64,000 nt of DNA from a virus (IMGVR_UViG_3300047548_001390:14107-78106); one strand, 5' to 3'. Positions 1 through 64,000 are shown, counted from the first letter of the stretch. Numbers and translations are program-made. Notes: a model not told the origin generated them from the letters alone.

Positions 1-536
1 GGGTGAAGATGAGCAAACTCATCGCAAAGCAATAAGTTAACGGACATACCACGAACAGCACTGGCTGATGTAGCTGATGCAACACATCTTGAACCATTTT
101 CAAGAACCAACGACTTTTTGTTCCATTCAACAACACCTTGCTGTAACCATTGTGGAAGGTTTTCAATGATGAACTGCACACGACCAAAGATTTCAATAGC
201 AATAGCTTGCTTGTTTGCTAAAATAACTGCTGTCTTATTTTCATTGAATAGCACATACCATGCGAAGTAAGCTGCAACAATTGTTGACTTACCAGCCTGA
301 CGAAATAGTTTACCTAAGGTGTTTTTGTTGTTGTGAATAGATTCGATGATTCGCCTTTGATAGGGAAACATCTTAAAAGGAACAACTCCATCATCAAGCG
401 AAACAATCTTTGCGTACGTCTCAATGAAGTATATGGGGTCTTTAGCACACTTAATATATTCGTGTACCTGATCTTGAGTAAAAGCAACCTGAACTCCAGC
501 TGCTTTTAAGAGGGGATTTCTGTTATAAAATTGCAT
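1..536 (-). CDS. 17: Terminase large subunit, N-terminal part (runs off the window's left edge)
   Basis: Manual translation from ATG at 536: MQFYNRNPLLKAAGVQVAFTQDQVHEYIKCAKDPIYFIETYAKIVSLDDGVVPFKMFPYQ...RQAGKSTIVAAY (Walker A), typical of the T4 gp17 N-terminus. TAATG overlap with the gp15 stop. Confidence 0.95.
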   Translation of the reverse strand, partial: MQFYNRNPLLKAAGVQVAFTQDQVHEYIKCAKDPIYFIETYAKIVSLDDGVVPFKMFPYQRRIIESIHNNKNTLGKLFRQAGKSTIVAAYFAWYVLFNENKTAVILANKQAIAIEIFGRVQFIIENLPQWLQQGVVEWNKKSLVLENGSRCVASATSASAVRGMSVNLLLCDEFAHLH

Positions 537-1273
537 TAAAAATCTTGAAGCCACTCATCACGAGTAATTTGATACGTCTCTGGATCACCTTCAGCAACGT
601 GTACAGAAGCAATGTTTCCAGACATATCCCTAACATTCATTCCAGTAGAGTATATAGGTTTGTTTTGACCAACTGGACCAAACAGATTTGTTTTTAAAGT
701 GAAGTCTAAAGTATGTGTCACAAAACGTCTTGTTTCAAATGAGCCATCGTACTCATCAGCAACTTGAAGATTGTTTAGGACAACCGGAACATCAACAATC
801 AAATTAAGATCTGGGACTACTTTAACAGCTAATGTATATTCTGGATTGAACCAAGGAAGAATCTGCTCAATAATTTGTAAACCGTCTTCTTGCGTTTTGG
901 TCAATACATATAAAGAAATGTTTATATTGTACGGGACCGGCGATCCAACGCTTGTTGAGGCTTCACCGTTATTACAGTTTATAGTGTTGTTTTTATTAAA
1001 CTTTCTTGTAGGGTCGTAGCTGTAGCTAGTAATTTCAAACGACATCCTTGGGAGACTTGTGTACGTATGATTATTTAAATCCGGATCTTGCTCAATACGA
1101 ACTAACCACTTTTCCTTAGGGGAGTACGCGAGGGGAATTTGGAGTCTTTGTACGATGGGCCCGTTAACAGAATCACCCTCTCTACGATCAATATAGATGT
1201 CGCTAAACAATCGCCCGAAGGACACAATCGTCTTACGGATGATACCCCAATAAAAAGTTTGTTGGTTTAACAC
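536..1273 (-). CDS. 15: Tail sheath stabilizer/terminator (gp15)
   Basis: FYWGIIRKTIVSFGRLF...IPLAYSPKEKW...LPRMSFE...QIIEQILPWFNP motifs. Likely GTG start at 1273 with a GGAG RBS; the ORF track starts at 1285. Confidence 0.9.
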   Translation of the reverse strand: MLNQQTFYWGIIRKTIVSFGRLFSDIYIDRREGDSVNGPIVQRLQIPLAYSPKEKWLVRIEQDPDLNNHTYTSLPRMSFEITSYSYDPTRKFNKNNTINCNNGEASTSVGSPVPYNINISLYVLTKTQEDGLQIIEQILPWFNPEYTLAVKVVPDLNLIVDVPVVLNNLQVADEYDGSFETRRFVTHTLDFTLKTNLFGPVGQNKPIYSTGMNVRDMSGNIASVHVAEGDPETYQITRDEWLQDF

Positions 1274-1274
1274 A

Positions 1275-2171
1275 TCAGTCTCCAAAAGGATTGTTTTCGT
1301 TAAATAACAAATCCCTTGCCTCTAACTTAAATTTATTATTGTCACCGTACGATTCAACCGCATCTACATTGTTTTCAACTGTGGCAACTGCTGTTGCATT
1401 TTGACCGTTACCAGTAATAGTGACAGTAGCTGTCTTGTAGTTATATCCACCATTAGTAACATTAACACTTGTAATTGACCCGCTTTGAATCACAGCTTGG
1501 GCAGTAGCTCCTCTTCCTGTAGGAGAAGTAATTGCTACCGTAGCACTTGTATAACCAGTGCCGCCGTTCGTGACCTGGATGTCAGTTATCTCGCCACTAT
1601 TAGTTCTATTCAGATCAGTTGTAAACGACTTCAAGTTTTCAAATGCATCAATTTCTGATATACCAGTATCAATACGCTCCGAAGCATACTGAAACAACTC
1701 GACTTGAAGCTTATAAACATACAGCTTACCTAATTGATAGAAAGGATCCTGATGCTTGACAAACTTAATTTCAAACAACCCATCTGTAAGAGGGAAATAA
1801 ATCAAATCACCTTCGTTGGGTCTTGTTGGAATAGTTGTCTTATTGTATCTTCCAATCAGTTGTTCCCAACGACGTCTAGCTACAACTAATGTAGCTGATT
1901 GTTCCATCATAAGACCAAACTTCTGAAGGAATGCACCTTGACCATCGAAAGAGTCAACGTTTTCAAAATACATCTCAATTGGAAATGAAGTCTTAAACTG
2001 ACTCAGACGATCCTCGCCAAGAATATCATCCTTGGAAACAAGTTCTCTTGGAATGTAGTACAGAGTTTGACCAAATATTTTTAATGATTCAATGATCAAG
2101 TCTTCAACAAGTAACTGCTCGTTACGAGTTCCTTGAGTAAAGTATACGTTGGGCCCAGACATTGGTATCAT
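1275..2171 (-). CDS. 14: Neck protein gp14, with an inserted NGGxGY beta-repeat
   Basis: EQLLVEDLIIESLKIFG, RPNEGDLIYFP, PFYQLGK and C-terminal ENNPFG motifs; lies between gp13 and gp15. Confidence 0.92.
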   Translation of the reverse strand: MIPMSGPNVYFTQGTRNEQLLVEDLIIESLKIFGQTLYYIPRELVSKDDILGEDRLSQFKTSFPIEMYFENVDSFDGQGAFLQKFGLMMEQSATLVVARRRWEQLIGRYNKTTIPTRPNEGDLIYFPLTDGLFEIKFVKHQDPFYQLGKLYVYKLQVELFQYASERIDTGISEIDAFENLKSFTTDLNRTNSGEITDIQVTNGGTGYTSATVAITSPTGRGATAQAVIQSGSITSVNVTNGGYNYKTATVTITGNGQNATAVATVENNVDAVESYGDNNKFKLEARDLLFNENNPFGD

Positions 2172-2175
2172 GGTT

Positions 2176-3147
2176 TTAACCTAAGTAGAAGTCAAGAGGA
2201 GCTGACTTGTTGATCAATTCATCTTCAAGCTCTTTAATTTCTGATATGGCCGTTTGATACATTGATTGACCATCAATGGTGACTCCACCAGGTAGTTGAA
2301 TACCAGAAAATTTAGAAAGATTAGTTGCCCATTGTCTCTTAAAAAGAGCAGTAGTATAGTGTTTCAACCATGGCTCGCTCCAGACTTTTTGGAACTGAGC
2401 TGGATCTAGAGCACGATAGCATTCCACCACAACATGATCTCCAGGACGGATATCTGTTTCCCAGTTAATTACAGGATACAAACGTCCTTGCATACGGTTG
2501 AAACTGATTTGTGGTCTGCCATTCAATTCTAGGTCAAGCAAAGCAAGGTGACCCATCACTTGCTTATAATAGATGATAGATGTTGATGCAAGATCATACA
2601 AGTCGTTCAATCTTAACTGATATTGAATATCAAACATTGATTTGGATGTCTGAGTACCAGCAAATGGAATTAAACGAACAACACCATATACCCAATCTGA
2701 CAACTGAAGATATTTTAATTCTGTTTCTCCAGGCGTATAAAAATTTGTAGTGGCAAGGGTTGCGGTAATCGCTGGATTGTCTTCCACTTGAATTGTTTCA
2801 CCGGCTTGGAATTCGCCAGTAACAAAACGAATAATCAGTTCTGTTCCTTGCGATACTTTGTCTGTTTGATCAACAACTCGAGCACGTGCTCCAGATGTTT
2901 GGCCAATAACCCAATCATTTAATGGGAAGGTTTCTGCAACAGATTGCTGCAAAGTAAGAGTTGAAGCATTAATCTTGTGCTTGAGATATACTTTTTCAAT
3001 GCCGTCATAGTGATACAAACGCCAGTATTCCAAGGCTTCGTCGATGCGATCCTCCAACTGGTCGTCTTCTATATTAATTTCAAGAACAGGAGCTCCGAGA
3101 TTACGAAGGCAGTATTCTTTTAATTGCTGTCTAGTTGTAACGGCCAT
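2176..3147 (-). CDS. 13: Neck protein gp13
   Basis: LKEYCLRNLGAPVLEINI...QLEDRIDEAL and KRQWATNLSKFSGIQLPGGVTIDG motifs. Confidence 0.93.
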   Translation of the reverse strand: MAVTTRQQLKEYCLRNLGAPVLEINIEDDQLEDRIDEALEYWRLYHYDGIEKVYLKHKINASTLTLQQSVAETFPLNDWVIGQTSGARARVVDQTDKVSQGTELIIRFVTGEFQAGETIQVEDNPAITATLATTNFYTPGETELKYLQLSDWVYGVVRLIPFAGTQTSKSMFDIQYQLRLNDLYDLASTSIIYYKQVMGHLALLDLELNGRPQISFNRMQGRLYPVINWETDIRPGDHVVVECYRALDPAQFQKVWSEPWLKHYTTALFKRQWATNLSKFSGIQLPGGVTIDGQSMYQTAISEIKELEDELINKSAPLDFYLG

Positions 3148-3185
3148 GTTGGGTCTCTTAATCGGGTAGGTTAATCGTTTATTGA

Positions 3186-3620
3186 TTATTTATTTAGTTG
3201 TTTAACTACCTCTTCTGGAGACACCCAGCAATCATCCCGGAACTCACACTGTTCCCAGATCCAAAACTGCTTTTCTCTTAGGTATTTTCTATCTTTTAAC
3301 ATGTTAATGTTTTCAGGATGTCCAAATATATTAGGATCCGACTGTCCCCACAAAACAATCCCTGGTTTACCAAGATCCCAGCAGAAATGTTGAAAAAAAC
3401 TATCCACTGAGATCCAAGTTCTACATTCATTAACTAAAGAACCCAGTTCTTTCAAACTGAGATTCTTTCTGAAATCTTCGACTAATTGTTCCTCTCCTTC
3501 TATCCCTATTTGCACGATTGGCTCATCAATCAGCTCAACCAACTGTTTAAAAAAAGGATAGTTTTTAGGGTTATTCTTTCCATTACGAAGTTTCTTGGAA
3601 TATGGTGAGATAATAATCAT
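3186..3620 (-). CDS. Glycosyltransferase family 9 (heptosyltransferase-like) C-terminal domain protein
   Basis: KNYP...ISVDSFFQH...PGIVLWGQSDPNIFGHPEN motifs resemble the GT9 C-lobe; ATGA-coupled to the upstream GT. Confidence 0.65.
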   Translation of the reverse strand: MIIISPYSKKLRNGKNNPKNYPFFKQLVELIDEPIVQIGIEGEEQLVEDFRKNLSLKELGSLVNECRTWISVDSFFQHFCWDLGKPGIVLWGQSDPNIFGHPENINMLKDRKYLREKQFWIWEQCEFRDDCWVSPEEVVKQLNK

Positions 3621-4612
3621 GATAGGTACATCTTCCTAAACGCATCTTCAACAGATCCTTTCCAATTCCATTGATCCATTTTCTTGTAGATATTCCATTG
3701 ATCAATACTTCCATACAAAGCAATTGCTTCAGCGATTGGTCTACACGGAATAATTTCTGGATAACAACCAAACACAATTGGATCTTTCAGGTCTTTTAGG
3801 ATTTTTTTAAACACAATGTGGTCACCCATACCATTATCAAGAACCACAATTGTTTTATCTTTTATGTTTAACGTGTTTCTAAAAATTTGCTCATCATGCG
3901 CATACAATTCAGCATTATCGTTTGATCGAATACCACCTTCTGGGTTCTTTAGATGCCAAGTAACGCAGTCTTCTATAACTGCACACTTATATCCCTTTTG
4001 TACTAATCCACAAGAAAACAGAGTCTCCTCTCTGTGTGCAACTCTTGATAACCCAGTGTTGTAATCAACAACTCCAGCACGATACAAAAAAGAACAGTGT
4101 AGATGATCTACATATCTGTCTTGTGTAATGTGACCCCATTGAATGTTTGGTTCGCTGTCAATATTTTCGATTTTACCAGTTGCTTTTCTTGGAGAGCAGT
4201 CCCAAGATGGCGTTAGAATAGATCCACCAACTGCCCCAATCCGATCTCGATCAAAAGTATTAGCTCGTTTCCAGAGTTTTTTTAACACATCTGGTTCTAA
4301 TATAGTATCGTCATCAACTCGAAGAAGCCATTGATCTTTATACTTTGTATTAAAATATTGATGCCCGAAATGTTGACCTTTACATACACCATATACTACT
4401 TCCCACGATATGTTTTTTAAATTCATTATAAGAAATATATTGGTATAGAGAGGATTACTACGAAGATCAATTCTCTTATCTTCATCATTATCATCATATA
4501 AAACAATTCTTTTAGGTAGAAGTGTCTGATTTATTATTGAAACTAGAGCCATCGGTAATGTTGTTAGATATCTCCCCCTCGTGCATATATAAGCAATTAT
4601 GTCTGGTTTCAA
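3617..4612 (-). CDS. GT-A/family 2-like glycosyltransferase with a C-terminal GT9-like N-lobe
   Basis: SIINQT...VLYDD, RVDDD (DxD) and GMGDHI motifs. TTG start lies inside the 3' end of the HNH ORF. Confidence 0.75.
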   Translation of the reverse strand: MKPDIIAYICTRGRYLTTLPMALVSIINQTLLPKRIVLYDDNDEDKRIDLRSNPLYTNIFLIMNLKNISWEVVYGVCKGQHFGHQYFNTKYKDQWLLRVDDDTILEPDVLKKLWKRANTFDRDRIGAVGGSILTPSWDCSPRKATGKIENIDSEPNIQWGHITQDRYVDHLHCSFLYRAGVVDYNTGLSRVAHREETLFSCGLVQKGYKCAVIEDCVTWHLKNPEGGIRSNDNAELYAHDEQIFRNTLNIKDKTIVVLDNGMGDHIVFKKILKDLKDPIVFGCYPEIIPCRPIAEAIALYGSIDQWNIYKKMDQWNWKGSVEDAFRKMYLS

Positions 4613-5156
4613 AATAATTTCTCCACATATCTCTATTAAAATTGGTTTTACTGTGACACACTGAACAAAGAGTTACTAGGTTTTTGGGGTCGTGATTAGT
4701 TTTATCATAATCAATATGATGCACCGATTTTCCTGGATTGTTACATAAACAACATGTTCTATTATCCCGGATTCGAATAGATTCCTTTAGATCGAAATTC
4801 CACCCCTGTGCATATTTCGATAAATTTCCTTTAGATAATCCTCCTTTCCAATTTGGATTTTTATCTCCGGAAACTAAGCAACCCTTACCCCATCTGGGAT
4901 TTTTATCACCAGAAATTCTACCCTTCTGTCCATACATCGGATTACCTTCGCCGGATCGTTCTTGAGACCATTTCTGTTTTGTTTCATCCGAATGTTGTTT
5001 TCCATACATGGAATTTAAGGAACCTTGATGTAGATCGCTGTTAATTTTTCTTAATGCAGGACAGGAATTCTTGCTTTTATGGCAACATCTTTTACCGTTT
5101 TTAAAAACAAACAATGCTTCTTGCCCGCACCCATAATCACACAAATATATTTGCAT
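4512..5156 (-). mobile_element. Free-standing HNH homing endonuclease with NUMOD3-like DNA-binding repeats
   Basis: NSMYGKQHSDETKQKWS and repeated SGDKNPxW(K/G)G motifs, plus CCLC...VHHIDYDKTNHDPKNLVTLCSVCH (HNH). Confidence 0.85.
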
Positions 5157-5184
5157 ATAAGATCCTTTGGTATATTCACCAAAC

Positions 5185-5192
5185 TATTTATG
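5185..5192 (-). promoter_or_regulatory. T4-type late promoter variant (CATAAATA) for the HNH gene
   Basis: Matches NATAAATA about 30 nt upstream of the ATG at 5156. Confidence 0.55.
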
Positions 5193-5216
5193 CAAATGCA
5201 TCGTCAATTTACCATA

Positions 5217-6500
5217 TTATTCTGCATTATATTCACACAACATTAAATTAAAGCGACTATTTTCGATAGGTTTATCATCAAGGTTTCCGTGCTCATCACA
5301 AAAAGTGTATTTAAATCCTGGAAGATGGGATTCATTCAACATATGCAATTTGTGATGCTCACCCCAGAATCCAGGAGGTTCTTTATATGGAACAGAGATC
5401 AATAAAGTATTACAATGTTTCTTTAACTTCTCAACAATTTCTAAACCATTGTCTAAGTGTTCAATCACCTCAAATGCAACAATGGTGTCGTATTGTTTGA
5501 GATGATACGTGTTAATGTCTGCCCATTCAAACTTTCTGTATTTGTTACCAAACTCATATCTTGCCACATCAATAATACGCTTATCATAATCAACACCAGT
5601 GTAATCCGATTGTAAATTAAAAAATTGTGATCCAAATCCACTGGAGCATCCAATTTCTAAAATAGAACCATCAAGTGCTTTTGTTGCTGCCCATTTATAT
5701 CGTGCTGCTTCTCTTGCTGGGACTTCTTCACCTGCAAGGTTAACATGACGCTCGAAATTATTCGTTAAAAGGTATTTGTAATACTCTCGATTATACTTAC
5801 GAGCGACTCTTAACATATTAGATTTGAATCTATCATCCCAATCTTCAACTAGATTGGTGTCTCTCATCGTACCTTGACCTTTGTGATAGATCGGAAATCC
5901 GCCAGTGAACTGTTGACCGCCAGCAAACTTTGGTACGCACTCTTGTAGTGTAAATCCTGCTCTTTGAGCTTCAACACAAAACTCAATGTCTTCTCCAGCA
6001 CCAGTGCCATACTCAGTATTCAGTAAACCTATTTTGTCGAATACTTTACGATCAATCATCACACAGAAAAACACTGCAAAGTCTGCATTTGCTTCTGGTG
6101 AGTGATTAATGATTGGTGCGGAAATACCACAATTCTGTTTAAGCAGAAGCGGACTCTCTAAAAGATTTATCCAGTAGTTTTTATCTTGTGGAAGGAGAAC
6201 GGTGTCATTGTTTAGAAGAATGATACGCTGTCCAGTACAGACTTCGAGACCAACGTTAATTGCTTCCGGATATCCAATAGCGTCATTGTTCCAAACAACT
6301 TTGAGATGATTTGAGAATCCAATAAAATCGAACTTTTGTTGAAGTCCACTAAGGTATTCGCCAGTGTTATCGATACATCCGTTTGCCGATATGACCAACT
6401 CAACATCAGTCATATCAGTGTGATTGAAGATGGATTCTATGCAGGGTTTTAAATAATCATCACAATGATTAAAAGTTGGGATTACAATACTATATTTCAT
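5217..6500 (-). CDS. Glycosyltransferase family 2 fused to a SAM-dependent methyltransferase
   Basis: YSIVIPTFN...LLNNDT (GT2); ILEIGCSSGFG...YDTIVAFEVIEHL (class I methyltransferase). Confidence 0.85.
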   Translation of the reverse strand: MKYSIVIPTFNHCDDYLKPCIESIFNHTDMTDVELVISANGCIDNTGEYLSGLQQKFDFIGFSNHLKVVWNNDAIGYPEAINVGLEVCTGQRIILLNNDTVLLPQDKNYWINLLESPLLLKQNCGISAPIINHSPEANADFAVFFCVMIDRKVFDKIGLLNTEYGTGAGEDIEFCVEAQRAGFTLQECVPKFAGGQQFTGGFPIYHKGQGTMRDTNLVEDWDDRFKSNMLRVARKYNREYYKYLLTNNFERHVNLAGEEVPAREAARYKWAATKALDGSILEIGCSSGFGSQFFNLQSDYTGVDYDKRIIDVARYEFGNKYRKFEWADINTYHLKQYDTIVAFEVIEHLDNGLEIVEKLKKHCNTLLISVPYKEPPGFWGEHHKLHMLNESHLPGFKYTFCDEHGNLDDKPIENSRFNLMLCEYNAE

Positions 6501-6550
6501 AATAACTCCATTGTAAAATTACATATTACTTATTCTTGCAACAAATAACG

Positions 6551-6840
6551 TTATAAAGCAGATGGAGGTGTAAAATTCGCTGTGTATCTAGCTATACCTT
6601 TTGTAATACGAAGATCATCTATATATCCCGAAAACCACTCACCATAGGACAAAGTACCGGTTGATAATTGTCTAGCTCCAATAGCGAAGTTATTATTTTG
6701 AATATTATAAGACTGAGAGTTGGTTGCTGTGGCGTATGCAGTACCGTTTACAAATATTCTGAATATCCGCTAATGCCGGAATATCCTGACTCTCCTTGAG
6801 GTAGACTAGATTGTAGTACGGTTTTAATGTCTAAAGTCAT
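6551..6840 (-). pseudogene. Internally deleted fibre gene or fused remnants: SGYSG-repeat N-terminus joined out of frame to a LamG/ConA C-terminal fragment
   Basis: ATG 6840 gives MTLDIKTVLQSSLPQGESGYSGISGYSEYL* (stop 6748-6750). A second frame from ~6763 reads FRIFVNGTAYATAT...FSGYIDDLRITKGIARYTANFTPPSAL* (stop 6551-6553). Confidence 0.75.
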
Positions 6841-6843
6841 GAC

Positions 6844-7521
6844 TTATCCTGCGTTGTTTACACGGTTACTTGTTTTTAAAGTGCTAACTTCTGATCGCAA
6901 TGATTCAATTTGTTTTTGCTGCTCTTTGATTGCTTCAATTAATATTCCTACAAGACTTCCATAAGATACTGTTAGAACTTTTCCACCACCATTTACAGCA
7001 TACGGAACAACCTTTAACACTTCTTGAGCAATTACGCCAACAGCATGCTCTCCCGTTGCTTTCCAATCAAACTCTACACCACGTAAAGATAGTATCTTAT
7101 TTAAAGCATTTTCAATTGTAGTAATATTTGTTTTCTCACGCTCATCAGATACACTATTAAAATCAGTCGCTTGTGCTGTCCCGTTTACCTGTAATTTAGA
7201 TGATCCATTATCAGTTCCAGTACCAATCAACACATTACCAGAATACTGAGCAATCTTAACAAGACCTGTGTCTATCACTTCAAGAGACGGAATACCAGAA
7301 ACATCGTTAACCGACCAAATAGTTCCTGTTAAACTATTTGTGATGGAAAACAACTGACCAGCAGATCCCTCCAACGAAATGGTTCCATTGTTGGTTGGAT
7401 AGACGTTCAGAGTAATAGTCCGAGGACCAGTAGAGGCGTCAGCACCCTTGAATTCAATCTTGGGATCCGCTGACTGACCTTTGTTCGTGGTAATTAAAAT
7501 GTCTTTATCTGATAATGCCAT
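6844..7521 (-). CDS. Short tail fibre/spike protein with a peptidase S74 intramolecular chaperone domain
   Basis: SDEREKTNI...LRGVEFDWK...GVIAQEV...V.YGSLVGILIEAIKE followed by a coiled coil. Confidence 0.85.
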   Translation of the reverse strand: MALSDKDILITTNKGQSADPKIEFKGADASTGPRTITLNVYPTNNGTISLEGSAGQLFSITNSLTGTIWSVNDVSGIPSLEVIDTGLVKIAQYSGNVLIGTGTDNGSSKLQVNGTAQATDFNSVSDEREKTNITTIENALNKILSLRGVEFDWKATGEHAVGVIAQEVLKVVPYAVNGGGKVLTVSYGSLVGILIEAIKEQQKQIESLRSEVSTLKTSNRVNNAG

Positions 7522-7550
7522 TATAGTTTCCTAGATTACTCTTTTATTTA

Positions 7551-9059
7551 TTAGATGCCGAAGCGTCCACGCAATGCGTTAAAGTTTTGTTTTACTTCTG
7601 CTGCTGTAAGTGCTCGGTTGTACATAAAAGCGCTACCAATTTTTCCATTAAAAAATTCAGCTCCACCCAAACTTCCAATTAATAAATTTCCTCCCGTGGG
7701 TGCCGAAGGAGAAAATGGTGTGGTATTACTAGCAACTAACTGTCCGTTTACATAGGCTTTAAGACCCGATGAATCTCCTGTTACAGCACAATATGACCAC
7801 ACGTTGTTTGGACACTCACCACCCTGAACCGAATTTCCAGATACATACCACCACAGTGCATTAGAAGTGCTGTCTAATCTAAATCTATATCCTGAATTTT
7901 GATTTTTTGACATTACATTACCAAGGCCACTAGCGGATACAGGATTTACCCAAGCAGCCATAGTTATTGAACTTGCTTGTTGTAGAGATACGCCGTTACC
8001 ACAATCAATATAATTACTACTACCATTAAAACTAAACGTACCATCAGCAGCATAAGTTAAACTATTTGCTGTAATTGTATTGTTTCCTGTTTGATCTATA
8101 ATTGCCTGAGTGTTAGAACGAGTTCCTGCTGCAAAATTATTGGCAACAGATCCAGCTTCAAATTGTATGTTAGAAATGTCATATTTCATATTTCCACTTG
8201 CAGGAAACCAATATGAAATGCAACTAGGGTTATTAGGAGTAAAAGTAAAATAATACTTTTTCCATTCGTTAAAAGCACCTAACGTAAAATTCCAAGATGG
8301 ATTTGTCGGGGAAGTTACACCATAATTGTATATTGAATATGAGTTGTTTAATCCTACTGCGGATACAGAAGCTGCCCTTGCCCAGAACGATACAGTGTGT
8401 GGAGTACCAGCAGTAACAGTCGCATCGACTCCATATGCCATTCCATCCAGTCCTTCATTCCGAATGTAGTGTAATCTAATACAATCGGTTGCAGCACGAC
8501 CTGGAATTCCGTTAAATCCTTTAGATATAATTTCTTTAACTAGTCCCGAATTAGCTAGGTGAGGATACCCCCACCACATAGTTGGGAATGAGGTTGAATT
8601 AATAGAAACTCGTTGATCTAACGCAATACTATCATGGACTTTGAACATGCCTGTAAAAGGGTTCACATAACCTTGACTACCATCCTGACTACTATTATAT
8701 GCATGTAAGGAAAATTGTGTGTCTGAAATTTTCTTTATGAAATAGTTTGTTGCTGCTGTAACTCCACCACCAGTTGTCTGAGGTTGCATCACATCGTATG
8801 TTCTCAAACTGTGAGGCGCAGTCATAGTTACAATATTATCAGATACACTTGAAACTGTACCTATAGAAAAATAAGTGCCTGATCCATATTGATTAGTATT
8901 ATACGTACCCCAACCGTTTCCTGTGGTAGGATATCCATTAATTGCTGGCGTTGGAAGCAAATTCGTAACTGGAGCCCCAATATTAGACTTACCGTTGCCC
9001 ATATCATAGGCAAACACTAATCCTTCAGTTACAATTTTAGGAGAATGATTAAGTGCCAT
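7551..9059 (-). CDS. Virion/tail adhesin with a CBM-like region and C-terminal LamG/ConA-like lectin domain
   Basis: IVTEGLVFAYD N-terminal motif; C-terminal YVNGQLV...FNGKIG..MYNRALTAAEVKQNFNALRGRFGI. Start reassigned to 9059 (TAATG overlap with the upstream small ORF). Confidence 0.8.
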   Translation of the reverse strand: MALNHSPKIVTEGLVFAYDMGNGKSNIGAPVTNLLPTPAINGYPTTGNGWGTYNTNQYGSGTYFSIGTVSSVSDNIVTMTAPHSLRTYDVMQPQTTGGGVTAATNYFIKKISDTQFSLHAYNSSQDGSQGYVNPFTGMFKVHDSIALDQRVSINSTSFPTMWWGYPHLANSGLVKEIISKGFNGIPGRAATDCIRLHYIRNEGLDGMAYGVDATVTAGTPHTVSFWARAASVSAVGLNNSYSIYNYGVTSPTNPSWNFTLGAFNEWKKYYFTFTPNNPSCISYWFPASGNMKYDISNIQFEAGSVANNFAAGTRSNTQAIIDQTGNNTITANSLTYAADGTFSFNGSSNYIDCGNGVSLQQASSITMAAWVNPVSASGLGNVMSKNQNSGYRFRLDSTSNALWWYVSGNSVQGGECPNNVWSYCAVTGDSSGLKAYVNGQLVASNTTPFSPSAPTGGNLLIGSLGGAEFFNGKIGSAFMYNRALTAAEVKQNFNALRGRFGI

Positions 9060-9226
9060 TACCACAAATCCTTTGGACAAGCGAGCTGTTCAACTACAAT
9101 TCGAATTGATACATCATTACTCAACTTACATACTTTAAAATTAGGCATAACTTCATATACACATTGATTGCAATTGCTACAGATCTGTATTCTGTTATTA
9201 ATAACGTCTTCGGTTAATTCTGTCAT
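9059..9226 (-). CDS. Small Cys-rich protein, 55 aa (absent from the ORF track)
   Basis: MTELTEDVINNRIQICSNCNQC...C...ACPKDLW*; translationally coupled on both sides (ATGA and TAATG overlaps). Confidence 0.65.
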   Translation of the reverse strand: MTELTEDVINNRIQICSNCNQCVYEVMPNFKVCKLSNDVSIRIVVEQLACPKDLW

Positions 9227-9894
9227 AATCCAAACCTTCCACGAATTGCTCTAAAATTATCTAAAACTTGTTGGTCACTTAATGAAATATTGTAAGCTAA
9301 TACCATTGACATATCACCTTGCCAATATCCGGCATATCCGGCACCGATAGTTATATTTGCTGATGTATATGTTAATTGTCCATACGAATGTGCTGTTGTG
9401 GATGATAAGCTACCGTTAATATACCACTTATGTTGATTGAAATCACGGGTAATACACATGACATTCCAAACGTTTCTAGGAGTAGTTGGGCTAGCAATGC
9501 CTATGTAAGGTACGTTGTTTGCTCCAGCATCACCAATATACTGACTTATATTATCTCCTTGCTCATGAGTCCAAGTTCCATACCCACCATATGCCTGATC
9601 CCACGGATTGCGCCTACCGGACGTATATGTGTGCCTCATCACAATCATGAGTGTTTGATTGTTAGAAAAATCCAATGTTGAATTATTCGTAACTGTTCCG
9701 GAATTGGAAGTACCGTTAAAGGTAAAATAAGGTCTCGTAAATGTAGGTGTTGACGTCCAAACACAGTGATTATTGTTTCCGCTTACATCAAACCACGTTG
9801 ACCCTGTACCTGGATAGCTTTTGACGTTTGCTGCATCAAGACAAAGTACTAATCCATCAGTAATAATAGTCGTACCATACTCAATTGCCATCAA
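9223..9894 (-). CDS. LamG/ConA-like lectin domain virion protein
   Basis: IITDGLVLCLDAANVKSYPGTGSTWFDVSGNNN...YNISLSDQQVLDNFRAIRGRFGL. Confidence 0.8.
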   Translation of the reverse strand: MMAIEYGTTIITDGLVLCLDAANVKSYPGTGSTWFDVSGNNNHCVWTSTPTFTRPYFTFNGTSNSGTVTNNSTLDFSNNQTLMIVMRHTYTSGRRNPWDQAYGGYGTWTHEQGDNISQYIGDAGANNVPYIGIASPTTPRNVWNVMCITRDFNQHKWYINGSLSSTTAHSYGQLTYTSANITIGAGYAGYWQGDMSMVLAYNISLSDQQVLDNFRAIRGRFGL

Positions 9895-12815
9895 TCAGTC
9901 TCCACTTGCAACTTATCAATATCGACACGTTCCGCTAACACATAGTAATAACAGTTGATATCTGTACTCATAAAATTATCATTCCCAACATACACTTTGT
10001 TGTCTTCAACTTTCTTAACATACAGTTTCTGGTGTTTTCCAATAGGTGTAAGTTGAACAGTAATTGATTCTGGATCAACTAACTTTGTCCAGTAGTCCGG
10101 TAATTCAATTACATTCCCTGTAAGTTTTCCACGAACATAAACGCCGTTCTCTGGACCTTCCAAAGAACCATAAATTAACCTCTTACCCTCTTTAGTTGGG
10201 TGAGGGATAGAGAACGACTTGGATACAGCAGATATTGTACCAGTTGCTGCATTAAATGATAATTTTGTTGTAGTTACTTTAGGTGTCTGATTAGATCCAG
10301 CAGCACCAACCATGACAGGATATAGAGTAACGGTTGACGTGTCATCAGTTGCGTTAATTGCAGTTGATGGGCCGCTGGCACCACTGATACCAGACCAACC
10401 TGAATATCCAGAAATACCCGAGTATCCACTAAATCCAGAATCACCATTAGATCCAATTACTCCATCTTGTCCTGAGTACCCACTAAAACCTGAGTAACCA
10501 GAAAATCCGGATGCACCGTCACCACCAAGTACACCATCTTGCCCTGAGTAACCACTTATTCCGGAGTATCCAGAATAACCAGAAATACCACTGTACCCCG
10601 AGGCACCAATTTCTCCGGAATAACCAGAGAACCCAGATTCACCTTGTGGTCCAGTTTCTCCAGAAAATCCTGAATAGCCACTAAAGCCAGAATCACCTGA
10701 AGCACCAACTTCACCCGACAAGCCGTCTTGACCACTAAACCCTGAGTACCCGGAAATGCCCGAGTAACCACTAGTGCCAGACTCGCCTTGAATACCCTGT
10801 TCACCTTGCGCACCAGAATATCCGCTGATACCAGACTCTCCAGAATATCCACTAAATCCTGATATGCCGGAGTCACCAGAGTATCCACTAATGCCGCTGA
10901 ATCCTGATATTCCAGTCTCTCCTTGAGCGCCATCTTGGCCGGAGTAGCCACTAAATCCAGAATATCCGGAGATACCTGAAGCGCCGGAGTCTCCACTAAA
11001 TCCGGATGCGCCCTCTTGACCGGAGTATCCACTAATGCCGCTGAATCCAGAGTAACCACTGAATCCCGATTGTCCATCTAACCCCGAATAACCCGAGTAA
11101 CCAGACTCACCGCTAAACCCTGATTCACCTTGTCCAGAATATCCGCTAATACCACTAAACCCTGAGAAGCCGCTTAACCCCGATATACCTTGCTCACCTT
11201 GGATACCTTGCGCACCAGAAAGATCAGTTACATACTGATATGAAGAGCCGTTCCAAAGATATAACCTTGAGCTCTCTGCATCTTCCACATTACCAGTATC
11301 GATAATAGCAAATTGACCTGCTGTGATACCTGTTGGCGATGTATCTGCTGTTAATGCTGCAACTGAACTATAAGTTTTGGCAATAGTGAATCCCATACCA
11401 ACAGCACCACTGAATCCTGAGAATCCACTAATACCTGAATATCCAGAAATACCAGATTCACCTTGAATACCATCTTGTCCTGAATATCCACTGAAGCCTG
11501 AGTACCCACTAAATCCTGATTCCCCATTAGCACCAGATTCACCTGAGAATCCGGAATATCCAGAAATACCAGATTCACCTTGGATGCCGTCTTGTCCTGA
11601 GTATCCACTGAAGCCGCTTGTACCAGAATACCCACTGATACCAGATTCGCCTTGAGCGCCATCTTGGCCAGAATAACCACTAAATCCAGAATTACCTGAG
11701 AAACCACTGATACCTGATTCACCTGAATATCCACTTGCACCCGACTCACCTGAGAATCCACTATAACCAGAGATACCCGAGTCTCCGGAAATACCAGAAT
11801 CGCCACTATAACCGGAGATACCGGAGTATCCCGATTCGCCAGAACCCCCACTGAATCCCGATTCTCCTGAGTATCCACTAATGCCGCTATAACCAGAGAT
11901 ACCCGAGTCTCCGGAGTATCCACTGATACCACTAGCGCCCGATTCTCCTGAGAATCCACTGTAGCCAGAAATACCAGAGTCTCCACTGAATCCAGATATA
12001 CCCGATGTGCCTTCTTGTCCTGAATATCCACTGAACCCAGATTCTCCGGAATAACCACTAAACCCAGAGGTACCCGATGCGCCCTCTTGACCAGAGTAAC
12101 CGCTAAATCCGCTGTAACCAGAATATCCGGATAATCCTGGAACATCGCCAGGTTGAACATTTTCCCAACGTCCAGCTGTAGAGTTGTATACAATTAAATC
12201 GTTATTTGCAAGTGTTCCAAATTCGACGTTAGAGTCAGTTCCACCAAGAACTGAACCATTAGTCATCCTAACGTAAATACGACCAGTACTTGCGTGCTGA
12301 CGAAGAACAATTGCTATTGGGGTTTTGATATTTGGTGCGGATGGTTTTGTAGAGGTCCATCCACCTGCAACAGCAGGGTTTGGGTAGAGAATTGTACCAA
12401 CTGCATATGCACTGGTGTTGACGTCACGAACAACGCCATTTGTAATAATTTGTGCAAACTCATCGTCAGTGGTGATGTCACGAGTAGCAACACCAATCAT
12501 GTATTCTGGAGCAACGGTACCATTTGTTACAGCAGCAGCAATAGTGATCTTGTCACCTTGCGCTCCAGTCGCCATAACAAAAGAACCGTTGGGAATTGTT
12601 ATGCCTGATGTGTTTTTACACGGCGGCATGAAGAACTCTTGACCAACCTGTTGGACGACACCATTATCGTGCCCAACATTAAGAGTATCATCTTCTGTGT
12701 TATACCATACACGACCTAGAGCAGGAGTTGCTGCTGTAGTGGTATCAAAGTCTACATAAACAACACCAGCATATGGTGCTAAAAGACCATTCTTGGCCTT
12801 AAATTCGTTTGCCAT
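9891..12815 (-). CDS. Long collagen-like (Gly-X-Ser) repeat tail fibre protein
   Basis: MANEFKAKNGL N-terminus; about 500 residues of SGY/SGF/SGI/SGE triplets with Gly every third residue; C-terminal KSFSIPHP...SLEGPENGVYVRG chaperone-like tail. Confidence 0.8.
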   Translation of the reverse strand: MANEFKAKNGLLAPYAGVVYVDFDTTTAATPALGRVWYNTEDDTLNVGHDNGVVQQVGQEFFMPPCKNTSGITIPNGSFVMATGAQGDKITIAAAVTNGTVAPEYMIGVATRDITTDDEFAQIITNGVVRDVNTSAYAVGTILYPNPAVAGGWTSTKPSAPNIKTPIAIVLRQHASTGRIYVRMTNGSVLGGTDSNVEFGTLANNDLIVYNSTAGRWENVQPGDVPGLSGYSGYSGFSGYSGQEGASGTSGFSGYSGESGFSGYSGQEGTSGISGFSGDSGISGYSGFSGESGASGISGYSGDSGISGYSGISGYSGESGFSGGSGESGYSGISGYSGDSGISGDSGISGYSGFSGESGASGYSGESGISGFSGNSGFSGYSGQDGAQGESGISGYSGTSGFSGYSGQDGIQGESGISGYSGFSGESGANGESGFSGYSGFSGYSGQDGIQGESGISGYSGISGFSGFSGAVGMGFTIAKTYSSVAALTADTSPTGITAGQFAIIDTGNVEDAESSRLYLWNGSSYQYVTDLSGAQGIQGEQGISGLSGFSGFSGISGYSGQGESGFSGESGYSGYSGLDGQSGFSGYSGFSGISGYSGQEGASGFSGDSGASGISGYSGFSGYSGQDGAQGETGISGFSGISGYSGDSGISGFSGYSGESGISGYSGAQGEQGIQGESGTSGYSGISGYSGFSGQDGLSGEVGASGDSGFSGYSGFSGETGPQGESGFSGYSGEIGASGYSGISGYSGYSGISGYSGQDGVLGGDGASGFSGYSGFSGYSGQDGVIGSNGDSGFSGYSGISGYSGWSGISGASGPSTAINATDDTSTVTLYPVMVGAAGSNQTPKVTTTKLSFNAATGTISAVSKSFSIPHPTKEGKRLIYGSLEGPENGVYVRGKLTGNVIELPDYWTKLVDPESITVQLTPIGKHQKLYVKKVEDNKVYVGNDNFMSTDINCYYYVLAERVDIDKLQVETD
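10375..12135 (-). repeat. Degenerate 9-nt coding repeat (Ser-Gly-X), interrupted by a globular segment at ~11200-11400
   Basis: Visible in both DNA and protein; synonymous positions are varied. Confidence 0.9.
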
Positions 12816-12847
12816 CTCGTTTCCCTATCCACGAGTAATTTTGATTA

Positions 12848-13321
12848 TTAAGATTCCAGTAGAATCCTTCTTATATTTATAGTTGCCATCGCATTCGATT
12901 GCATTGTAATCAATAATCTAACATTACCAGCATACACGTCAGTCGTAACAGTGCATAGTAAAGATGGAGTGGTGTGAAGTAATGCGTATTCAGTAGTAAA
13001 CGTAGTTGTACCGTTATGCAGTAAAAGCATTTCGGAAGTTTGGTATTCGGTGCCTTGAGTCACCTGAATAATATACTTAGCAGATCTATACGCCGATGCA
13101 GACCAAGAGTCTGTAACTTGTTGATCAGTTGATGTATAGGTTGCAGTAATAACTTTGAAAATTTGTTTCTGAGAAACAAGAGGTTCAATGACATCGCCGA
13201 CAGTTTTATAGTACGCCGCTCCATCATTATAATTCAACGCTAATTCACCATATGAAAGATCATTGGTGATAGGAACTTTACCTGCTACTGAGGATTTTTT
13301 CAGTAAGACTTTATTTGCCAT
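12848..13321 (-). CDS. Virion/tail-fibre-associated protein
   Basis: KKSSVAGKVP..L.YGELALNYNDG N-terminal fibre motif; YRSAKYIIQV...SEMLLLHNG domain. Confidence 0.7.
   Translation of the reverse strand: MANKVLLKKSSVAGKVPITNDLSYGELALNYNDGAAYYKTVGDVIEPLVSQKQIFKVITATYTSTDQQVTDSWSASAYRSAKYIIQVTQGTEYQTSEMLLLHNGTTTFTTEYALLHTTPSLLCTVTTDVYAGNVRLLITMQSNAMATINIRRILLES
12874..12881 (-). promoter_or_regulatory. T4 late promoter TATAAATA
   Basis: Exact consensus upstream of the 12815 start. Confidence 0.65.
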
Positions 13322-13330
13322 AATGATTCC

Positions 13331-13363
13331 TAAAAAGGGAAAGGGGTGCTATAGAGCACCCCT
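13331..13363 (-). terminator. Intrinsic terminator-like hairpin
   Basis: AGGGGTGCT-CTAT-AGCACCCCT followed by TTCCCTTTTT on the minus strand, downstream of the 13384 stop. Confidence 0.7.
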
Positions 13364-13364
13364 A

Positions 13365-13372
13365 TATTTATA
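13365..13372 (-). promoter_or_regulatory. T4 late promoter TATAAATA
   Basis: Exact consensus upstream of the 13321 start. Confidence 0.7.
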
Positions 13373-13383
13373 CTAATTCAAGA

Positions 13384-15366
13384 TTAATATGTCCCACCAT
13401 CAACATCACCATATACTGGCATACCAGAGGAATTGATTTGAAGAACTTTACCTTCAGTGCTTGCTGCCAATGTTGACAGAGTGTTGTTTGCCGAAGCGTA
13501 AATCAAATCACCTGCAGTGTATGCAGTCAGACCAGTACCACCATATCCAGTACCAATTGTGGTTGCATTCCAAGTACCGGTTGTAACTGTACCGAGTGTG
13601 GTAATGGTATTTTGACCAGCATACGTTGAAGCAATGTCAATTGCATCCGCGCTCACTGTAATACGATCAGCAGTACCACCAACAGTCAGTACACCAGCAG
13701 CATATGTAAGACCGTCACCTGCCAAACCACTCTTCAATTGCAGAGCGTCAGAAACAATCTCAATACCACCTGAAGCAGCAACAACAACATCCAATCTGTT
13801 GCCATCTTTTGTCAGCGCATCGCCAGCAATAATCTGACCAGCACCAGAGAACTGTGTAAAGACCAGTTCTGTAGTACCCATGGTGATAGAACCATTGGTA
13901 CTTAGAACATAACCGTTATCGGCAATCGTGTTACCTTCTTCAACGAAAGTAAACGCACCTGGAGTAACTTCAGTGTTAGTATCGAAGTCAGTTGCACGAG
14001 TCAGTACCCAGTTCGAAGAGATCGAACCAGCATCTGTAACAACATAGATACCGTTTTGTTCAGCACTTGTTTGATTCTTAACAAGGATACGATTACCATT
14101 GGCAGCATTTACACCATCAATTTGCAACGCAGCTTGTGTACCAGAATTGGTTAATGTTGCACCAACTCCTGATGTACCGTTGTCGTATGTTGCTGTAAGA
14201 GCAGCAATAGTTGCCAAGCGAACCGATTCTTTAATGTCCAGACCTGCTTTGGTAGCGTCAACATACCCTTTAGTAGCAGCGTCTGTAGCTTGAGTTGGTT
14301 CAGCAACCGATGTAATACGCTTGCTGGAAACGTCAACTGTACCAGTACCGGTAGGTACCAAAGTAACATTGTTGTTACCAGTAGCGGCAGCAATTGTAAT
14401 TCCTGCTGTGTTACCTGTGATGCTCGTAGCAGTTGCAGCACCCAATTCTGGAGTGACCAAAGTTGGAGTATTAGCAAATACCAATGCGCCGGTACCTGTC
14501 TCATCGCTAATAACTTCAGCAAGTTCTGAAGAAGAAGTTGCAGCGAATACGTTCAGTTTCTGGTTTGTTAATGCAACAGTACCAGTCAACGCTGGAAGTG
14601 TAACTGTATTAGTACCTGCAATTGCAGTTGCTTGAACTGTAATATTACCAGAAGTAGAACCTGGGAACTGAACACTGGAAATACCAGTTAGAGCTAAATT
14701 AGCAGAAGCACGATTTAGTGCAACTTCAGTTGTACCAATGTGATGAGTATCAGCGCGGCGAGCAATTGTACTATCAGCATCAATGGTAACAGAGTTAGTA
14801 CCAACGGTAGTTGTAATGCCATCACCACCAGTAATGGTGAGAGTTTCTGTTAACAATGCAATTGATTCTGTTCCAGTGTCACCAGCAATATTCAATGCCG
14901 ATGATGCAGCCGCCCATGAAACCGTACCAGTACCGTTTGTGGTCAGAACATAACCGTTGGTACCATCAATACGGGGTAGTGTATAAGCATTAGCAATACT
15001 GACTAAACCAGTACCATTTGGATCTAATACTAGATTACCATTGGCATTGGTTGTACCTAATGTATTACCATTGAGTTGTAAGTTGTCGACCAACAGATCA
15101 TCGATCTTTTTGTTGGAATCAACAATGATTGCAGAACCAGCAGTCAATGTACCTGCTGAATGATCCAACATATCAGTAAAGTACTTACCGCCAATGACGA
15201 CATGCTCAAGAGCATTGCCATTTGTCTCGGCACCCATACCGATATAAAGTCTACCACCACCCTGTACCGAGGTATGATCGGCATTAGAGTATGCTAATTC
15301 ACCAGTACCTAGTGTATTTGGATTGCCCGTTACTCCCGAGCGTTTGATACGAATGATCGATGCCAT
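13384..15366 (-). CDS. Tail fibre protein
   Basis: IRIKRSG...GELAYS N-terminus, DAATKGYVD, RILVKNQT..QNGIY..W.LTRATDFD and terminal DGGTY motifs; T/G/A-rich. Confidence 0.8.
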   Translation of the reverse strand: MASIIRIKRSGVTGNPNTLGTGELAYSNADHTSVQGGGRLYIGMGAETNGNALEHVVIGGKYFTDMLDHSAGTLTAGSAIIVDSNKKIDDLLVDNLQLNGNTLGTTNANGNLVLDPNGTGLVSIANAYTLPRIDGTNGYVLTTNGTGTVSWAAASSALNIAGDTGTESIALLTETLTITGGDGITTTVGTNSVTIDADSTIARRADTHHIGTTEVALNRASANLALTGISSVQFPGSTSGNITVQATAIAGTNTVTLPALTGTVALTNQKLNVFAATSSSELAEVISDETGTGALVFANTPTLVTPELGAATATSITGNTAGITIAAATGNNNVTLVPTGTGTVDVSSKRITSVAEPTQATDAATKGYVDATKAGLDIKESVRLATIAALTATYDNGTSGVGATLTNSGTQAALQIDGVNAANGNRILVKNQTSAEQNGIYVVTDAGSISSNWVLTRATDFDTNTEVTPGAFTFVEEGNTIADNGYVLSTNGSITMGTTELVFTQFSGAGQIIAGDALTKDGNRLDVVVAASGGIEIVSDALQLKSGLAGDGLTYAAGVLTVGGTADRITVSADAIDIASTYAGQNTITTLGTVTTGTWNATTIGTGYGGTGLTAYTAGDLIYASANNTLSTLAASTEGKVLQINSSGMPVYGDVDGGTY

Positions 15367-15379
15367 ATTTTATTCTCCG

Positions 15380-15637
15380 TTAAAATTCGCCGCCTTCCAT
15401 AAATTGCTGATTAAGCAATCGGGTGGACGTCCATTTGCTTGTTTGTGCCTTATACACTAATACTGAACCGTCTTGTGTACCTTCTGTTATAACATCCACA
15501 TCCGATAATTCGTTGAGGGTTGTTACGCCAATATTGCCACTTCCATCTGCTCCACTTACAACAGTCGTTACTCCTCCAGTGCTATCGATAACGGTAGCAA
15601 TTGTAGGTCCATCCTGTATTTGTTCGATTGTAGCCAT
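15380..15637 (-). CDS. Small virion protein
   Basis: LSDVD...DGSVLVY...W and terminal EGGEF; tail-gene context. Confidence 0.65.
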   Translation of the reverse strand: MATIEQIQDGPTIATVIDSTGGVTTVVSGADGSGNIGVTTLNELSDVDVITEGTQDGSVLVYKAQTSKWTSTRLLNQQFMEGGEF

Positions 15638-15638
15638 T

Positions 15639-15974
15639 TTAAGCTCGTGTAATCTGTGGAACTATGGTAATAATACCTTCTACTACTCTGAGTTTTTCCC
15701 CAGTATTGTCAGTTATTTCAATATCATACAAGTACCTACCTGCCGGAATATTTTCCGTAGTTTCAGCATTTAATCGCAGTTTCACTTTTCCAGCTGAAGC
15801 GTCAGTAATACTACACGGAATGGTGTAACCAATACTTGAGGTAGTATTCTTTCGCATTTGAGAGGATACAGTATATCCGGTAAGATCAAAGGTGGTTCCA
15901 GCTGGAGTCACCAATGTGATGAACCGACTGAAATATGAACCCTGATCCACGAATAGATTTGATACTGTTGCCAT
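15639..15974 (-). CDS. Baseplate/fibre adaptor (BppU-like Ig fold)
   Basis: NLFVDQGS...DLTGYT..SQMRK...GRYLYDIEI...RVVEGIITIVP. Confidence 0.7.
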   Translation of the reverse strand: MATVSNLFVDQGSYFSRFITLVTPAGTTFDLTGYTVSSQMRKNTTSSIGYTIPCSITDASAGKVKLRLNAETTENIPAGRYLYDIEITDNTGEKLRVVEGIITIVPQITRA

Positions 15975-16030
15975 GCGTACTCCGCGTTTGTTTTATTTAT
16001 CTTTACAATAACCTGGTATATTTATTGTTT

Positions 16031-16894
16031 TTAAATCAACGGCTTCATTGTGCAGATGTAATAAATCGGCTGTGGTTCTCCATTCATCATCGGAAGAATG
16101 GTCATTTTGAACCTGTTATCGTAAATATCAGACCAACTTCTATTACTTTCTATCGTTTCCCACATTTGATCATATGAATTGATATAGGGAACACACATAA
16201 TCATGTCTCTTCCTACAACATTATCATAATGACCAAAATCAAATATATCGACAAACCGATCGTTACAAAAAAACATTTTTTTATGTTTATCAACAATAAA
16301 AATGATATCAGAGGCTGAATTCAGAGCATTGAAACACGCTTTTGTACGCTTTTGTTTTTCGCGGATTGACGTAACATCGCGGCCAATGATAATTAGCTCT
16401 TTTCGTGACCCGTCCACATTGAATACCGGGGTTTTCAAAATATCAAAAATGTATGTCGAACCATCGTGTGGGATGTATTCTTCAGTTCTACACGTCTTTT
16501 TTGTGTTCCACGCCTGGTTGTCTGTCACTTGACATTGAGATAACGACTCAAATAGATGAGGATATACCTTCTTTAATTGTTCATCCGTTTTACCGTAGTA
16601 CTCACCGTGATGCCAATTATAAAGACACTGTCCCCGATGGTTCAGCGTCCTCCACTTCCCTTCCCCATCTTTCACTATGACAAGATCATTAATAGCATCA
16701 ATAGTAGAATAGAACCGAGATTCAGAAGCATGCAACTCTTCTTGCAATACAGTAGCGGCACTAACGGCAGCTTCGGATACCTCCATAGCTGTAGTGCTCA
16801 ATAGGTTAAGACTCTCATCAAGTTGTTTGAGGTCCACCTGATGAGAGTCTTTTTTATGCTGTTTTTTGGGTTTATTTAAAAGACGGGAAATCAT
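16031..16894 (-). CDS. Stand-alone PAS-domain protein (coiled coil + PAS/PAC + PAS)
   Basis: IDAINDLVIVKDGEGKW..LN...YGKTDEQL...KTPVFNVDGSRKELIIIGRDVT; second PAS at LNSASDIIFIVD...FCNDRF. No kinase or GGDEF output domain. Confidence 0.85.
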   Translation of the reverse strand: MISRLLNKPKKQHKKDSHQVDLKQLDESLNLLSTTAMEVSEAAVSAATVLQEELHASESRFYSTIDAINDLVIVKDGEGKWRTLNHRGQCLYNWHHGEYYGKTDEQLKKVYPHLFESLSQCQVTDNQAWNTKKTCRTEEYIPHDGSTYIFDILKTPVFNVDGSRKELIIIGRDVTSIREKQKRTKACFNALNSASDIIFIVDKHKKMFFCNDRFVDIFDFGHYDNVVGRDMIMCVPYINSYDQMWETIESNRSWSDIYDNRFKMTILPMMNGEPQPIYYICTMKPLI

Positions 16895-16903
16895 AGCTAC
16901 TCA

Positions 16904-17182
16904 TTACTTTCTATTGGATTGAATAGTAATGAGCACGATCTTGATTTCGTTTAATGCTTGAACAAGATCTAAATTGCCTTTATGATAACGATCTACAATC
17001 TCTTTGATTGATGTGGTTTCACTGTCTTTTGCTTCATATACTAATTTGGTTGTTTCTGTGAGGTTTTTAGAGAGAGTTTTACGGTCCCAAATCAATACAC
17101 CTATAGCGACAAACAATATCGTAATAACCGCTGCTTCTCCCCCAGCAGCTAAGAATTTTAATAGCGTGTGGGCGAAATCCAT
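16904..17182 (-). CDS. Small membrane protein (holin-like?)
   Basis: Single hydrophobic helix (AAVITILFVAIGVLIW) followed by an amphipathic/coiled C-terminus. Confidence 0.55.
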   Translation of the reverse strand: MDFAHTLLKFLAAGGEAAVITILFVAIGVLIWDRKTLSKNLTETTKLVYEAKDSETTSIKEIVDRYHKGNLDLVQALNEIKIVLITIQSNRK

Positions 17183-17234
17183 AGTGGGTTGTTTCCTTGA
17201 TTAGCCTTTCACGAGACTTTGTGAAAGTGCCAAT

Positions 17235-17242
17235 TATTTATG
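17235..17242 (-). promoter_or_regulatory. Late promoter variant CATAAATA, followed by a 7-bp hairpin (17206-17227)
   Basis: NATAAATA upstream of the membrane-protein/PAS pair; CTTTCAC...GTGAAAG inverted repeat. Confidence 0.5.
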
Positions 17243-17262
17243 TGATTTGATTGGCTTGATAA

Positions 17263-17499
17263 TCAATTTGAAGATAGTAAATCTTTAGCCCTCTGGACGT
17301 CCGCTAAATGTGACTTTTTGCAGTGCTCTTTTTCAAAAGGGTAAAATAATGCATCAATGATTAACTGAGCGTATTTCCATTGTTGGCGATAGGATCTACC
17401 GCTAATACTTTCGTTTGACGTCGTCTCGTCTATTCTAGGCAAAAACATTACATTTAGCAGTTGGCTTAAAGCATCGCCAATCATTAGTAATCGTTTCAT
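17263..17499 (-). CDS. Conserved phage hypothetical protein
   Basis: DALSQLLNV...NESISGRSYR...IDALF...EHCKKS pattern. Start reassigned to ATG 17499, just after the upstream stop. Confidence 0.65.
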   Translation of the reverse strand: MKRLLMIGDALSQLLNVMFLPRIDETTSNESISGRSYRQQWKYAQLIIDALFYPFEKEHCKKSHLADVQRAKDLLSSN

Positions 17500-17500
17500 T

Positions 17501-18349
17501 TTATGGCTGATCCCATATATTAGTCGCCTTAAAAAACTGTCCGTTTGTATAATCAGTATAAAAATCAAAATTATCTATTGTAACACCCTCCATGTAGGCA
17601 TATTTTTTTACATCATTGAAATACACATCTGCAGTGTACTTTTCCATTGGTAAAACATTTTTATCACGAATCTTACATTCGCGGAGATGGTCAACCCCTT
17701 CTTTCCCCCAGATACCAGTTAATAAATGCCGAGTAATAATTTTTGGATGGTAAGCCATTCCGTGATTATTGAACAATTCTCCTGGAAGTGGAGTGATCCT
17801 TTTGTATCCGTATTCTTTAATTGCTTCAAACACAAGTTTAGGTCCAGCCACATTAAGAACAAACTCTCTGTTTGATTGCTGATCAAAAGGTAAGGTAATC
17901 TTTGTTGTTTCTTTCAGTCTGTTGAACGATGCAACAGCCATCTCCATACAGGTCTCAAAAAACGTATGACCAGCTGAAGATATCATCAAAGCGTTTTCGA
18001 TAGGAATATCACCATACGGTGCCTGAACAATGTATACTCCTGACCTCAAATTGCGGTCAAATCTATGATAGCAGAACACATCCATATCTGCATAGATTCC
18101 ACCATACTTGTGGAGTATACAGAATCTAGCAAAATCAATTTTCATGATGTGAGCAGGGAACTGTTGGAAGGTTTCCCAGTACTGCGGATAGTGTGTTTCA
18201 ATTAAATTGTCGAGATCTTCGTGGTCATTCCAAAGTTTGAACTGATAGTCCGGAAATTTGGACAACCACGAATCTCGACAAGGTTTCCATAAAGGATGCC
18301 ACTTTGATTCGTCACTTGGTGCTATATGATGTATAATTTTTGGAATCAT
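17501..18349 (-). CDS. GT32/OCH1-like DxD glycosyltransferase
   Basis: MIPKIIH...W...DFARFCILHKYGGIYADMD. Confidence 0.88.
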   Translation of the reverse strand: MIPKIIHHIAPSDESKWHPLWKPCRDSWLSKFPDYQFKLWNDHEDLDNLIETHYPQYWETFQQFPAHIMKIDFARFCILHKYGGIYADMDVFCYHRFDRNLRSGVYIVQAPYGDIPIENALMISSAGHTFFETCMEMAVASFNRLKETTKITLPFDQQSNREFVLNVAGPKLVFEAIKEYGYKRITPLPGELFNNHGMAYHPKIITRHLLTGIWGKEGVDHLRECKIRDKNVLPMEKYTADVYFNDVKKYAYMEGVTIDNFDFYTDYTNGQFFKATNIWDQP

Positions 18350-18488
18350 ATTATAACCTTAGTCACGTTTTTGTCAGTTTTAACGTTATGTTGTTTTAAA
18401 ATATCTGAGAATTCCTTGTTGCTTGCGTTATTTGCATTAATAAATTGTATGTTAATTTATAAATTGGTAGTTCTTTTGTTTGTGCCAT
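18346..18488 (-). pseudogene. avd: Putative DGR remnant: truncated Avd-like (four-helix bundle) N-terminus fused to the 3' end of another gene, possibly the DGR reverse transcriptase
   Basis: ATG 18488 gives MAQTKELPIYKLTYNLLMQITQATRN|SQIF* (stop 18396-18398). The other frame after ~18411 reads FSDILKQHNVKTDKNVTKVII*, with TGA overlapping the next ATG. Lies immediately downstream of the VR-bearing gene. Confidence 0.7.
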
Positions 18489-18517
18489 AATATATTCTCA
18501 GTTTAAATAATTAAATG

Positions 18518-19867
18518 TTAAATTACAAATCTCCGGACTGCGCGGACCCTGGCGCTGAAAGTCTTATTGGTGTTGCTCGGGGAGCCACCGTTGAAATCCT
18601 GGAACCAAGCATTGGAAGCACCGACCTCGCTGGAAGACCAGTAGTTGTCTGCGTCATTGGTTTCACCAGAAGGTAACGAAGCCCGATTGACCCAAGCAAG
18701 ATTTAATTCATCTTTAGCTGGAAGGTACCAATCTGAGAATCCACTAATACTCAGTCCTCTTGTATAAAAAGCAGCAGGATGTGTTGAATTGTTCATGTTA
18801 TTAGTATTTGTCCAGCCATCAACCAAAGATGTTGTTCCACTAGTTGTTGTGCCAGTGGTTTTCCATTGTAACGTAGATGCAGACTGGCCCGATGCCTTTG
18901 GCGCTAACAGTATACCATACCATACCCCACTTACACTTATATGTCCAATAAAATATCCGCCATCAATTAGAGAACCAAGCGTTGAAGTGTAAATACTAAA
19001 TCTCCGGACTGCGCGGACCCTGTAGCCGGTAGTCTTAGTGGTGCTGATCTGGTCGCCACTGGAGAAGTCCTGGCCCCAAGCCTCGGTTTCAGTGCGATGA
19101 CTGGAAGACCAGTAGGAGACTGCATCATTAGCTTCACCGGAGGGTAATGACGCACGAGAGGTCCAAGCAAGATTTAGCTCGTCTCTAGCTGGAAGATACC
19201 AGTCTGCATATCCAGATGCAACGATCCCTCTTGTATAGCTTGCTGCAGCATGCGAAGAGTCGTTCATAAAGTTCGTATTGGCCCAGCCATTGATTGCAGA
19301 TGAGGTTCCACCAGTTGTTGTGCCAGTGGTTTTCCATTGTAACGTAGATGCAGACTGGCCCGATGCCTTAGGTGCTAACAGTATACCATATAGTACTCCA
19401 TTTACACCTAGAGCTCCAATATAATAACCACCTTGATATGATGCACCAAGTGAAGATGCGAATGAAGAGTTAGTAACAAAAGTTGTTCCGGACGACCAGG
19501 CAGAATAAGTTCCATTTGCATCTTTATAACGCACTCTCCAGTAATATGTGGTGGAGTTACTCAACATTCTCCTTGGGTTAAAAGTATAGGATGTACTAGT
19601 TCCTGCAATGTCACCGGTGGAAATCACAGTGCTTGCGAAGTTTGATACTGTTGACACCTGAAACTGCGCAGCTGCCATTGAAACGCCATTAAATGATGTA
19701 TATGATGACCCGATTAATGTAATATTTTCAAAATTTGCACCAGTATTTGTAGTACCATCAGCAGGAGTCACATTAGTTGGTTTAATGAGACCTGTTAGCT
19801 GAGTCCCATCACCAATGAATTCTTTGTTATCTGTGATAACAGTAACGCCAGAAATTTTAACAGCCAT
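18518..19867 (-). CDS. Tail/adhesin protein: FN3-like domain plus two tandem Lcl-C/DUF1566-like (CLec-fold) domains; DGR target
   Basis: YYWRVRYKD...SAWS (FN3); two copies of DWYLPA.DEL...YWSSS...AW.QDF..G.....K......RAVRRF. Confidence 0.88.
   Translation of the reverse strand: MAVKISGVTVITDNKEFIGDGTQLTGLIKPTNVTPADGTTNTGANFENITLIGSSYTSFNGVSMAAAQFQVSTVSNFASTVISTGDIAGTSTSYTFNPRRMLSNSTTYYWRVRYKDANGTYSAWSSGTTFVTNSSFASSLGASYQGGYYIGALGVNGVLYGILLAPKASGQSASTLQWKTTGTTTGGTSSAINGWANTNFMNDSSHAAASYTRGIVASGYADWYLPARDELNLAWTSRASLPSGEANDAVSYWSSSHRTETEAWGQDFSSGDQISTTKTTGYRVRAVRRFSIYTSTLGSLIDGGYFIGHISVSGVWYGILLAPKASGQSASTLQWKTTGTTTSGTTSLVDGWTNTNNMNNSTHPAAFYTRGLSISGFSDWYLPAKDELNLAWVNRASLPSGETNDADNYWSSSEVGASNAWFQDFNGGSPSNTNKTFSARVRAVRRFVI
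18527..18652 (-). repeat. DGR variable region (VR), C-terminal copy
   Basis: Paired with 18998-19123 (offset 471 nt). Identical 25-nt GC-rich 3' block; mismatches concentrated at codon positions 1-2. Confidence 0.8.
18998..19123 (-). repeat. DGR variable region (VR), internal copy
   Basis: Paired with 18527-18652; same evidence. Confidence 0.75.
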
Positions 19868-19878
19868 TTTGATTTCCT

Positions 19879-20436
19879 TTATTGAATATTAAAAGCAACA
19901 ACAAATACTTCATCTAATTGTTCTTTTGTCCAACCCATTTGCTTGTACAGTTCTTGTATCGTGGGGCTATTTTTTCTCACTTCAGTTGCATATTCCCATT
20001 CAATCAGCACTTTTGTCTTCATTGGTTCTTGTAAACCTTCAACAAAAGATTGTACTTCAGCCAATTTACCAAGCTCAAGCAGAGCCAATCTAATTTGTCT
20101 AGCACTAGCGACAGAAGGTAATCTCGCCTTCATCTCGTCTGCTTTAGCTTGATCATATTGTTGTTGAGCAGTTGTTGTTTCCGTCACTGGATTACCATCA
20201 GCGTCAAGAGTTGACGTTGTAATATCCTTAAACACGTGTACAACACCTTCTACTAACAGGTTTGCATCATCATCGCAGGTGCCATAGTATTTTGGTACTC
20301 GGGTTGGCCAAACACTTTCATCCCACCATTCGATTGCTAACCCTTTTATATCAGGATATTTGGGACCATTGATGGTGGGAGATTTTGAAGCAGAGACCCC
20401 GGTAACGGAATCTACGTGGGTAACACAGATATACAT
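19879..20436 (-). CDS. Hypothetical protein, probably a fibre-associated/assembly factor
   Basis: SARQIRLAL...IEWEYATEVRKNSP...LDEVF pattern typical of fibre-adjacent genes; immediately upstream of the DGR target. Confidence 0.6.
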   Translation of the reverse strand: MYICVTHVDSVTGVSASKSPTINGPKYPDIKGLAIEWWDESVWPTRVPKYYGTCDDDANLLVEGVVHVFKDITTSTLDADGNPVTETTTAQQQYDQAKADEMKARLPSVASARQIRLALLELGKLAEVQSFVEGLQEPMKTKVLIEWEYATEVRKNSPTIQELYKQMGWTKEQLDEVFVVAFNIQ

Positions 20437-20439
20437 TTA

Positions 20440-20464
20440 TTACTCCTTTGTTGTAAAGGAGTAA
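20440..20464 (-). promoter_or_regulatory. Perfect 10-bp hairpin sequestering the RBS of 19879..20436
   Basis: TTACTCCTTT-ACAAC-AAAGGAGTAA ends 3 nt before the ATG. Confidence 0.6.
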
Positions 20465-20513
20465 CAATATACAGATGGAAGGTAGCCATCATCGTTCTCC
20501 TTCTGAACTCGGT

Positions 20514-21359
20514 CTACTGGTTTTCTAATTTATAAAGGCGTGCTGATAATTCTTTTATTGACTCTATTAAATATGCTGTTAATCCAGCATAGTTGACATT
20601 TTTAATTCCGTCAACACTTTGATCTACTAGGTGAGGTAAAATATTCTCTAACTCTTGCGCAATAACACCAGCAGATTTTTTGCCATTGTCTTTCCATTCA
20701 AATTCAACGCCTCTCAATTGATTAACGATCGACGTTGCATCCATAACATTATTTATGTTGTTTTTGAGTACGATGTCAGAGGTTGAATTAAAATTTGTTG
20801 TGGTTAGCGTTCCTGTACCCGAATCATACGTCAAATTAGTCGACCATGACGTTGAAGTTCCGTTTGTCGTTAAAAGACGTCCAGCGTTTCCGGTTTGAGT
20901 TGGTAACACTTTCGTTTCGTTTAATGAGGTAATCCATGCTGGATTAGCATACGATCCCGTTATAAGTACAGCATTTGTTACTTTGGAGCCAGCTAAACTG
21001 GTAATCCAAGAAGGATCAGCAATTGTTCCTGTTAATTTAACAACATCCAAAGAAGTAATCCAACCAGGATTGGCAGCTGTCCCTGTTAATTTAACAACAT
21101 CCAAAGAAGTAATCCAGGCAGGATTTGGATACGTTGCTGTTGTGTAGACACCATTCGTAACGGTTGCAGCGTTACCACTAATCGAGATACCCCACGTCCC
21201 CGATGCCCCTCCGCCTACCAACGTTGGTTTATTAGCAAGATCATCATTAATTGACTTGAAGTTTCCATCAACCTCTAAGTTCGTTAACGGCGCATTCTTG
21301 ACCGTTGTGGAAGTAGGAGTTGTTGCAGATGCAGAGGTTCTATACAGTAAATTAGCCAT
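20514..21359 (-). CDS. Tail fibre protein with PxWITSL repeats and a peptidase S74 chaperone domain
   Basis: LTNLEVDGNF N-terminus; four PxWITSL repeats (exact 35-nt copies at 21028-21062 and 21082-21116); SDIVLKNNI...GVIAQELE...YLIESIKEL. Confidence 0.85.
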   Translation of the reverse strand: MANLLYRTSASATTPTSTTVKNAPLTNLEVDGNFKSINDDLANKPTLVGGGASGTWGISISGNAATVTNGVYTTATYPNPAWITSLDVVKLTGTAANPGWITSLDVVKLTGTIADPSWITSLAGSKVTNAVLITGSYANPAWITSLNETKVLPTQTGNAGRLLTTNGTSTSWSTNLTYDSGTGTLTTTNFNSTSDIVLKNNINNVMDATSIVNQLRGVEFEWKDNGKKSAGVIAQELENILPHLVDQSVDGIKNVNYAGLTAYLIESIKELSARLYKLENQ

Positions 21360-21385
21360 TTAAATATCCAGTTGAACTATGTTTA

Positions 21386-21622
21386 TTAATCCAGTTCTTT
21401 ATTTGTAATACGGTTGTTTATGTCTGTTATTGATTTCGAAAGAGACTCAACAACAACTTTTAACTCAGACACTTCCTTCATTAGATTATTTATTGTCTCA
21501 GCTTGTTTCTTTTCTCTCAAATAACGACGATATTCCGCATCGTTCTTTACAGCAATTGTTCCTAAATTATCTTTGAATAAACCAGGAACAACTGCACCAG
21601 ATTCATCTTTAACTTTAATCAT
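21386..21622 (-). CDS. Small coiled-coil hypothetical protein
   Basis: 78-aa ORF, ATGA-coupled to the upstream gene; C-terminal heptad pattern. Confidence 0.7.
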   Translation of the reverse strand: MIKVKDESGAVVPGLFKDNLGTIAVKNDAEYRRYLREKKQAETINNLMKEVSELKVVVESLSKSITDINNRITNKELD

Positions 21623-24462
21623 GCCACAATAATAACTCTAAACGATTTAACAATTGGAGCTCTCAGAGGATCTTGTGCTAACATAACGCACTTCAAATCA
21701 TATGTATCAAACTCCGGAATGTTGTCCAAGTAGAATTGATATTCATAAAATTCCACATCAGAAGAACGGTCACGAGACACATTACAATTTAAACGTTTCC
21801 AGTTTTGTGCCTCATGTTCAACACCCGAACCAGACAAAGAAGTTCGAATATACCAATCGACAGAAGCTCCGACTCCCGAATTAATTACAGAGAATAGACG
21901 AATCCCTGTTGAGATTGTTGCCAACTCAATTCGACGAGTGAGATATCTCGATTTAGCATTTCCACCTGTTGGCAACAGCTCCGAATTAAAAGGAGTTAAT
22001 CTAGCTTGTGCTGCAGCGCCCGTTCCTGTTATATCATCAGGAGCTCTTTCGATGACAACAAGCGGAACTTGGGTGAATCCAGATCCACCATTGTTAACAG
22101 TAATTCCTGTAACCACTCCAGCATTAATAACAGCTGTAGCAGTAGCCCCCGTTCCATTCCCAATGATTTTTACAACAGGAGCAACAGAGTAATCTGAACC
22201 ACCTGCCGTAACAACAAAGGAAGAAATTGATGCAGACCCTTCCGTTGCATCTAAAGTTTCATCAACTTGATCGTTAATTATAGTGGAATATGCCCACAAC
22301 TCAGGCATCTGTCTTAAATCAATCATAGGAGACAGATAGTCGTTTGAGCTGTTCAATTGAATGGTGATTTTACCGGAATCGGTGTTCGACATTTTAGAAA
22401 ATTCATTAAAGCGAGAAGCAATCAATGAATTTTGTTCTAGAACAACCAATCCTTGTTTTTCAGAAAACTCAACTTCTCTACCCACACCATAGGTAGTAAT
22501 GTTACCACCATCGTAATTCCCAAGAGTCGATTGGAAAGTATTGCGAGTAAACGTATCACCGTAATTAAGAATCTTAATGTTTGGAGTGAACTCTGTCATT
22601 GGTTTGTTTGTTGACACGGTGAACATAGCATCCGTCATCGCAACAAGAACAGCACCAGATCCTGTTGTAGAATTCACAACAACCTGAGGAGCGGATGTGT
22701 AACCACTTCCCTGATTAGTAATCGTAACGCCTACAATCCTACCATTTAAGATGATTGGCGTAGCCTCAGCATTGCCAGATGAAAAGCTAATTGTTGTATC
22801 AGGTCCGTAGTTAATACCACCTCTATCAACATCAACTTTTGTTATAACACCAGCACTTTCAATTTTACCTGTTGAAGTAGCTAGAGCTTCTAGTTTGGTT
22901 TTGAATTTAATCGTGTTTCTATCAGGAACTGCGATTACATCAAACTCGCCTGTCAACGCCGTAGCAGGAATACCGTTATATGTGGCTCCTTCAAGACCAG
23001 CACAAGCAAATTTAGATCCAACTTCTAGTCCATGTTCCTGGTTATGATAATATGTAATTACATCGGAGCCTTCGACGGTATAAAACTGTGTTCCAAAAGC
23101 AGATACTTGAGGCACATCAGTAACTAAATCGATAACACCCGATTGAGATGTATCGAATTTAGCACGGTACATATTGAATTTAATGTCTTCAAATTGTTCC
23201 GCTGTCCAAGTAATATTGTTTTCTGATTTAAACAACGATCCAATGAATGGCTGTTCGAAAATAATTCTACCATTCTCGATCGACTCCTCACCCATACGTG
23301 AAGTAAACATGTTGTATTGATTTGAGTTTGTCAAGACCACAAAACAATAATCAGTGTCCTCATTTAGATAAATTGGTGGACTAAATCTGAACACTGTTCC
23401 AGCTGATGCATCTGTCGACGTTACTACACTTGTTGCTGGCAATGAAGAAACAAGATTAGGGTTGCCCGTCGGTAAGTCAGAAGGGTATCCATTCACCAAT
23501 GGTCGAACTTCAACACGAATGGGAATTGAACTGTCTTTTGTGCGGAAAAATAATTCCACAGCCGATAAGAAAAAACCACCCCTAATTCCATACGTGAAGA
23601 ACGATTGAGCCAAAGGATCTTGCGTCTTACATTCTCTAAATTGCTCTTCGAAATAATCTACAATACCAGATAATCTTCTATCCGTGCCAGCTGGCAAATC
23701 GACGAACAATCTATTTAAATCGGTATTTCTATCAATTCCCGATGCTTGAGTTAGAATCGATCCTACTGGAAGCCCTAGGGTGCCTACTCGAGCCATCAGA
23801 AGAGTATTCGCCCCTCCAGGTTGTGTAACAAGCCTTGTATTGGGCAATGCTGCTAATTGATCAGCAGTAACACTGATCCCCCTTTCTTTCAAATGATGAA
23901 CAATTCTAGAAGTAGCAATTGTTACGGTTACTGGTTTTTCTTCAGGTTGAGGAGATTGTGTTTGAATGGGTACGTAAGGCTCGTATTGCTGAGAGTAGTC
24001 AAACGAAGGAGCTGTTACTTGAGGAGGATCCAATGGGGGTGCTGGTGGAACGTATATTAAATCTTCAATAATCCTATCTACTGTTTCTGTGCGAGTGGTT
24101 TGATAAAAATCAATACGCCCTGTTGAAGCAAAAAATCCACGAGCAGATCCATTAACCGTCCCGGGAATGTTCACTAAACTAAGATCGTTTGTATCGGCTA
24201 CAATGATTTGCTTCCGACCAACTGTAAACGTACCAGCTGGAAGAGCAAAGGTGATAGTAATTGTCCCATCATCATCTGTGGTAAGCGGATTTGTGCTTGT
24301 ACCTCCAGCACACAGATGGGTTACCTCAACTTCATCAAAAAATACGTATACTTTTGTATTTGGACGAGCGTTACGGACTTTTAGAATAACATTCTGAGCA
24401 CGAATAAATTGAATTGCTTCTTGTCTTACTATATTAGAAATTTCTGTAATTCTTGTAGCCAT
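21619..24462 (-). CDS. Large virion structural protein (DUF4815-family C-terminal part)
   Basis: RPNTKVYVFFD, DPLAQSF, GSLFKSEN..TWT....DIKF and YEYQF motifs. Confidence 0.75.
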   Translation of the reverse strand: MATRITEISNIVRQEAIQFIRAQNVILKVRNARPNTKVYVFFDEVEVTHLCAGGTSTNPLTTDDDGTITITFALPAGTFTVGRKQIIVADTNDLSLVNIPGTVNGSARGFFASTGRIDFYQTTRTETVDRIIEDLIYVPPAPPLDPPQVTAPSFDYSQQYEPYVPIQTQSPQPEEKPVTVTIATSRIVHHLKERGISVTADQLAALPNTRLVTQPGGANTLLMARVGTLGLPVGSILTQASGIDRNTDLNRLFVDLPAGTDRRLSGIVDYFEEQFRECKTQDPLAQSFFTYGIRGGFFLSAVELFFRTKDSSIPIRVEVRPLVNGYPSDLPTGNPNLVSSLPATSVVTSTDASAGTVFRFSPPIYLNEDTDYCFVVLTNSNQYNMFTSRMGEESIENGRIIFEQPFIGSLFKSENNITWTAEQFEDIKFNMYRAKFDTSQSGVIDLVTDVPQVSAFGTQFYTVEGSDVITYYHNQEHGLEVGSKFACAGLEGATYNGIPATALTGEFDVIAVPDRNTIKFKTKLEALATSTGKIESAGVITKVDVDRGGINYGPDTTISFSSGNAEATPIILNGRIVGVTITNQGSGYTSAPQVVVNSTTGSGAVLVAMTDAMFTVSTNKPMTEFTPNIKILNYGDTFTRNTFQSTLGNYDGGNITTYGVGREVEFSEKQGLVVLEQNSLIASRFNEFSKMSNTDSGKITIQLNSSNDYLSPMIDLRQMPELWAYSTIINDQVDETLDATEGSASISSFVVTAGGSDYSVAPVVKIIGNGTGATATAVINAGVVTGITVNNGGSGFTQVPLVVIERAPDDITGTGAAAQARLTPFNSELLPTGGNAKSRYLTRRIELATISTGIRLFSVINSGVGASVDWYIRTSLSGSGVEHEAQNWKRLNCNVSRDRSSDVEFYEYQFYLDNIPEFDTYDLKCVMLAQDPLRAPIVKSFRVIIVA

Positions 24463-24473
24463 TCTTAATCCTT

Positions 24474-27400
24474 TTATTGTTGCGAATACACAACAAGTGA
24501 TGCATCTGCATTATCAAGCGTGCTATCGTTTGTAGGCGATACGCCGCTGCTTGTATATTTAGAAGCTTGCCATAAAGACGTGTCTCCGGTTGCAGGTTCA
24601 CCGAGTTTACCAGTTACAGAAAAATAATCTATGTTTCTAAGGAAATCGGTGAAGAAATTATTGTCAGACCCATCTGCCTCTAACCCATAATATTCACGAG
24701 CCGAATAATGGGTAAGATTTCTTACTTGAGTGTCCCCATTTAATTTTCGTTGCGTCAAAGTAAATTCAACTCGATCGAGGGGCACAAAATTGGTAACAAC
24801 AATATTAAACAGTGGCCAAGCAGCGTTTTCACCTGTTGTCAAATACTTAAACAACTCAACCTCATTAGGAATTAATCTCCAACCCTTATTAATTTGAGTA
24901 GGAGTAGATTGAGCAGCTCTAGCAGGTGCCGTTACTGGAGGAGGAGAACTGACATAACGGGTTACACGAACGTCGTTAAAGTTTGTTTCGTAAATTGTGG
25001 CTAAATCACGCCGTTCGACCCAATTATCGACTGGAGGAATCACTTCCAACAACCCATCCCATTTAATGATCAAGAAAGGATTAACGTTTGTCAGTCGTGA
25101 GCTGAACGATTGACCAAATATTTTCTCTTCTGTGTAAGGCAGAGTAATAAAATTATTGGCTATTGTGTAATGTTGACTGCCCGCAGATAAAAGAGCTGAC
25201 ACGTTTAATTTTTCCTTACGTGCAGTTACAGCTCCACCAATGAATGATGCACTAAAGTCTGAGCTAGTTTTTCTTGCTAGCAAAAGAGGATTTGCAAAAT
25301 TTTCAACCAAGTACCCCGTCTTGTATCTGGATAATCCAGTTTCAGCGTCAATTACCTCAAAAGAAGTTAAACTACTTTCATCCAGAGTCAACGTGGTAAA
25401 ATCTTCAACACGTTCAACTCGTCGAACAATTTTGCTTATATCCGACATTGTGTGACGATTTACATCTAGTGCACCATATCTAACGCCAGAGGCGAGCTGA
25501 GTATATGGTGGAATATCAAATTGGCCGATTTCAAATTTGCCTTCTGGAATCTGAGGAGATTTTGGTGAGTCCGATGGTCTTCCCGATATAATACTTAAAT
25601 TGCTTGATGCATCGACTACTAGCGAATCAATACGCCCCATATAGTACTGCACGTTAGTACGAAATATTGTATCGTTTCCAACAATATCATTCGTGCGAGC
25701 GTTAGGCCCGGTCATTAAACCATCGGATCCAACAGACGGTCTAAAATCAATTGCATTTAATAAATTATAATTTTGGCCAGTCGTCTGAGATGAGTACTGA
25801 ATTAGTTTATCCATGTAATCTGGTGTGGATGCGTAAGAATCAACGCAAAAGAAATCACCAGAAATACTATGTTCATAATACCGATATGTAACAGTAACAG
25901 CGCCAACAGGAGCAGATCTACCCCCTTTTAACGACAAGCTACCTCTGTTGTACACATAATCAGATTGGCCGTTATTCAAAGTATAATTAACTGTTATGTC
26001 GCCTACAGTATCAATAACTGATACAACTTCTACTATATCAGTTTTCGATAAAGTAATTACATTTCCAGGTGTGTTGAATGTTTCAGAAAATGTAGTAAGC
26101 GTCTTTGTTTTAGGAAATACGTTTGTTTTTGTAACATTTGCAAACACTTTAATTACAGCGTTAGCATACGTAATACCACCCGAAAAAGATAACGTATTTC
26201 CATCAACGTTAAGACCGAACAAATTGTTTGGAATAGCACCAGTTTCGCCAATTGCTAAAAATGTGCCATCTTCAATTGGATCGATCGTACCGGAACTGAT
26301 GGTGGCAGATCCAATACCGGAAGCGTTTGCGACGATATCTAATTCTTTTTGAACTGTATATTCAAGATCATATTGCAGTGCCTGGTTCTTTAGTGTAGCA
26401 GCAACATTTACAGGCAAACTAAACAGCATGCTTGTTTGGCCAATAGACACCAACACTACGCGACTGGTAGTAGTACTTTGAGTGTCTGAAGTACCACCAA
26501 CAATCAACTCTCCCACCCTTGGTACAAGTTTGGTTGAATCGTGTTTATATACATACAATTGACCGTCGACAGGGTTATAGTATTTGACGGTGGCTGTTCT
26601 ACCTGAAGCGTTTGAAACAATTTCTGCAGATTCGAATGCACCTGACGTAACTGGAGCAGTGTACTGTACAATAACTTTGGCAGTATCGTTAACGTTGTAA
26701 GTAATCGTCATCGCCTCTTCAAGCGTACGACCGCTACTAAGCGTAACGTCAACAACCCACAGTTTGTAAATGCCAGCAACAGCAGACAACGTGCTAACGT
26801 AATCAACGGCAATTATTTTTGCAGTGCCAATTACAGTCGTATCATTTTTAAAAGTAATTAGTGTGCGATCTTGAGCGGAAAAAGCACCTTGAATGTCGGA
26901 AACGTAAATGTATTGACCATACTGAGGACGTATTCTAACCTGTCTTGAGTTGATATGTTCAGCAGTACGTGCTTTGTTGATTTCAATTCTTGTTCTAGAA
27001 AGCTTTTCTACTTCAAACCCACTAATATATGCTTTACCGGCTGCAACCTCTACAACAAGTTTATCTTTATCACCTACAGGATCAGAATAAACGCCACCAT
27101 TTTGTTCTAAACGAAGATGTTCTCTTACTTTTGGTTGAAACCCATCTACAACATAATTTCCAGATTCATCAAAAGTTCTTCTTGCTAACGATTTTTCTAA
27201 TTCTGAATATTTTGGATACCGCGAATGCTCTAACAACTCTCCACTATCATAACGCATCAATTCAACATAATCTTGATTAATTGGAGAGGTTAATGGCAAC
27301 ACTTCTAAATCTAACGACACTTCTAGACGGTCTGCACCAGGAGCTGCATAGTTATAGCTTCCTTGAGCTGGGTCTAAGAGCGTTTCATCGTCTGTGGAAG

Positions 27401-28025
27401 AAATAATTGCTTCGGTAATTTTAAAAACAACGGAACCAGACGGTTGATTGCTAAACTTATCAAACACAATTGTTTGTTTTGGCGTGTATACAAAGTAACC
27501 ATTAATATAATACACCCCAGCGTTAACTGAAGCTAAAGCGCCAAAACCAGAATAACTACCTGTGGCCACAGTAGCAACAATACCTGGAGCATCCTCAATG
27601 TAGATTTGCTCACCAGCCTGAAAAGTTACACCACCTGTTGCTCCCGCACCCGACAAGTACCCCAAATAAAATACGATAGGATCGGTAGGAGTCGCTGCAA
27701 CAGTTTTTTTAACAACTGCTCTAATCCCTGTTGTTAAACCAACCACAACTTTTGATTCAAAAGCGGAAGGCAGCAACGATGTATTATTAAGCGATGCAAT
27801 TTTTACGTATGGTGCATTCAACTCTGCAAAGCTATTGCCTGGAATGACTACTGAACCATGTTTGAATACATGGTTACCAAATCTCTCTATTTGTTTTTGG
27901 AGAATGGTTTGTAGTTGAGTAAGTTCGCGTGCTTGAACAGCAAATCCCGGTTTAAATAAAATCTGATGAAACCCTTTGTTCTCATCAAAATCATCAAAGT
28001 AGGGAGCGGTGTTGTAAATTTTCAT
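24474..28025 (-). CDS. Large virion structural protein (DUF4815-family N-terminal part)
   Basis: PYFDDFD...LFKPGFAVQARELTQLQTILQ, APGADRL, LARRTFDESGNY and GKAYISGFE motifs. Confidence 0.85.
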   Translation of the reverse strand: MKIYNTAPYFDDFDENKGFHQILFKPGFAVQARELTQLQTILQKQIERFGNHVFKHGSVVIPGNSFAELNAPYVKIASLNNTSLLPSAFESKVVVGLTTGIRAVVKKTVAATPTDPIVFYLGYLSGAGATGGVTFQAGEQIYIEDAPGIVATVATGSYSGFGALASVNAGVYYINGYFVYTPKQTIVFDKFSNQPSGSVVFKITEAIISSTDDETLLDPAQGSYNYAAPGADRLEVSLDLEVLPLTSPINQDYVELMRYDSGELLEHSRYPKYSELEKSLARRTFDESGNYVVDGFQPKVREHLRLEQNGGVYSDPVGDKDKLVVEVAAGKAYISGFEVEKLSRTRIEINKARTAEHINSRQVRIRPQYGQYIYVSDIQGAFSAQDRTLITFKNDTTVIGTAKIIAVDYVSTLSAVAGIYKLWVVDVTLSSGRTLEEAMTITYNVNDTAKVIVQYTAPVTSGAFESAEIVSNASGRTATVKYYNPVDGQLYVYKHDSTKLVPRVGELIVGGTSDTQSTTTSRVVLVSIGQTSMLFSLPVNVAATLKNQALQYDLEYTVQKELDIVANASGIGSATISSGTIDPIEDGTFLAIGETGAIPNNLFGLNVDGNTLSFSGGITYANAVIKVFANVTKTNVFPKTKTLTTFSETFNTPGNVITLSKTDIVEVVSVIDTVGDITVNYTLNNGQSDYVYNRGSLSLKGGRSAPVGAVTVTYRYYEHSISGDFFCVDSYASTPDYMDKLIQYSSQTTGQNYNLLNAIDFRPSVGSDGLMTGPNARTNDIVGNDTIFRTNVQYYMGRIDSLVVDASSNLSIISGRPSDSPKSPQIPEGKFEIGQFDIPPYTQLASGVRYGALDVNRHTMSDISKIVRRVERVEDFTTLTLDESSLTSFEVIDAETGLSRYKTGYLVENFANPLLLARKTSSDFSASFIGGAVTARKEKLNVSALLSAGSQHYTIANNFITLPYTEEKIFGQSFSSRLTNVNPFLIIKWDGLLEVIPPVDNWVERRDLATIYETNFNDVRVTRYVSSPPPVTAPARAAQSTPTQINKGWRLIPNEVELFKYLTTGENAAWPLFNIVVTNFVPLDRVEFTLTQRKLNGDTQVRNLTHYSAREYYGLEADGSDNNFFTDFLRNIDYFSVTGKLGEPATGDTSLWQASKYTSSGVSPTNDSTLDNADASLVVYSQQ

Positions 28026-28026
28026 A

Positions 28027-29847
28027 TTAGAATCTTATGTAAGTTCTGATTGCAAAAGCCTGATCCTCTGTTGAGGTAAGAGGAGGATTGTTTGTGACGT
28101 ACAGTAAATTGCCACTATATTTATTTACAGTTGGAGACGAAGCAATTCTGACAACTGCATACTGAGAATTCGGATCGTTCTCTTGTACAAATGATGTACC
28201 TGGCTGCTTGTATATAGCACTAAACTGTTGAAGTCTTACCAAGTTTTCATCGACATCGACCACTCTATATTTTGTGTTGTTGCTAATCAACACATCATCT
28301 GGCTCAATACCCGTTGCATCTAAAAACACAATATCAAATGTAATGATAGCTGAGTTGTCGGTGACTCGTTGGTTAGTGATCAAATACAGTGGATTTTCAA
28401 TCAAACCAAATTGACGGTAATCTTGTAGTAAAAGATTCATTTCAATCTCGTCTTTGATCAAAGTATATACCAACACCGTTGATCCATACAATTCTTTCAC
28501 TGCATCAAACCCATGACCCATGATTGATGGAAGAATTGCGTAGGCTTGAGCATCAACAAATCCTACTCCAGGAACGCGGTTAGGGTCTGTGATTGTTATT
28601 GTAGCTCTACTATATCCGGATCCGTATGACGTCATCACAATTTTTTCAATCAAACCGCCTTCTGCAATCACAGGATACCCAGCAGCTCCACTTCCGTCAC
28701 CAGTAATTGTGACAGTTGTAGCCGATGAGTAATTGTTTCCAGCATTTGCGACTTTGACTGCGTAAATGGCGCCAGGAACAGCTGTTTGTTCAACGAGTGA
28801 TTGATCAGAAAGAAAATCGGAAAGCGCAAGAGTTGCTTGGAGAGAGGCTCCTTCCCCAGTTCCAATTACTGTAAGTTTAACAAAAGAATAGTTTAATCCA
28901 GGGTTTTCAATTACCACACCAATAACTTCACCACCATAAACTACAGGACTAATTTCAGCTCCAGTTCCATTTCCTTGTACAAGAATTGTTGTACTGGTGT
29001 CGGTTGGATAGTTTTGACCAGGATCTTCGATTGCTACATTAACAATTTCACCATCTTGTACAATTGCTTTAAGGATTGCAGTTGGATTATTGTTGAATTT
29101 TCCGGTTCCTGTCTCGGTCGCTTGTAATACTGTGAGTGTAGGATCTGTATATCCCGACCCACCATTAATGATTTCTACTTTTACAATTTCACCGGTCGTA
29201 CGAGAAACAAACGGAACAATAACAGCACCAGATCCAGTCTCGTCCTCAACACCAATCGTTGTCTGAAGAACGTCTACGTAACCAGACCCACCATTGAAAA
29301 TCTCTACCTGTTCAATAGCACCCTTACTATAAAAAGCATCAGTTAGTGCTTTCTGAACGGGAACCCAAGCGTCTGATACAAACTTTAATTGTTTGACAGC
29401 AGGAATGCTGTACATGTACTTCCAAATATACCCATCAGCAGTTTGAAAAGGCGATAACAAAGATCCAGTAGGTTTAACTGTTGATGATGCACCATTATTG
29501 TTATTCAAGCATTTATATACATTGAATTCGTCAGTAACACAATAAAACATAGTGCCTTGCATCAGCTGTGTGTGATCCCACTGCTCAAACACTAGCCCCG
29601 ATTCCCACGAATATCTTGTAATGACTAAAGAAGCATCGACAGGAGCTACTTTCCTCATGAACACAATATTATTACGTGTTTCAATGTCGCTCTCTACAGT
29701 AGCGGAAGGTTCCAAGGGCGGAATAGTCTCATCAGCCCAAGGTTCTACCTTTCCAAGATAGTAGAAGAAATTTGCACGACGATACTGAATATCGTTCAGA
29801 ATCTGCGTTGCTAAACTAGTGTGAAGTTCAGGTCGAATAACTGGCAT
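28027..29847 (-). CDS. 8: Baseplate wedge protein gp8-like, with inserted GGSGY repeats
   Basis: FYCVTDEFNVYKCLNNN...DGYIWKYMY, GHGFDAVKEL, DYRQFGLI and YSGNLLY motifs. Confidence 0.85.
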   Translation of the reverse strand: MPVIRPELHTSLATQILNDIQYRRANFFYYLGKVEPWADETIPPLEPSATVESDIETRNNIVFMRKVAPVDASLVITRYSWESGLVFEQWDHTQLMQGTMFYCVTDEFNVYKCLNNNNGASSTVKPTGSLLSPFQTADGYIWKYMYSIPAVKQLKFVSDAWVPVQKALTDAFYSKGAIEQVEIFNGGSGYVDVLQTTIGVEDETGSGAVIVPFVSRTTGEIVKVEIINGGSGYTDPTLTVLQATETGTGKFNNNPTAILKAIVQDGEIVNVAIEDPGQNYPTDTSTTILVQGNGTGAEISPVVYGGEVIGVVIENPGLNYSFVKLTVIGTGEGASLQATLALSDFLSDQSLVEQTAVPGAIYAVKVANAGNNYSSATTVTITGDGSGAAGYPVIAEGGLIEKIVMTSYGSGYSRATITITDPNRVPGVGFVDAQAYAILPSIMGHGFDAVKELYGSTVLVYTLIKDEIEMNLLLQDYRQFGLIENPLYLITNQRVTDNSAIITFDIVFLDATGIEPDDVLISNNTKYRVVDVDENLVRLQQFSAIYKQPGTSFVQENDPNSQYAVVRIASSPTVNKYSGNLLYVTNNPPLTSTEDQAFAIRTYIRF

Positions 29848-29848
29848 T

Positions 29849-30289
29849 TTAATTTATGGTCACATCCCAATTGATAATAAGCGTATCAGCTGCGTCTTTG
29901 TTAACAACTTCATACGTTGTACGACACAACATAGTACCAGCTGTACCAGCATTAAAAATACCAGCCTCAACAAGAGCTCCGGAACCTGTGCCTGGAGCAA
30001 ACGTTGCAGTATACCGGATGGTGTTTGTGGTTCTAACAGCTGAATCCAACTCTACACGAGCCAATTCAGCTACAAGTTCTGTGTTTGCTGTTGCTAAGTT
30101 AGAATTAGAAGTACCAACAGACATATGCGACATAACAGCTGAATCGGTACCAATCATACGATCAGCGATAAACTCTTTACCGACAGAAACGACAAGGTTT
30201 GGGACGTGAATTTTTTGCTTAATGCCCTGGTTTTTATCCAGAAGAACAATTGTTAGTTCTCCCGTTGCTTTGATTAAATCGTTGACCAT
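29849..30289 (-). CDS. Virion/baseplate-associated protein
   Basis: NLVVSVG...M.VGT...EAGIFN...MLCR...K...DTLIINW. Start reassigned to ATG 30289 with an AGGAG RBS. Confidence 0.7.
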   Translation of the reverse strand: MVNDLIKATGELTIVLLDKNQGIKQKIHVPNLVVSVGKEFIADRMIGTDSAVMSHMSVGTSNSNLATANTELVAELARVELDSAVRTTNTIRYTATFAPGTGSGALVEAGIFNAGTAGTMLCRTTYEVVNKDAADTLIINWDVTIN

Positions 30290-30346
30290 AATTACTCCTG
30301 TTTGTGCGTAAGACTTCTTAAATGTCTTCAAAACTAGCTGTTAGTA

Positions 30347-30354
30347 TATTTATA
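30347..30354 (-). promoter_or_regulatory. T4 late promoter TATAAATA
   Basis: Exact consensus in the intergenic gap. Confidence 0.7.
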
Positions 30355-30362
30355 TGTTAATT

Positions 30363-32102
30363 TCAAATCAATGTTCCCTGAAGACTGGCTTCCTCACCTG
30401 CAACACCATATTGTTCTTCGAAATATGGCTCGCCATATTGTTCAGGGAAATAGTTTGTAAGATTATATGATGTGGCTGCATCTAACTGAAAAGCAATTGC
30501 TTCATCAGAAAAAGATTTTATTGACTGTCTGGCATCTTCATCATCAATTAATGATTCTGATTCCAAGTATTTGGCAAAGGTGTTAGCAACCTCATCAACA
30601 GGATCTAAAAGATCCGATAATCCTTTAGCTACCGTAAAAAACTCTGAATCGGATGTATCGACATTATTATCTTCAAATGGTAATTCAATCGTCTTAGCCG
30701 CTAAATCTTCAACGGTCGCCACGTCAGATACGTTGATCCATTTAAATGGAATTTCAGTAGTAACTTCTACATCTACATCAAGAGTCTCTTTTAATAAGAG
30801 ATTAGAAAAAGATTTATTACCAGCTTGATGTAAATTACTCAACATCGTTTGATAGCGAGACCGCGGTATTTCTGATTCAATCACATAAGAATATTGTTGA
30901 TAGTAGTAATTATCCTGTAATCTAATAAAATTATCGGAAATAATGCCTCTACTATTTAACCACTTCCCTCTTGACGTAACAATTTCACCAAACACATATT
31001 TCAAAGTAGCCCTTGAAGCTCTCCATTGTGCAATAGTGAGTGGAGAACTTACATCTTGGATTTCTTGAGAAACAACGTTTCTTGTTCTTTGGCTAATAAC
31101 GCCAGTAGCAGTATATATTTGAGATGTATAATTTTCTAGAAAATAAGAATTGGACGAAGCATTTGCAACAGTTCCCAAAACTGTTTCAATTGTCCCTTCT
31201 GTCCCATCAAAAATAGTCAGTGTATGTGTACTTGTCTCAAGATCAAAATCATAATCATAACTAACACCAACTGGTTTAACAGCATAGGGAGAGACGATTA
31301 AACGCTCGCCATCTAAGTGCTCGTGTCCGTATTCTAAAATCTCTACTCGTTGAAGAGTTCCAATGTTGTCGATTTGAGCAACTCTAGCTAACGTGTTTTT
31401 AGTATCAGCTGGGAGAACAATGATCTGCCCTAATTGCCAATCTCTTCCGCCATTTTCAATTTCAATTGATTTAGGAGATAATATTATGTTTCCAAGAAAC
31501 GTTGTAATATTATTGTCAGTAATTCTTACCGTTTGATTAGCAAACGCTGTTACTTTTACCGTCGATTTGAAATAAAACCGTGTTATTTCAGAATCTAGTA
31601 TTTCAATGCGTGAGATATCTAGACGTTCTGTTCCGTTTTCATAGTCTAATAGTATAGTGTTAACAACACTTGGAACGCTTCCTTGACGCGTCTTGACAGT
31701 AATAAATCGTTCTTGTTCCCAAATACCATCAGAGGCTCTTAAAATACTATCACGTGGGTACCTTATCTTTACATCATTACCAGCATTATAAACTGTCTTT
31801 AATAAAAAGATTAACGCTTTTTCAGACCCTTTGGCTGTGTATATTTGTTTGATTGTTTTAATGTACTTCGTATCAAACGGCGCTACGTCATTATAGATCC
31901 CATAAACATCAAGTTGGTTTCTAAAGTATTGAACAAATCGTTCAGGGGTAGTATCAACGTCTAGAACATTCTCAATCTTCCCTAAAGATTGCTGCTCTTC
32001 AACCCATTTGTAATAAGTTTGAACAAAGGCAACAAATGCCGGATATTCATGTTCGATGACTTCCGGAAATTGTTCTTTGATAATTATGTACAACTTATCC
32101 AT
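30363..32102 (-). CDS. 7: Baseplate wedge initiator (gp7-like)
   Basis: QFPE...FVAFVQTYYKW, YTAKGSEKA and LQDNYYYQQYSYVI motifs; follows gp6. Confidence 0.7.
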   Translation of the reverse strand: MDKLYIIIKEQFPEVIEHEYPAFVAFVQTYYKWVEEQQSLGKIENVLDVDTTPERFVQYFRNQLDVYGIYNDVAPFDTKYIKTIKQIYTAKGSEKALIFLLKTVYNAGNDVKIRYPRDSILRASDGIWEQERFITVKTRQGSVPSVVNTILLDYENGTERLDISRIEILDSEITRFYFKSTVKVTAFANQTVRITDNNITTFLGNIILSPKSIEIENGGRDWQLGQIIVLPADTKNTLARVAQIDNIGTLQRVEILEYGHEHLDGERLIVSPYAVKPVGVSYDYDFDLETSTHTLTIFDGTEGTIETVLGTVANASSNSYFLENYTSQIYTATGVISQRTRNVVSQEIQDVSSPLTIAQWRASRATLKYVFGEIVTSRGKWLNSRGIISDNFIRLQDNYYYQQYSYVIESEIPRSRYQTMLSNLHQAGNKSFSNLLLKETLDVDVEVTTEIPFKWINVSDVATVEDLAAKTIELPFEDNNVDTSDSEFFTVAKGLSDLLDPVDEVANTFAKYLESESLIDDEDARQSIKSFSDEAIAFQLDAATSYNLTNYFPEQYGEPYFEEQYGVAGEEASLQGTLI

Positions 32103-33925
32103 TAATTCCTACTTGACGTAAAAGTATATGGTCGATCTGCAGAATCAACAACGTAATCTATCGTTGTCAATTCAGGGTCAATAGTTGCAAATTGATATTG
32201 GGTTGAAACAACATCATTGGACTGAGGTTTGATTACAAGAGTAAATGTGTCTCTTGTAAGACCAGTAATCATAAGAGCGGTGATTTCAATCAATCCAGTT
32301 GAGTAATCTACAGTTCCAACGTTTCTCACATAAATTTTTTGATTGTTTGCGTCAATATAAAATAAACGTAAAGCGCCAATATTACTATCACCAGAAGGAG
32401 CGTCTTCAATGTAACATACATTTGTTGTGTCGGAAACGTATATTCCGTGTGACAAAATAGATTGTTCTGGTACTCCAGAGTTATAAATCGGATTACCTAA
32501 GTTTATTTTGTATAGCGATGACACATTAAAAATAGGAGTAACATCTCGGTAAATTTTGACTGTCGTGATATTACTTGTGATAGATGGTTCCGTCTGATCA
32601 ATCAACGTAGACAATCGAGACAACTTGAACACACTTCCCAATGCATTTAATTCACGGAGATTAAAATCTTCTATCGTTTGTCTTACTAAACCCTGTATGT
32701 CATTTGGAAAACGTGTCGTTAATTGAGGATTATAGTAAAACGTCGTGTTGAGCTCTATTCTGATGTAAACAGGATCAACAATCTCTGGTGTAACACTTAA
32801 GGCTTTTCTTGGCGCAATAATATCGTTTAAAATAATATTTTTTTCATCAGGTGTTAAAACATCATCGTTTTGTGGAACAATAGAGATGAACACTTTGCCA
32901 TAAATTGGAGGAACAGCCTCTTCACCACCCCATACAGCAATTGAACGTATATTTGCAAAATAAGCTGAGATGATTGCTTTGTAGTCATTTGCTGTTACGC
33001 ATCTGTTTTGTGCGGCATAATATCTTGGAGCAACCCAACGAATAGAATCAATCTCTTCAGCACTTGCACCATTGGCAGCACGCTCTATAGTTGTGACAAA
33101 TGGTTGAAAGGCATCAGGTAGACCCCCACCGTAAGTAAAGGTTGAAGCTCCATTAGGCAACTCTCTATTACAAACAATATATGTTAAGGTAATAACGTTA
33201 CCTGGATTAACAGCTGCACCAATAACATTGTTTCCGAATTCAACCTCATACAGACCATTATCCAATTCTTTTATGAAAAATACTTTGTCCGTTGCTCCAA
33301 CATCAACAATGTTATTTACATTGACAAATGTAGATGATGTAGACGTTTGCGCATTTTCTGCCACAGACACCACTAATGTGCTTAAATCAACATCATTGTT
33401 AGGAATAATGAATCTAACACCTGGTCCAACTACATATCGGTACTCTAGAAAAGTCCCTTCTCTTAGCTCAATACCAGTCATAACATATTGATTATCTTGT
33501 TTTACAGCACTATGAGCTTGTGTAGTGTAAAACGTATAGCGGGTATTATCGACTAATGCTCTAAATGGAGTGTATTTTGGAATTTCAACAAGTGCTGGAG
33601 CATTGACCAAATCGTTAATAAAAGTTAAATCTACAACTGCAGTTGCTGCTCTAGCCGAACGAGGAGTGTATCCTAATTCCTTAGCTTTTGAAGCCACAGA
33701 CGATCGCTTTGATGCTGAATCAAGAAATGCTTCGTTAATAGCCAAGTTAGTATACAAAGCATTATAATGCGTGTTGTATGCTAAGATGTCCAACAATATA
33801 GACAGACCCGATCCTTCAAAATCGTAATCTTGAAACTCTTCTTGACCTCGCAAGAATTCCTTTAGACTTTCTTTTAGCTGATCAAAGTCGAGCTCTGTTG
33901 TTTGGATTTTTTTGTTTAAGATCAT
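32102..33925 (-). CDS. 6: Baseplate wedge subunit gp6
   Basis: ELDFDQLK...FQDYDFEGSGLSILLDILAYNTHYNA, QNRCVTANDY and WGGEE..PPIYGKVFISI. Confidence 0.95.
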   Translation of the reverse strand: MILNKKIQTTELDFDQLKESLKEFLRGQEEFQDYDFEGSGLSILLDILAYNTHYNALYTNLAINEAFLDSASKRSSVASKAKELGYTPRSARAATAVVDLTFINDLVNAPALVEIPKYTPFRALVDNTRYTFYTTQAHSAVKQDNQYVMTGIELREGTFLEYRYVVGPGVRFIIPNNDVDLSTLVVSVAENAQTSTSSTFVNVNNIVDVGATDKVFFIKELDNGLYEVEFGNNVIGAAVNPGNVITLTYIVCNRELPNGASTFTYGGGLPDAFQPFVTTIERAANGASAEEIDSIRWVAPRYYAAQNRCVTANDYKAIISAYFANIRSIAVWGGEEAVPPIYGKVFISIVPQNDDVLTPDEKNIILNDIIAPRKALSVTPEIVDPVYIRIELNTTFYYNPQLTTRFPNDIQGLVRQTIEDFNLRELNALGSVFKLSRLSTLIDQTEPSITSNITTVKIYRDVTPIFNVSSLYKINLGNPIYNSGVPEQSILSHGIYVSDTTNVCYIEDAPSGDSNIGALRLFYIDANNQKIYVRNVGTVDYSTGLIEITALMITGLTRDTFTLVIKPQSNDVVSTQYQFATIDPELTTIDYVVDSADRPYTFTSSRN

Positions 33926-34317
33926 TAGCGTGTTCTCTTCAACGTAAGATCAACTGTTATTGGTCGTTGGGTGTTTACAATTCTAAAAGTAATCTGACAA
34001 AACACAGTGTTGTTATCAGGATTTAAAGTCACTTCCACATCAATCAATCGAACACGAGGTTCAAAATTGTTGATTGTGTTGATAATAGCTCTTTGCAACA
34101 TTGCTTGTAGCAAAGGTGTAAACGGCTCAAAAAGTAAATTATAGATTTGAGACCCAATTTCTGGGTGAAAAGGCTTCTCATAGTGATTAATCATCACTAA
34201 ATTTTTGACTGATTGCTTAATTGCATTTTCGTCATATTTTTTAGAGATATCACCTGTGACGGGGTTTGCAATAAAATTTAAGTCAATATCGGAAAAGGTT
34301 CGTGTATTTCTGGCCAT
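33925..34317 (-). CDS. 25: Baseplate wedge subunit gp25
   Basis: FSDIDLNF...AIKQSVKNL...EKPFHPEIGS...FEPRV. Confidence 0.95.
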   Translation of the reverse strand: MARNTRTFSDIDLNFIANPVTGDISKKYDENAIKQSVKNLVMINHYEKPFHPEIGSQIYNLLFEPFTPLLQAMLQRAIINTINNFEPRVRLIDVEVTLNPDNNTVFCQITFRIVNTQRPITVDLTLKRTR

Positions 34318-34325
34318 ATCTTTAT

Positions 34326-37300
34326 TTATCCGAGAAGAATGAAACCTTGTCCGTATGTCTTATGATTGTTCATGGTAAACGCCATTCTTCTGTTTGATCC
34401 CCCGCCGTATGTATTATCACGGAATGAAGTATGGATCCAAGTAGAGTTAGCTCCTTCAAATTCTAAAATTAATTGGTCGTAGGAGACGAGTTTATCTAGC
34501 TCTTTGATTAACTGGAAATGAAGCTCCTTACGTTCTCTACCGCCAATCAATGCAATATCAACTGCACGACCTTTGGTGTGATCAGAGACTTCACTTGTAC
34601 CTTTACGATAACCAGATGTTATCTTCCATTTTCTTCCGTATCCTTGAATTCCTTCTGGTAGTACTTCCAGATACCGTTCAAGAATGTTTTCACACAGTGT
34701 TGACAAGTTGGCTACAATTTGCTGACGTGTCAAACCACTCTGATCAACAAGTTTGTGTCGAGCATTGAAACCACCATCAAACATCATACCCAATGTGAAG
34801 TGCTCAGAAAGTTTGAAATCGGCTGTAAACGTATCCGTTGCCATAATCTCTTCCAACTTCGAAGACTGCTTGAATCCAGGAGCTGCACCACCACCAGCCG
34901 CTTTTTCCGATTCAAACAAATTAGCCTTTCCTTCTTGTGCAACGTTTTCCACAATATATGCTTGGCTAATCGGAGTTGCCCCTTCTTCTGGCAACTCATA
35001 CATGTACTTCTCTTCACCCAGTGTTGGAGGAGACTTAATTGGTTCAACAATGGGATTGATTGGGATTCCAAGTGGTGGAGGAATCATACCGTGTACAAGT
35101 GCTTTTAGAGCAGGTTTGGTATTATCTGCAAGGGATGCTTGTGTGGGGCCTCTTACAGTGCCACTCATACGAATTACTACGTCAGCAAGAAGATGCATGA
35201 CCCTATCGGTTGATATTAGTAGATCTTGACTAGCTCTAACGTGGTATTTCTTACCAATCGTAACAAATGCATCGTCAGCTGCTTTTATGTGATGATCTTT
35301 TGACGATTGTTGACACATATCTTCAACAGACAACAAGTGCATTTCCCTTTCAGATTTGACGAACATATGGTTTTTAGAATAAGTATGCAACTCGTTGTTC
35401 GATGTAATGTACATATCGTCTTCAGTTGTCATGATATGAGCTTTCTTGCGCGCTTGAAGATTCATCGTGCCGTTTGCCCAAAGAGAGAAATTACCTTCCA
35501 CAGCAATGTTCATGTCTCTTGCTACACCAATATCAAAATTACCACCTACTTTCATCTCAGCTGACCCTGCAACTTCAATGTTTGCATCAGATCTACAATA
35601 GATGTTTACATTACCTGAGACTGTTACGTTTGCTTCACCTGCAATAGAAATAAATCCATTACGATCATAAATCGTGTACCCATCCCCTACAATTTTTGTG
35701 ACTTTGGTGCCACTAGCATCAATTTCATCAAATGTACCTGAACGGTGATACGTATGGATCCGCTCGTACCCGGGAGTGTCGTCAAATTCCTGTACATGGC
35801 CAGACTCCGTCTCCATTACTTTGTTATATGGATACTTGGCGCCGTAAGGGATTTTGGGCTGATCAAAATAACCAGCATCGAGAGACAAAGGGATTCCCAA
35901 TGTTCTCTGCGATTCTTTCAATGGAACAATTGTTTCTCTTACCACACCACGAGCTAGACGATTTGTTTCTTGCTCACTAGTGTATCGTTTGAGTGGATAT
36001 TTGTTGTGAGGATCGACAAACCCTTCATTCCTTGGCTTACCAGCTTCATTCCCAAGCAATGATCCGTAAAAAGAATATGGATTTTGAGTATTACCAGCTA
36101 ACTTGTCGCCGTACCCATACCCTTCAGGTGTTCTCATCTGATAAAAGTGCTCATAATACACCAACTTACGAGCAGCAATATCAGCTGAGTTATTACCAAC
36201 ACACTTCTTTGCTGCATAGAAGTATTGTGGGTGAGCAGTTGGAACAGCCTCTTTGGAACGATCGAGCAAATATAATACAGCGACCTCAGCTGAAATGTTA
36301 ATGTCTGTCACTAACAATTCTGGTTGAGCCACAATTGCATATCCAGAAAGTCTTGCATATCTTTCGTAGTTGGCTCTGCCTGTTAGCTGAATAAACCCTC
36401 TTCCAAAAAACTTTCCACCATCTCCTGGTTGAGAATTACCTAACTGTCTTCCATTGTTTGCAGGATCATATACAAAGTTGAAGAATTCTTCTTTGGTTCC
36501 CTTTTTACCCACAATCCAGTTTGAATACAATTCGGCTAGAGCAATCTTACCTTTAAACGTTGATGGAAATATTTCCATCAATCTTTCAGGACGCGTATAT
36601 TGAGCAGATTCCTCTGAAGGAATCCAATTGCACTCACCACCAACAATTGCCAACAAAGCACACTTCTGTTCGTTGGTTTTCATTCCGTATTTGTCAGCAG
36701 CTTTGAGAAGAGCTTTAATACCCTCTTCAGCCTTCGCTCTGTTGCCTTTCCAATCTGCAGGTGGCGTCAACGGAATTTCAGCCTTAGATCCTCCTGCATA
36801 ACGATTCTCATCAATCACTGGAGGCTCAATAACCGGCGAAGCCCCACCGTAATTCGGACCACCATATACGCCGTAAACGGGAGGTGTCCCGCCCTCTCTT
36901 GCTGGAGGAATGAAATCGGGACTTTCCAACGTTACAATTGGTTTTGCTCGTGTGACAGCAATGTTCCCTGCGTTAATATCAGCTGACTTCTTAGAGCTGT
37001 AAGGCCCAATCATAATATTACTGACCGATACTGGATTCTCCAAAATAGGTTTAATTCCACCACCGATAGCTGATTGCAGTCCACCAGTAACATTACCTAA
37101 ACCAAAAAAGCTAACTGCTGTTTGTAATTGACCCAACCCAGCACTTGTAATACCACCAAACTCACCAAATATGGATGTTACAAATGATCTAACATTACCG
37201 AGCAATGCACCTACTGTACCTGCCAAAGTGACTTGCGATAGTTCCCCAACAACGGTATTCAAAAGACCCGATGCTGTTGTGGAAAGACTAGCAACCTGTC

Positions 37301-38147
37301 CAGCTATTTGCTGAACATTGGTTATGACCCCCAAAATACTTGAAGGATTGCTGAAATTGACATTTCTAATTGAGTTAAAAGAACTTTGTATATTATTGAG
37401 AGATAGCCCACTTGAGCTTATGAGGCTGTTAAGAGACGCTTTGCCATTTAAGACTGCAACCAGTCCACTTCCTAGAGGCCCAGATTGAGTTGCAAGAATT
37501 TTAAATCTACCTATTGCTGAATCAACGTTACCTGTTCCAAGCAGCAGATTTTCAAAAGAATTCTTCGCGATACCATATGTTGACCCAACCCCTCCCACTC
37601 CACCTAAAAGGCCTCCAACAGCACTAGCCGAACTAGCCGTCTTACCAAGAAATGTTTGTAACAACCCAAACGGAGAGTTTGATACCTGATTTTGTGACAG
37701 GTTAGTAATTGCGCTTATTTGGTTATTTTGAGTTGTAATTGGACCAACGTGGTTAGCGTCAACCTCAGCAGGAGTCGTGGGAATAGGTCTTCCAGCTGGA
37801 GTAATCTCATCTCTAAAAAGAGGTGTTTTTTGAAATTCATCCACATGTACGGATTGCGTCTGAGGGATGCCGTTTAGAATTCCAATAACAATTGGTTGCT
37901 GGTTTTCAGGCCAATCGTTGAAGATGACAATAACGGAAGTTCCTTCTGGTGGAGGGATAACTGTAGCACCTGGCACACCAGTGACTGGCTGCATCAACAT
38001 CGCCCATGGTAGGTCCTCTGTTGGCAAAACCACCTTATCATGAGTATGAAGTCCAACAACCCGAACCCTCATCCTCCCCAACATAAGAGGATCAATTCGA
38101 TCCTCTACAACACCAATATAAAATTGACCACCATTACTCTGGATCAT
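34326..38147 (-). CDS. 5: Baseplate hub/spike gp5 with OB-fold, GH19-like lysozyme, beta-helix repeats and C-terminal peptidase M15-like domain
   Basis: [71 protein letters not shown]; SGYR...[11 protein letters not shown]...WIH. Confidence 0.92.
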   Translation of the reverse strand: [1273 protein letters not shown]

Positions 38148-39426
38148 TCAGATTCACCTTAATGCTGTCTTTAATTAATTCCATTGTGCACTCGTGCTTT
38201 TCTCTGGAGATGAAATGACAGATTGATCCTATCAAATAATATCCGGATAGCAATTTGTCTTCAATATCGTCTTTTGTATGAAATTCTTTAATTTGAGTAT
38301 TTTTTGGCACTTCTAAGTAGATTTTCTGGCCAGCGGAGTAATCAGTCCGTCCAAAGACTGTAATTGTCACTTTATACGCTTCCGCTGCCGATAATAATGC
38401 TTTTCTTTTTTGAATCGTCTGTGTGTTTGTCGTATCACTATATCCTTCAAAATTGTTGTAATACATATGGTCATGCATCAACAACCCTTTTGGTCTTGCT
38501 GCAACTTTTGAAGAATACAATGGATGTTCGTTTAGATGGTTTTGTTTTTCAAATTCGGGTTGATGGTAGGTGTGAACATATTGTTTAGTTAATATATCGT
38601 AGTAAATGATCTCACTACCATAAAACCCGGATTGCAATCGATCGATGTAGTTAAAAACATCGGACATTTGAAATTCAATGACACGCTGATAATCTTTCTC
38701 AATATCTCGCTCAGAAGATCCACCACCAATCTCTGCTGAATAATTATCCCAAATAAACCTCTGCATTAACGGAGCACCGGCATACAGGGTTTCTATCGAA
38801 ATAAAATTAAAACCATATTTGTTCTCAAAAAACACATAGGAAGGGGATTCCGTTACACTCACGGCATTATCTGCGCAATACTGTAAACAGCGAGTCGGAC
38901 TCCAAAAATTGGAAACAAACTTAGTTTTGTTTGATGTGTCTTCAATATTGAAGGTTTTTTTCGACTCAAGTCCAAACTCTGACGTAATCAGTTCCTCTAC
39001 TATTTTTGATACTTTTCCGGAATATGCCTTGGATATTTTTTTATTGAGGTCAATGATAGCTTCTTTGGAAATAAAATGGAGAACGTAGACCACCTCTCTT
39101 TCCTGAGTCTTCATTCTATCATCCATTTTATAGATATAGAATTCTTTCTCATACACATCTTTTGCAGGAAGGGATGGAGTTGACACTTTGAGTCGAATCA
39201 CTTCCTCACCAACTAGTGGCATCAGATTTGAAATTTCTTGTGAGTCTTGGAGGATTAGTTTGCCAGAAATAAACATGGAAAACATATCCTCGTAAATTTC
39301 AATACCAACCACTTGAGGAGTTACGGTTTGCGCAAACCCTATAGCCGTAATGATAGTGACGTCATTAATATCAACGTCACCAGCAAACCTTACTTTTTCA
39401 CTGATCTTTTCACTATTTTCAGCCAT
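38134..39426 (-). CDS. Baseplate hub/tail protein (gp27-like)
   Basis: IEIYEDMF...SGKL..DS, YVFFEN..GFNF.S and LSGYYLI..I.H motifs; lies between gp53 and gp5. Confidence 0.7.
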   Translation of the reverse strand: MAENSEKISEKVRFAGDVDINDVTIITAIGFAQTVTPQVVGIEIYEDMFSMFISGKLILQDSQEISNLMPLVGEEVIRLKVSTPSLPAKDVYEKEFYIYKMDDRMKTQEREVVYVLHFISKEAIIDLNKKISKAYSGKVSKIVEELITSEFGLESKKTFNIEDTSNKTKFVSNFWSPTRCLQYCADNAVSVTESPSYVFFENKYGFNFISIETLYAGAPLMQRFIWDNYSAEIGGGSSERDIEKDYQRVIEFQMSDVFNYIDRLQSGFYGSEIIYYDILTKQYVHTYHQPEFEKQNHLNEHPLYSSKVAARPKGLLMHDHMYYNNFEGYSDTTNTQTIQKRKALLSAAEAYKVTITVFGRTDYSAGQKIYLEVPKNTQIKEFHTKDDIEDKLLSGYYLIGSICHFISREKHECTMELIKDSIKVNLNDPE

Positions 39427-39430
39427 GTTT

Positions 39431-39925
39431 TTACACTAGTAATTTAAATTCATCTAAGACTTTAACTAACACTTCTGGAGCAATTAGTTTAATTCTTCTT
39501 TTGTTTTCATTGAGATTATTTTCGTATTGATAATTCGTCACGCCTACAGCATCCATTACATCAGAATTAACAACAAAGCCATCTTTTTCCCAATGGTGAA
39601 TCTCATTTGCTTCTTCAATTGACCCGTATTTAGTTATGATATATTCATCCAATTGGTGATAGTTCTTTGGCCAATCCTCAGCGTAGTTATATTTTTGATT
39701 AGCAATCATAATAACCCAATGATAAAAAGGAGATCCATAAACACGATCAGCAATAATTTCCGGTGTTTCTCCATCCTTGATATCATATTCATCATACAGG
39801 GTAATATTCTCAAGAATTTCTTTTCTTAGACGTACATTAACTGTAATGTCTCTGACAACTTTGAGGACTTCCTCTCCGTTTATATTGTAGAGGTAGTATA
39901 TATTTGGGAATTCTCTAAAATACAT
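39431..39925 (-). CDS. 53: Baseplate wedge subunit gp53
   Basis: MYFREFP...YDIKDGETPEIIADRVYG..YHWVI...NENKRRIKL. Confidence 0.92.
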   Translation of the reverse strand: MYFREFPNIYYLYNINGEEVLKVVRDITVNVRLRKEILENITLYDEYDIKDGETPEIIADRVYGSPFYHWVIMIANQKYNYAEDWPKNYHQLDEYIITKYGSIEEANEIHHWEKDGFVVNSDVMDAVGVTNYQYENNLNENKRRIKLIAPEVLVKVLDEFKLLV

Positions 39926-39927
39926 GA

Positions 39928-41034
39928 TTAGTACCCATCGCGTATAGTTTCTTTTGTCAAGAGAGCCAATTCTCTGAACGTAAGCGAGATATTAATTTGT
40001 GAAGGCATTCCATCATCAAATGAAGTAAACTGACCCTGAGGGGAGTACACCACAGACATATCCGTAAGAACGCAGGATGTGTGTCTGTGTAAGTTCATAT
40101 TTTCTTTACCATTGTTATAATAGTATATGTCGAATTCAGAAGGGTACAAATACAAGAACTGACCTGTATTTGGTTTGAATTCGGGGTGCATGTGTAATTT
40201 GAATTCGTAGATGATATTTTGAACATCCTCAGCTTCTTTTTTAGAGCGCGGAAAGAACTGATAATTGAAACTAAATGTTCTGTAATCAACATCCTTAAAG
40301 ATTTGTTCTTTTTTGGGGTTCATAGCAATCCCAGAGGATTTCGAAAGTAACTCACCCGCTCCTGGAGTTCTCAATGCCAAACCAGCAAGATACCCAGCTG
40401 TATCTTCTGTCAAAGCTGATAACTTGAGCTTAGCAATGTTTTCTGCACCCATTGCAATTGCAATTGAACCGGCTAAATCCGTATCTTGCCAATTCACCCC
40501 ATACTTAATCGACATTTCATTGGGGATGAACAGTGCAATGGCTTTTCTTTGACGTTTGTATTGTTTATTTGCACCACCAACTGCAGCTACAGCAGCAAGA
40601 CCAACCAAAGTACCGACACTAACGTTTGATATGGTGTTGACTGTTTCTTTCAACTTAGCTGCACCCAAACCTGTTGTGGTTTTACCAGCAATGTCAGCTG
40701 CTTGAACTCCTACAGCGCCAGCAACACCTGCAGTTGCAGCTACTCCCGTTTGCGAAATTTGTGAGCCTGATACTGCTCCTTTTCCTCTTGGAGGGACACT
40801 GCTAGCAGGCACAAACCCTCCAGTCGAAGAATCATCTTTGGTCAGCATCGAGTCTTCGTGCACATTAATATAAAAGACAACAAAATTATTACCGTAAGGG
40901 TTGTTTGGGGACAGCAAATCGGAGGGGTACGTCAACCCGTTGGTAGCATACTTGTTTCTTTCGTACTCAGTTGCTGCACGCAATGCCTTTCCGCGCGGTT
41001 GGTATTCGAGCCGTTGATTAGTAGGTTCTGCCAT
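39928..41034 (-). CDS. 48: Baseplate tail-tube cap gp48
   Basis: NPKKEQIFKDVDYRTFSFNYQFFPRS...CVLTDMSVVYSP...LTFREL. Confidence 0.85.
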   Translation of the reverse strand: MAEPTNQRLEYQPRGKALRAATEYERNKYATNGLTYPSDLLSPNNPYGNNFVVFYINVHEDSMLTKDDSSTGGFVPASSVPPRGKGAVSGSQISQTGVAATAGVAGAVGVQAADIAGKTTTGLGAAKLKETVNTISNVSVGTLVGLAAVAAVGGANKQYKRQRKAIALFIPNEMSIKYGVNWQDTDLAGSIAIAMGAENIAKLKLSALTEDTAGYLAGLALRTPGAGELLSKSSGIAMNPKKEQIFKDVDYRTFSFNYQFFPRSKKEAEDVQNIIYEFKLHMHPEFKPNTGQFLYLYPSEFDIYYYNNGKENMNLHRHTSCVLTDMSVVYSPQGQFTSFDDGMPSQINISLTFRELALLTKETIRDGY

Positions 41035-41079
41035 GGAAATCCGATAAGTATTGGGTTATTACGAATTATTTATCACAGC

Positions 41080-41520
41080 ATGACAAAGTATCATAAAAGA
41101 AAATACACCCCAATTCACCCTGAAAAGTATGAAGGTGATCCTACCGGAATCATTGCTAGATCGTCATGGGAAACGAAATTCTTTATTTGGTGTGATAATA
41201 ACCCAGCTGTCATAAAGTGGAGCTCAGAAGAGCTCGTGATACACTATAAATGCAAGACGGATGATCGATGGCACCGGTATTTTCCGGACGCAAAAGTGAA
41301 AATTAAAGACGCAGCTGGAAATATTAAGACGTATATTGTTGAAATTAAACCAGACAAACAGACAAGACCTCCCGAAACCCCCAAAAGAAAAACCAGGCAG
41401 TACATTAATGAAGTACTAACCTGGGGCCGCAACAGTTCCAAGTGGGACGCAGCGATCGAATATTGCAAGGATCGGGGCTGGGAATTTAAGATTCTAACTG
41501 AGAAGCACCTAAATGTTTAA
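41080..41520 (+). CDS. 4: Head completion nuclease-like protein gp4
   Basis: YTPIHPEKYEGDP..I.ARSSWE...HRYFPD...VEIKP...KWDAA..YC..RGWEF.ILTE. Start reassigned to ATG 41080. Confidence 0.93.
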   Translation: MTKYHKRKYTPIHPEKYEGDPTGIIARSSWETKFFIWCDNNPAVIKWSSEELVIHYKCKTDDRWHRYFPDAKVKIKDAAGNIKTYIVEIKPDKQTRPPETPKRKTRQYINEVLTWGRNSSKWDAAIEYCKDRGWEFKILTEKHLNV

Positions 41521-41831
41521 TCATTGTCACAAGCGTTAGCTGAATTATTGACTGCTAACCTTAAATAATACCTTTGAAAAATATAATGGCCACCGCGTCT
41601 TGATTGAACCCAGCACAAATTCCACATTAACGCATTCTTCTGCATTGCTTCAATAATGTCTTCATTTCCAGACCAACCACCGGTAGACATATCAATTTCT
41701 ATTCCGTGGTCATCTATTAATTCCTTTCCCATCCACCAGTTTTGTCTGATGTAGTCAAACCAACCATCAATATCATCTACCAACCAGGTTTCAATCCTGC
41801 TGAGAACTTCTTCTGAAGGATATTGAGTCAT
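41517..41831 (-). CDS. Hypothetical protein
   Basis: STGGWSGNEDII...W..S.RGGH motif; ATGA-coupled. Confidence 0.7.
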   Translation of the reverse strand: MTQYPSEEVLSRIETWLVDDIDGWFDYIRQNWWMGKELIDDHGIEIDMSTGGWSGNEDIIEAMQKNALMWNLCWVQSRRGGHYIFQRYYLRLAVNNSANACDND

Positions 41832-42088
41832 TCTTTTATTCCAAAATGTTGTTTGATCCTAATAACAGCATCTACGATACCACCGTTGATGCCTCTTAGA
41901 TAACATTGATCCTCAATATTATCCTCTTTGTCAATCCATTCCTCCGATACTTTTTCTTCCAAAGCCTGATTGACACATTCCCGAATAATCAACTCGGCGA
42001 ACTTTTCAAAAACCTGATCTTGTGAAGGATAAGGTATTTTATCCGTGAATCTTGCTTTGTCAGCAAGTTCTCTAATTCGTTCGTTCAT
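41828..42088 (-). CDS. MNERI...KFAELI...HFG family protein
   Basis: Paralog of nine other ORFs in this window. Confidence 0.75.
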   Translation of the reverse strand: MNERIRELADKARFTDKIPYPSQDQVFEKFAELIIRECVNQALEEKVSEEWIDKEDNIEDQCYLRGINGGIVDAVIRIKQHFGIKE

Positions 42089-42222
42089 TATTCATCTCCA
42101 TATAGTGCAGCATGCAATCGTTCAATTCGCTCTGCTGCCATAATCAATAACATCTTTAGAGCAATGTTATCTTGACTCTCACTTGCTTTTTTCAGAACAT
42201 CAACTAATTCTCTGTTGGTCAT
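42088..42222 (-). CDS. Small hypothetical protein, 44 aa (absent from the ORF track)
   Basis: MTNRELVDVLKKASESQDNIALKMLLIMAAERIERLHAALYGDE*; coupled on both sides. Confidence 0.55.
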   Translation of the reverse strand: MTNRELVDVLKKASESQDNIALKMLLIMAAERIERLHAALYGDE

Positions 42223-42428
42223 TCTTTTATTCCGAAGTGTTCGCTAATAGCCTCTGCGTAATGGTATCTGTCTATACCACCAGTATCCACTACCGCATAG
42301 ATACACTCTTTGACAATCAACTGTGCGAACTTGTCAACGTTAAAATCAATCCAGTATTCTTCAGGCCACTCAGTTGATGGGATTCTATCCGTGCATTGTT
42401 CCATAAGTTGTTCAATTCGTTCGTTCAT
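42219..42428 (-). CDS. MNERI...HFG family protein
   Basis: Family motifs; ATGA overlaps. Confidence 0.75.
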   Translation of the reverse strand: MNERIEQLMEQCTDRIPSTEWPEEYWIDFNVDKFAQLIVKECIYAVVDTGGIDRYHYAEAISEHFGIKE

Positions 42429-42661
42429 TCTTCAATTCCAAAATGTTCTTTGATGTTTCGTTGAGCAAGTGATAAAGCACTATTATACGCTCCATCATCT
42501 TTAGGACTAATCTTTTGCCACTCCATTAAGCAAACACATCTATTGATGATTAGCTCAGCAAACTTTTTAATAGCCTGATGATCATAGTCATCCATTGAAT
42601 CCCAACACCCCTGTGCTGTTATTCCGGCATAATACATCATATCCTCAATTCGCTCGTTCAT
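42425..42661 (-). CDS. MNERI...HFG family protein
   Basis: Family motifs; ATGA overlaps. Confidence 0.75.
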   Translation of the reverse strand: MNERIEDMMYYAGITAQGCWDSMDDYDHQAIKKFAELIINRCVCLMEWQKISPKDDGAYNSALSLAQRNIKEHFGIEE

Positions 42662-42906
42662 TCTTCATACACCTTTGTGGTAACATCAAAACCTTGATAT
42701 GTTTTCTCTGTGATTACTGTTCCCAATAGATGTTTGACTTTGGGATCATTCCAACTGTCTTCATCAACACAAGTATTCTTTGTAAGCCTCAGTTTACTAA
42801 GAATGTAAATAACTTCCTCTACTGTGGTCACTTTGGACCAATCCAAAGGCTTGGTTCTAACGACAATGGGATCAGGCTTAGTTCGTTTAAATAAATTCCA
42901 CATCAT
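42658..42906 (-). CDS. Hypothetical protein
   Basis: ORF coupled on both sides. Confidence 0.6.
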   Translation of the reverse strand: MMWNLFKRTKPDPIVVRTKPLDWSKVTTVEEVIYILSKLRLTKNTCVDEDSWNDPKVKHLLGTVITEKTYQGFDVTTKVYEE

Positions 42907-43154
42907 TTAACTCCGAAATGTTCTTGGATATGATGAACACAATCTTTCATTGCTCGATCATATCCTTTATCCCAATCTTCCTCTGCCGATTCATTTGTAT
43001 ACCGTTCTGGAGTATTATCAATCAAGGTTTGAACACATTCTCTAACAATCAATTCGGCGAATTTAGAAATATCAAACGACTGATTGCGATCATAGATATT
43101 GGGATTACTACGGAACCCACATTGTTCGGCTAGTTCTTCAATTCGCTTGTTCAT
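42903..43154 (-). CDS. MNKRI...HFG family protein
   Basis: Family motifs; start reassigned to ATG 43154 (ATGA overlap). Confidence 0.75.
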   Translation of the reverse strand: MNKRIEELAEQCGFRSNPNIYDRNQSFDISKFAELIVRECVQTLIDNTPERYTNESAEEDWDKGYDRAMKDCVHHIQEHFGVK

Positions 43155-43429
43155 TTTTTTATTCCAAAGTGTTCTTGGAGATTCATAATATTGTCGATAC
43201 ATTTACTAATGCACAATTCAACGTCAGTCTTATAATTTTCATTATACAATGATTTGCCATATTTGGTCAACCGATCAATTTCAGTCTCAAGAACGTTTAC
43301 ACATTCCTTGACAATCAACTCAGCGAATTTAGGTAGACTGGAATTATAGTTACCTGCCCAGCCAATTCCCTCATCTTTTATGTATTGAAAACCAGCTTGT
43401 TCAGCAAGCTCTTTAATTCGGTCGTTCAC
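43151..43429 (-). CDS. (V)NDRI...HFG family protein
   Basis: Family motifs; probable GTG start at 43429 (ORF track starts at 43438). Confidence 0.7.
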   Translation of the reverse strand: MNDRIKELAEQAGFQYIKDEGIGWAGNYNSSLPKFAELIVKECVNVLETEIDRLTKYGKSLYNENYKTDVELCISKCIDNIMNLQEHFGIKK

Positions 43430-43640
43430 TCTCATCATCCTTAGCTAAAACATGAGTAACAGCAATGTCTGCACCCCATGTTTCTGGTTTAGACTTAAAC
43501 TCTGGTTCTCTATTTTCAACTATCGAAAGCGCCATCTCTAACCCATTATACAATCCCATCATGTACGGGTCATAATTCCAATTGCCTTCATAGCCTTGCA
43601 CTTTTAATACATCACGAATTAATTCTGAAGCATTGTTCAT
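43413..43640 (-). CDS. Hypothetical protein
   Basis: GNWNYDPYM.GLYNGLE.A....E.REP pattern. Confidence 0.7.
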   Translation of the reverse strand: MNNASELIRDVLKVQGYEGNWNYDPYMMGLYNGLEMALSIVENREPEFKSKPETWGADIAVTHVLAKDDESERPN

Positions 43641-43957
43641 TTCTTGAATCCTATTAACTTGAGAAACACTTTTGCAAAAAGATTAGGTGGCTTGGAAACG
43701 TCCAACCTATACGTCACATTTGCAAGGGTGAGGTTAAACGTTGGGGTAATCCTTCCGAGGGCCGTATTTGATGTGAGCGTAATACCCGACTGAAACCAGA
43801 GACCTCTATTCTTTTGATTATAATAGTCGTTTACAAGTTTGCAGAAAGTTGTTGCAAACTGTTTGGTCTTGAAATTATATCTTTCTTTAGTATCAGTATC
43901 GAAAGCGTCAAACGTTCCATCTGGAAGGTCAACAACGTGGTAAGTATTGTAATTCAT
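43637..43957 (-). CDS. Hypothetical protein
   Basis: Coupled ORF in the minus-strand array. Confidence 0.6.
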   Translation of the reverse strand: MNYNTYHVVDLPDGTFDAFDTDTKERYNFKTKQFATTFCKLVNDYYNQKNRGLWFQSGITLTSNTALGRITPTFNLTLANVTYRLDVSKPPNLFAKVFLKLIGFKK

Positions 43958-44313
43958 CTCCAGGTCCTATGCTTTTCGGCAACATGCTCGCTGCCATCAT
44001 ATTCCTCAACAGTCCATTCCACATCATCTGGAATTTCCACAATCTTTAATCTAGCACAACTACCAGATGCAGCTTCACCAAGCTCCTCTACGACCTGTAC
44101 AAGAATAGGATCATTACGTTCCAGGTCGTGATCAAAAAAGTATTCGTTATTGTTTTCAGTCCTCTGATCAGGAGGAGTGAACCAATAATGCACAACGAAA
44201 GATCCCGGCTCATCTTCCGTGTAAATTGGAATCCCTTTAATTTCAAAATACCGAAGAATGGCTTCGTGGGATAACCCAAATCCACCAAAGCAATCATTAA
44301 TTACAACTTTCAT
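43954..44313 (-). CDS. Conserved phage hypothetical protein
   Basis: MKVVINDCFGGFGLS...RNDPILVQVVEELG..ASG...LKIVEIPDDVEW..EYDG.E. Confidence 0.8.
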   Translation of the reverse strand: MKVVINDCFGGFGLSHEAILRYFEIKGIPIYTEDEPGSFVVHYWFTPPDQRTENNNEYFFDHDLERNDPILVQVVEELGEAASGSCARLKIVEIPDDVEWTVEEYDGSEHVAEKHRTWR

Positions 44314-44642
44314 GTCTCGACCTCATCAAATAGTTGCGTGTAGTATGTCATTAAATTCTTTCTAGCAGTGTCAAACGCTTGCTCAGAAGTGTACTGAACG
44401 TGATTTACTCCAGCAACTGCGGTAGCGTAGTCACCTAAAGTATCCAGAGTATCCTGTGCCATTGTTCTTGCTCCAGCATAGAAAGCAGCTTGTAGCCATT
44501 TTACCATAATTGCTGGATTTGGTGCACCCGATTTAAAAGAGTACTCATAGTCATCGTAGAATCGTTCTGCACGCAATGAGAACCCTTCATTTTCGTAGAA
44601 AAACTCTTCGAACTTTTCCTGCAAATCCAGTACTTTACTCAT
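44310..44642 (-). CDS. Hypothetical protein
   Basis: Start reassigned to ATG 44642 (ATGA overlap); EGFSLRAERF motif. Confidence 0.65.
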   Translation of the reverse strand: MSKVLDLQEKFEEFFYENEGFSLRAERFYDDYEYSFKSGAPNPAIMVKWLQAAFYAGARTMAQDTLDTLGDYATAVAGVNHVQYTSEQAFDTARKNLMTYYTQLFDEVET

Positions 44643-45073
44643 ATTGGCTCTCCATATAGCCATAGTATCTTAGGATGGGTCTTTTCGTACTCTTCTACCA
44701 ATTGTTTCAAAGTCCACACTTCTTTTGTGTAAAGGTCATCCAACCATTCACGGAATCGATACCAATCTTCCTTATGCATTGGATGCACAGCGATTTCTTC
44801 ACCGTAGGGATCTCCCGTTCCGTGAACATCAATCCGACCAGTTGCCCACTGCTCACCATGCTCATCAGTCCATTTCTTACTAACTGGACCCATCCAATTC
44901 AAATAATAAGAAATTGCGTTCATGCGGTTTTCCTCTTTGCTGCACTTGTCGGTGGGAATGGGTGCCCAGTCAGCAGCCCACCCATTCTCTGTACGGCGTA
45001 ATTTACTTAGACAGTGAGTGTAATTAGATCGAACTAACGAGGAATTCTCGACTGCCGATTTGTCTTCACTCAT
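44639..45073 (-). CDS. Hypothetical protein
   Basis: ORF track; the true start may be 44923. Confidence 0.55.
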   Translation of the reverse strand: MSEDKSAVENSSLVRSNYTHCLSKLRRTENGWAADWAPIPTDKCSKEENRMNAISYYLNWMGPVSKKWTDEHGEQWATGRIDVHGTGDPYGEEIAVHPMHKEDWYRFREWLDDLYTKEVWTLKQLVEEYEKTHPKILWLYGEPI

Positions 45074-45279
45074 TTGACATTATCCTTTATTGGCCACTGA
45101 CCTATCAACTTATACATTTCTTCTAAGTCCTTATCCCACGGAATAAAAGCTCGAACCGAATCATTCATTCCCCACGACTTATTACACCGAGTGCACCCAA
45201 CTTTCCTTGATGTTGAGCTGAATGTCATTTGGACAATGTATTTGTGTCCAAATAGTGCGCAGAGAATTCTTTCAATCAT
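45070..45279 (-). CDS. Small Cys/His hypothetical protein
   Basis: LC.LFGH.Y...C.RC zinc-ribbon-like pattern. Confidence 0.6.
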   Translation of the reverse strand: MIERILCALFGHKYIVQMTFSSTSRKVGCTRCNKSWGMNDSVRAFIPWDKDLEEMYKLIGQWPIKDNVK

Positions 45280-45572
45280 GTGTTCTTCTCTTTTAATGCA
45301 GCTATAACGGCTTTAACGAAAGCAAACCTATCTTCTGTTTCAGCAGGCGATTTAACCCAAATTTCAAATATTTGCTCTTCTGTCAAGTCTACCCACTCAC
45401 GTTTAGGTGGTGCGGTGTAGAGTGGTGTCACTTGCCATCTGTCCCAAGCGTCTCCGGCAAATTCTTTGTTTGGAAATCTGTCTGAATATGTCCAATGTGG
45501 TGGGCATATCATGTATCTCCACGCTACAGGATCCTGCTTTGCATCAAGATCATCAGTGTTCTCGCTTTTCAC
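45276..45572 (-). CDS. PVAW...PLYTAPP..EWV.LT family protein
   Basis: Paralog of 45569..45796 and 45983..46354. Confidence 0.7.
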   Translation of the reverse strand: MKSENTDDLDAKQDPVAWRYMICPPHWTYSDRFPNKEFAGDAWDRWQVTPLYTAPPKREWVDLTEEQIFEIWVKSPAETEDRFAFVKAVIAALKEKNT

Positions 45573-45796
45573 GTGTTCTTCTCTCTCAGCTTACCTTCGA
45601 TGGTACGAGCGAATCTGATGTCCTCTGGAGACATTGCATCTAGATCGAAAGCCGTCAACCCAACCCACTCACGAGGAGCTTCATATGCAATCTTAGTTTC
45701 AAAAAGATCTTTCTGCCCAAGCTCCTCAAACCGTTCTTTGGAACACGACATATAGTCATCAAACCCTTTGCGTCTTACTAAGTAAATTGGCTTCAT
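45569..45796 (-). CDS. REWVGLT...FAR.IE..L.EKN family protein
   Basis: Shares the family C-terminal module. Confidence 0.65.
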   Translation of the reverse strand: MKPIYLVRRKGFDDYMSCSKERFEELGQKDLFETKIAYEAPREWVGLTAFDLDAMSPEDIRFARTIEGKLREKNT

Positions 45797-45996
45797 TTGT
45801 TATCGTCCCAAGCACCACATACACATTCATTTTCACTATGAGCTGCACAAATGCAAACTCGTCTAAGCTCACCTGTTTCTAGGTTTAGATCATATCCTAC
45901 GGTACCGAACGTATCACTCTGCATGACTAGAGTTGGATACCGTTCATCCTCGTAAGACAAGTAAACCCTAACTCCCAATTCTTCACTGGAAACCAT
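45793..45996 (-). CDS. Small Cys-rich hypothetical protein
   Basis: CICAAHSENECVCGAW C-terminus. Confidence 0.55.
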   Translation of the reverse strand: MVSSEELGVRVYLSYEDERYPTLVMQSDTFGTVGYDLNLETGELRRVCICAAHSENECVCGAWDDNK

Positions 45997-46354
45997 TCTT
46001 TTCCTTCAGTTCGTTTTCAATGACGCGAGCGAACCCTAAAACAAAATCCCTTGTACTTCTTTCAGGTTTCGATTGATCTTCCCATCTGCTCCATATTACA
46101 TCGTCCGTCAACCCGACCCACGGTTGCTTGGGTGGTGCGGTGTATAAAGGTGTACCCTGTTGTCCCTCTCGATTCTCCACCCATGCGTCAAGGTGTAAGT
46201 CATAACGGAAGTAACCAAAAGGTTCTTGCTGCGCCTGCTCAAGTGCTTGGCGTAGTGCTTCAGCGGCGTATTTGTAATCATGAAAATTACCCTCGTTGTT
46301 AGAGGCAGATTCGAGCGCTTCCAACGCCATCTTCAATGCTTCGTCTTTAGTCAT
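45983..46354 (-). CDS. MTKDEALKMALEALE...PLYTAPP..WVGLT family protein
   Basis: Modules shared with 47012..47287 and 45276..45572. Confidence 0.7.
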   Translation of the reverse strand: MTKDEALKMALEALESASNNEGNFHDYKYAAEALRQALEQAQQEPFGYFRYDLHLDAWVENREGQQGTPLYTAPPKQPWVGLTDDVIWSRWEDQSKPERSTRDFVLGFARVIENELKEKNGFQ

Positions 46355-46572
46355 TCTTTTACTCCAAAATGGTCTCTAACCACATCGCCTACACTTTGAC
46401 CCGCAGCGCGATTCTTTGATTGATTGCTGTGATTGGCAACTTGGGCACACTCACGCACGATCTGTTCAGCGAACTGCCGCAATTGATCCCGAGCACAACC
46501 ACTGTCAAAATATGCAGCATCGTAGTAAGCAGTCATTTCTGCGTCTACTAACTCTTTGATTCGTTTACTCAT
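46351..46572 (-). CDS. MSKRI...HFG family protein
   Basis: Family motifs. Confidence 0.7.
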   Translation of the reverse strand: MSKRIKELVDAEMTAYYDAAYFDSGCARDQLRQFAEQIVRECAQVANHSNQSKNRAAGQSVGDVVRDHFGVKE

Positions 46573-46751
46573 AACTGTTCCTTGGTGTACAGCGGTGTGT
46601 CGTACTCATGTTGAATGTGAAATTGACGCCATTCTTTATCTTCTCTTTCGTTCAACCATAATTTTCTATCCGGCGCAACATACACTCTTGAACGATCAAC
46701 AGCATCAAGGTATGCAACAGGCATCTCAGCGGCTTTTAGTTTGTCAGTCAT
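46569..46751 (-). CDS. Hypothetical protein (PVAY...PLYT module)
   Basis: Start reassigned to ATG 46751. Confidence 0.55.
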   Translation of the reverse strand: MTDKLKAAEMPVAYLDAVDRSRVYVAPDRKLWLNEREDKEWRQFHIQHEYDTPLYTKEQL

Positions 46752-46752
46752 C

Positions 46753-47019
46753 TCATTCTCCTCTTGCTTTTGCGATTGCGGCACGGGCTGCGTCAACTGG
46801 TATATCCATCCGTTCGCAGGCGTCAGCCAATACCGTTAGCGCATTTAACAGATCTGGTGCGGCGGCGATTAGGCGGGCGTTGGCAGCAACGTCACCGCTG
46901 CCGCAGTCACGCACTTCAGCCAAGAAACCCGGCACTGCGCCAGCTATCATCCATTCGCCAGATGTAGGGCTTGGGTTTGCGCGAACTACGCGCCAGGGGG
47001 CAGGTGTGTGCTTACTCAT
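46753..47019 (-). CDS. HTPxPW...NARLIAAAPDLL phage hypothetical protein
   Basis: Recognisable motif; GC-rich; start reassigned to 47019. Confidence 0.75.
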   Translation of the reverse strand: MSKHTPAPWRVVRANPSPTSGEWMIAGAVPGFLAEVRDCGSGDVAANARLIAAAPDLLNALTVLADACERMDIPVDAARAAIAKARGE

Positions 47020-47287
47020 TGTTTTCTCCTCTTGCTCTAATAGCATTAGCGCATAACGTACATGCTGTATAAAACCGCTGGTCGTATTCTTGTTTGCTAG
47101 GACGCATTGACTCACACACCTCCGAACACGCCTCACGCTCCGCTAATACCGCTGCGTCAATATCGCTTGGCTGCTCAAGTGCTTGGCGCAGTGCAGTGAT
47201 TGCAGCATCAAACATCTGAACGCTCATTTTGCTTTGGTATAACTCCAACGCCTCCAACGCCAGCTTCATTGCTTCTCGGTCAGTCAT
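47012..47287 (-). CDS. MTDREAMKLALEALE...EREAC...CANAIRARG hypothetical protein
   Basis: Start reassigned to 47287. Confidence 0.7.
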   Translation of the reverse strand: MTDREAMKLALEALELYQSKMSVQMFDAAITALRQALEQPSDIDAAVLAEREACSEVCESMRPSKQEYDQRFYTACTLCANAIRARGENNE

Positions 47288-47582
47288 AATTTCTCTCCAT
47301 TTTTGAAATTGCTTCACGCGCTACTGCATCTTTATCATCTAGGATATCAAACCCCATAGTATCGAAGTAACCGTTCCCGTCATTCACCATACGACCCTCG
47401 TAATCATATGGATCAGCATAGAACTTTAATGCGGTTACAAGTTCAGCGTTTACTTTACTCAAACGCTCAATCTCATCATACAACGGTTTGACTGTGTGCC
47501 ATTCTGGATTCATAATATAAAACTCATTAAAACAAACACAATAATGATGGCAATCACAGTAAGAATCACCTGACCAGCCCAC
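47280..47582 (-). CDS. Hypothetical protein
   Basis: ORF track; the true start may be ~47513. Confidence 0.5.
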   Translation of the reverse strand: MGWSGDSYCDCHHYCVCFNEFYIMNPEWHTVKPLYDEIERLSKVNAELVTALKFYADPYDYEGRMVNDGNGYFDTMGFDILDDKDAVAREAISKMERNYD

Positions 47583-47658
47583 TCAGTAATAAAAGGAGAC
47601 AATGCCACCACACCAGCAATCACTGCAAAGAACATAATAAAATTCAATAATCTAATCA

Positions 47659-47844
47659 CTATTTGCTCGCATAAAACATTAGATAATCATACACCGACTC
47701 AGGATCAATTTGCCACTGCTCATTTGGGGTCTTCAGATCAAATGCCTTGTTGGGAGAGTCCCACCACTTTGGAGCCATTTCTTTTCCCAGCATGGCCATA
47801 AGAAGAACATTACACCTCTTTCGTTTCATCTCGTGCATCAGCAA
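47659..47844 (-). CDS. Small hypothetical protein (DUF2384/Xre-antitoxin-like WW.SPN.AF...TP motif)
   Basis: KWWDSPNKAFDLKTP. Confidence 0.5.
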   Translation of the reverse strand: MLMHEMKRKRCNVLLMAMLGKEMAPKWWDSPNKAFDLKTPNEQWQIDPESVYDYLMFYASK

Positions 47845-48022
47845 CCTCCTTAATTCCTAGTCCAATAAGACTCATTCTTGTGTTAAACTCTTCTACTGTC
47901 TTTGGGTAGTCCTTTAGAGGATACTTCATTTCCCAGAACTCTAGATGGCCGTATAGGACATGATTAAAGTCACATACAGCTGAACATAAGGGACATATTA
48001 GGGTTTGTTTGCTGGTTTCCAT
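47810..48022 (-). CDS. Hypothetical protein
   Basis: First gene downstream of the sigma70-type promoter at 48049-48078. Confidence 0.55.
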   Translation of the reverse strand: METSKQTLICPLCSAVCDFNHVLYGHLEFWEMKYPLKDYPKTVEEFNTRMSLIGLGIKEVADARDETKEV

Positions 48023-48048
48023 ATAGCTATCCTGTCGGCCGACACCCC

Positions 48049-48078
48049 ATTATACAAGTGCCCAGTTTTAAAGGTCAA
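48049..48078 (-). promoter_or_regulatory. Sigma70-type early promoter TTGACC-N18-TATAAT
   Basis: Direct motif match. Confidence 0.7.
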
Positions 48079-48406
48079 CTTTAGTTTTGGTCAGCCTCAA
48101 TTGACATCATTTCGAACTGCTTCTGCAGCTCACGCTCCATCATCAGTTCGTCGTAGAGAATGTCAATCTCCTCATCACGAATTGACTCTGTTACTGCTGC
48201 AATCATCTGGTTAATTTGATCAACGGTCATCATGATCTCCATATCGAATGTTATAAGCACCCCAAAGAGCAATTATACCACCAACAACAGCAATCAGGAC
48301 ACCAGTGAACAGCTCAGTACCACTCTCAATTCCACCAACAGCACCCAACATCATAAACAAACCAATTGCAAAAGCGGTTGCGTAGAGTTTCATGTTCATT
48401 CCTTTA

Positions 48407-48622
48407 TTAAACGAAATCGTAGGCAGTTTCAAAACCAACACGGGAGGTGATCACACCGACTTCACCCTCCATCGAGTCCAGAATCAGCGTTTCCAGTTTG
48501 ATGGCTTCTTTGATGGAACACTCAACAAACAGAGTGCCGTTGAAGAATTCAGCTTTCGATGGGTTGATGGCTTTGGTAATTTCGAGAACTTTGGCTTCGA
48601 ATTCGATTGCGTCTGCTTTCAT
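48407..48622 (-). CDS. Hypothetical early protein
   Basis: Follows the promoter at 48656-48684 and a GGAG RBS. Confidence 0.7.
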   Translation of the reverse strand: MKADAIEFEAKVLEITKAINPSKAEFFNGTLFVECSIKEAIKLETLILDSMEGEVGVITSRVGFETAYDFV

Positions 48623-48655
48623 TTTATTTAACTCCGTTTTGTTAACTGATAACCC

Positions 48656-48684
48656 ATTATAGCAATTAATTGATATTTGGTCAA
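48656..48684 (-). promoter_or_regulatory. Sigma70-type early promoter TTGACC-N17-TATAAT (repeated element)
   Basis: Shares TAxAATGGGTTATCAGTTAA with 49286 and 49506. Confidence 0.8.
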
Positions 48685-48710
48685 CAGGGTAACCTCTTGT
48701 TTTTACAGGT

Positions 48711-48746
48711 AAAAAAATGCCCGGGGAATTTTCATTCTACCCGGGC
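48711..48746 (-). terminator. Intrinsic terminator
   Basis: GCCCGGG...CCCGGGC stem followed by a T-run on the minus strand, just after the 48753 stop. Confidence 0.65.
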
Positions 48747-48752
48747 GAGGAT

Positions 48753-48953
48753 TTAACAGTATGGATCAAAATCCTCCCATTCCTTCAGTTCATCTACGTC
48801 TGTATCATACGTGTACTGAGGATCTGCGTCAATAATTTCAATCAGCTCTTCAGCCTCTACAAGAGCCTGAGCGTCACTTCGGCTCATTCCCTGCTCGATG
48901 TAACACTCAACTCGAGCTTCATATTCCTTGGGATCCATATTACTGCTCTGCAA
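48753..48953 (-). CDS. Acidic hypothetical protein
   Basis: EQGMSRSDAQ and terminal EW.DFDP.C motifs. Confidence 0.6.
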   Translation of the reverse strand: MQSSNMDPKEYEARVECYIEQGMSRSDAQALVEAEELIEIIDADPQYTYDTDVDELKEWEDFDPYC

Positions 48954-49254
48954 GACTCAAAAGTTCTTCGTACGAAAGGCTTTTCTCAGGGAAAGCGATT
49001 TTACCCTCGTACTCAAGCTGGCTGATTTCGAAATCGGACATATAGTCGTCTTCTTCGAAGGAAATGTCAACAACATGCTGCATGAACATGGGTTCACCCA
49101 CTTCCAGAACCACAGCAGATCTGGATAGATCGAACATGCTGATACCAGCAGGAAGGTTGGTGACTTTCACTTGTTCACCGCCCTTGGGTTTCCAGTAAGG
49201 AGCGTCTGCTTCGCCGTAGTTTTCGTAGACTTGGGTATGGATGACTGCAATCAT
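48940..49254 (-). CDS. Hypothetical early protein
   Basis: TQVYENYG....YWKPKGG. Start reassigned to ATG 49254 after the CAGGAG RBS. Confidence 0.75.
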   Translation of the reverse strand: MIAVIHTQVYENYGEADAPYWKPKGGEQVKVTNLPAGISMFDLSRSAVVLEVGEPMFMQHVVDISFEEDDYMSDFEISQLEYEGKIAFPEKSLSYEELLSLAEQ

Positions 49255-49260
49255 TTTTAA

Positions 49261-49314
49261 CTCCTGTTTGCTTAACTGATAACCCATTGTACTAATTAAT
49301 TGATTTTTGGTCAA
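49261..49314 (-). promoter_or_regulatory. Early promoter + leader + RBS cassette (TTGACC-N17-TACAAT)
   Basis: 32-bp block 49261-49292 is identical to 49481-49512. Confidence 0.8.
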
Positions 49315-49327
49315 CCGTTATCGTTCA

Positions 49328-49474
49328 CTACAGCACATCATACTCGGAGATCACAACATCCATCGACTTCACAGCGCTTTCGCTCCAGCAGCTTTTAGCG
49401 TAGGTCAATGCTTTGTCCTTAGAGTCAAACACGCCATATATCGTACCTCTATAGTTTACAATATAGACCTTCAC
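49328..49474 (-). CDS. Small hypothetical early protein
   Basis: GTG start after the RBS; KVYIV...IYGVFDSKDKA. Confidence 0.65.
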   Translation of the reverse strand: MKVYIVNYRGTIYGVFDSKDKALTYAKSCWSESAVKSMDVVISEYDVL

Positions 49475-49480
49475 TTTTAG

Positions 49481-49534
49481 CTCCTGTTTGCTTAACTGAT
49501 AACCCATTGTACCAAAGTGACCAATTAATGTCAA
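49481..49534 (-). promoter_or_regulatory. Early promoter + leader + RBS cassette (TTGACA-N17-TACAAT)
   Basis: Near-consensus sigma70 promoter; repeat of 49261. Confidence 0.8.
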
Positions 49535-49698
49535 CAGGCTTCCCCGTTGCGGCGAGCGTCTTCATCAAACATAGCCAAGTCAAATTCAAGTTCCCGGGCG
49601 CACGCGGGGGACATATTGTAGAGCTTTGCAACGAGTTCCTGCAGGGAGTTGTTGCTAAGATTAGAGAGTTGCAGAGCAATCATTTCAATTGAGTTCAT
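49531..49698 (-). CDS. Small hypothetical early protein, 55 aa (absent from the ORF track)
   Basis: AAGGAG RBS, MNSIEMIALQLSNLSNNSLQELV...; downstream of promoter TTGACC-N17-TAAGCT (49721-49749). Confidence 0.6.
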   Translation of the reverse strand: MNSIEMIALQLSNLSNNSLQELVAKLYNMSPACARELEFDLAMFDEDARRNGEAC

Positions 49699-49745
49699 GT
49701 AGTTCTCCTTAAGAACCCTGAGCTTATGACAAATTCAAATAAAGG

Positions 49746-49973
49746 TCAACTATCGAGTCCAAAGTCTTTCTTAGTCTTCCAGATTGCAAAATCAAGATCC
49801 CCCTCACAGGTTTCCATGTTTTTGATACAGCGTGCAGCGATCAACTTAGCGAACTTGTCAAGCTCCTTATCGTACCGGGCAGCCCAATCAATCACATCAC
49901 CAGGATTCCAAGGTTCATCTGCCCATAAGATGAATCCAGCTTTTTTGGCCAGCTTTCGAACTTTCTTTTTCAT
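49746..49973 (-). CDS. Divergent MNERI...FG family protein
   Basis: KKVRKLAKKAGF...KFAKLI...KDFGL. Confidence 0.65.
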   Translation of the reverse strand: MKKKVRKLAKKAGFILWADEPWNPGDVIDWAARYDKELDKFAKLIAARCIKNMETCEGDLDFAIWKTKKDFGLDS

Positions 49974-50188
49974 GCAATTCTCCCTAGTTTATCGTAGATG
50001 AGTTGGTCGAGTTCGTATTGGTAATCCTGACCTGATCGCCGTTTTAGAAAAATCTCATGGAGGAGTTCATTTTCGGTAGCCACGGTATCCGTAACAACAC
50101 TGATCCCGCGGTCTTCCAATTCCTCAATTAAATCCTCGTCTGAGAACTCATCCAGATAGACTTCGACGTCCACCGTAACGTATTTCAT
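49970..50188 (-). CDS. Hypothetical protein
   Basis: VEVYLDEFSDEDLIEELEDRG. Confidence 0.65.
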   Translation of the reverse strand: MKYVTVDVEVYLDEFSDEDLIEELEDRGISVVTDTVATENELLHEIFLKRRSGQDYQYELDQLIYDKLGRIA

Positions 50189-50505
50189 TGTTCATCCTCA
50201 TTGTATTCAAGATCCCATCGAGCAACGGTGTCCCATTCATTTCGTCCAGAATTAAACACCATGACAGCTGAGTTCATATCATCATTTCTAGTGGCTTTTG
50301 GAAACTTCTTGACCTTGGTTGTGGATATGATATCCTCACAAAGATAAGAAGAAGAGAAGTGTTCCAATTCACCCATGATAATACTATCTTCTGCCCAGGT
50401 TGGGTCCTCAACCTTAACATAGTATTTGCGTTTAATAATTTGTACCGTTTCAATCACGTATTTTGCCATTTTAATCTTCCTTTCTAACCCAAGTGACCGA
50501 ACCAT
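50185..50505 (-). CDS. Hypothetical protein
   Basis: ORF track; the true start is likely MAKYVIE (~50469). Confidence 0.6.
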   Translation of the reverse strand: MVRSLGLERKIKMAKYVIETVQIIKRKYYVKVEDPTWAEDSIIMGELEHFSSSYLCEDIISTTKVKKFPKATRNDDMNSAVMVFNSGRNEWDTVARWDLEYNEDEQ

Positions 50506-50695
50506 CTGGTTGTTGCTTCAATTCATATACTATTTTACCTGACAATGCATCAATCTGCCCTTGTTTATAGAGCAGTGTTCGGTCGTGAAACATCATTAAT
50601 ACACCGAATATAAAAAATGCACTAACGAAATATCCGATAAAGAATGTCAACCAAAAGTCGCCGTCTTTCATTGTTCGTTCTCCAATTTGTTCCAT
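50471..50695 (-). CDS. Small membrane protein
   Basis: One TM helix followed by YKQGQIDALSG. Confidence 0.6.
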   Translation of the reverse strand: MEQIGERTMKDGDFWLTFFIGYFVSAFFIFGVLMMFHDRTLLYKQGQIDALSGKIVYELKQQPDGSVTWVRKED

Positions 50696-51096
50696 CCTAG
50701 TGCTTTCATCATTTTATGTTTCACTCGTTCATTAGGTATTCTAAGTCGTTCGGTAGGTGTGAATCCTATTATAGAAGCAACTTCAACCACAGCTCCAGAA
50801 CGGAAAATACCAGCGTGACAATGTACTATCACATTCATGCTATTGTCAAGTGCTTTTTGCAGTAACAAGACAATCTGTCGAGCTTGTTCATCACTAATCT
50901 TTTCTGACTCAGGAAACCCATCTTGATCGATGGCATCCAGAAACTCAAACTGATGAATCTCTTTAAATATATGTTTTGGTTTTGGGAAGAATGTGTTGGG
51001 ATCGGCAATCTGAATAAGCATACAATTCTCACCCATATCAGAATGCCAACCATTCTTTATATCGTCCCACGACACATTCTCAATCCAACGAATCAT
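50668..51096 (-). CDS. Protein-tyrosine/dual-specificity phosphatase-like protein
   Basis: VHCHAGIFRSGAV matches the HCX5R(S) P-loop; first gene after promoter 51125-51153. Confidence 0.8.
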   Translation of the reverse strand: MIRWIENVSWDDIKNGWHSDMGENCMLIQIADPNTFFPKPKHIFKEIHQFEFLDAIDQDGFPESEKISDEQARQIVLLLQKALDNSMNVIVHCHAGIFRSGAVVEVASIIGFTPTERLRIPNERVKHKMMKALGWNKLENEQ

Positions 51097-51124
51097 GATA
51101 TATCCTAATTTATTCTATAATTAT

Positions 51125-51153
51125 ATTATACTATAATGATAGATTACTGTCAA
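51125..51153 (-). promoter_or_regulatory. Consensus sigma70 promoter TTGACA-N17-TATAAT
   Basis: Perfect match. Confidence 0.85.
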
Positions 51154-51494
51154 GAGGGTTGTTGTGTTTTTACAACATCCTGGAGTTCATACCGGACAAT
51201 TGCACACATGATTCTGGTCCACGTATCCCCTGATAATGTACCATCAGGCAAGTCATTGCCTCGGTGCCAATCTTCTCCAGGTCTACACTTGCGACTTTCG
51301 GCAATACAACCAAGGTAACTGTAATTGCCGTACTGACGAAATTCATCTTTGGCAGTTATCGTGTACTTGTTTGTTTCGGTATAGAAACAAATACTCAGCT
51401 CCTTGCGTCCTTTAACATCAACTGTGCCCACGACGTGATATTTCGATTTGGGAATATCACGCTTAATTAAATTATACAAAAAATCAATAGTCAT
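51150..51494 (-). CDS. Conserved phage hypothetical protein
   Basis: YLGCIA..RK.RPGEDWHRGNDLPDG. Confidence 0.75.
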   Translation of the reverse strand: MTIDFLYNLIKRDIPKSKYHVVGTVDVKGRKELSICFYTETNKYTITAKDEFRQYGNYSYLGCIAESRKCRPGEDWHRGNDLPDGTLSGDTWTRIMCAIVRYELQDVVKTQQPS

Positions 51495-51516
51495 AACGAC
51501 TCTCCTTTAAAATTAA

Positions 51517-51804
51517 TTACTTCTCGTACAAATCATCCGTATGTGCATCACCATAAAAGTGTTGTTCAATTTCAGTGGCGAGTGTACCTAATGCTCGATT
51601 CCAATATTCATATGGACCAACGTCTTGTTCAAATGTTTCTGGAACAATTAGTCCACTAAGGATTTTACCAATATCTTCGATAATCAACTCGGCAAACTTT
51701 TGTAGTTCGAATTCATCAATGTTATCGGCTAGCACGCCTGCAAACTGAGCTGGAGTTAAATTTATACCTGCACATTTTGATAATTCTTTAATTCGTTCGT
51801 TCAT
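51517..51804 (-). CDS. MNERI...HF family protein
   Basis: Family motifs. Confidence 0.75.
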   Translation of the reverse strand: MNERIKELSKCAGINLTPAQFAGVLADNIDEFELQKFAELIIEDIGKILSGLIVPETFEQDVGPYEYWNRALGTLATEIEQHFYGDAHTDDLYEK

Positions 51805-51946
51805 TTATAAAGCCCTCTTCTTTAATTTTTAGAAGGTAATCTAACGCACGATCAATCTGATTATCAGTTGCTGATCCATTAACAATGCTGATGCACTTAT
51901 TAGTTTCTTTATCGTATATTTCCATTTTAAATTTAATTTCTTTCAT
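51788..51946 (-). CDS. Small hypothetical protein, 52 aa; paralog of 52930..53103
   Basis: SIVNGSAT...I..ALDYLLKIKE. Confidence 0.6.
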   Translation of the reverse strand: MKEIKFKMEIYDKETNKCISIVNGSATDNQIDRALDYLLKIKEEGFINERTN

Positions 51947-51963
51947 TTTGATTTCCTTTTCCA

Positions 51964-52446
51964 TCAATCATTTCCGTAGAAGTGCTGTTCAATTTCTAAT
52001 GCCACAGTCGCCAATGCTCGATTCCATTTTTCGTATGGACTGATAGATTGTTCAAACGTTTCTGGTACAATCAACCCAGAAATTTTTTCTAAACATTCCA
52101 TAACAATCAATTCTAAGAGCTTCTGTTCTTTATATCTTGTACCCCACGAAAATTGTCTCCAATATTTCGGTAGGTGTGCATCACACATTTCTTCAGCAGT
52201 ATCTTTAAATTTCTGTAATTTATTGTCATTACAATTTTCAGACAAACTGGGAATATCGACTTCGACCCATTCCCATTCGAATCCACGATATTTGTCCGAA
52301 TATGCATTCTCTTCTGACAGATAACTATCTAAACTATCTTCGATATCATTATCGTCATTACCATATGAAATCCATTCTGGAGCGATTCGAGGTTGACTGG
52401 CGCCCCAGGCCCAAAGTGTTTTATATTCGATTATTTTAACTTTCAT
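51964..52446 (-). CDS. Hypothetical protein with a C-terminal MNERI-family module
   Basis: C-terminal SGLIVPETFEQ...WNRAL...EIEQHFYG shared with 51517..51804. Confidence 0.7.
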   Translation of the reverse strand: MKVKIIEYKTLWAWGASQPRIAPEWISYGNDDNDIEDSLDSYLSEENAYSDKYRGFEWEWVEVDIPSLSENCNDNKLQKFKDTAEEMCDAHLPKYWRQFSWGTRYKEQKLLELIVMECLEKISGLIVPETFEQSISPYEKWNRALATVALEIEQHFYGND

Positions 52447-52820
52447 TCTTTAACTCCGAAATGTTCTAAGATTGTATCTCTATAAGCCTGTGTACCTTCA
52501 ATCCAACCATGCTGATGTGCTTCACCCCAGGCACTCATACCTATAGGAGCCAATACATCGTCGTGATTATATAAGTCAGCACATTCTCGCACAATCAACT
52601 CGGCGAATTTTTTCAACTCTTGTTCATACACTCTCAAGAAAACTTCTTGGTCGTCATTCGATGTAAAACCAGCGTCTCTGGCAAGTTCTCGAATTCGTTC
52701 TTTTGAGTTCGTGTTTGTATCGGACTGTAGTTTAACAGCATAAGGGCCACTACTACAAACATGAACAGCAGTAATGTTTCTATAGGTTTCCCCGCAATGT
52801 GGGCAAGTTATAAACTTCAT
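52443..52820 (-). CDS. Zn-finger-like N-terminus plus ERI...KFAELI...HFG family module
   Basis: CPHC...H.C followed by family motifs; promoter at 52855-52882. Confidence 0.7.
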   Translation of the reverse strand: MKFITCPHCGETYRNITAVHVCSSGPYAVKLQSDTNTNSKERIRELARDAGFTSNDDQEVFLRVYEQELKKFAELIVRECADLYNHDDVLAPIGMSAWGEAHQHGWIEGTQAYRDTILEHFGVKE

Positions 52821-52854
52821 TTGTCAACTCCTGTACTTGTAAAAGCGATATACA

Positions 52855-52882
52855 ATTTTATCACAAACAAATGAATTGTCAA
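52855..52882 (-). promoter_or_regulatory. Sigma70-type promoter TTGACA-N16-TAAAAT with extended TG
   Basis: Direct motif match. Confidence 0.65.
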
Positions 52883-52929
52883 TCATCCTACCGGATTTTA
52901 TCCAACTTAGATAGTATTGCTTCCGCATT

Positions 52930-53103
52930 TTACGAAGTTTCATTCGTGTATCTTTTTTCTTTCAATTTCAGCAGATAATCTAATGCAATCTTAATATCCT
53001 CACTATCAGCAGTACCATTTACGACACTAACTGGGCTGGTAAGCATATCAACACCTTCGGGATTATTAAATTCATACAATTCTAATCTAAATTCATATTT
53101 CAT
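52930..53103 (-). CDS. Small hypothetical protein, 57 aa
   Basis: SVVNGTA...I..ALDYLLKLKE; ATGA-coupled. Confidence 0.6.
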   Translation of the reverse strand: MKYEFRLELYEFNNPEGVDMLTSPVSVVNGTADSEDIKIALDYLLKLKEKRYTNETS

Positions 53104-53408
53104 AATGAGTCTCCAAATTCTCCAATTCTAGCAGCAGCAAGGACAATTGCTCGGCGGGTGGCAGCGTAACGGTCTATATCCATTACAGTTATTCTATCGT
53201 TAACCCATGCCCCACAATCTTCTATACTTACATCCATCTGCAATTTAACAGCTAACCGAAACGCCTCACCGTCATCCTCAAGTGGGTTCCAGTTCACAAC
53301 TAAAACTTTATCATCTTTCATGAACTCAAAATAACCAAGATCACTACGGTATTTTCCGTTGTATCCAGCCGCTTTTGCAGCCAGTTCCAGCAGTTTTTTG
53401 TCAGTCAC
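53100..53408 (-). CDS. Phage hypothetical protein (LLELAAKAAG...WNPLEDDG.AFRLAV...ATRRAIV)
   Basis: Recognisable motif set; GTG start with GGAGG RBS. Confidence 0.75.
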   Translation of the reverse strand: MTDKKLLELAAKAAGYNGKYRSDLGYFEFMKDDKVLVVNWNPLEDDGEAFRLAVKLQMDVSIEDCGAWVNDRITVMDIDRYAATRRAIVLAAARIGEFGDSL

Positions 53409-53567
53409 CTTTCACCTCCCATGAGGAACATTCATAGACAACATTGCATACATAAAATCTCCCCAGCATTCTGCACTCCTTGGCGATGCGTTCTTTAGCA
53501 CAAACCCAACCGAGTAAAAATGCCACAACAGATGTAAAAACTATAATCAAAGTACAAATAAGCCAGG

Positions 53568-53744
53568 TCATTCTTCACCCCAAACGATTTCTGTACATTT
53601 GTAAACTTTTTTACCTACGTAAAATTGACCAAAGCGTCTACACTCTGTTGCAATAACAGAGTGTGCCACCAACCACCCGATAAACCATCCGATAATAATT
53701 CCTACGATAAACCATCCGATAATAATTCCTATCATGTATTCCAT
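53568..53744 (-). CDS. Small membrane protein with an in-frame 27-bp tandem duplication (53678-53731)
   Basis: MEYMIGIIIGWFIVGIIIGWFIGWLVAHSVIATECRRFGQFYVG.. Confidence 0.55.
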   Translation of the reverse strand: MEYMIGIIIGWFIVGIIIGWFIGWLVAHSVIATECRRFGQFYVGKKVYKCTEIVWGEE

Positions 53745-54052
53745 GCTCTAACCCCAATATTTAAAAAGTGTGATTACGAAGCAAATTATACCAAATAAAA
53801 AACTTGCTCCACGTGGTAGCGATTGTGCCACGAACACTAAGGTGGCCACAATAAAATAGTCTAATTCAGACATTACCACACCTTAGTAGTGACAGCTGAT
53901 TGTACAACAGCCATTGCCAACCAAGTCCAAAAATTGTATGGAATAGCGAGGACTGGAAACAAAGTGTTCAATGCCCAAATTCCAGCAATTGGAGCTGCAA
54001 TAAGAACAATGACGAGAAAGGCGATCATGCCATAGTTTTTCATAATTAATCC

Positions 54053-54310
54053 TTAGAATACACGGTTGTGTTTGTTTTGAGTGATATTTTTACGGCGCTT
54101 CAATTCACGACCCATAGCATCCAACCACGAATGCAGACGTTTGCCGTAGACCAAGCTGTCCAATCCTTCTTTGCGATCGTATTTCCAACTATCGATCATA
54201 TTGTATGTGTATCGAAGGTGGTCATAGTCCATATCACAGATTGCGACCTTCTCACCAGGCTTGCCCCAGAGAGTTTTGCGGGTTACGGCGTTAGTAGATT
54301 GAGTTTTCAT
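54053..54310 (-). CDS. Hypothetical early protein
   Basis: ATG 54310 with GGAG RBS, downstream of promoter TTGACT-N17-TACAAT (54339-54367). Confidence 0.65.
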   Translation of the reverse strand: MKTQSTNAVTRKTLWGKPGEKVAICDMDYDHLRYTYNMIDSWKYDRKEGLDSLVYGKRLHSWLDAMGRELKRRKNITQNKHNRVF

Positions 54311-54338
54311 AATAAATCTCCATGTTGTAAGAAACTTC

Positions 54339-54378
54339 ATTGTATAGAGGACTTCTTTAAAAGTCAACGCGATAAATA
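54339..54378. promoter_or_regulatory. Divergent promoters: minus-strand sigma70 early promoter (54339-54367) and plus-strand late GATAAATA (54371-54378)
   Basis: Motif matches at the boundary between the early block and the late genes. Confidence 0.65.
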
Positions 54379-54383
54379 ATCAA

Positions 54384-54962
54384 ATGGCTACCTTCACACA
54401 AATATTCGAAAAGAATCGTTATAACCTCCGGGATGTTGCACAAAAATCACGTACGTGGTTTGACCAACAGGCCAGGCTGCTGTCGCGCCAACAAATCGTT
54501 CCTCAATCGATGATGAAAGGCGATTCGAAAAGGAACACGATGCGTATTATGCCTGGTGAACTCTATATGTTCCAGTATAACGCAAAACACCAAGAAACAC
54601 TACCGTATTGGGATATGTTTCCGATGGTATTTCCGTTTCGTAAGAAGAAGGATGGGTTTATTGGTCTAAACTTTCACTACTTACCATATCAGCTGAGAAT
54701 CAGACTGTTGGATAGGTTAATGGAATTCCAGACCAACAAATCTTTAACGGAAACGACAAGGTTAAAGTTCTCCTGGGCAACTATCCAAGGAGTGTCGAGA
54801 TTTAAATTAGCTGAACCCTGCGTCCATAGATACTTGTTGACGCAGATAGAAAGTCCAATCAAAAAAGTTCACCCACAAGATTGGGCCACTGCAATGATGC
54901 TTCCTGTTGAGAGTTTTGTTGGGTCAAGTAAACAACAAGTTTGGAAAGAGTCAATTAGATGA
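54384..54962 (+). CDS. 2: DNA end protector protein gp2
   Basis: PGELYMFQY.AKH..TLPYWDMFP...GLNFHYLP...CVHRYL...W.TA.MLP. Confidence 0.92.
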   Translation: MATFTQIFEKNRYNLRDVAQKSRTWFDQQARLLSRQQIVPQSMMKGDSKRNTMRIMPGELYMFQYNAKHQETLPYWDMFPMVFPFRKKKDGFIGLNFHYLPYQLRIRLLDRLMEFQTNKSLTETTRLKFSWATIQGVSRFKLAEPCVHRYLLTQIESPIKKVHPQDWATAMMLPVESFVGSSKQQVWKESIR

Positions 54963-55585
54963 GTCTACAATCTTTCATTTCAGAAGTTCGTACTCGAGGA
55001 ATGTCTCGCACTAACCGGTATGAAGTCGTTATTCCATTTCCGGATGGTAGAGGGTCGCGTCTTGCGAATTTGTTTTGTGAAGCAACAAATCTTCCAGGAA
55101 TGAACGTTGCTACTACACCAGCTCGTACGTTTGGTGAGATACGTCAAATGCCTTATGAGAGATTGTTTGATCCTGTTAACTTGTCTTTTTATGTTGACGG
55201 AGACATGGAAGTGAGAGCAGCATTTGAGCGTTGGATTCATTTGATCTTCAACCAGACGAACAGATCGATTGCTTATTACAACGATTATGTGCGGGATATA
55301 CAAATTTATGTCAAAAACGTTGAAGATAACACTACCTATATAGTTACATTGTACGAAGCATATCCCAAATCCATTCAAACTGTACAGATGTCGGCCGATT
55401 CTCGAGAAGTGATGAAAATCCAAGTTCAAATGGAATATAAGTCTTGGAAGAGCAGCCTTTCAGCTGAGATTAATGCTCGACCCACCAATACAACAAATTC
55501 TCTCGAGTCAAACCAAGATCCTAACGCGGTTAATACGTCTACAGGATATCCGTTGACCAACCCCAATGATATTTCGACCTCATAG
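54959..55585 (+). CDS. 54: Baseplate tail-tube initiator (gp54/gp19-like)
   Basis: GMSRTNRYEV...CEATNLPG...FERW...YYNDY...LYEAYP. Confidence 0.75.
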   Translation: MSLQSFISEVRTRGMSRTNRYEVVIPFPDGRGSRLANLFCEATNLPGMNVATTPARTFGEIRQMPYERLFDPVNLSFYVDGDMEVRAAFERWIHLIFNQTNRSIAYYNDYVRDIQIYVKNVEDNTTYIVTLYEAYPKSIQTVQMSADSREVMKIQVQMEYKSWKSSLSAEINARPTNTTNSLESNQDPNAVNTSTGYPLTNPNDISTS

Positions 55586-55587
55586 AA

Positions 55588-56034
55588 ATGAGTAATGACA
55601 TGAAGATGAATCAGACACTAAACGATGTTTTTAATATAGAGGACGCTACCCCCGTTCAATTACCTGAGGTGATTGATAAAAATGGTGAAGTCATTCTTCC
55701 GGAATCAAACAGTGCAGATGAAAAGATTGAATACGATTATGAGAGAACAAGATCAAACCTCCATAGTCTTTTAGCACAAGGACAGGATGCTTTGATGCAT
55801 GCTTTGGAAGTAGCCAAGCAATCCGAACACCCAAGAGCATTTGAAGTAGTAGGAAATATGGTGAAGCAATTAGCAGATGTGAATAGTCAACTGCTTGACC
55901 TTTCTGAAAAAAAACAAAAGCTAATGACAAAAAAAGAAGAAAAGCCAGCGCAAACGGTAAACAATAATGCAATATTTGTTGGTTCTACAAGTGAACTGAA
56001 AAAACTAATCGATAATATGAACAAAGGAGACTAG
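55588..56034 (+). CDS. 16: Terminase small subunit gp16
   Basis: DYERTRSNL...SEHPRAFEV...NNAIFVGSTSEL. Confidence 0.88.
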   Translation: MSNDMKMNQTLNDVFNIEDATPVQLPEVIDKNGEVILPESNSADEKIEYDYERTRSNLHSLLAQGQDALMHALEVAKQSEHPRAFEVVGNMVKQLADVNSQLLDLSEKKQKLMTKKEEKPAQTVNNNAIFVGSTSELKKLIDNMNKGD

Positions 56035-56037
56035 ATC

Positions 56038-56751
56038 ATGGCCTTGCCGATGAACGTGATGCCCACTTATACACTGACTATACCATCAACACAGAAACAA
56101 GTTAAATTTCGTCCTTTTGTTGTTAAAGACCAAAAAGCATTGTTGATTGCTCAGGCAACAGAAGATTTAGTTGTGATGTTAGATACGGTAAAGAGTGTAA
56201 TTGAGTCGTGTGTAGTGGATAAGATTGACGTAGATAAACTAGCGTCGTTTGATATTGAATACATTTTCGCACAATTGAGAGCAGTATCAGTTGGTGAAAT
56301 GGTTGATTTGATTTTTAGGTGCGATACCTGCGAGGATGATAAAGCAATAGCAAAAGTGAGAATTGATTTAAGAGAGCTCACTGTTGAAACACCAGATGGC
56401 CACGATCCAAAGATTCCTCTATTTGATGATGTTGGTGTCATGATGAAGTATCCTAGCCTTTCTACATTGAAAGAGTTGGAGAATGCTGCAATTGATGATA
56501 TTGATGCAATGTTTAATATCACTGCAGATTGTATTGAATATATTTACACGTCTGAAGAGTTATTTTATTCACATGAGCAGTCTCGTGAAGAATTGTTGCA
56601 GTTTGTGAACAATTTGACAGCAGATCAATTTAATAAGATCGAGAATTTTTTCAGGACAATGCCAAGGTTGAGGCAGTATGTGAAGTACACGTGTCCTGTT
56701 TGTAATAAAGAACACAACAAGTATTTGGAGGGCCTCTCTAGTTTTTTTTAA
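56038..56751 (+). CDS. 26: Baseplate hub assembly protein gp26
   Basis: MALP...P.Y...PST...FRPFVVKD.K.LL...FDIEYIF..LRA.SVGE...CxxC...LEGLSSFF. Confidence 0.9.
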   Translation: MALPMNVMPTYTLTIPSTQKQVKFRPFVVKDQKALLIAQATEDLVVMLDTVKSVIESCVVDKIDVDKLASFDIEYIFAQLRAVSVGEMVDLIFRCDTCEDDKAIAKVRIDLRELTVETPDGHDPKIPLFDDVGVMMKYPSLSTLKELENAAIDDIDAMFNITADCIEYIYTSEELFYSHEQSREELLQFVNNLTADQFNKIENFFRTMPRLRQYVKYTCPVCNKEHNKYLEGLSSFF

Positions 56752-56936
56752 TGTGCCTGAGCCACGATAATTTGCACAACTTCTATAAGATGTCATTTGC
56801 TCTCATGCAGTATCACCGATACAGCCTCACAGATATAGAGCAAATGATTCCTTTTGAAAGAGAAGTGTACGTTACAATGCTTCTGCAATATCTTGAAGAA
56901 GAGAAGCAAAGATTAGAAAAACGTAGTTCAGGCTAG
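56751..56936 (+). CDS. 51: Baseplate hub assembly chaperone gp51
   Basis: FALMQYH.YSLTDIE.MIPFERE.YV..L. Confidence 0.88.
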   Translation: MCLSHDNLHNFYKMSFALMQYHRYSLTDIEQMIPFEREVYVTMLLQYLEEEKQRLEKRSSG

Positions 56937-56965
56937 AGGGTCTAGGAAGTTAACAAGGAAACAAA

Positions 56966-59278
56966 ATGCCACAGCAAGGTTTAAGATTAGAAGACATTAT
57001 CCGATCACAGGAAAGAATGGCAGCACAGGGAGATAAAACTGCAGCTGCTACTATCCAACGTCTTCAGGAAATGGAACGCACACTTAAAGCCGATCATGAA
57101 CTTAGTAAACAAGATAGACTACTTCAAGCTGTGCAAGTGTATGAAGCGGTAAAAGCTGATAAAGACGATGACCGAATTGCAGATGCAACAGAAAAGACGG
57201 CTGAAGAAGTTGAAAAGGTAAACAATAACGTTGCTAAACTTGCACAAGCAATTAAAGGTGCTGTTGCAGGAGAGGTGGTTGCGGCTCCGGAAGGTATGCA
57301 AGCGGTTCCAGCTAAAAAAGTTGCACAAGCCACAGCAGAAGTAGATACATCTCGGACAAAGGGTCCTTTGGAGGGATTCAAACAACTTGGTTCACTGAAA
57401 GGTTGGTTTGACGTTTCTGGTCCAAGTAGAGGAATGCTAGATGACATTATTCGTCGTCGTATTGCTAAAACTGAATATACTGGAACACAACAAGACACAA
57501 CAGGTGCTAGTAAAGAATTAGCTGAAAAGAGGTACGCCTATACTGACAAGCTAAAGAAACAAGCTGAGGATATTAAATCCCGAATAGAAGTTTATAAAGG
57601 TCAAGGTCTTTCTGAAGAACAAATTCAAAAGACAGATGCATACAAACAGCTTCAAACTGTACAAGGAAAAATTGCAGTAGCTGATCCTTTAGTCCGTGAA
57701 CGTGTGGCTGGAACTCTTGCTGCTGCAGCAGGAGCAACCAAAGAGACGTTCCAAGCTCCTTTAATTGCTACTCGCGAAGCCAAAATGGATTTACTCGGTG
57801 GAACAGAAGAGCAACAAATGGAACAGCAGAGGATGTGGCAAGAGGAGCTTAATCTTCTTGTTAAGATCGAAGAGAACACTCGAGTGTTTGCTACTGTTGC
57901 GGAAAAGCTTGACAAGATCGGAGCTAAACTAGGCGAAGCTGGAGCAGGGGGCGGCGGAGATGGTATTGACATCTTAATGCCTCCAGGTGGTGGTAAAGGT
58001 GGCAAGCCTACACCCAAACCCAAAGCAGGTGGTCGATTTGGCAGACTGATGAAAGGCGTTAGAGGTGCTCCTGGAATTGGAACAGCATTAGCTGTGGGTG
58101 CAGGTGCATATGAGGCGTACTCAGGATGGACAGAAGCGAGTTCAGAAGAAGAACAAAAGCTAAAACAAATTGAACGGCTTGAAGCATCTGGACAAATTAC
58201 TCCTGAACAAGCTGCAGCTGCAAAACAAGAAGTGGTAGATGTCACTGATGTGAAACAAGCTGAGGCTGTTGGTGGTGGTGTTGGTACTGCTGCTGGTGCT
58301 GTTCTCGGTATGAAAGCTGGTGCAACGCTTGGTACATTTGTTGGAGGTCCTGTCGGAACCGTTGTCGGTGGAGCTATCGGAGGTGTAGTCGGTGCTGTGG
58401 CTGGATCTAGTGTTGGACAGGACATTGCTCGTTGGGGTGCAAAAGGGTGGCAAGCAACGAGAGACTTCTTTGGCGGTAAGAAAAAAGAGCTTCCAGTCAA
58501 AGCAACGGAAAAGCCAACTTTTTTTCAGCTAAGAGGTGAAGACGAAACTATTAACGCTCGGGTAAGTGAAGCTGATTTTGCCAAAAATGATCCTGAAGGG
58601 TTTGAGCTGTACAAAAAGTTCAAGGATGAACAGGCTGAGATTGTCTACAAACAAATCAGAGAGCAGCAGAAAAGAGATTATGGAAAGAACGCTGATCAGC
58701 CTGGGTTAGAACAAGAAGCAAGAGCGGCAGCCGAATCTACAGCTAAAGAGCAAGCTGTTCTAAAATTCAGGAAGCAGATTGAGGCAGCAAATGCTGGTTA
58801 TGTAAAAATAAGTAGCGCTAATGGTCAACCAACTGACACATCGACTTTACAGGCAGACACCACTCAACCACCCACTGAGCACGTTGCCAGAGGCGTAGTT
58901 GAACCCATGCCTGTTGATGGCATAGAAGACACCGTTCCGATTAGAATTAATGGTCAAGAAGCTGGTACAATGGGACCAGAAGGGATTGTAGCTCAGCCTG
59001 GCCAGGAACAGGTACTAAAGGCAGCTCAAGCTCAAGCTCGTGAAATAGCTACACCAGGTACGGCTGTTCCAGCAACTCCAGCAGTAGGCGATATGGTATA
59101 TACTCGATCAGAGGAAAATGCAGCTGCGGCAGCAACACCACCAGCAGCTCCATCTGCTCCTGTTGTAATTAATGCTCCAACAAATGTACAGCAGACGTCT
59201 AACTATGGAACAAAGAGCCCTCCGCGTAACACGGAGAGCTCTTATCAACAGTACAACAGGGCAAGATATTCGTTCTGA
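56966..59278 (+). CDS. Baseplate hub/tape-measure-like protein (gp29-like)
   Basis: Follows gp26-gp51; helical Ala/Glu/Lys-rich with a glycine-zipper segment and C-terminal VVINAPTN motif. Confidence 0.6.
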   Translation: MPQQGLRLEDIIRSQERMAAQGDKTAAATIQRLQEMERTLKADHELSKQDRLLQAVQVYEAVKADKDDDRIADATEKTAEEVEKVNNNVAKLAQAIKGAVAGEVVAAPEGMQAVPAKKVAQATAEVDTSRTKGPLEGFKQLGSLKGWFDVSGPSRGMLDDIIRRRIAKTEYTGTQQDTTGASKELAEKRYAYTDKLKKQAEDIKSRIEVYKGQGLSEEQIQKTDAYKQLQTVQGKIAVADPLVRERVAGTLAAAAGATKETFQAPLIATREAKMDLLGGTEEQQMEQQRMWQEELNLLVKIEENTRVFATVAEKLDKIGAKLGEAGAGGGGDGIDILMPPGGGKGGKPTPKPKAGGRFGRLMKGVRGAPGIGTALAVGAGAYEAYSGWTEASSEEEQKLKQIERLEASGQITPEQAAAAKQEVVDVTDVKQAEAVGGGVGTAAGAVLGMKAGATLGTFVGGPVGTVVGGAIGGVVGAVAGSSVGQDIARWGAKGWQATRDFFGGKKKELPVKATEKPTFFQLRGEDETINARVSEADFAKNDPEGFELYKKFKDEQAEIVYKQIREQQKRDYGKNADQPGLEQEARAAAESTAKEQAVLKFRKQIEAANAGYVKISSANGQPTDTSTLQADTTQPPTEHVARGVVEPMPVDGIEDTVPIRINGQEAGTMGPEGIVAQPGQEQVLKAAQAQAREIATPGTAVPATPAVGDMVYTRSEENAAAAATPPAAPSAPVVINAPTNVQQTSNYGTKSPPRNTESSYQQYNRARYSF

Positions 59279-59279
59279 T

Positions 59280-59480
59280 TTATTGGTGGACCTTTCTGAT
59301 ATCACCCTCGTCTAACAGCACACGCTCTCGCACGACGCCAAAGATCTCTACTGGCTGGTCCAGCTTGACAGTGTGCTGGACAACTCCACCATACTTCACC
59401 CGACTGGACTCCACAGTTCCCTCCACCAATGCCTCACCAACGTAGAGTCCAGTCACACGCTTGCCTTCTAGATCCCACAT
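59280..59480 (-). CDS. Conserved phage hypothetical protein
   Basis: W.LEG..V.G.Y...V.G.V.SSRVKYGG.VQHTV.L; GAGG RBS. Confidence 0.7.
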   Translation of the reverse strand: MWDLEGKRVTGLYVGEALVEGTVESSRVKYGGVVQHTVKLDQPVEIFGVVRERVLLDEGDIRKVHQ

Positions 59481-59490
59481 ACCACTCTCC

Positions 59491-59832
59491 TCAAACAGCC
59501 TTGATCACGTTGTAGTAGTACGTCGTGGCACCACTTTTTGACATTTGAAGCTTCTCCATAAAGAGACCAATCAAGTTGTCACGTGAGAGCTTCATGTTCT
59601 CTTTGTACAATTCAATAGCACGTTGTTGCTTCGTGGGTTGACCTTTCACACGAGGAGCACGTGCTGCACGGGGAGTCTTGATTGTAGTTGCAGTAGGCTT
59701 TTTAGTAGCTTTCGGCATTTTAACAATCTTTTCACGATACACATGCAACATACGACCATCTTCAGTCTGAACCATTTCAACGACTTGGGTGCGTTGCTTG
59801 TTTTGAGTAGCGAGGTCTTTGTCAAAAGTCAT
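59491..59832 (-). CDS. Basic early protein, possible DNA-binding C-terminus
   Basis: Lys/Arg-rich; L.MSK.GA.TYYYN; downstream of promoter TTGCCC-N17-GATAAT (59863-59891). Confidence 0.65.
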   Translation of the reverse strand: MTFDKDLATQNKQRTQVVEMVQTEDGRMLHVYREKIVKMPKATKKPTATTIKTPRAARAPRVKGQPTKQQRAIELYKENMKLSRDNLIGLFMEKLQMSKSGATTYYYNVIKAV

Positions 59833-59893
59833 TTTATATCTCCGTTTGTTCACTGTAAGTACATTATCCCAAATAAAACAATATTGGGCAACA

Positions 59894-59933
59894 GGAAAAC
59901 CACCGCACGGTTAGTGGGGTGGTTTCTTTTTTT
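59894..59933 (+). terminator. Hairpin with a T-run (possible terminator)
   Basis: AAACCACC...GGTGGTTT followed by CTTTTTT. Confidence 0.45.
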
Positions 59934-60115
59934 ACAGCGCATGATATCAAGACATTCGAGACGGATCGTCCTCAGGATTTCTGCCCTGTTGTAGCCCGCG
60001 GGCTTTCCTAAACAATTCTTTAGCTTGAAATGCAAGGGAAATTGCAAATCCAATCACGATCAAGAACAGTAAGAAAAACAGAGCAGTTTCAATATTCCAA
60101 TACATAATATTCCTT

Positions 60116-60140
60116 AAGAAAAGGCCCCGAAGGGCCTCTT
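60116..60140 (-). terminator. Intrinsic terminator with cUUCGg tetraloop after gene 32
   Basis: AGGCCC-TTCG-GGGCCT-TTTCTT. Confidence 0.85.
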
Positions 60141-60142
60141 CC

Positions 60143-61072
60143 TCAGTCTTCGTTGGCGATCGAATCGAAGTACGCCATCATATCCTCGTCATCATCCTCA
60201 TTCAAACCTGGTGCAGGCTTGGATTTGGCTTGAGGAGCTGGCTTAGCTTTTGCTACGGAAGCTGCCCGCACGGGAGCAACCTCTTCTTCAGACACGTCCT
60301 GAGCAGTGATCGAGACAGGTGAACCAGAGAGCACTTGCTCGAGTTTGGTCTTCAGCTCATCGTACGACTTGAAGTTCTTTGGATCTAGGAACTCGGAGAG
60401 CTTGTGTTGTTGGTTAGCGATCGCCAAGATCTCGTCATCGTCATCTGCAACAGGAGAGGGAGACTCGAATTCAGACGCGTCATAGTTAGGATATCCATCG
60501 ACATTCTTCATACGCAGCTTGAAGTTAGCACCTTCCCAGTAGTCGAACACGTTGACAGGATCCTGATCCTCGAACGTTGGGCGAGCCTTGTCCATGATCT
60601 TGTCGAAGATCTTCTTGCCAAACTTAAAGAGGAACACCTTACCGTTATTCTCTGGATGCTTGGGATCATTGATCACCAGAATGTTCGACACGTAGTTGAG
60701 CTTACGCTTCTGAGCACGAGCTTGCTTACGAGCTGGACTGTTGTCGTCAGTAGAGCTGTTCCACAGACGCATATTCAACTCACCAACTGGATCTTGCTGA
60801 CCAATAGTCGTCAAGCTGTTCTCAATATACCAACGGCCTGTTGGACCCTTGAAACCGTGAGAGAAGATTTTAACCCAGGGAAGTTCATCACCCTCAGTGC
60901 GAGCTAGGAACCTGATCGTAGCAGAAGCATTACCAGCCTTATCACGCTCTGGCTTCCAGAAACGAGTGTCCTCGTATGATTTTGCACCTTCGGGATTTGC
61001 CATCTTTTCGATTTCAGATGACATCTTAGAAAAGTCATTGTTGCGCATTGCACGCAGTTGTTTAATATCCAT
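60143..61072 (-). CDS. 32: Single-stranded DNA-binding protein gp32
   Basis: D.RFWKP..DKAGN..A.IRFL, HGFKGPTG.WYIENSLTT and FKFGKKIFDKI motifs; acidic C-terminal tail. Confidence 0.97.
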   Translation of the reverse strand: MDIKQLRAMRNNDFSKMSSEIEKMANPEGAKSYEDTRFWKPERDKAGNASATIRFLARTEGDELPWVKIFSHGFKGPTGRWYIENSLTTIGQQDPVGELNMRLWNSSTDDNSPARKQARAQKRKLNYVSNILVINDPKHPENNGKVFLFKFGKKIFDKIMDKARPTFEDQDPVNVFDYWEGANFKLRMKNVDGYPNYDASEFESPSPVADDDDEILAIANQQHKLSEFLDPKNFKSYDELKTKLEQVLSGSPVSITAQDVSEEEVAPVRAASVAKAKPAPQAKSKPAPGLNEDDDEDMMAYFDSIANED

Positions 61073-61127
61073 AATGTTTCCTTTTATATAAACGTAGTAT
61101 TAACGGAGTATTGCGATGTATAGATAA

Positions 61128-61346
61128 TCAAGAGTCCTTCTCACTTGTTATATTTAGCTCGATCTCATCAGTGATCTCTACTTCATCATCAAAAAAATCA
61201 CCATCGTCTTCATCGTACACATTGTTGACGATCTTCATGCCACCAGACTTACGTCCACTAGCATGGTTGGAACGCTTGCCTGCACGTCCCTGTCTGCGCT
61301 CATCATCGAACTTGGAATTGCCGTGATGGCGAAATGTCTTACCCAT
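61128..61346 (-). CDS. Small basic/acidic hypothetical protein
   Basis: MGKTFR...; lies between gp59 and gp32. Confidence 0.65.
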   Translation of the reverse strand: MGKTFRHHGNSKFDDERRQGRAGKRSNHASGRKSGGMKIVNNVYDEDDGDFFDDEVEITDEIELNITSEKDS

Positions 61347-61410
61347 TACTCAAAAATCCTCTAACAGAACAGTAATAAAATTATAGCAGCTCATATAATT
61401 AAAATCCACT

Positions 61411-62004
61411 TTATGCATATGCAAAGTTTGTCACCGGTTGAAAAACTGTTTGAGTAGTATCCTCGTGGAATCGTTTGTACACCTTTTCCACCTTACTCAT
61501 ATCAAAGTGAATAAACTTGCGTGACTTTTCAAGAATGAGTATCTCGTCGTTGAACATCAAATTCAAGTGACCAATAGACTTGAGTTTGTTGAACGTATCC
61601 TCAAACTCATTAATGATCACCATAAACTCAAGCGTCACCTCATTTCTTAGATACATCTGGATGAGGTGGCTGGGTGTTGTACAACCAGCTGTTGTCAAGT
61701 CTTCTTCAAAGATCCTCGTGATAGACTGACGACGTCGATTGTATTCCTTATAAAACTTCTCACCATCATCACTGTACACAAAGTTGGGATTGTGGTACAT
61801 AAAGTTAGCTGCAATGAATTTAATTAACTCACGTTCATTTGTGCACTGCTTAGCTAATCGTTCGAACAATAAGCGATCGTTACGTTGATTAAATGTTTCA
61901 TGAGACCCTTTCACTCGTCCTCGATTGAGGAACACATCAAACTTCGGATTGGTGAAATGCAATTTGATTGCAGTGAATAATTTGAATGCTCTAAAGCCGT
62001 CCAT
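61411..62004 (-). CDS. 59: Helicase loader gp59
   Basis: F.A.KLF.AIKLHFT...FD...RND...F..LA; order 33-59-32. Confidence 0.85.
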   Translation of the reverse strand: MDGFRAFKLFTAIKLHFTNPKFDVFLNRGRVKGSHETFNQRNDRLLFERLAKQCTNERELIKFIAANFMYHNPNFVYSDDGEKFYKEYNRRRQSITRIFEEDLTTAGCTTPSHLIQMYLRNEVTLEFMVIINEFEDTFNKLKSIGHLNLMFNDEILILEKSRKFIHFDMSKVEKVYKRFHEDTTQTVFQPVTNFAYA

Positions 62005-62005
62005 T

Positions 62006-62245
62006 TTATACGTCCAGTTTAGCTTGCCTTGGGAGATAGTTTAGCTCTCGGAAATCGTTCTCAATCTTCTCCTTGAGAGACTTATTTACCTTAGAAGCAA
62101 TGTCGCTTGGTTCAATCATATGATCAGCACAATACTTGAGAATCGCATCCAGGTGAGATAGTTTAAGTTCCACTGCCATCTTTTCAATGTGAAGAGAGAA
62201 CTCGTTTGAGGTCTTAAATACTGGTAGATCGTTCATATTGTCCAA
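62006..62245 (-). CDS. 33: Late transcription co-activator gp33
   Basis: FS..IE.......LDAIL.YC....IEP.......LKEKIE.....LNYLP. Confidence 0.88.
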   Translation of the reverse strand: MDNMNDLPVFKTSNEFSLHIEKMAVELKLSHLDAILKYCADHMIEPSDIASKVNKSLKEKIENDFRELNYLPRQAKLDV

Positions 62246-62471
62246 TGTAGTAGTCGGTAGTTCTAATCAGGTGTTCAACCTCATTATAATCTTTTAACAT
62301 CTCACGATATGTAATCCAGTTATCATCTCCAACATTCTCATCTGAAAGCTCAACCGAATCCAAAAATACGGAAAAGAACCTATCAAGTTTCATCTTCTGA
62401 ACGATCAAATCATTTTTGATCTCTTGAAGTTTATCGTATGATGCGCTGCTGATTTCTTGGAGCGTAATCAT
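62214..62471 (-). CDS. Hypothetical protein
   Basis: Coupled ORF. Confidence 0.6.
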   Translation of the reverse strand: MITLQEISSASYDKLQEIKNDLIVQKMKLDRFFSVFLDSVELSDENVGDDNWITYREMLKDYNEVEHLIRTTDYYIGQYERSTSI

Positions 62472-62875
62472 TTTTTGAACGGTTTAGTTGTTGATTCAAA
62501 AAAATCTTCGCTTACTTTAGGCATGGAATTCCAGTCGTGTCTAGGATCTGGATCAGATACTTGAGCTGTTGGGTATCTTCCGTTATCTCCGAAAATGATT
62601 CCATGAGGTGTTAATGTTGGAGCATTATTTGTCCATGGATCTTTGTAATCAGACAATGTAGTGTCTTGATCTGCGGATCTTTGACTATCTGGTTCCCAAC
62701 TCTGCTCATCACAATAGTCTCGAAGATCTTCCCAAGAAACCTGGAACCCACAGCCATTAATAAAATCGACAAAGCGATCTACAATCTCCCACCAGGTTGG
62801 ATCGCTTTTGGTGGTATCAATCACGATGTGCGTTTTACCGTTTTCGTCCTGACGTAAAAATTCAATTGTGTCCAT
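62468..62875 (-). CDS. Hypothetical protein
   Basis: F.DF..GCGF motif; AAGGA RBS. Confidence 0.65.
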   Translation of the reverse strand: MDTIEFLRQDENGKTHIVIDTTKSDPTWWEIVDRFVDFINGCGFQVSWEDLRDYCDEQSWEPDSQRSADQDTTLSDYKDPWTNNAPTLTPHGIIFGDNGRYPTAQVSDPDPRHDWNSMPKVSEDFFESTTKPFKK

Positions 62876-62884
62876 AATATTTCC

Positions 62885-63712
62885 TTAAGTCCAAAGTCCA
62901 CGACGGATTCTAATCAATTTGATGAGCATTTTTTCATCCTCTTTCCAGTACCGTTCTTCCATTTTATGGATGAGATTCAGCATGTGGTCAACCTTTGCTT
63001 GCTCCTCTTCTGTTCTAGAGGCGCGTGACAACCAGCTAAGTCTATCTCCATCACTCTCACGTGATGTGCAGTAAGCAGTCCACCCACTTGCATCGTAAGG
63101 ATCAGGCCGATTGGGTCTCACATTCTTCCACCAATTATACAGCACTTTGATGTCTTTAGCAACAAGAGCTTGAGGAGTGAGTTCACCAAGATGAGGGTTA
63201 TCTGTATTTACTTCGTTTTCTGTGTAACGTAGCTCACTTGCCCAATCCAAGTAATCCATTGCTGCCTCGATATTGCGATGGGTCCTCCAACGGAACCAAC
63301 CAACAGACCAGAAAGGAGCCTTGTACTTTTTACGAGCTTCCTCATCCCAACGAAAGTTAGCGGCAGCAAGCTCAATCTCAACAAAGTTAACAAGCTCATC
63401 GAACAAGCAGTGAAGAATTCTATCCTCAAACTCATGCCACTGACCTTTCTTAAGGTTACTGGTAAGAGCATGAGTCTTACTGACAAACCGATTATTGATC
63501 CAGTACTTGAAATCATAAACCCGATCAATAGGCCACATGACGAAGTCTTGAACGTAATCCAATCCTTCCTCTGCAATCCAGAAACGAATAGGGTGAGCTG
63601 ACTTGGCGTTCTCATCCCATTCACGCCACTGTTCACTGGTACCAGCAAGAATCTTTTTGGTTCCTCTAAGCCAGTCTGCAAATTTACTACACGACCAATA
63701 TTTGGATCTCAT
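62885..63712 (-). CDS. Conserved Trp-rich phage hypothetical protein
   Basis: YWSCSKFADWLRG...LFDELVNFVE.E...LY.WW...RP.R.DP...LIRIR..LWT. Confidence 0.75.
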   Translation of the reverse strand: MRSKYWSCSKFADWLRGTKKILAGTSEQWREWDENAKSAHPIRFWIAEEGLDYVQDFVMWPIDRVYDFKYWINNRFVSKTHALTSNLKKGQWHEFEDRILHCLFDELVNFVEIELAAANFRWDEEARKKYKAPFWSVGWFRWRTHRNIEAAMDYLDWASELRYTENEVNTDNPHLGELTPQALVAKDIKVLYNWWKNVRPNRPDPYDASGWTAYCTSRESDGDRLSWLSRASRTEEEQAKVDHMLNLIHKMEERYWKEDEKMLIKLIRIRRGLWT

Positions 63713-64000
63713 TCCTCTACCCTTTCAACATCAAATCCATCAGATACCCAACATTCAGTATCGGTGTTGTCCCAGCCTTCTTCTTCCCACGAAGAATATG
63801 GTTCTTCATCCCACAATTCCTCCAGTCGATCCCTCTCCTTTTGAGGCATATCATCAGGCCAGATAACATCTTCTGAACACCCATCGATTAACTCATCCAT
63901 CTCAACGTTGGTAATGTTGTTGTCACCGGCTGCATAGTTCATATCCACACTCTCACCACTTGGACCACTACCAAAATCAAACTTAGGTTCGTTATCATCA
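63709..64000 (-). CDS. Acidic hypothetical protein (probably begins beyond the window edge)
   Basis: The frame of 63709..63948 stays open to the window end. Confidence 0.55.
   Translation of the reverse strand, partial: DDNEPKFDFGSGPSGESVDMNYAAGDNNITNVEMDELIDGCSEDVIWPDDMPQKERDRLEELWDEEPYSSWEEEGWDNTDTECWVSDGFDVERVEE

Follow-up and report, generated by a model that had tools for sequence, protein, structure and literature searches.

Two DGR-type variable regions in a putative lectin adhesin of a T4-like phage and the probable deletion scar of their cassette

In the DGR of Bordetella phage BPP-1 the order of elements is mtd VR, avd, TR and brt. The variable region (VR) makes up the C-terminal strands of a C-type-lectin fold, the template (TR) is rich in AAY codons, and a GC-rich IMH, the DGR initiation-of-mutagenic-homing site, is found at the 3' end. 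DGR-diversified lectin tips serve phage tropism. A second class of targets, the DUF1566/Lcl_C proteins, has been named CLec2 (category d, Legionella LdtA type; Wu et al. 2018, PMC5758913); its described members are mostly bacterial surface lipoproteins or adhesins with N-terminal Ig-like domains and a C-terminal VR ending in VRAVRR. Several VRs within one ORF are present in 31 DGRs (Yan et al. 2019, PMC6642488), and one target carries three tandem FGE-sulfatase domains which are all diversified (Wu et al. 2018, PMC5758913); in such targets one TR serves several VRs of the same protein via repeated IMH. DGRs have also been reported from viromes on apparently lytic phages (PMC7981956).

The locus described here lies in a 64,000-nucleotide stretch of viral DNA, referred to as the window, which represents bases 14107-78106 of the 78,106-bp IMG/VR record IMGVR_UViG_3300047548_001390. 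An original prediction, made from the sequence alone, had described one of its genes as a T4-like phage adhesin with two VRs diversified by a DGR. The locus resembles that of BPP-1 in the lectin-fold position of the VRs, the AAY-rich template, the GC-rich 3' IMH and the order target-avd-TR-RT, which in the window is read from a scar and is intact in relatives, whose RT is 34% identical to Brt. It is unlike BPP-1 in having an Lcl_C/DUF1566 target rather than Mtd, a pair of VRs within a single gene, no stable hairpin found after the IMH, the genome of a large T4-like myovirus as host, and a cassette that appears to have been deleted. With the CLec2 class it shares the Pfam family, the Ig-like N-terminal part and the VRAVRR end of the C-terminal VR, whereas the protein is a putative phage fibre with a tandem duplication of the lectin domain. 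From the other multi-VR targets it differs in belonging to the Lcl_C class and in the absence of the TR, and we infer that one TR served both VRs. What sets the window apart is that a dual-VR lectin adhesin, a T4-like genome and a clean avd-RT fusion scar occur together. A dual-VR protein in a T4-like myovirus had been called unusual, which is appropriate for the T4-like host genome and less so for the rest, as dual-VR genes and DGRs of lytic phages are already published (PMC6642488, PMC5758913, PMC7981956).

The record is 49% complete according to CheckV, and the genome should measure about 160 kb. The neighbours of the target gene are T4-type baseplate genes, including a gp6-like gene (phrog_219, E 3e-170), a gp5-like hub-lysozyme, wedge subunits and an S74-chaperone fibre; this module (gp5, gp6, gp7-like) is matched by PHROG wedge and hub families with E values down to 3e-170. 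Over 98% of its length the gp6 homolog has 38% identity to its counterparts in Pelagibacter phage HTVC008M and Methylophilales phage Melnitz. The baseplate families and the gp6 identity confirm the T4-like label, and the phage is a T4-like myovirus (Straboviridae-like, HTVC008M/Melnitz group). The best-matching sequencing runs are freshwater and aquatic metagenomes. To our knowledge DGRs are undescribed in cultured large lytic T4-like phages, and the locus shows that DGR-diversified lectin tips do reach the fibre loci of such phages of freshwater bacteria. Preceding the target gene is a conserved partner gene of 185 aa (MYICVTHVD..., 19879..20436, minus strand) matching phrog_6034, a family of undescribed function; in some 47 related loci a homolog of this gene stands directly beside the target or after the RT.

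The target gene (18518..19867, minus strand) is an ORF of 449 aa, supported by Pfam matches, an AlphaFold model and homologs. Its N-terminus is conserved and starts with MAVKISGVTVITDNKEF, the pattern MAIKI.G.TVI.D being common to the relatives. In the N-terminal part Pfam finds Ig_Rha78A_N (PF25788, E 8e-7), which corresponds to an FN3/Ig-like domain at aa 60-132 (19472..19690, minus strand) with Foldseek matches to rhamnosidase N-terminal Ig and FN3 domains. It is followed by two lectin domains arranged as direct repeats, 471 nt apart and 75-78% identical: domain 1, the internal copy (aa 136-292, 18992..19462, minus strand), delimited by Pfam and repeat comparison, and domain 2, the C-terminal copy (aa 293-449, 18521..18991, minus strand), delimited by Pfam and a model of the domain. 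Lcl_C (PF07603, formerly DUF1566) is matched twice in the gene by Pfam (E 5e-21), the HMM score of 75.6 bits over two stretches passes the gathering cut-off of 34.9, and in a genome-wide search both copies exceed this cut-off individually. The two lectin-like domains proposed at this distance are thus present, belong to Lcl_C/DUF1566 and adopt the C-type-lectin fold in the model.

The AlphaFold model of the whole protein has a mean pLDDT of 90, and that of domain 2 alone a pLDDT of 92.9. VIA-align matches the model to the C-terminal domain of Legionella Lcl (8q4e, Z 14.8), a Bacteroides fimbrial protein (4eps, Z 12.8), the C-terminal domain of Bdellovibrio Bd2740 (Z 10.7), CRD-4 of the macrophage mannose receptor (Z 8.1) and the DGR variable proteins TvpA (2y3c, Z 7.4) and Mtd (1yu0, Z 6.6), and many further C-type lectin domains are among the structural matches of VIA-align, which was run together with Foldseek. 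The variable codons map onto the last four strands of each lectin domain, so that in the model the VRs are placed on the C-terminal strands of a C-type-lectin fold. Given this fold, the position within the fibre/baseplate module and the part that DGR lectin tips are known to play in phage tropism, the protein is likely to be a fibre-type adhesin with a receptor-binding role, in which an N-terminal attachment segment and an FN3/Ig-like spacer would carry the two tandem lectin domains.

VR1 (codons 250-282, 19022..19120, minus strand) and VR2 (codons 407-439, 18551..18649, minus strand) are the 33 codons before RVRAVRRF in the two copies. They were recognised by comparing them codon by codon and by their alignment to the TRs of relatives, and VR2 also by an unaligned stretch in a closely related contig, described below. 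Twenty-one of the 33 codons differ between the VRs and 16 of these leave the third base unchanged; over the final 15 codons the third base is retained in all ten differing codons. In total 19/33 residues differ. Differences at the first, second and third codon position number 30, 17 and 39 in the scaffold and 13, 14 and 5 in the VR (Fisher p=0.003), and the ratio of synonymous to nonsynonymous codon differences is 25/33 in the scaffold versus 2/19 in the VR (p=0.007). At the 3' part of the VR together with the IMH only one of 28 third positions differs (binomial P=1.3e-4), the rate in the scaffold being 0.34. The VRs have a GC content of 56-59%, the gene 45% and the window 40%, and codons ending in C make up 21/41 in the VRs versus 13-18/114 in the scaffold. 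Within the scaffold there is a tract of 57 identical nucleotides, 18842-18898 and 19313-19369, which in the codon table corresponds to codons 167-185 and 324-342.

Codon counts, identical tract and preference for C-ending codons all agree with those given in the original prediction. Its description of the upstream differences as mostly synonymous applies to the approximately 30 codons directly before YWSS and not to the scaffold as a whole. It had further listed five codons as not fitting an A-to-N model; these correspond to five differences at third positions towards the 5' end of the VR, for which unusual TR codons or ordinary mutation have to be assumed. Adenines at third positions of the TR would indeed be needed, and this is no obstacle, as some of the relatives' TRs hold AAA and ACA codons. 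Change at positions 1 and 2 with a near-identical position 3 is incompatible with gene conversion or neutral drift. The pattern is that of two copies of one AAY-rich template after adenine-specific mutagenesis, and it supports the assignment of both C-terminal segments to DGR-type VRs. Because their third positions are near-identical, both VRs must have been rewritten after the divergence of the scaffolds.

Both VRs end, as had been observed, in the same GC-rich 25-mer, CAGGGTCCGCGCAGTCCGGAGATTT, located at 18998..19022 for VR1, where it encodes part of RVRAVRRF, and at 18527..18551 for VR2 (both on the minus strand). It occurs exactly twice, with zero occurrences expected by chance, and its position matches the 3' end of the TR/VR homology in two relatives with cassettes, L005 and L029, making it an IMH-like element. 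In BPP-1 a hairpin or cruciform directly 3' of the IMH is reportedly the rule (Guo et al. 2011). No stable hairpin follows the IMH of either VR in the window (z 0.1 and 1.1), nor is there one in the working relatives L005 and L029, and the lineage comprising these two and the window may do without it.

A protein scan of IMG/VR yielded five relatives of the target, one of which, L005 (IMGVR_UViG_3300020047_002722), also has an RT. It is the nearest intact relative found. Its target (5238-6644) has an FN3-like domain and one Lcl_C domain, ends in YVRAVRRVAV and is about 49% identical to the window protein over the best aligned segment; it is followed by an Avd-like gene of 118 aa, the TR (7151-7279), the RT (7295-8413) and a homolog of the partner gene starting MYICVTYVD. 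The N-terminus of its Avd is 56% identical to the stub found in the window, and the junction between target and avd is of the same TTTAAT type. Unlike the window, L005 has a single lectin domain and intact avd, TR and RT, and it is a small contig which is not T4-like. All 17 of its TR/VR mismatches are at TR adenines. In the ten cassette-bearing loci 83-100% of the TR/VR mismatches are at TR adenines, with full adenine specificity in seven (L005, L021, L022, L029, L031 and L040, together with a pair in L029) and 83-94% in L024, L025 and L074/L075. Single-domain relatives have canonical target-avd-TR-RT cassettes, and in every intact relative the target adjoins its cassette. The homologs of the window gene do therefore co-occur with TR and RT.

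The TRs of the relatives follow the pattern ...GCN TGG AAA CAG AAY TTC AAY AAY GGC AAY CAG AAC AAC AAC AAT AAG AAC AAY NCA AAC (TAT/AGG) GTN CGN GCN GTN MGG and align in frame, without gaps and codon for codon to both VRs of the window. They were used as surrogates for an adenine test of the window gene, in which the differences between VR1 and VR2 preferentially coincide with TR adenines when six of the seven TRs are used (odds ratio 4-6, p 7e-5 to 3e-3), the TR of L040 giving a non-significant value (OR 2.2, p 0.10). The TR deduced in the original prediction from the two VRs proves to be close to the real ones, with 72-79% identity over the 3' 75 nt as compared to 57-67% for the VRs themselves. 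Among the close homologs of the window protein P0002, P0003 and P0005 share its two-domain architecture and P0004 has one domain; comparison of the two domains inside each such dual-domain protein gives 60-85% identity for the scaffold and only 26-56% for the variable stretch. The closest dual-domain homologs are on contigs of 98-122 kb, and the contigs of P0004 and P0005 measure 98 and 122 kb. A protein-alignment scan of metagenome contigs returned 80 relatives, none of them identical with these closest dual-domain homologs. In other dual-domain relatives (L012, L019, L027, L034, L046, L068 and L083) the two domains have diverged too far to show the signature. Neither three degenerate VR/TR patterns on viral contigs nor a TR-specific pattern requiring adenine wherever the VRs differ on metagenome contigs gave a match in contigs other than the window's own record.

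Within the 78-kb record neither a third VR copy nor a TR was found by BLAST, by a search with the inferred TR or by a degenerate scan, and the 25-mer is present only at the two VRs. RVT_1 has no match in the record, nor do the RTs of nine relatives in tblastn. The decisive evidence is carried by the short gap of 168 nt between the target gene and the next gene, which contains a scar of 143 bases (18346-18488) where approximately the first 34 codons of avd are fused to the last 12 codons of the RT. The avd pseudogene stub (18389..18488, minus strand) has its ATG 29 nt past the target stop, and the ORF starting there reads MAQTKELPIYKLTYNLLMQITQATRNSQIF followed by a stop. Codons 1-21 are in frame, and the remaining approximately 11 Avd-like codons are colinear in the +1 frame, where RKQQGILRYFK corresponds to RKTKTFSREFK in L005; the stub is probably frameshifted by one nucleotide as well as truncated. 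When the Avd proteins of nine relatives were searched in six frames against the 78 kb (tblastn), the sole matching place was 18411-18488 (E 3e-6 to 6e-3; 50-62% identity over 24-26 aa). The scar was not matched by the RT and Avd of L005 alone (tblastn, E<=1e-3).

The RT 3'-end remnant (18346..18384, minus strand) follows directly after the avd stub in the third frame, and reads VKTDKNVTKVII plus a stop codon, TGA, which overlaps with the start codon (ATG) of the following gene. It measures only 12 codons (18349-18384). Compared to the C-terminus of the L097 RT (VRFDKNLTKIIG) it is the top match of all 156,142 twelve-mers in six frames, with a score of 35 and the next at 24, and it ranks second among the twelve-mers of the contig against the RTs of L021 and L098; NLTK[LIV]I is a conserved C-terminal motif of the RT lineage of the relatives. 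A DNA alignment shows that the AT-rich TTTAAT-type junction of target and avd is conserved with L005 and L029. To judge from these sequences an avd-RT cassette was once located directly downstream of the target and is now deleted. By comparison with L005 the deleted length is approximately 1.6 kb and takes in the TR together with almost the entire RT; both this size and a single event as its cause are inferred. The original assignment to a DGR thus stands for the origin of the VRs, by codon pattern and by the cassettes of the relatives, and is not upheld for a working DGR at this site, given the scar and the lack of TR and RT in the 78 kb.

We consider it probable, though well short of certain, that the gene encodes a T4-like fibre adhesin in which both VRs were written by a DGR, the adjacent cassette was lost by deletion and the tips are now frozen. 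The last approximately 33 codons of each lectin domain would be VRs made by mutagenic retrohoming: the RT would have copied the AAY-rich TR with randomisation of its adenines, and the cDNA would have replaced the VR up to the GC-rich 3' IMH. While the avd-TR-RT core was present directly downstream, as it is in the relatives, cDNA from one TR could have homed to either VR via the 25-mer, and both VRs would last have been written from one template after the domains had diverged. A single deletion of about 1.6 kb would then have fused avd, at about codon 34, with the final 12 codons of the RT. With the TR and almost the whole RT deleted, the VRs are most likely frozen at present, and the two ligand-binding tips would be fixed at two different specificities. 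That two frozen tips in one protein may confer two fixed binding specificities is not surprising.

This history has to be weighed against the population data, which are based on assembled Logan contigs. The contigs of the source run (X1) cover neither VR, nor much of 16.5-18.7 kb. A contig of a run from another study (X2) is 96.4% identical to the window over 16019-18551, colinear and gapless through the scar and with the 25-mer kept; over 18552-18637, exactly at VR2, there is no alignment at 80% or more, and the alignment resumes at 18638. Judging by this contig, the scar appears to be older than the split of the two phages, and if so the later change of VR2 calls for recombination with relatives that have a working DGR, or else for a DGR in trans. 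Recombination of VRs or scar alleles between co-infecting relatives may explain X2, and the conserved flanks make such exchange easy in T4-like phages. A DGR in trans would be a second avd-TR-RT in the unsampled half of the genome, a location which the 49% coverage of the contig allows, rewriting both VRs via the 25-mer with the adjacent cassette dead. It would explain the X2 relative, with the same scar and a very different VR2, and agrees with the near-identical third positions at the 3' VR and IMH, by which the last writing is recent relative to the scaffold divergence; phage DGR targets set apart from their cassette, within 50 kb, are on record (PMC5758913), and in Pseudomonas phage Cruim01 about 10 kb separate the RT from an Lcl_C hit. 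We nevertheless hold it to be unlikely. The cassette that served the target gene adjoined it and is now deleted, the cassette is beside the target in every intact relative, and the lineage's RT is on no T4-sized contig among the 80 best viral hits (of at least 590), all of which are on contigs of 4-100 kb; in cultured phages the 40 listed of 141 records with this RT are 12-100 kb long and none is T4-like.

The same sizes bear on a sub-case of the history of deletion and freezing, in which the DGR never ran in the T4-like genome and recombination with a smaller DGR phage brought in either the target gene with its scar already dead or the two diversified domains. Intact cassettes are found on the 4-100 kb contigs with siphovirus-like neighbours (tape-measure-like and lysis genes), and the fibre locus has a modular make-up: in the window and in L073 the MYICV partner gene precedes the target, and in about 45 other loci it follows the target. 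Against this, the avd of L039 and L060 is truncated as in the window, and both loci also have a homolog of its nearby GT32-like gene, which suggests decay within this genomic neighbourhood, and we regard import as doubtful. A far more remote explanation dispenses with a DGR and combines diversifying selection on the binding surface with gene conversion between the tandem domains. Conversion does occur, as is evident from the 57-nt identical tract inside a 78%-identical scaffold and from the two domains of P0005, which are 85% identical at the protein level, but it is unable to alter bases 1 and 2 while preserving third bases. Neither would it account for the NNC codon bias, for avd/RT remnants 29 nt downstream, or for the codon-for-codon homology to VRs with proven TRs, and this explanation, which we judge highly improbable, is close to refuted.

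Scars resembling that of the window are also present in relatives of the target. Among those with enough downstream sequence there are about ten intact cassettes, about ten remnants and about 20 loci with nothing; truncated cassettes being about as common as intact ones in this target family, the DGR core appears to be easily lost. From the annotation point of view it follows that a VR-type codon signature is not equivalent to ongoing hypermutation. The extent of the remnants varies: in L003/L004 Avd residues 1-22 are fused to RT residues 340-372 and in L041 Avd 1-40 to the RT from residue 64 onward, L042 retains Avd 1-60 and the RT end, L043 the RT end only, L006 Avd 1-47, and L039 and L060 Avd 1-74/77.

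In the Lcl_C (C-type-lectin fold) target family, the avd-TR-RT core cassette of the DGR, TR being the template repeat, is frequently cut short by internal deletions whose endpoints vary. Among the relatives retrieved, such scars and intact cassettes occur at about the same frequency, and every scar of the family retains the 5' end of avd, the 3' end of the RT, or both. Truncated cassettes are found on other contigs at L003:10906-11067, L004:4650-4811, L006:1703-1843, L041:2563-3576, L042:1890-2237, L043:10944-11111, L039:793-1014 and L060:3321-3542. In the window, a GT32-like glycosyltransferase gene (17501-18349, minus strand) abuts the scar, its start overlapping the stop of the RT remnant in the sequence ATGA. 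Homologs of this gene, 32-35% identical, lie near the truncated cassettes of L039 (2912-3715) and L060 (4261-5064).

A 96%-identical relative of the window in sequencing run X2 has the deletion scar in common with it, and its second variable region cannot be aligned (window 18552-18637). Further joints in X2 and in run X3 suggest mosaic variable regions there, combining parts of VR1 and VR2 of the window. At the relative locus L031 the VR is 134 nt long (3242-3375) versus 135 nt for the TR (3880-4014), so that the target reading frame shifts within the VR; either the target is broken or the assembly is wrong at this point.

Between the tandem lectin domains of the target, 57 nt are 100% identical (18842-18898 and 19313-19369) and the rest of the scaffold is 78% identical; across codons 160-187 the domains show just 3 differences in 84 nt. 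Gene conversion between them is likely, and is unrelated to the DGR footprint.

A near-constant neighbour of the target, at some 47 related loci, is a gene starting MYICVT(H/Y)VD and encoding 145-185 amino acids (for example L005:8398-8835 and L010:11077-11283), located 3' of the target or, where the cassette is intact, 3' of the RT. The window copy (19879-20436, minus strand) matches phrog_6034. The product may function in fibre assembly or as a fibre partner. In L073 (65-3044) a MYICV-type gene is flanked by two paralogous Lcl_C target genes of 387 amino acids each, and this target-partner-target order agrees with the partner-before-target order of the window.
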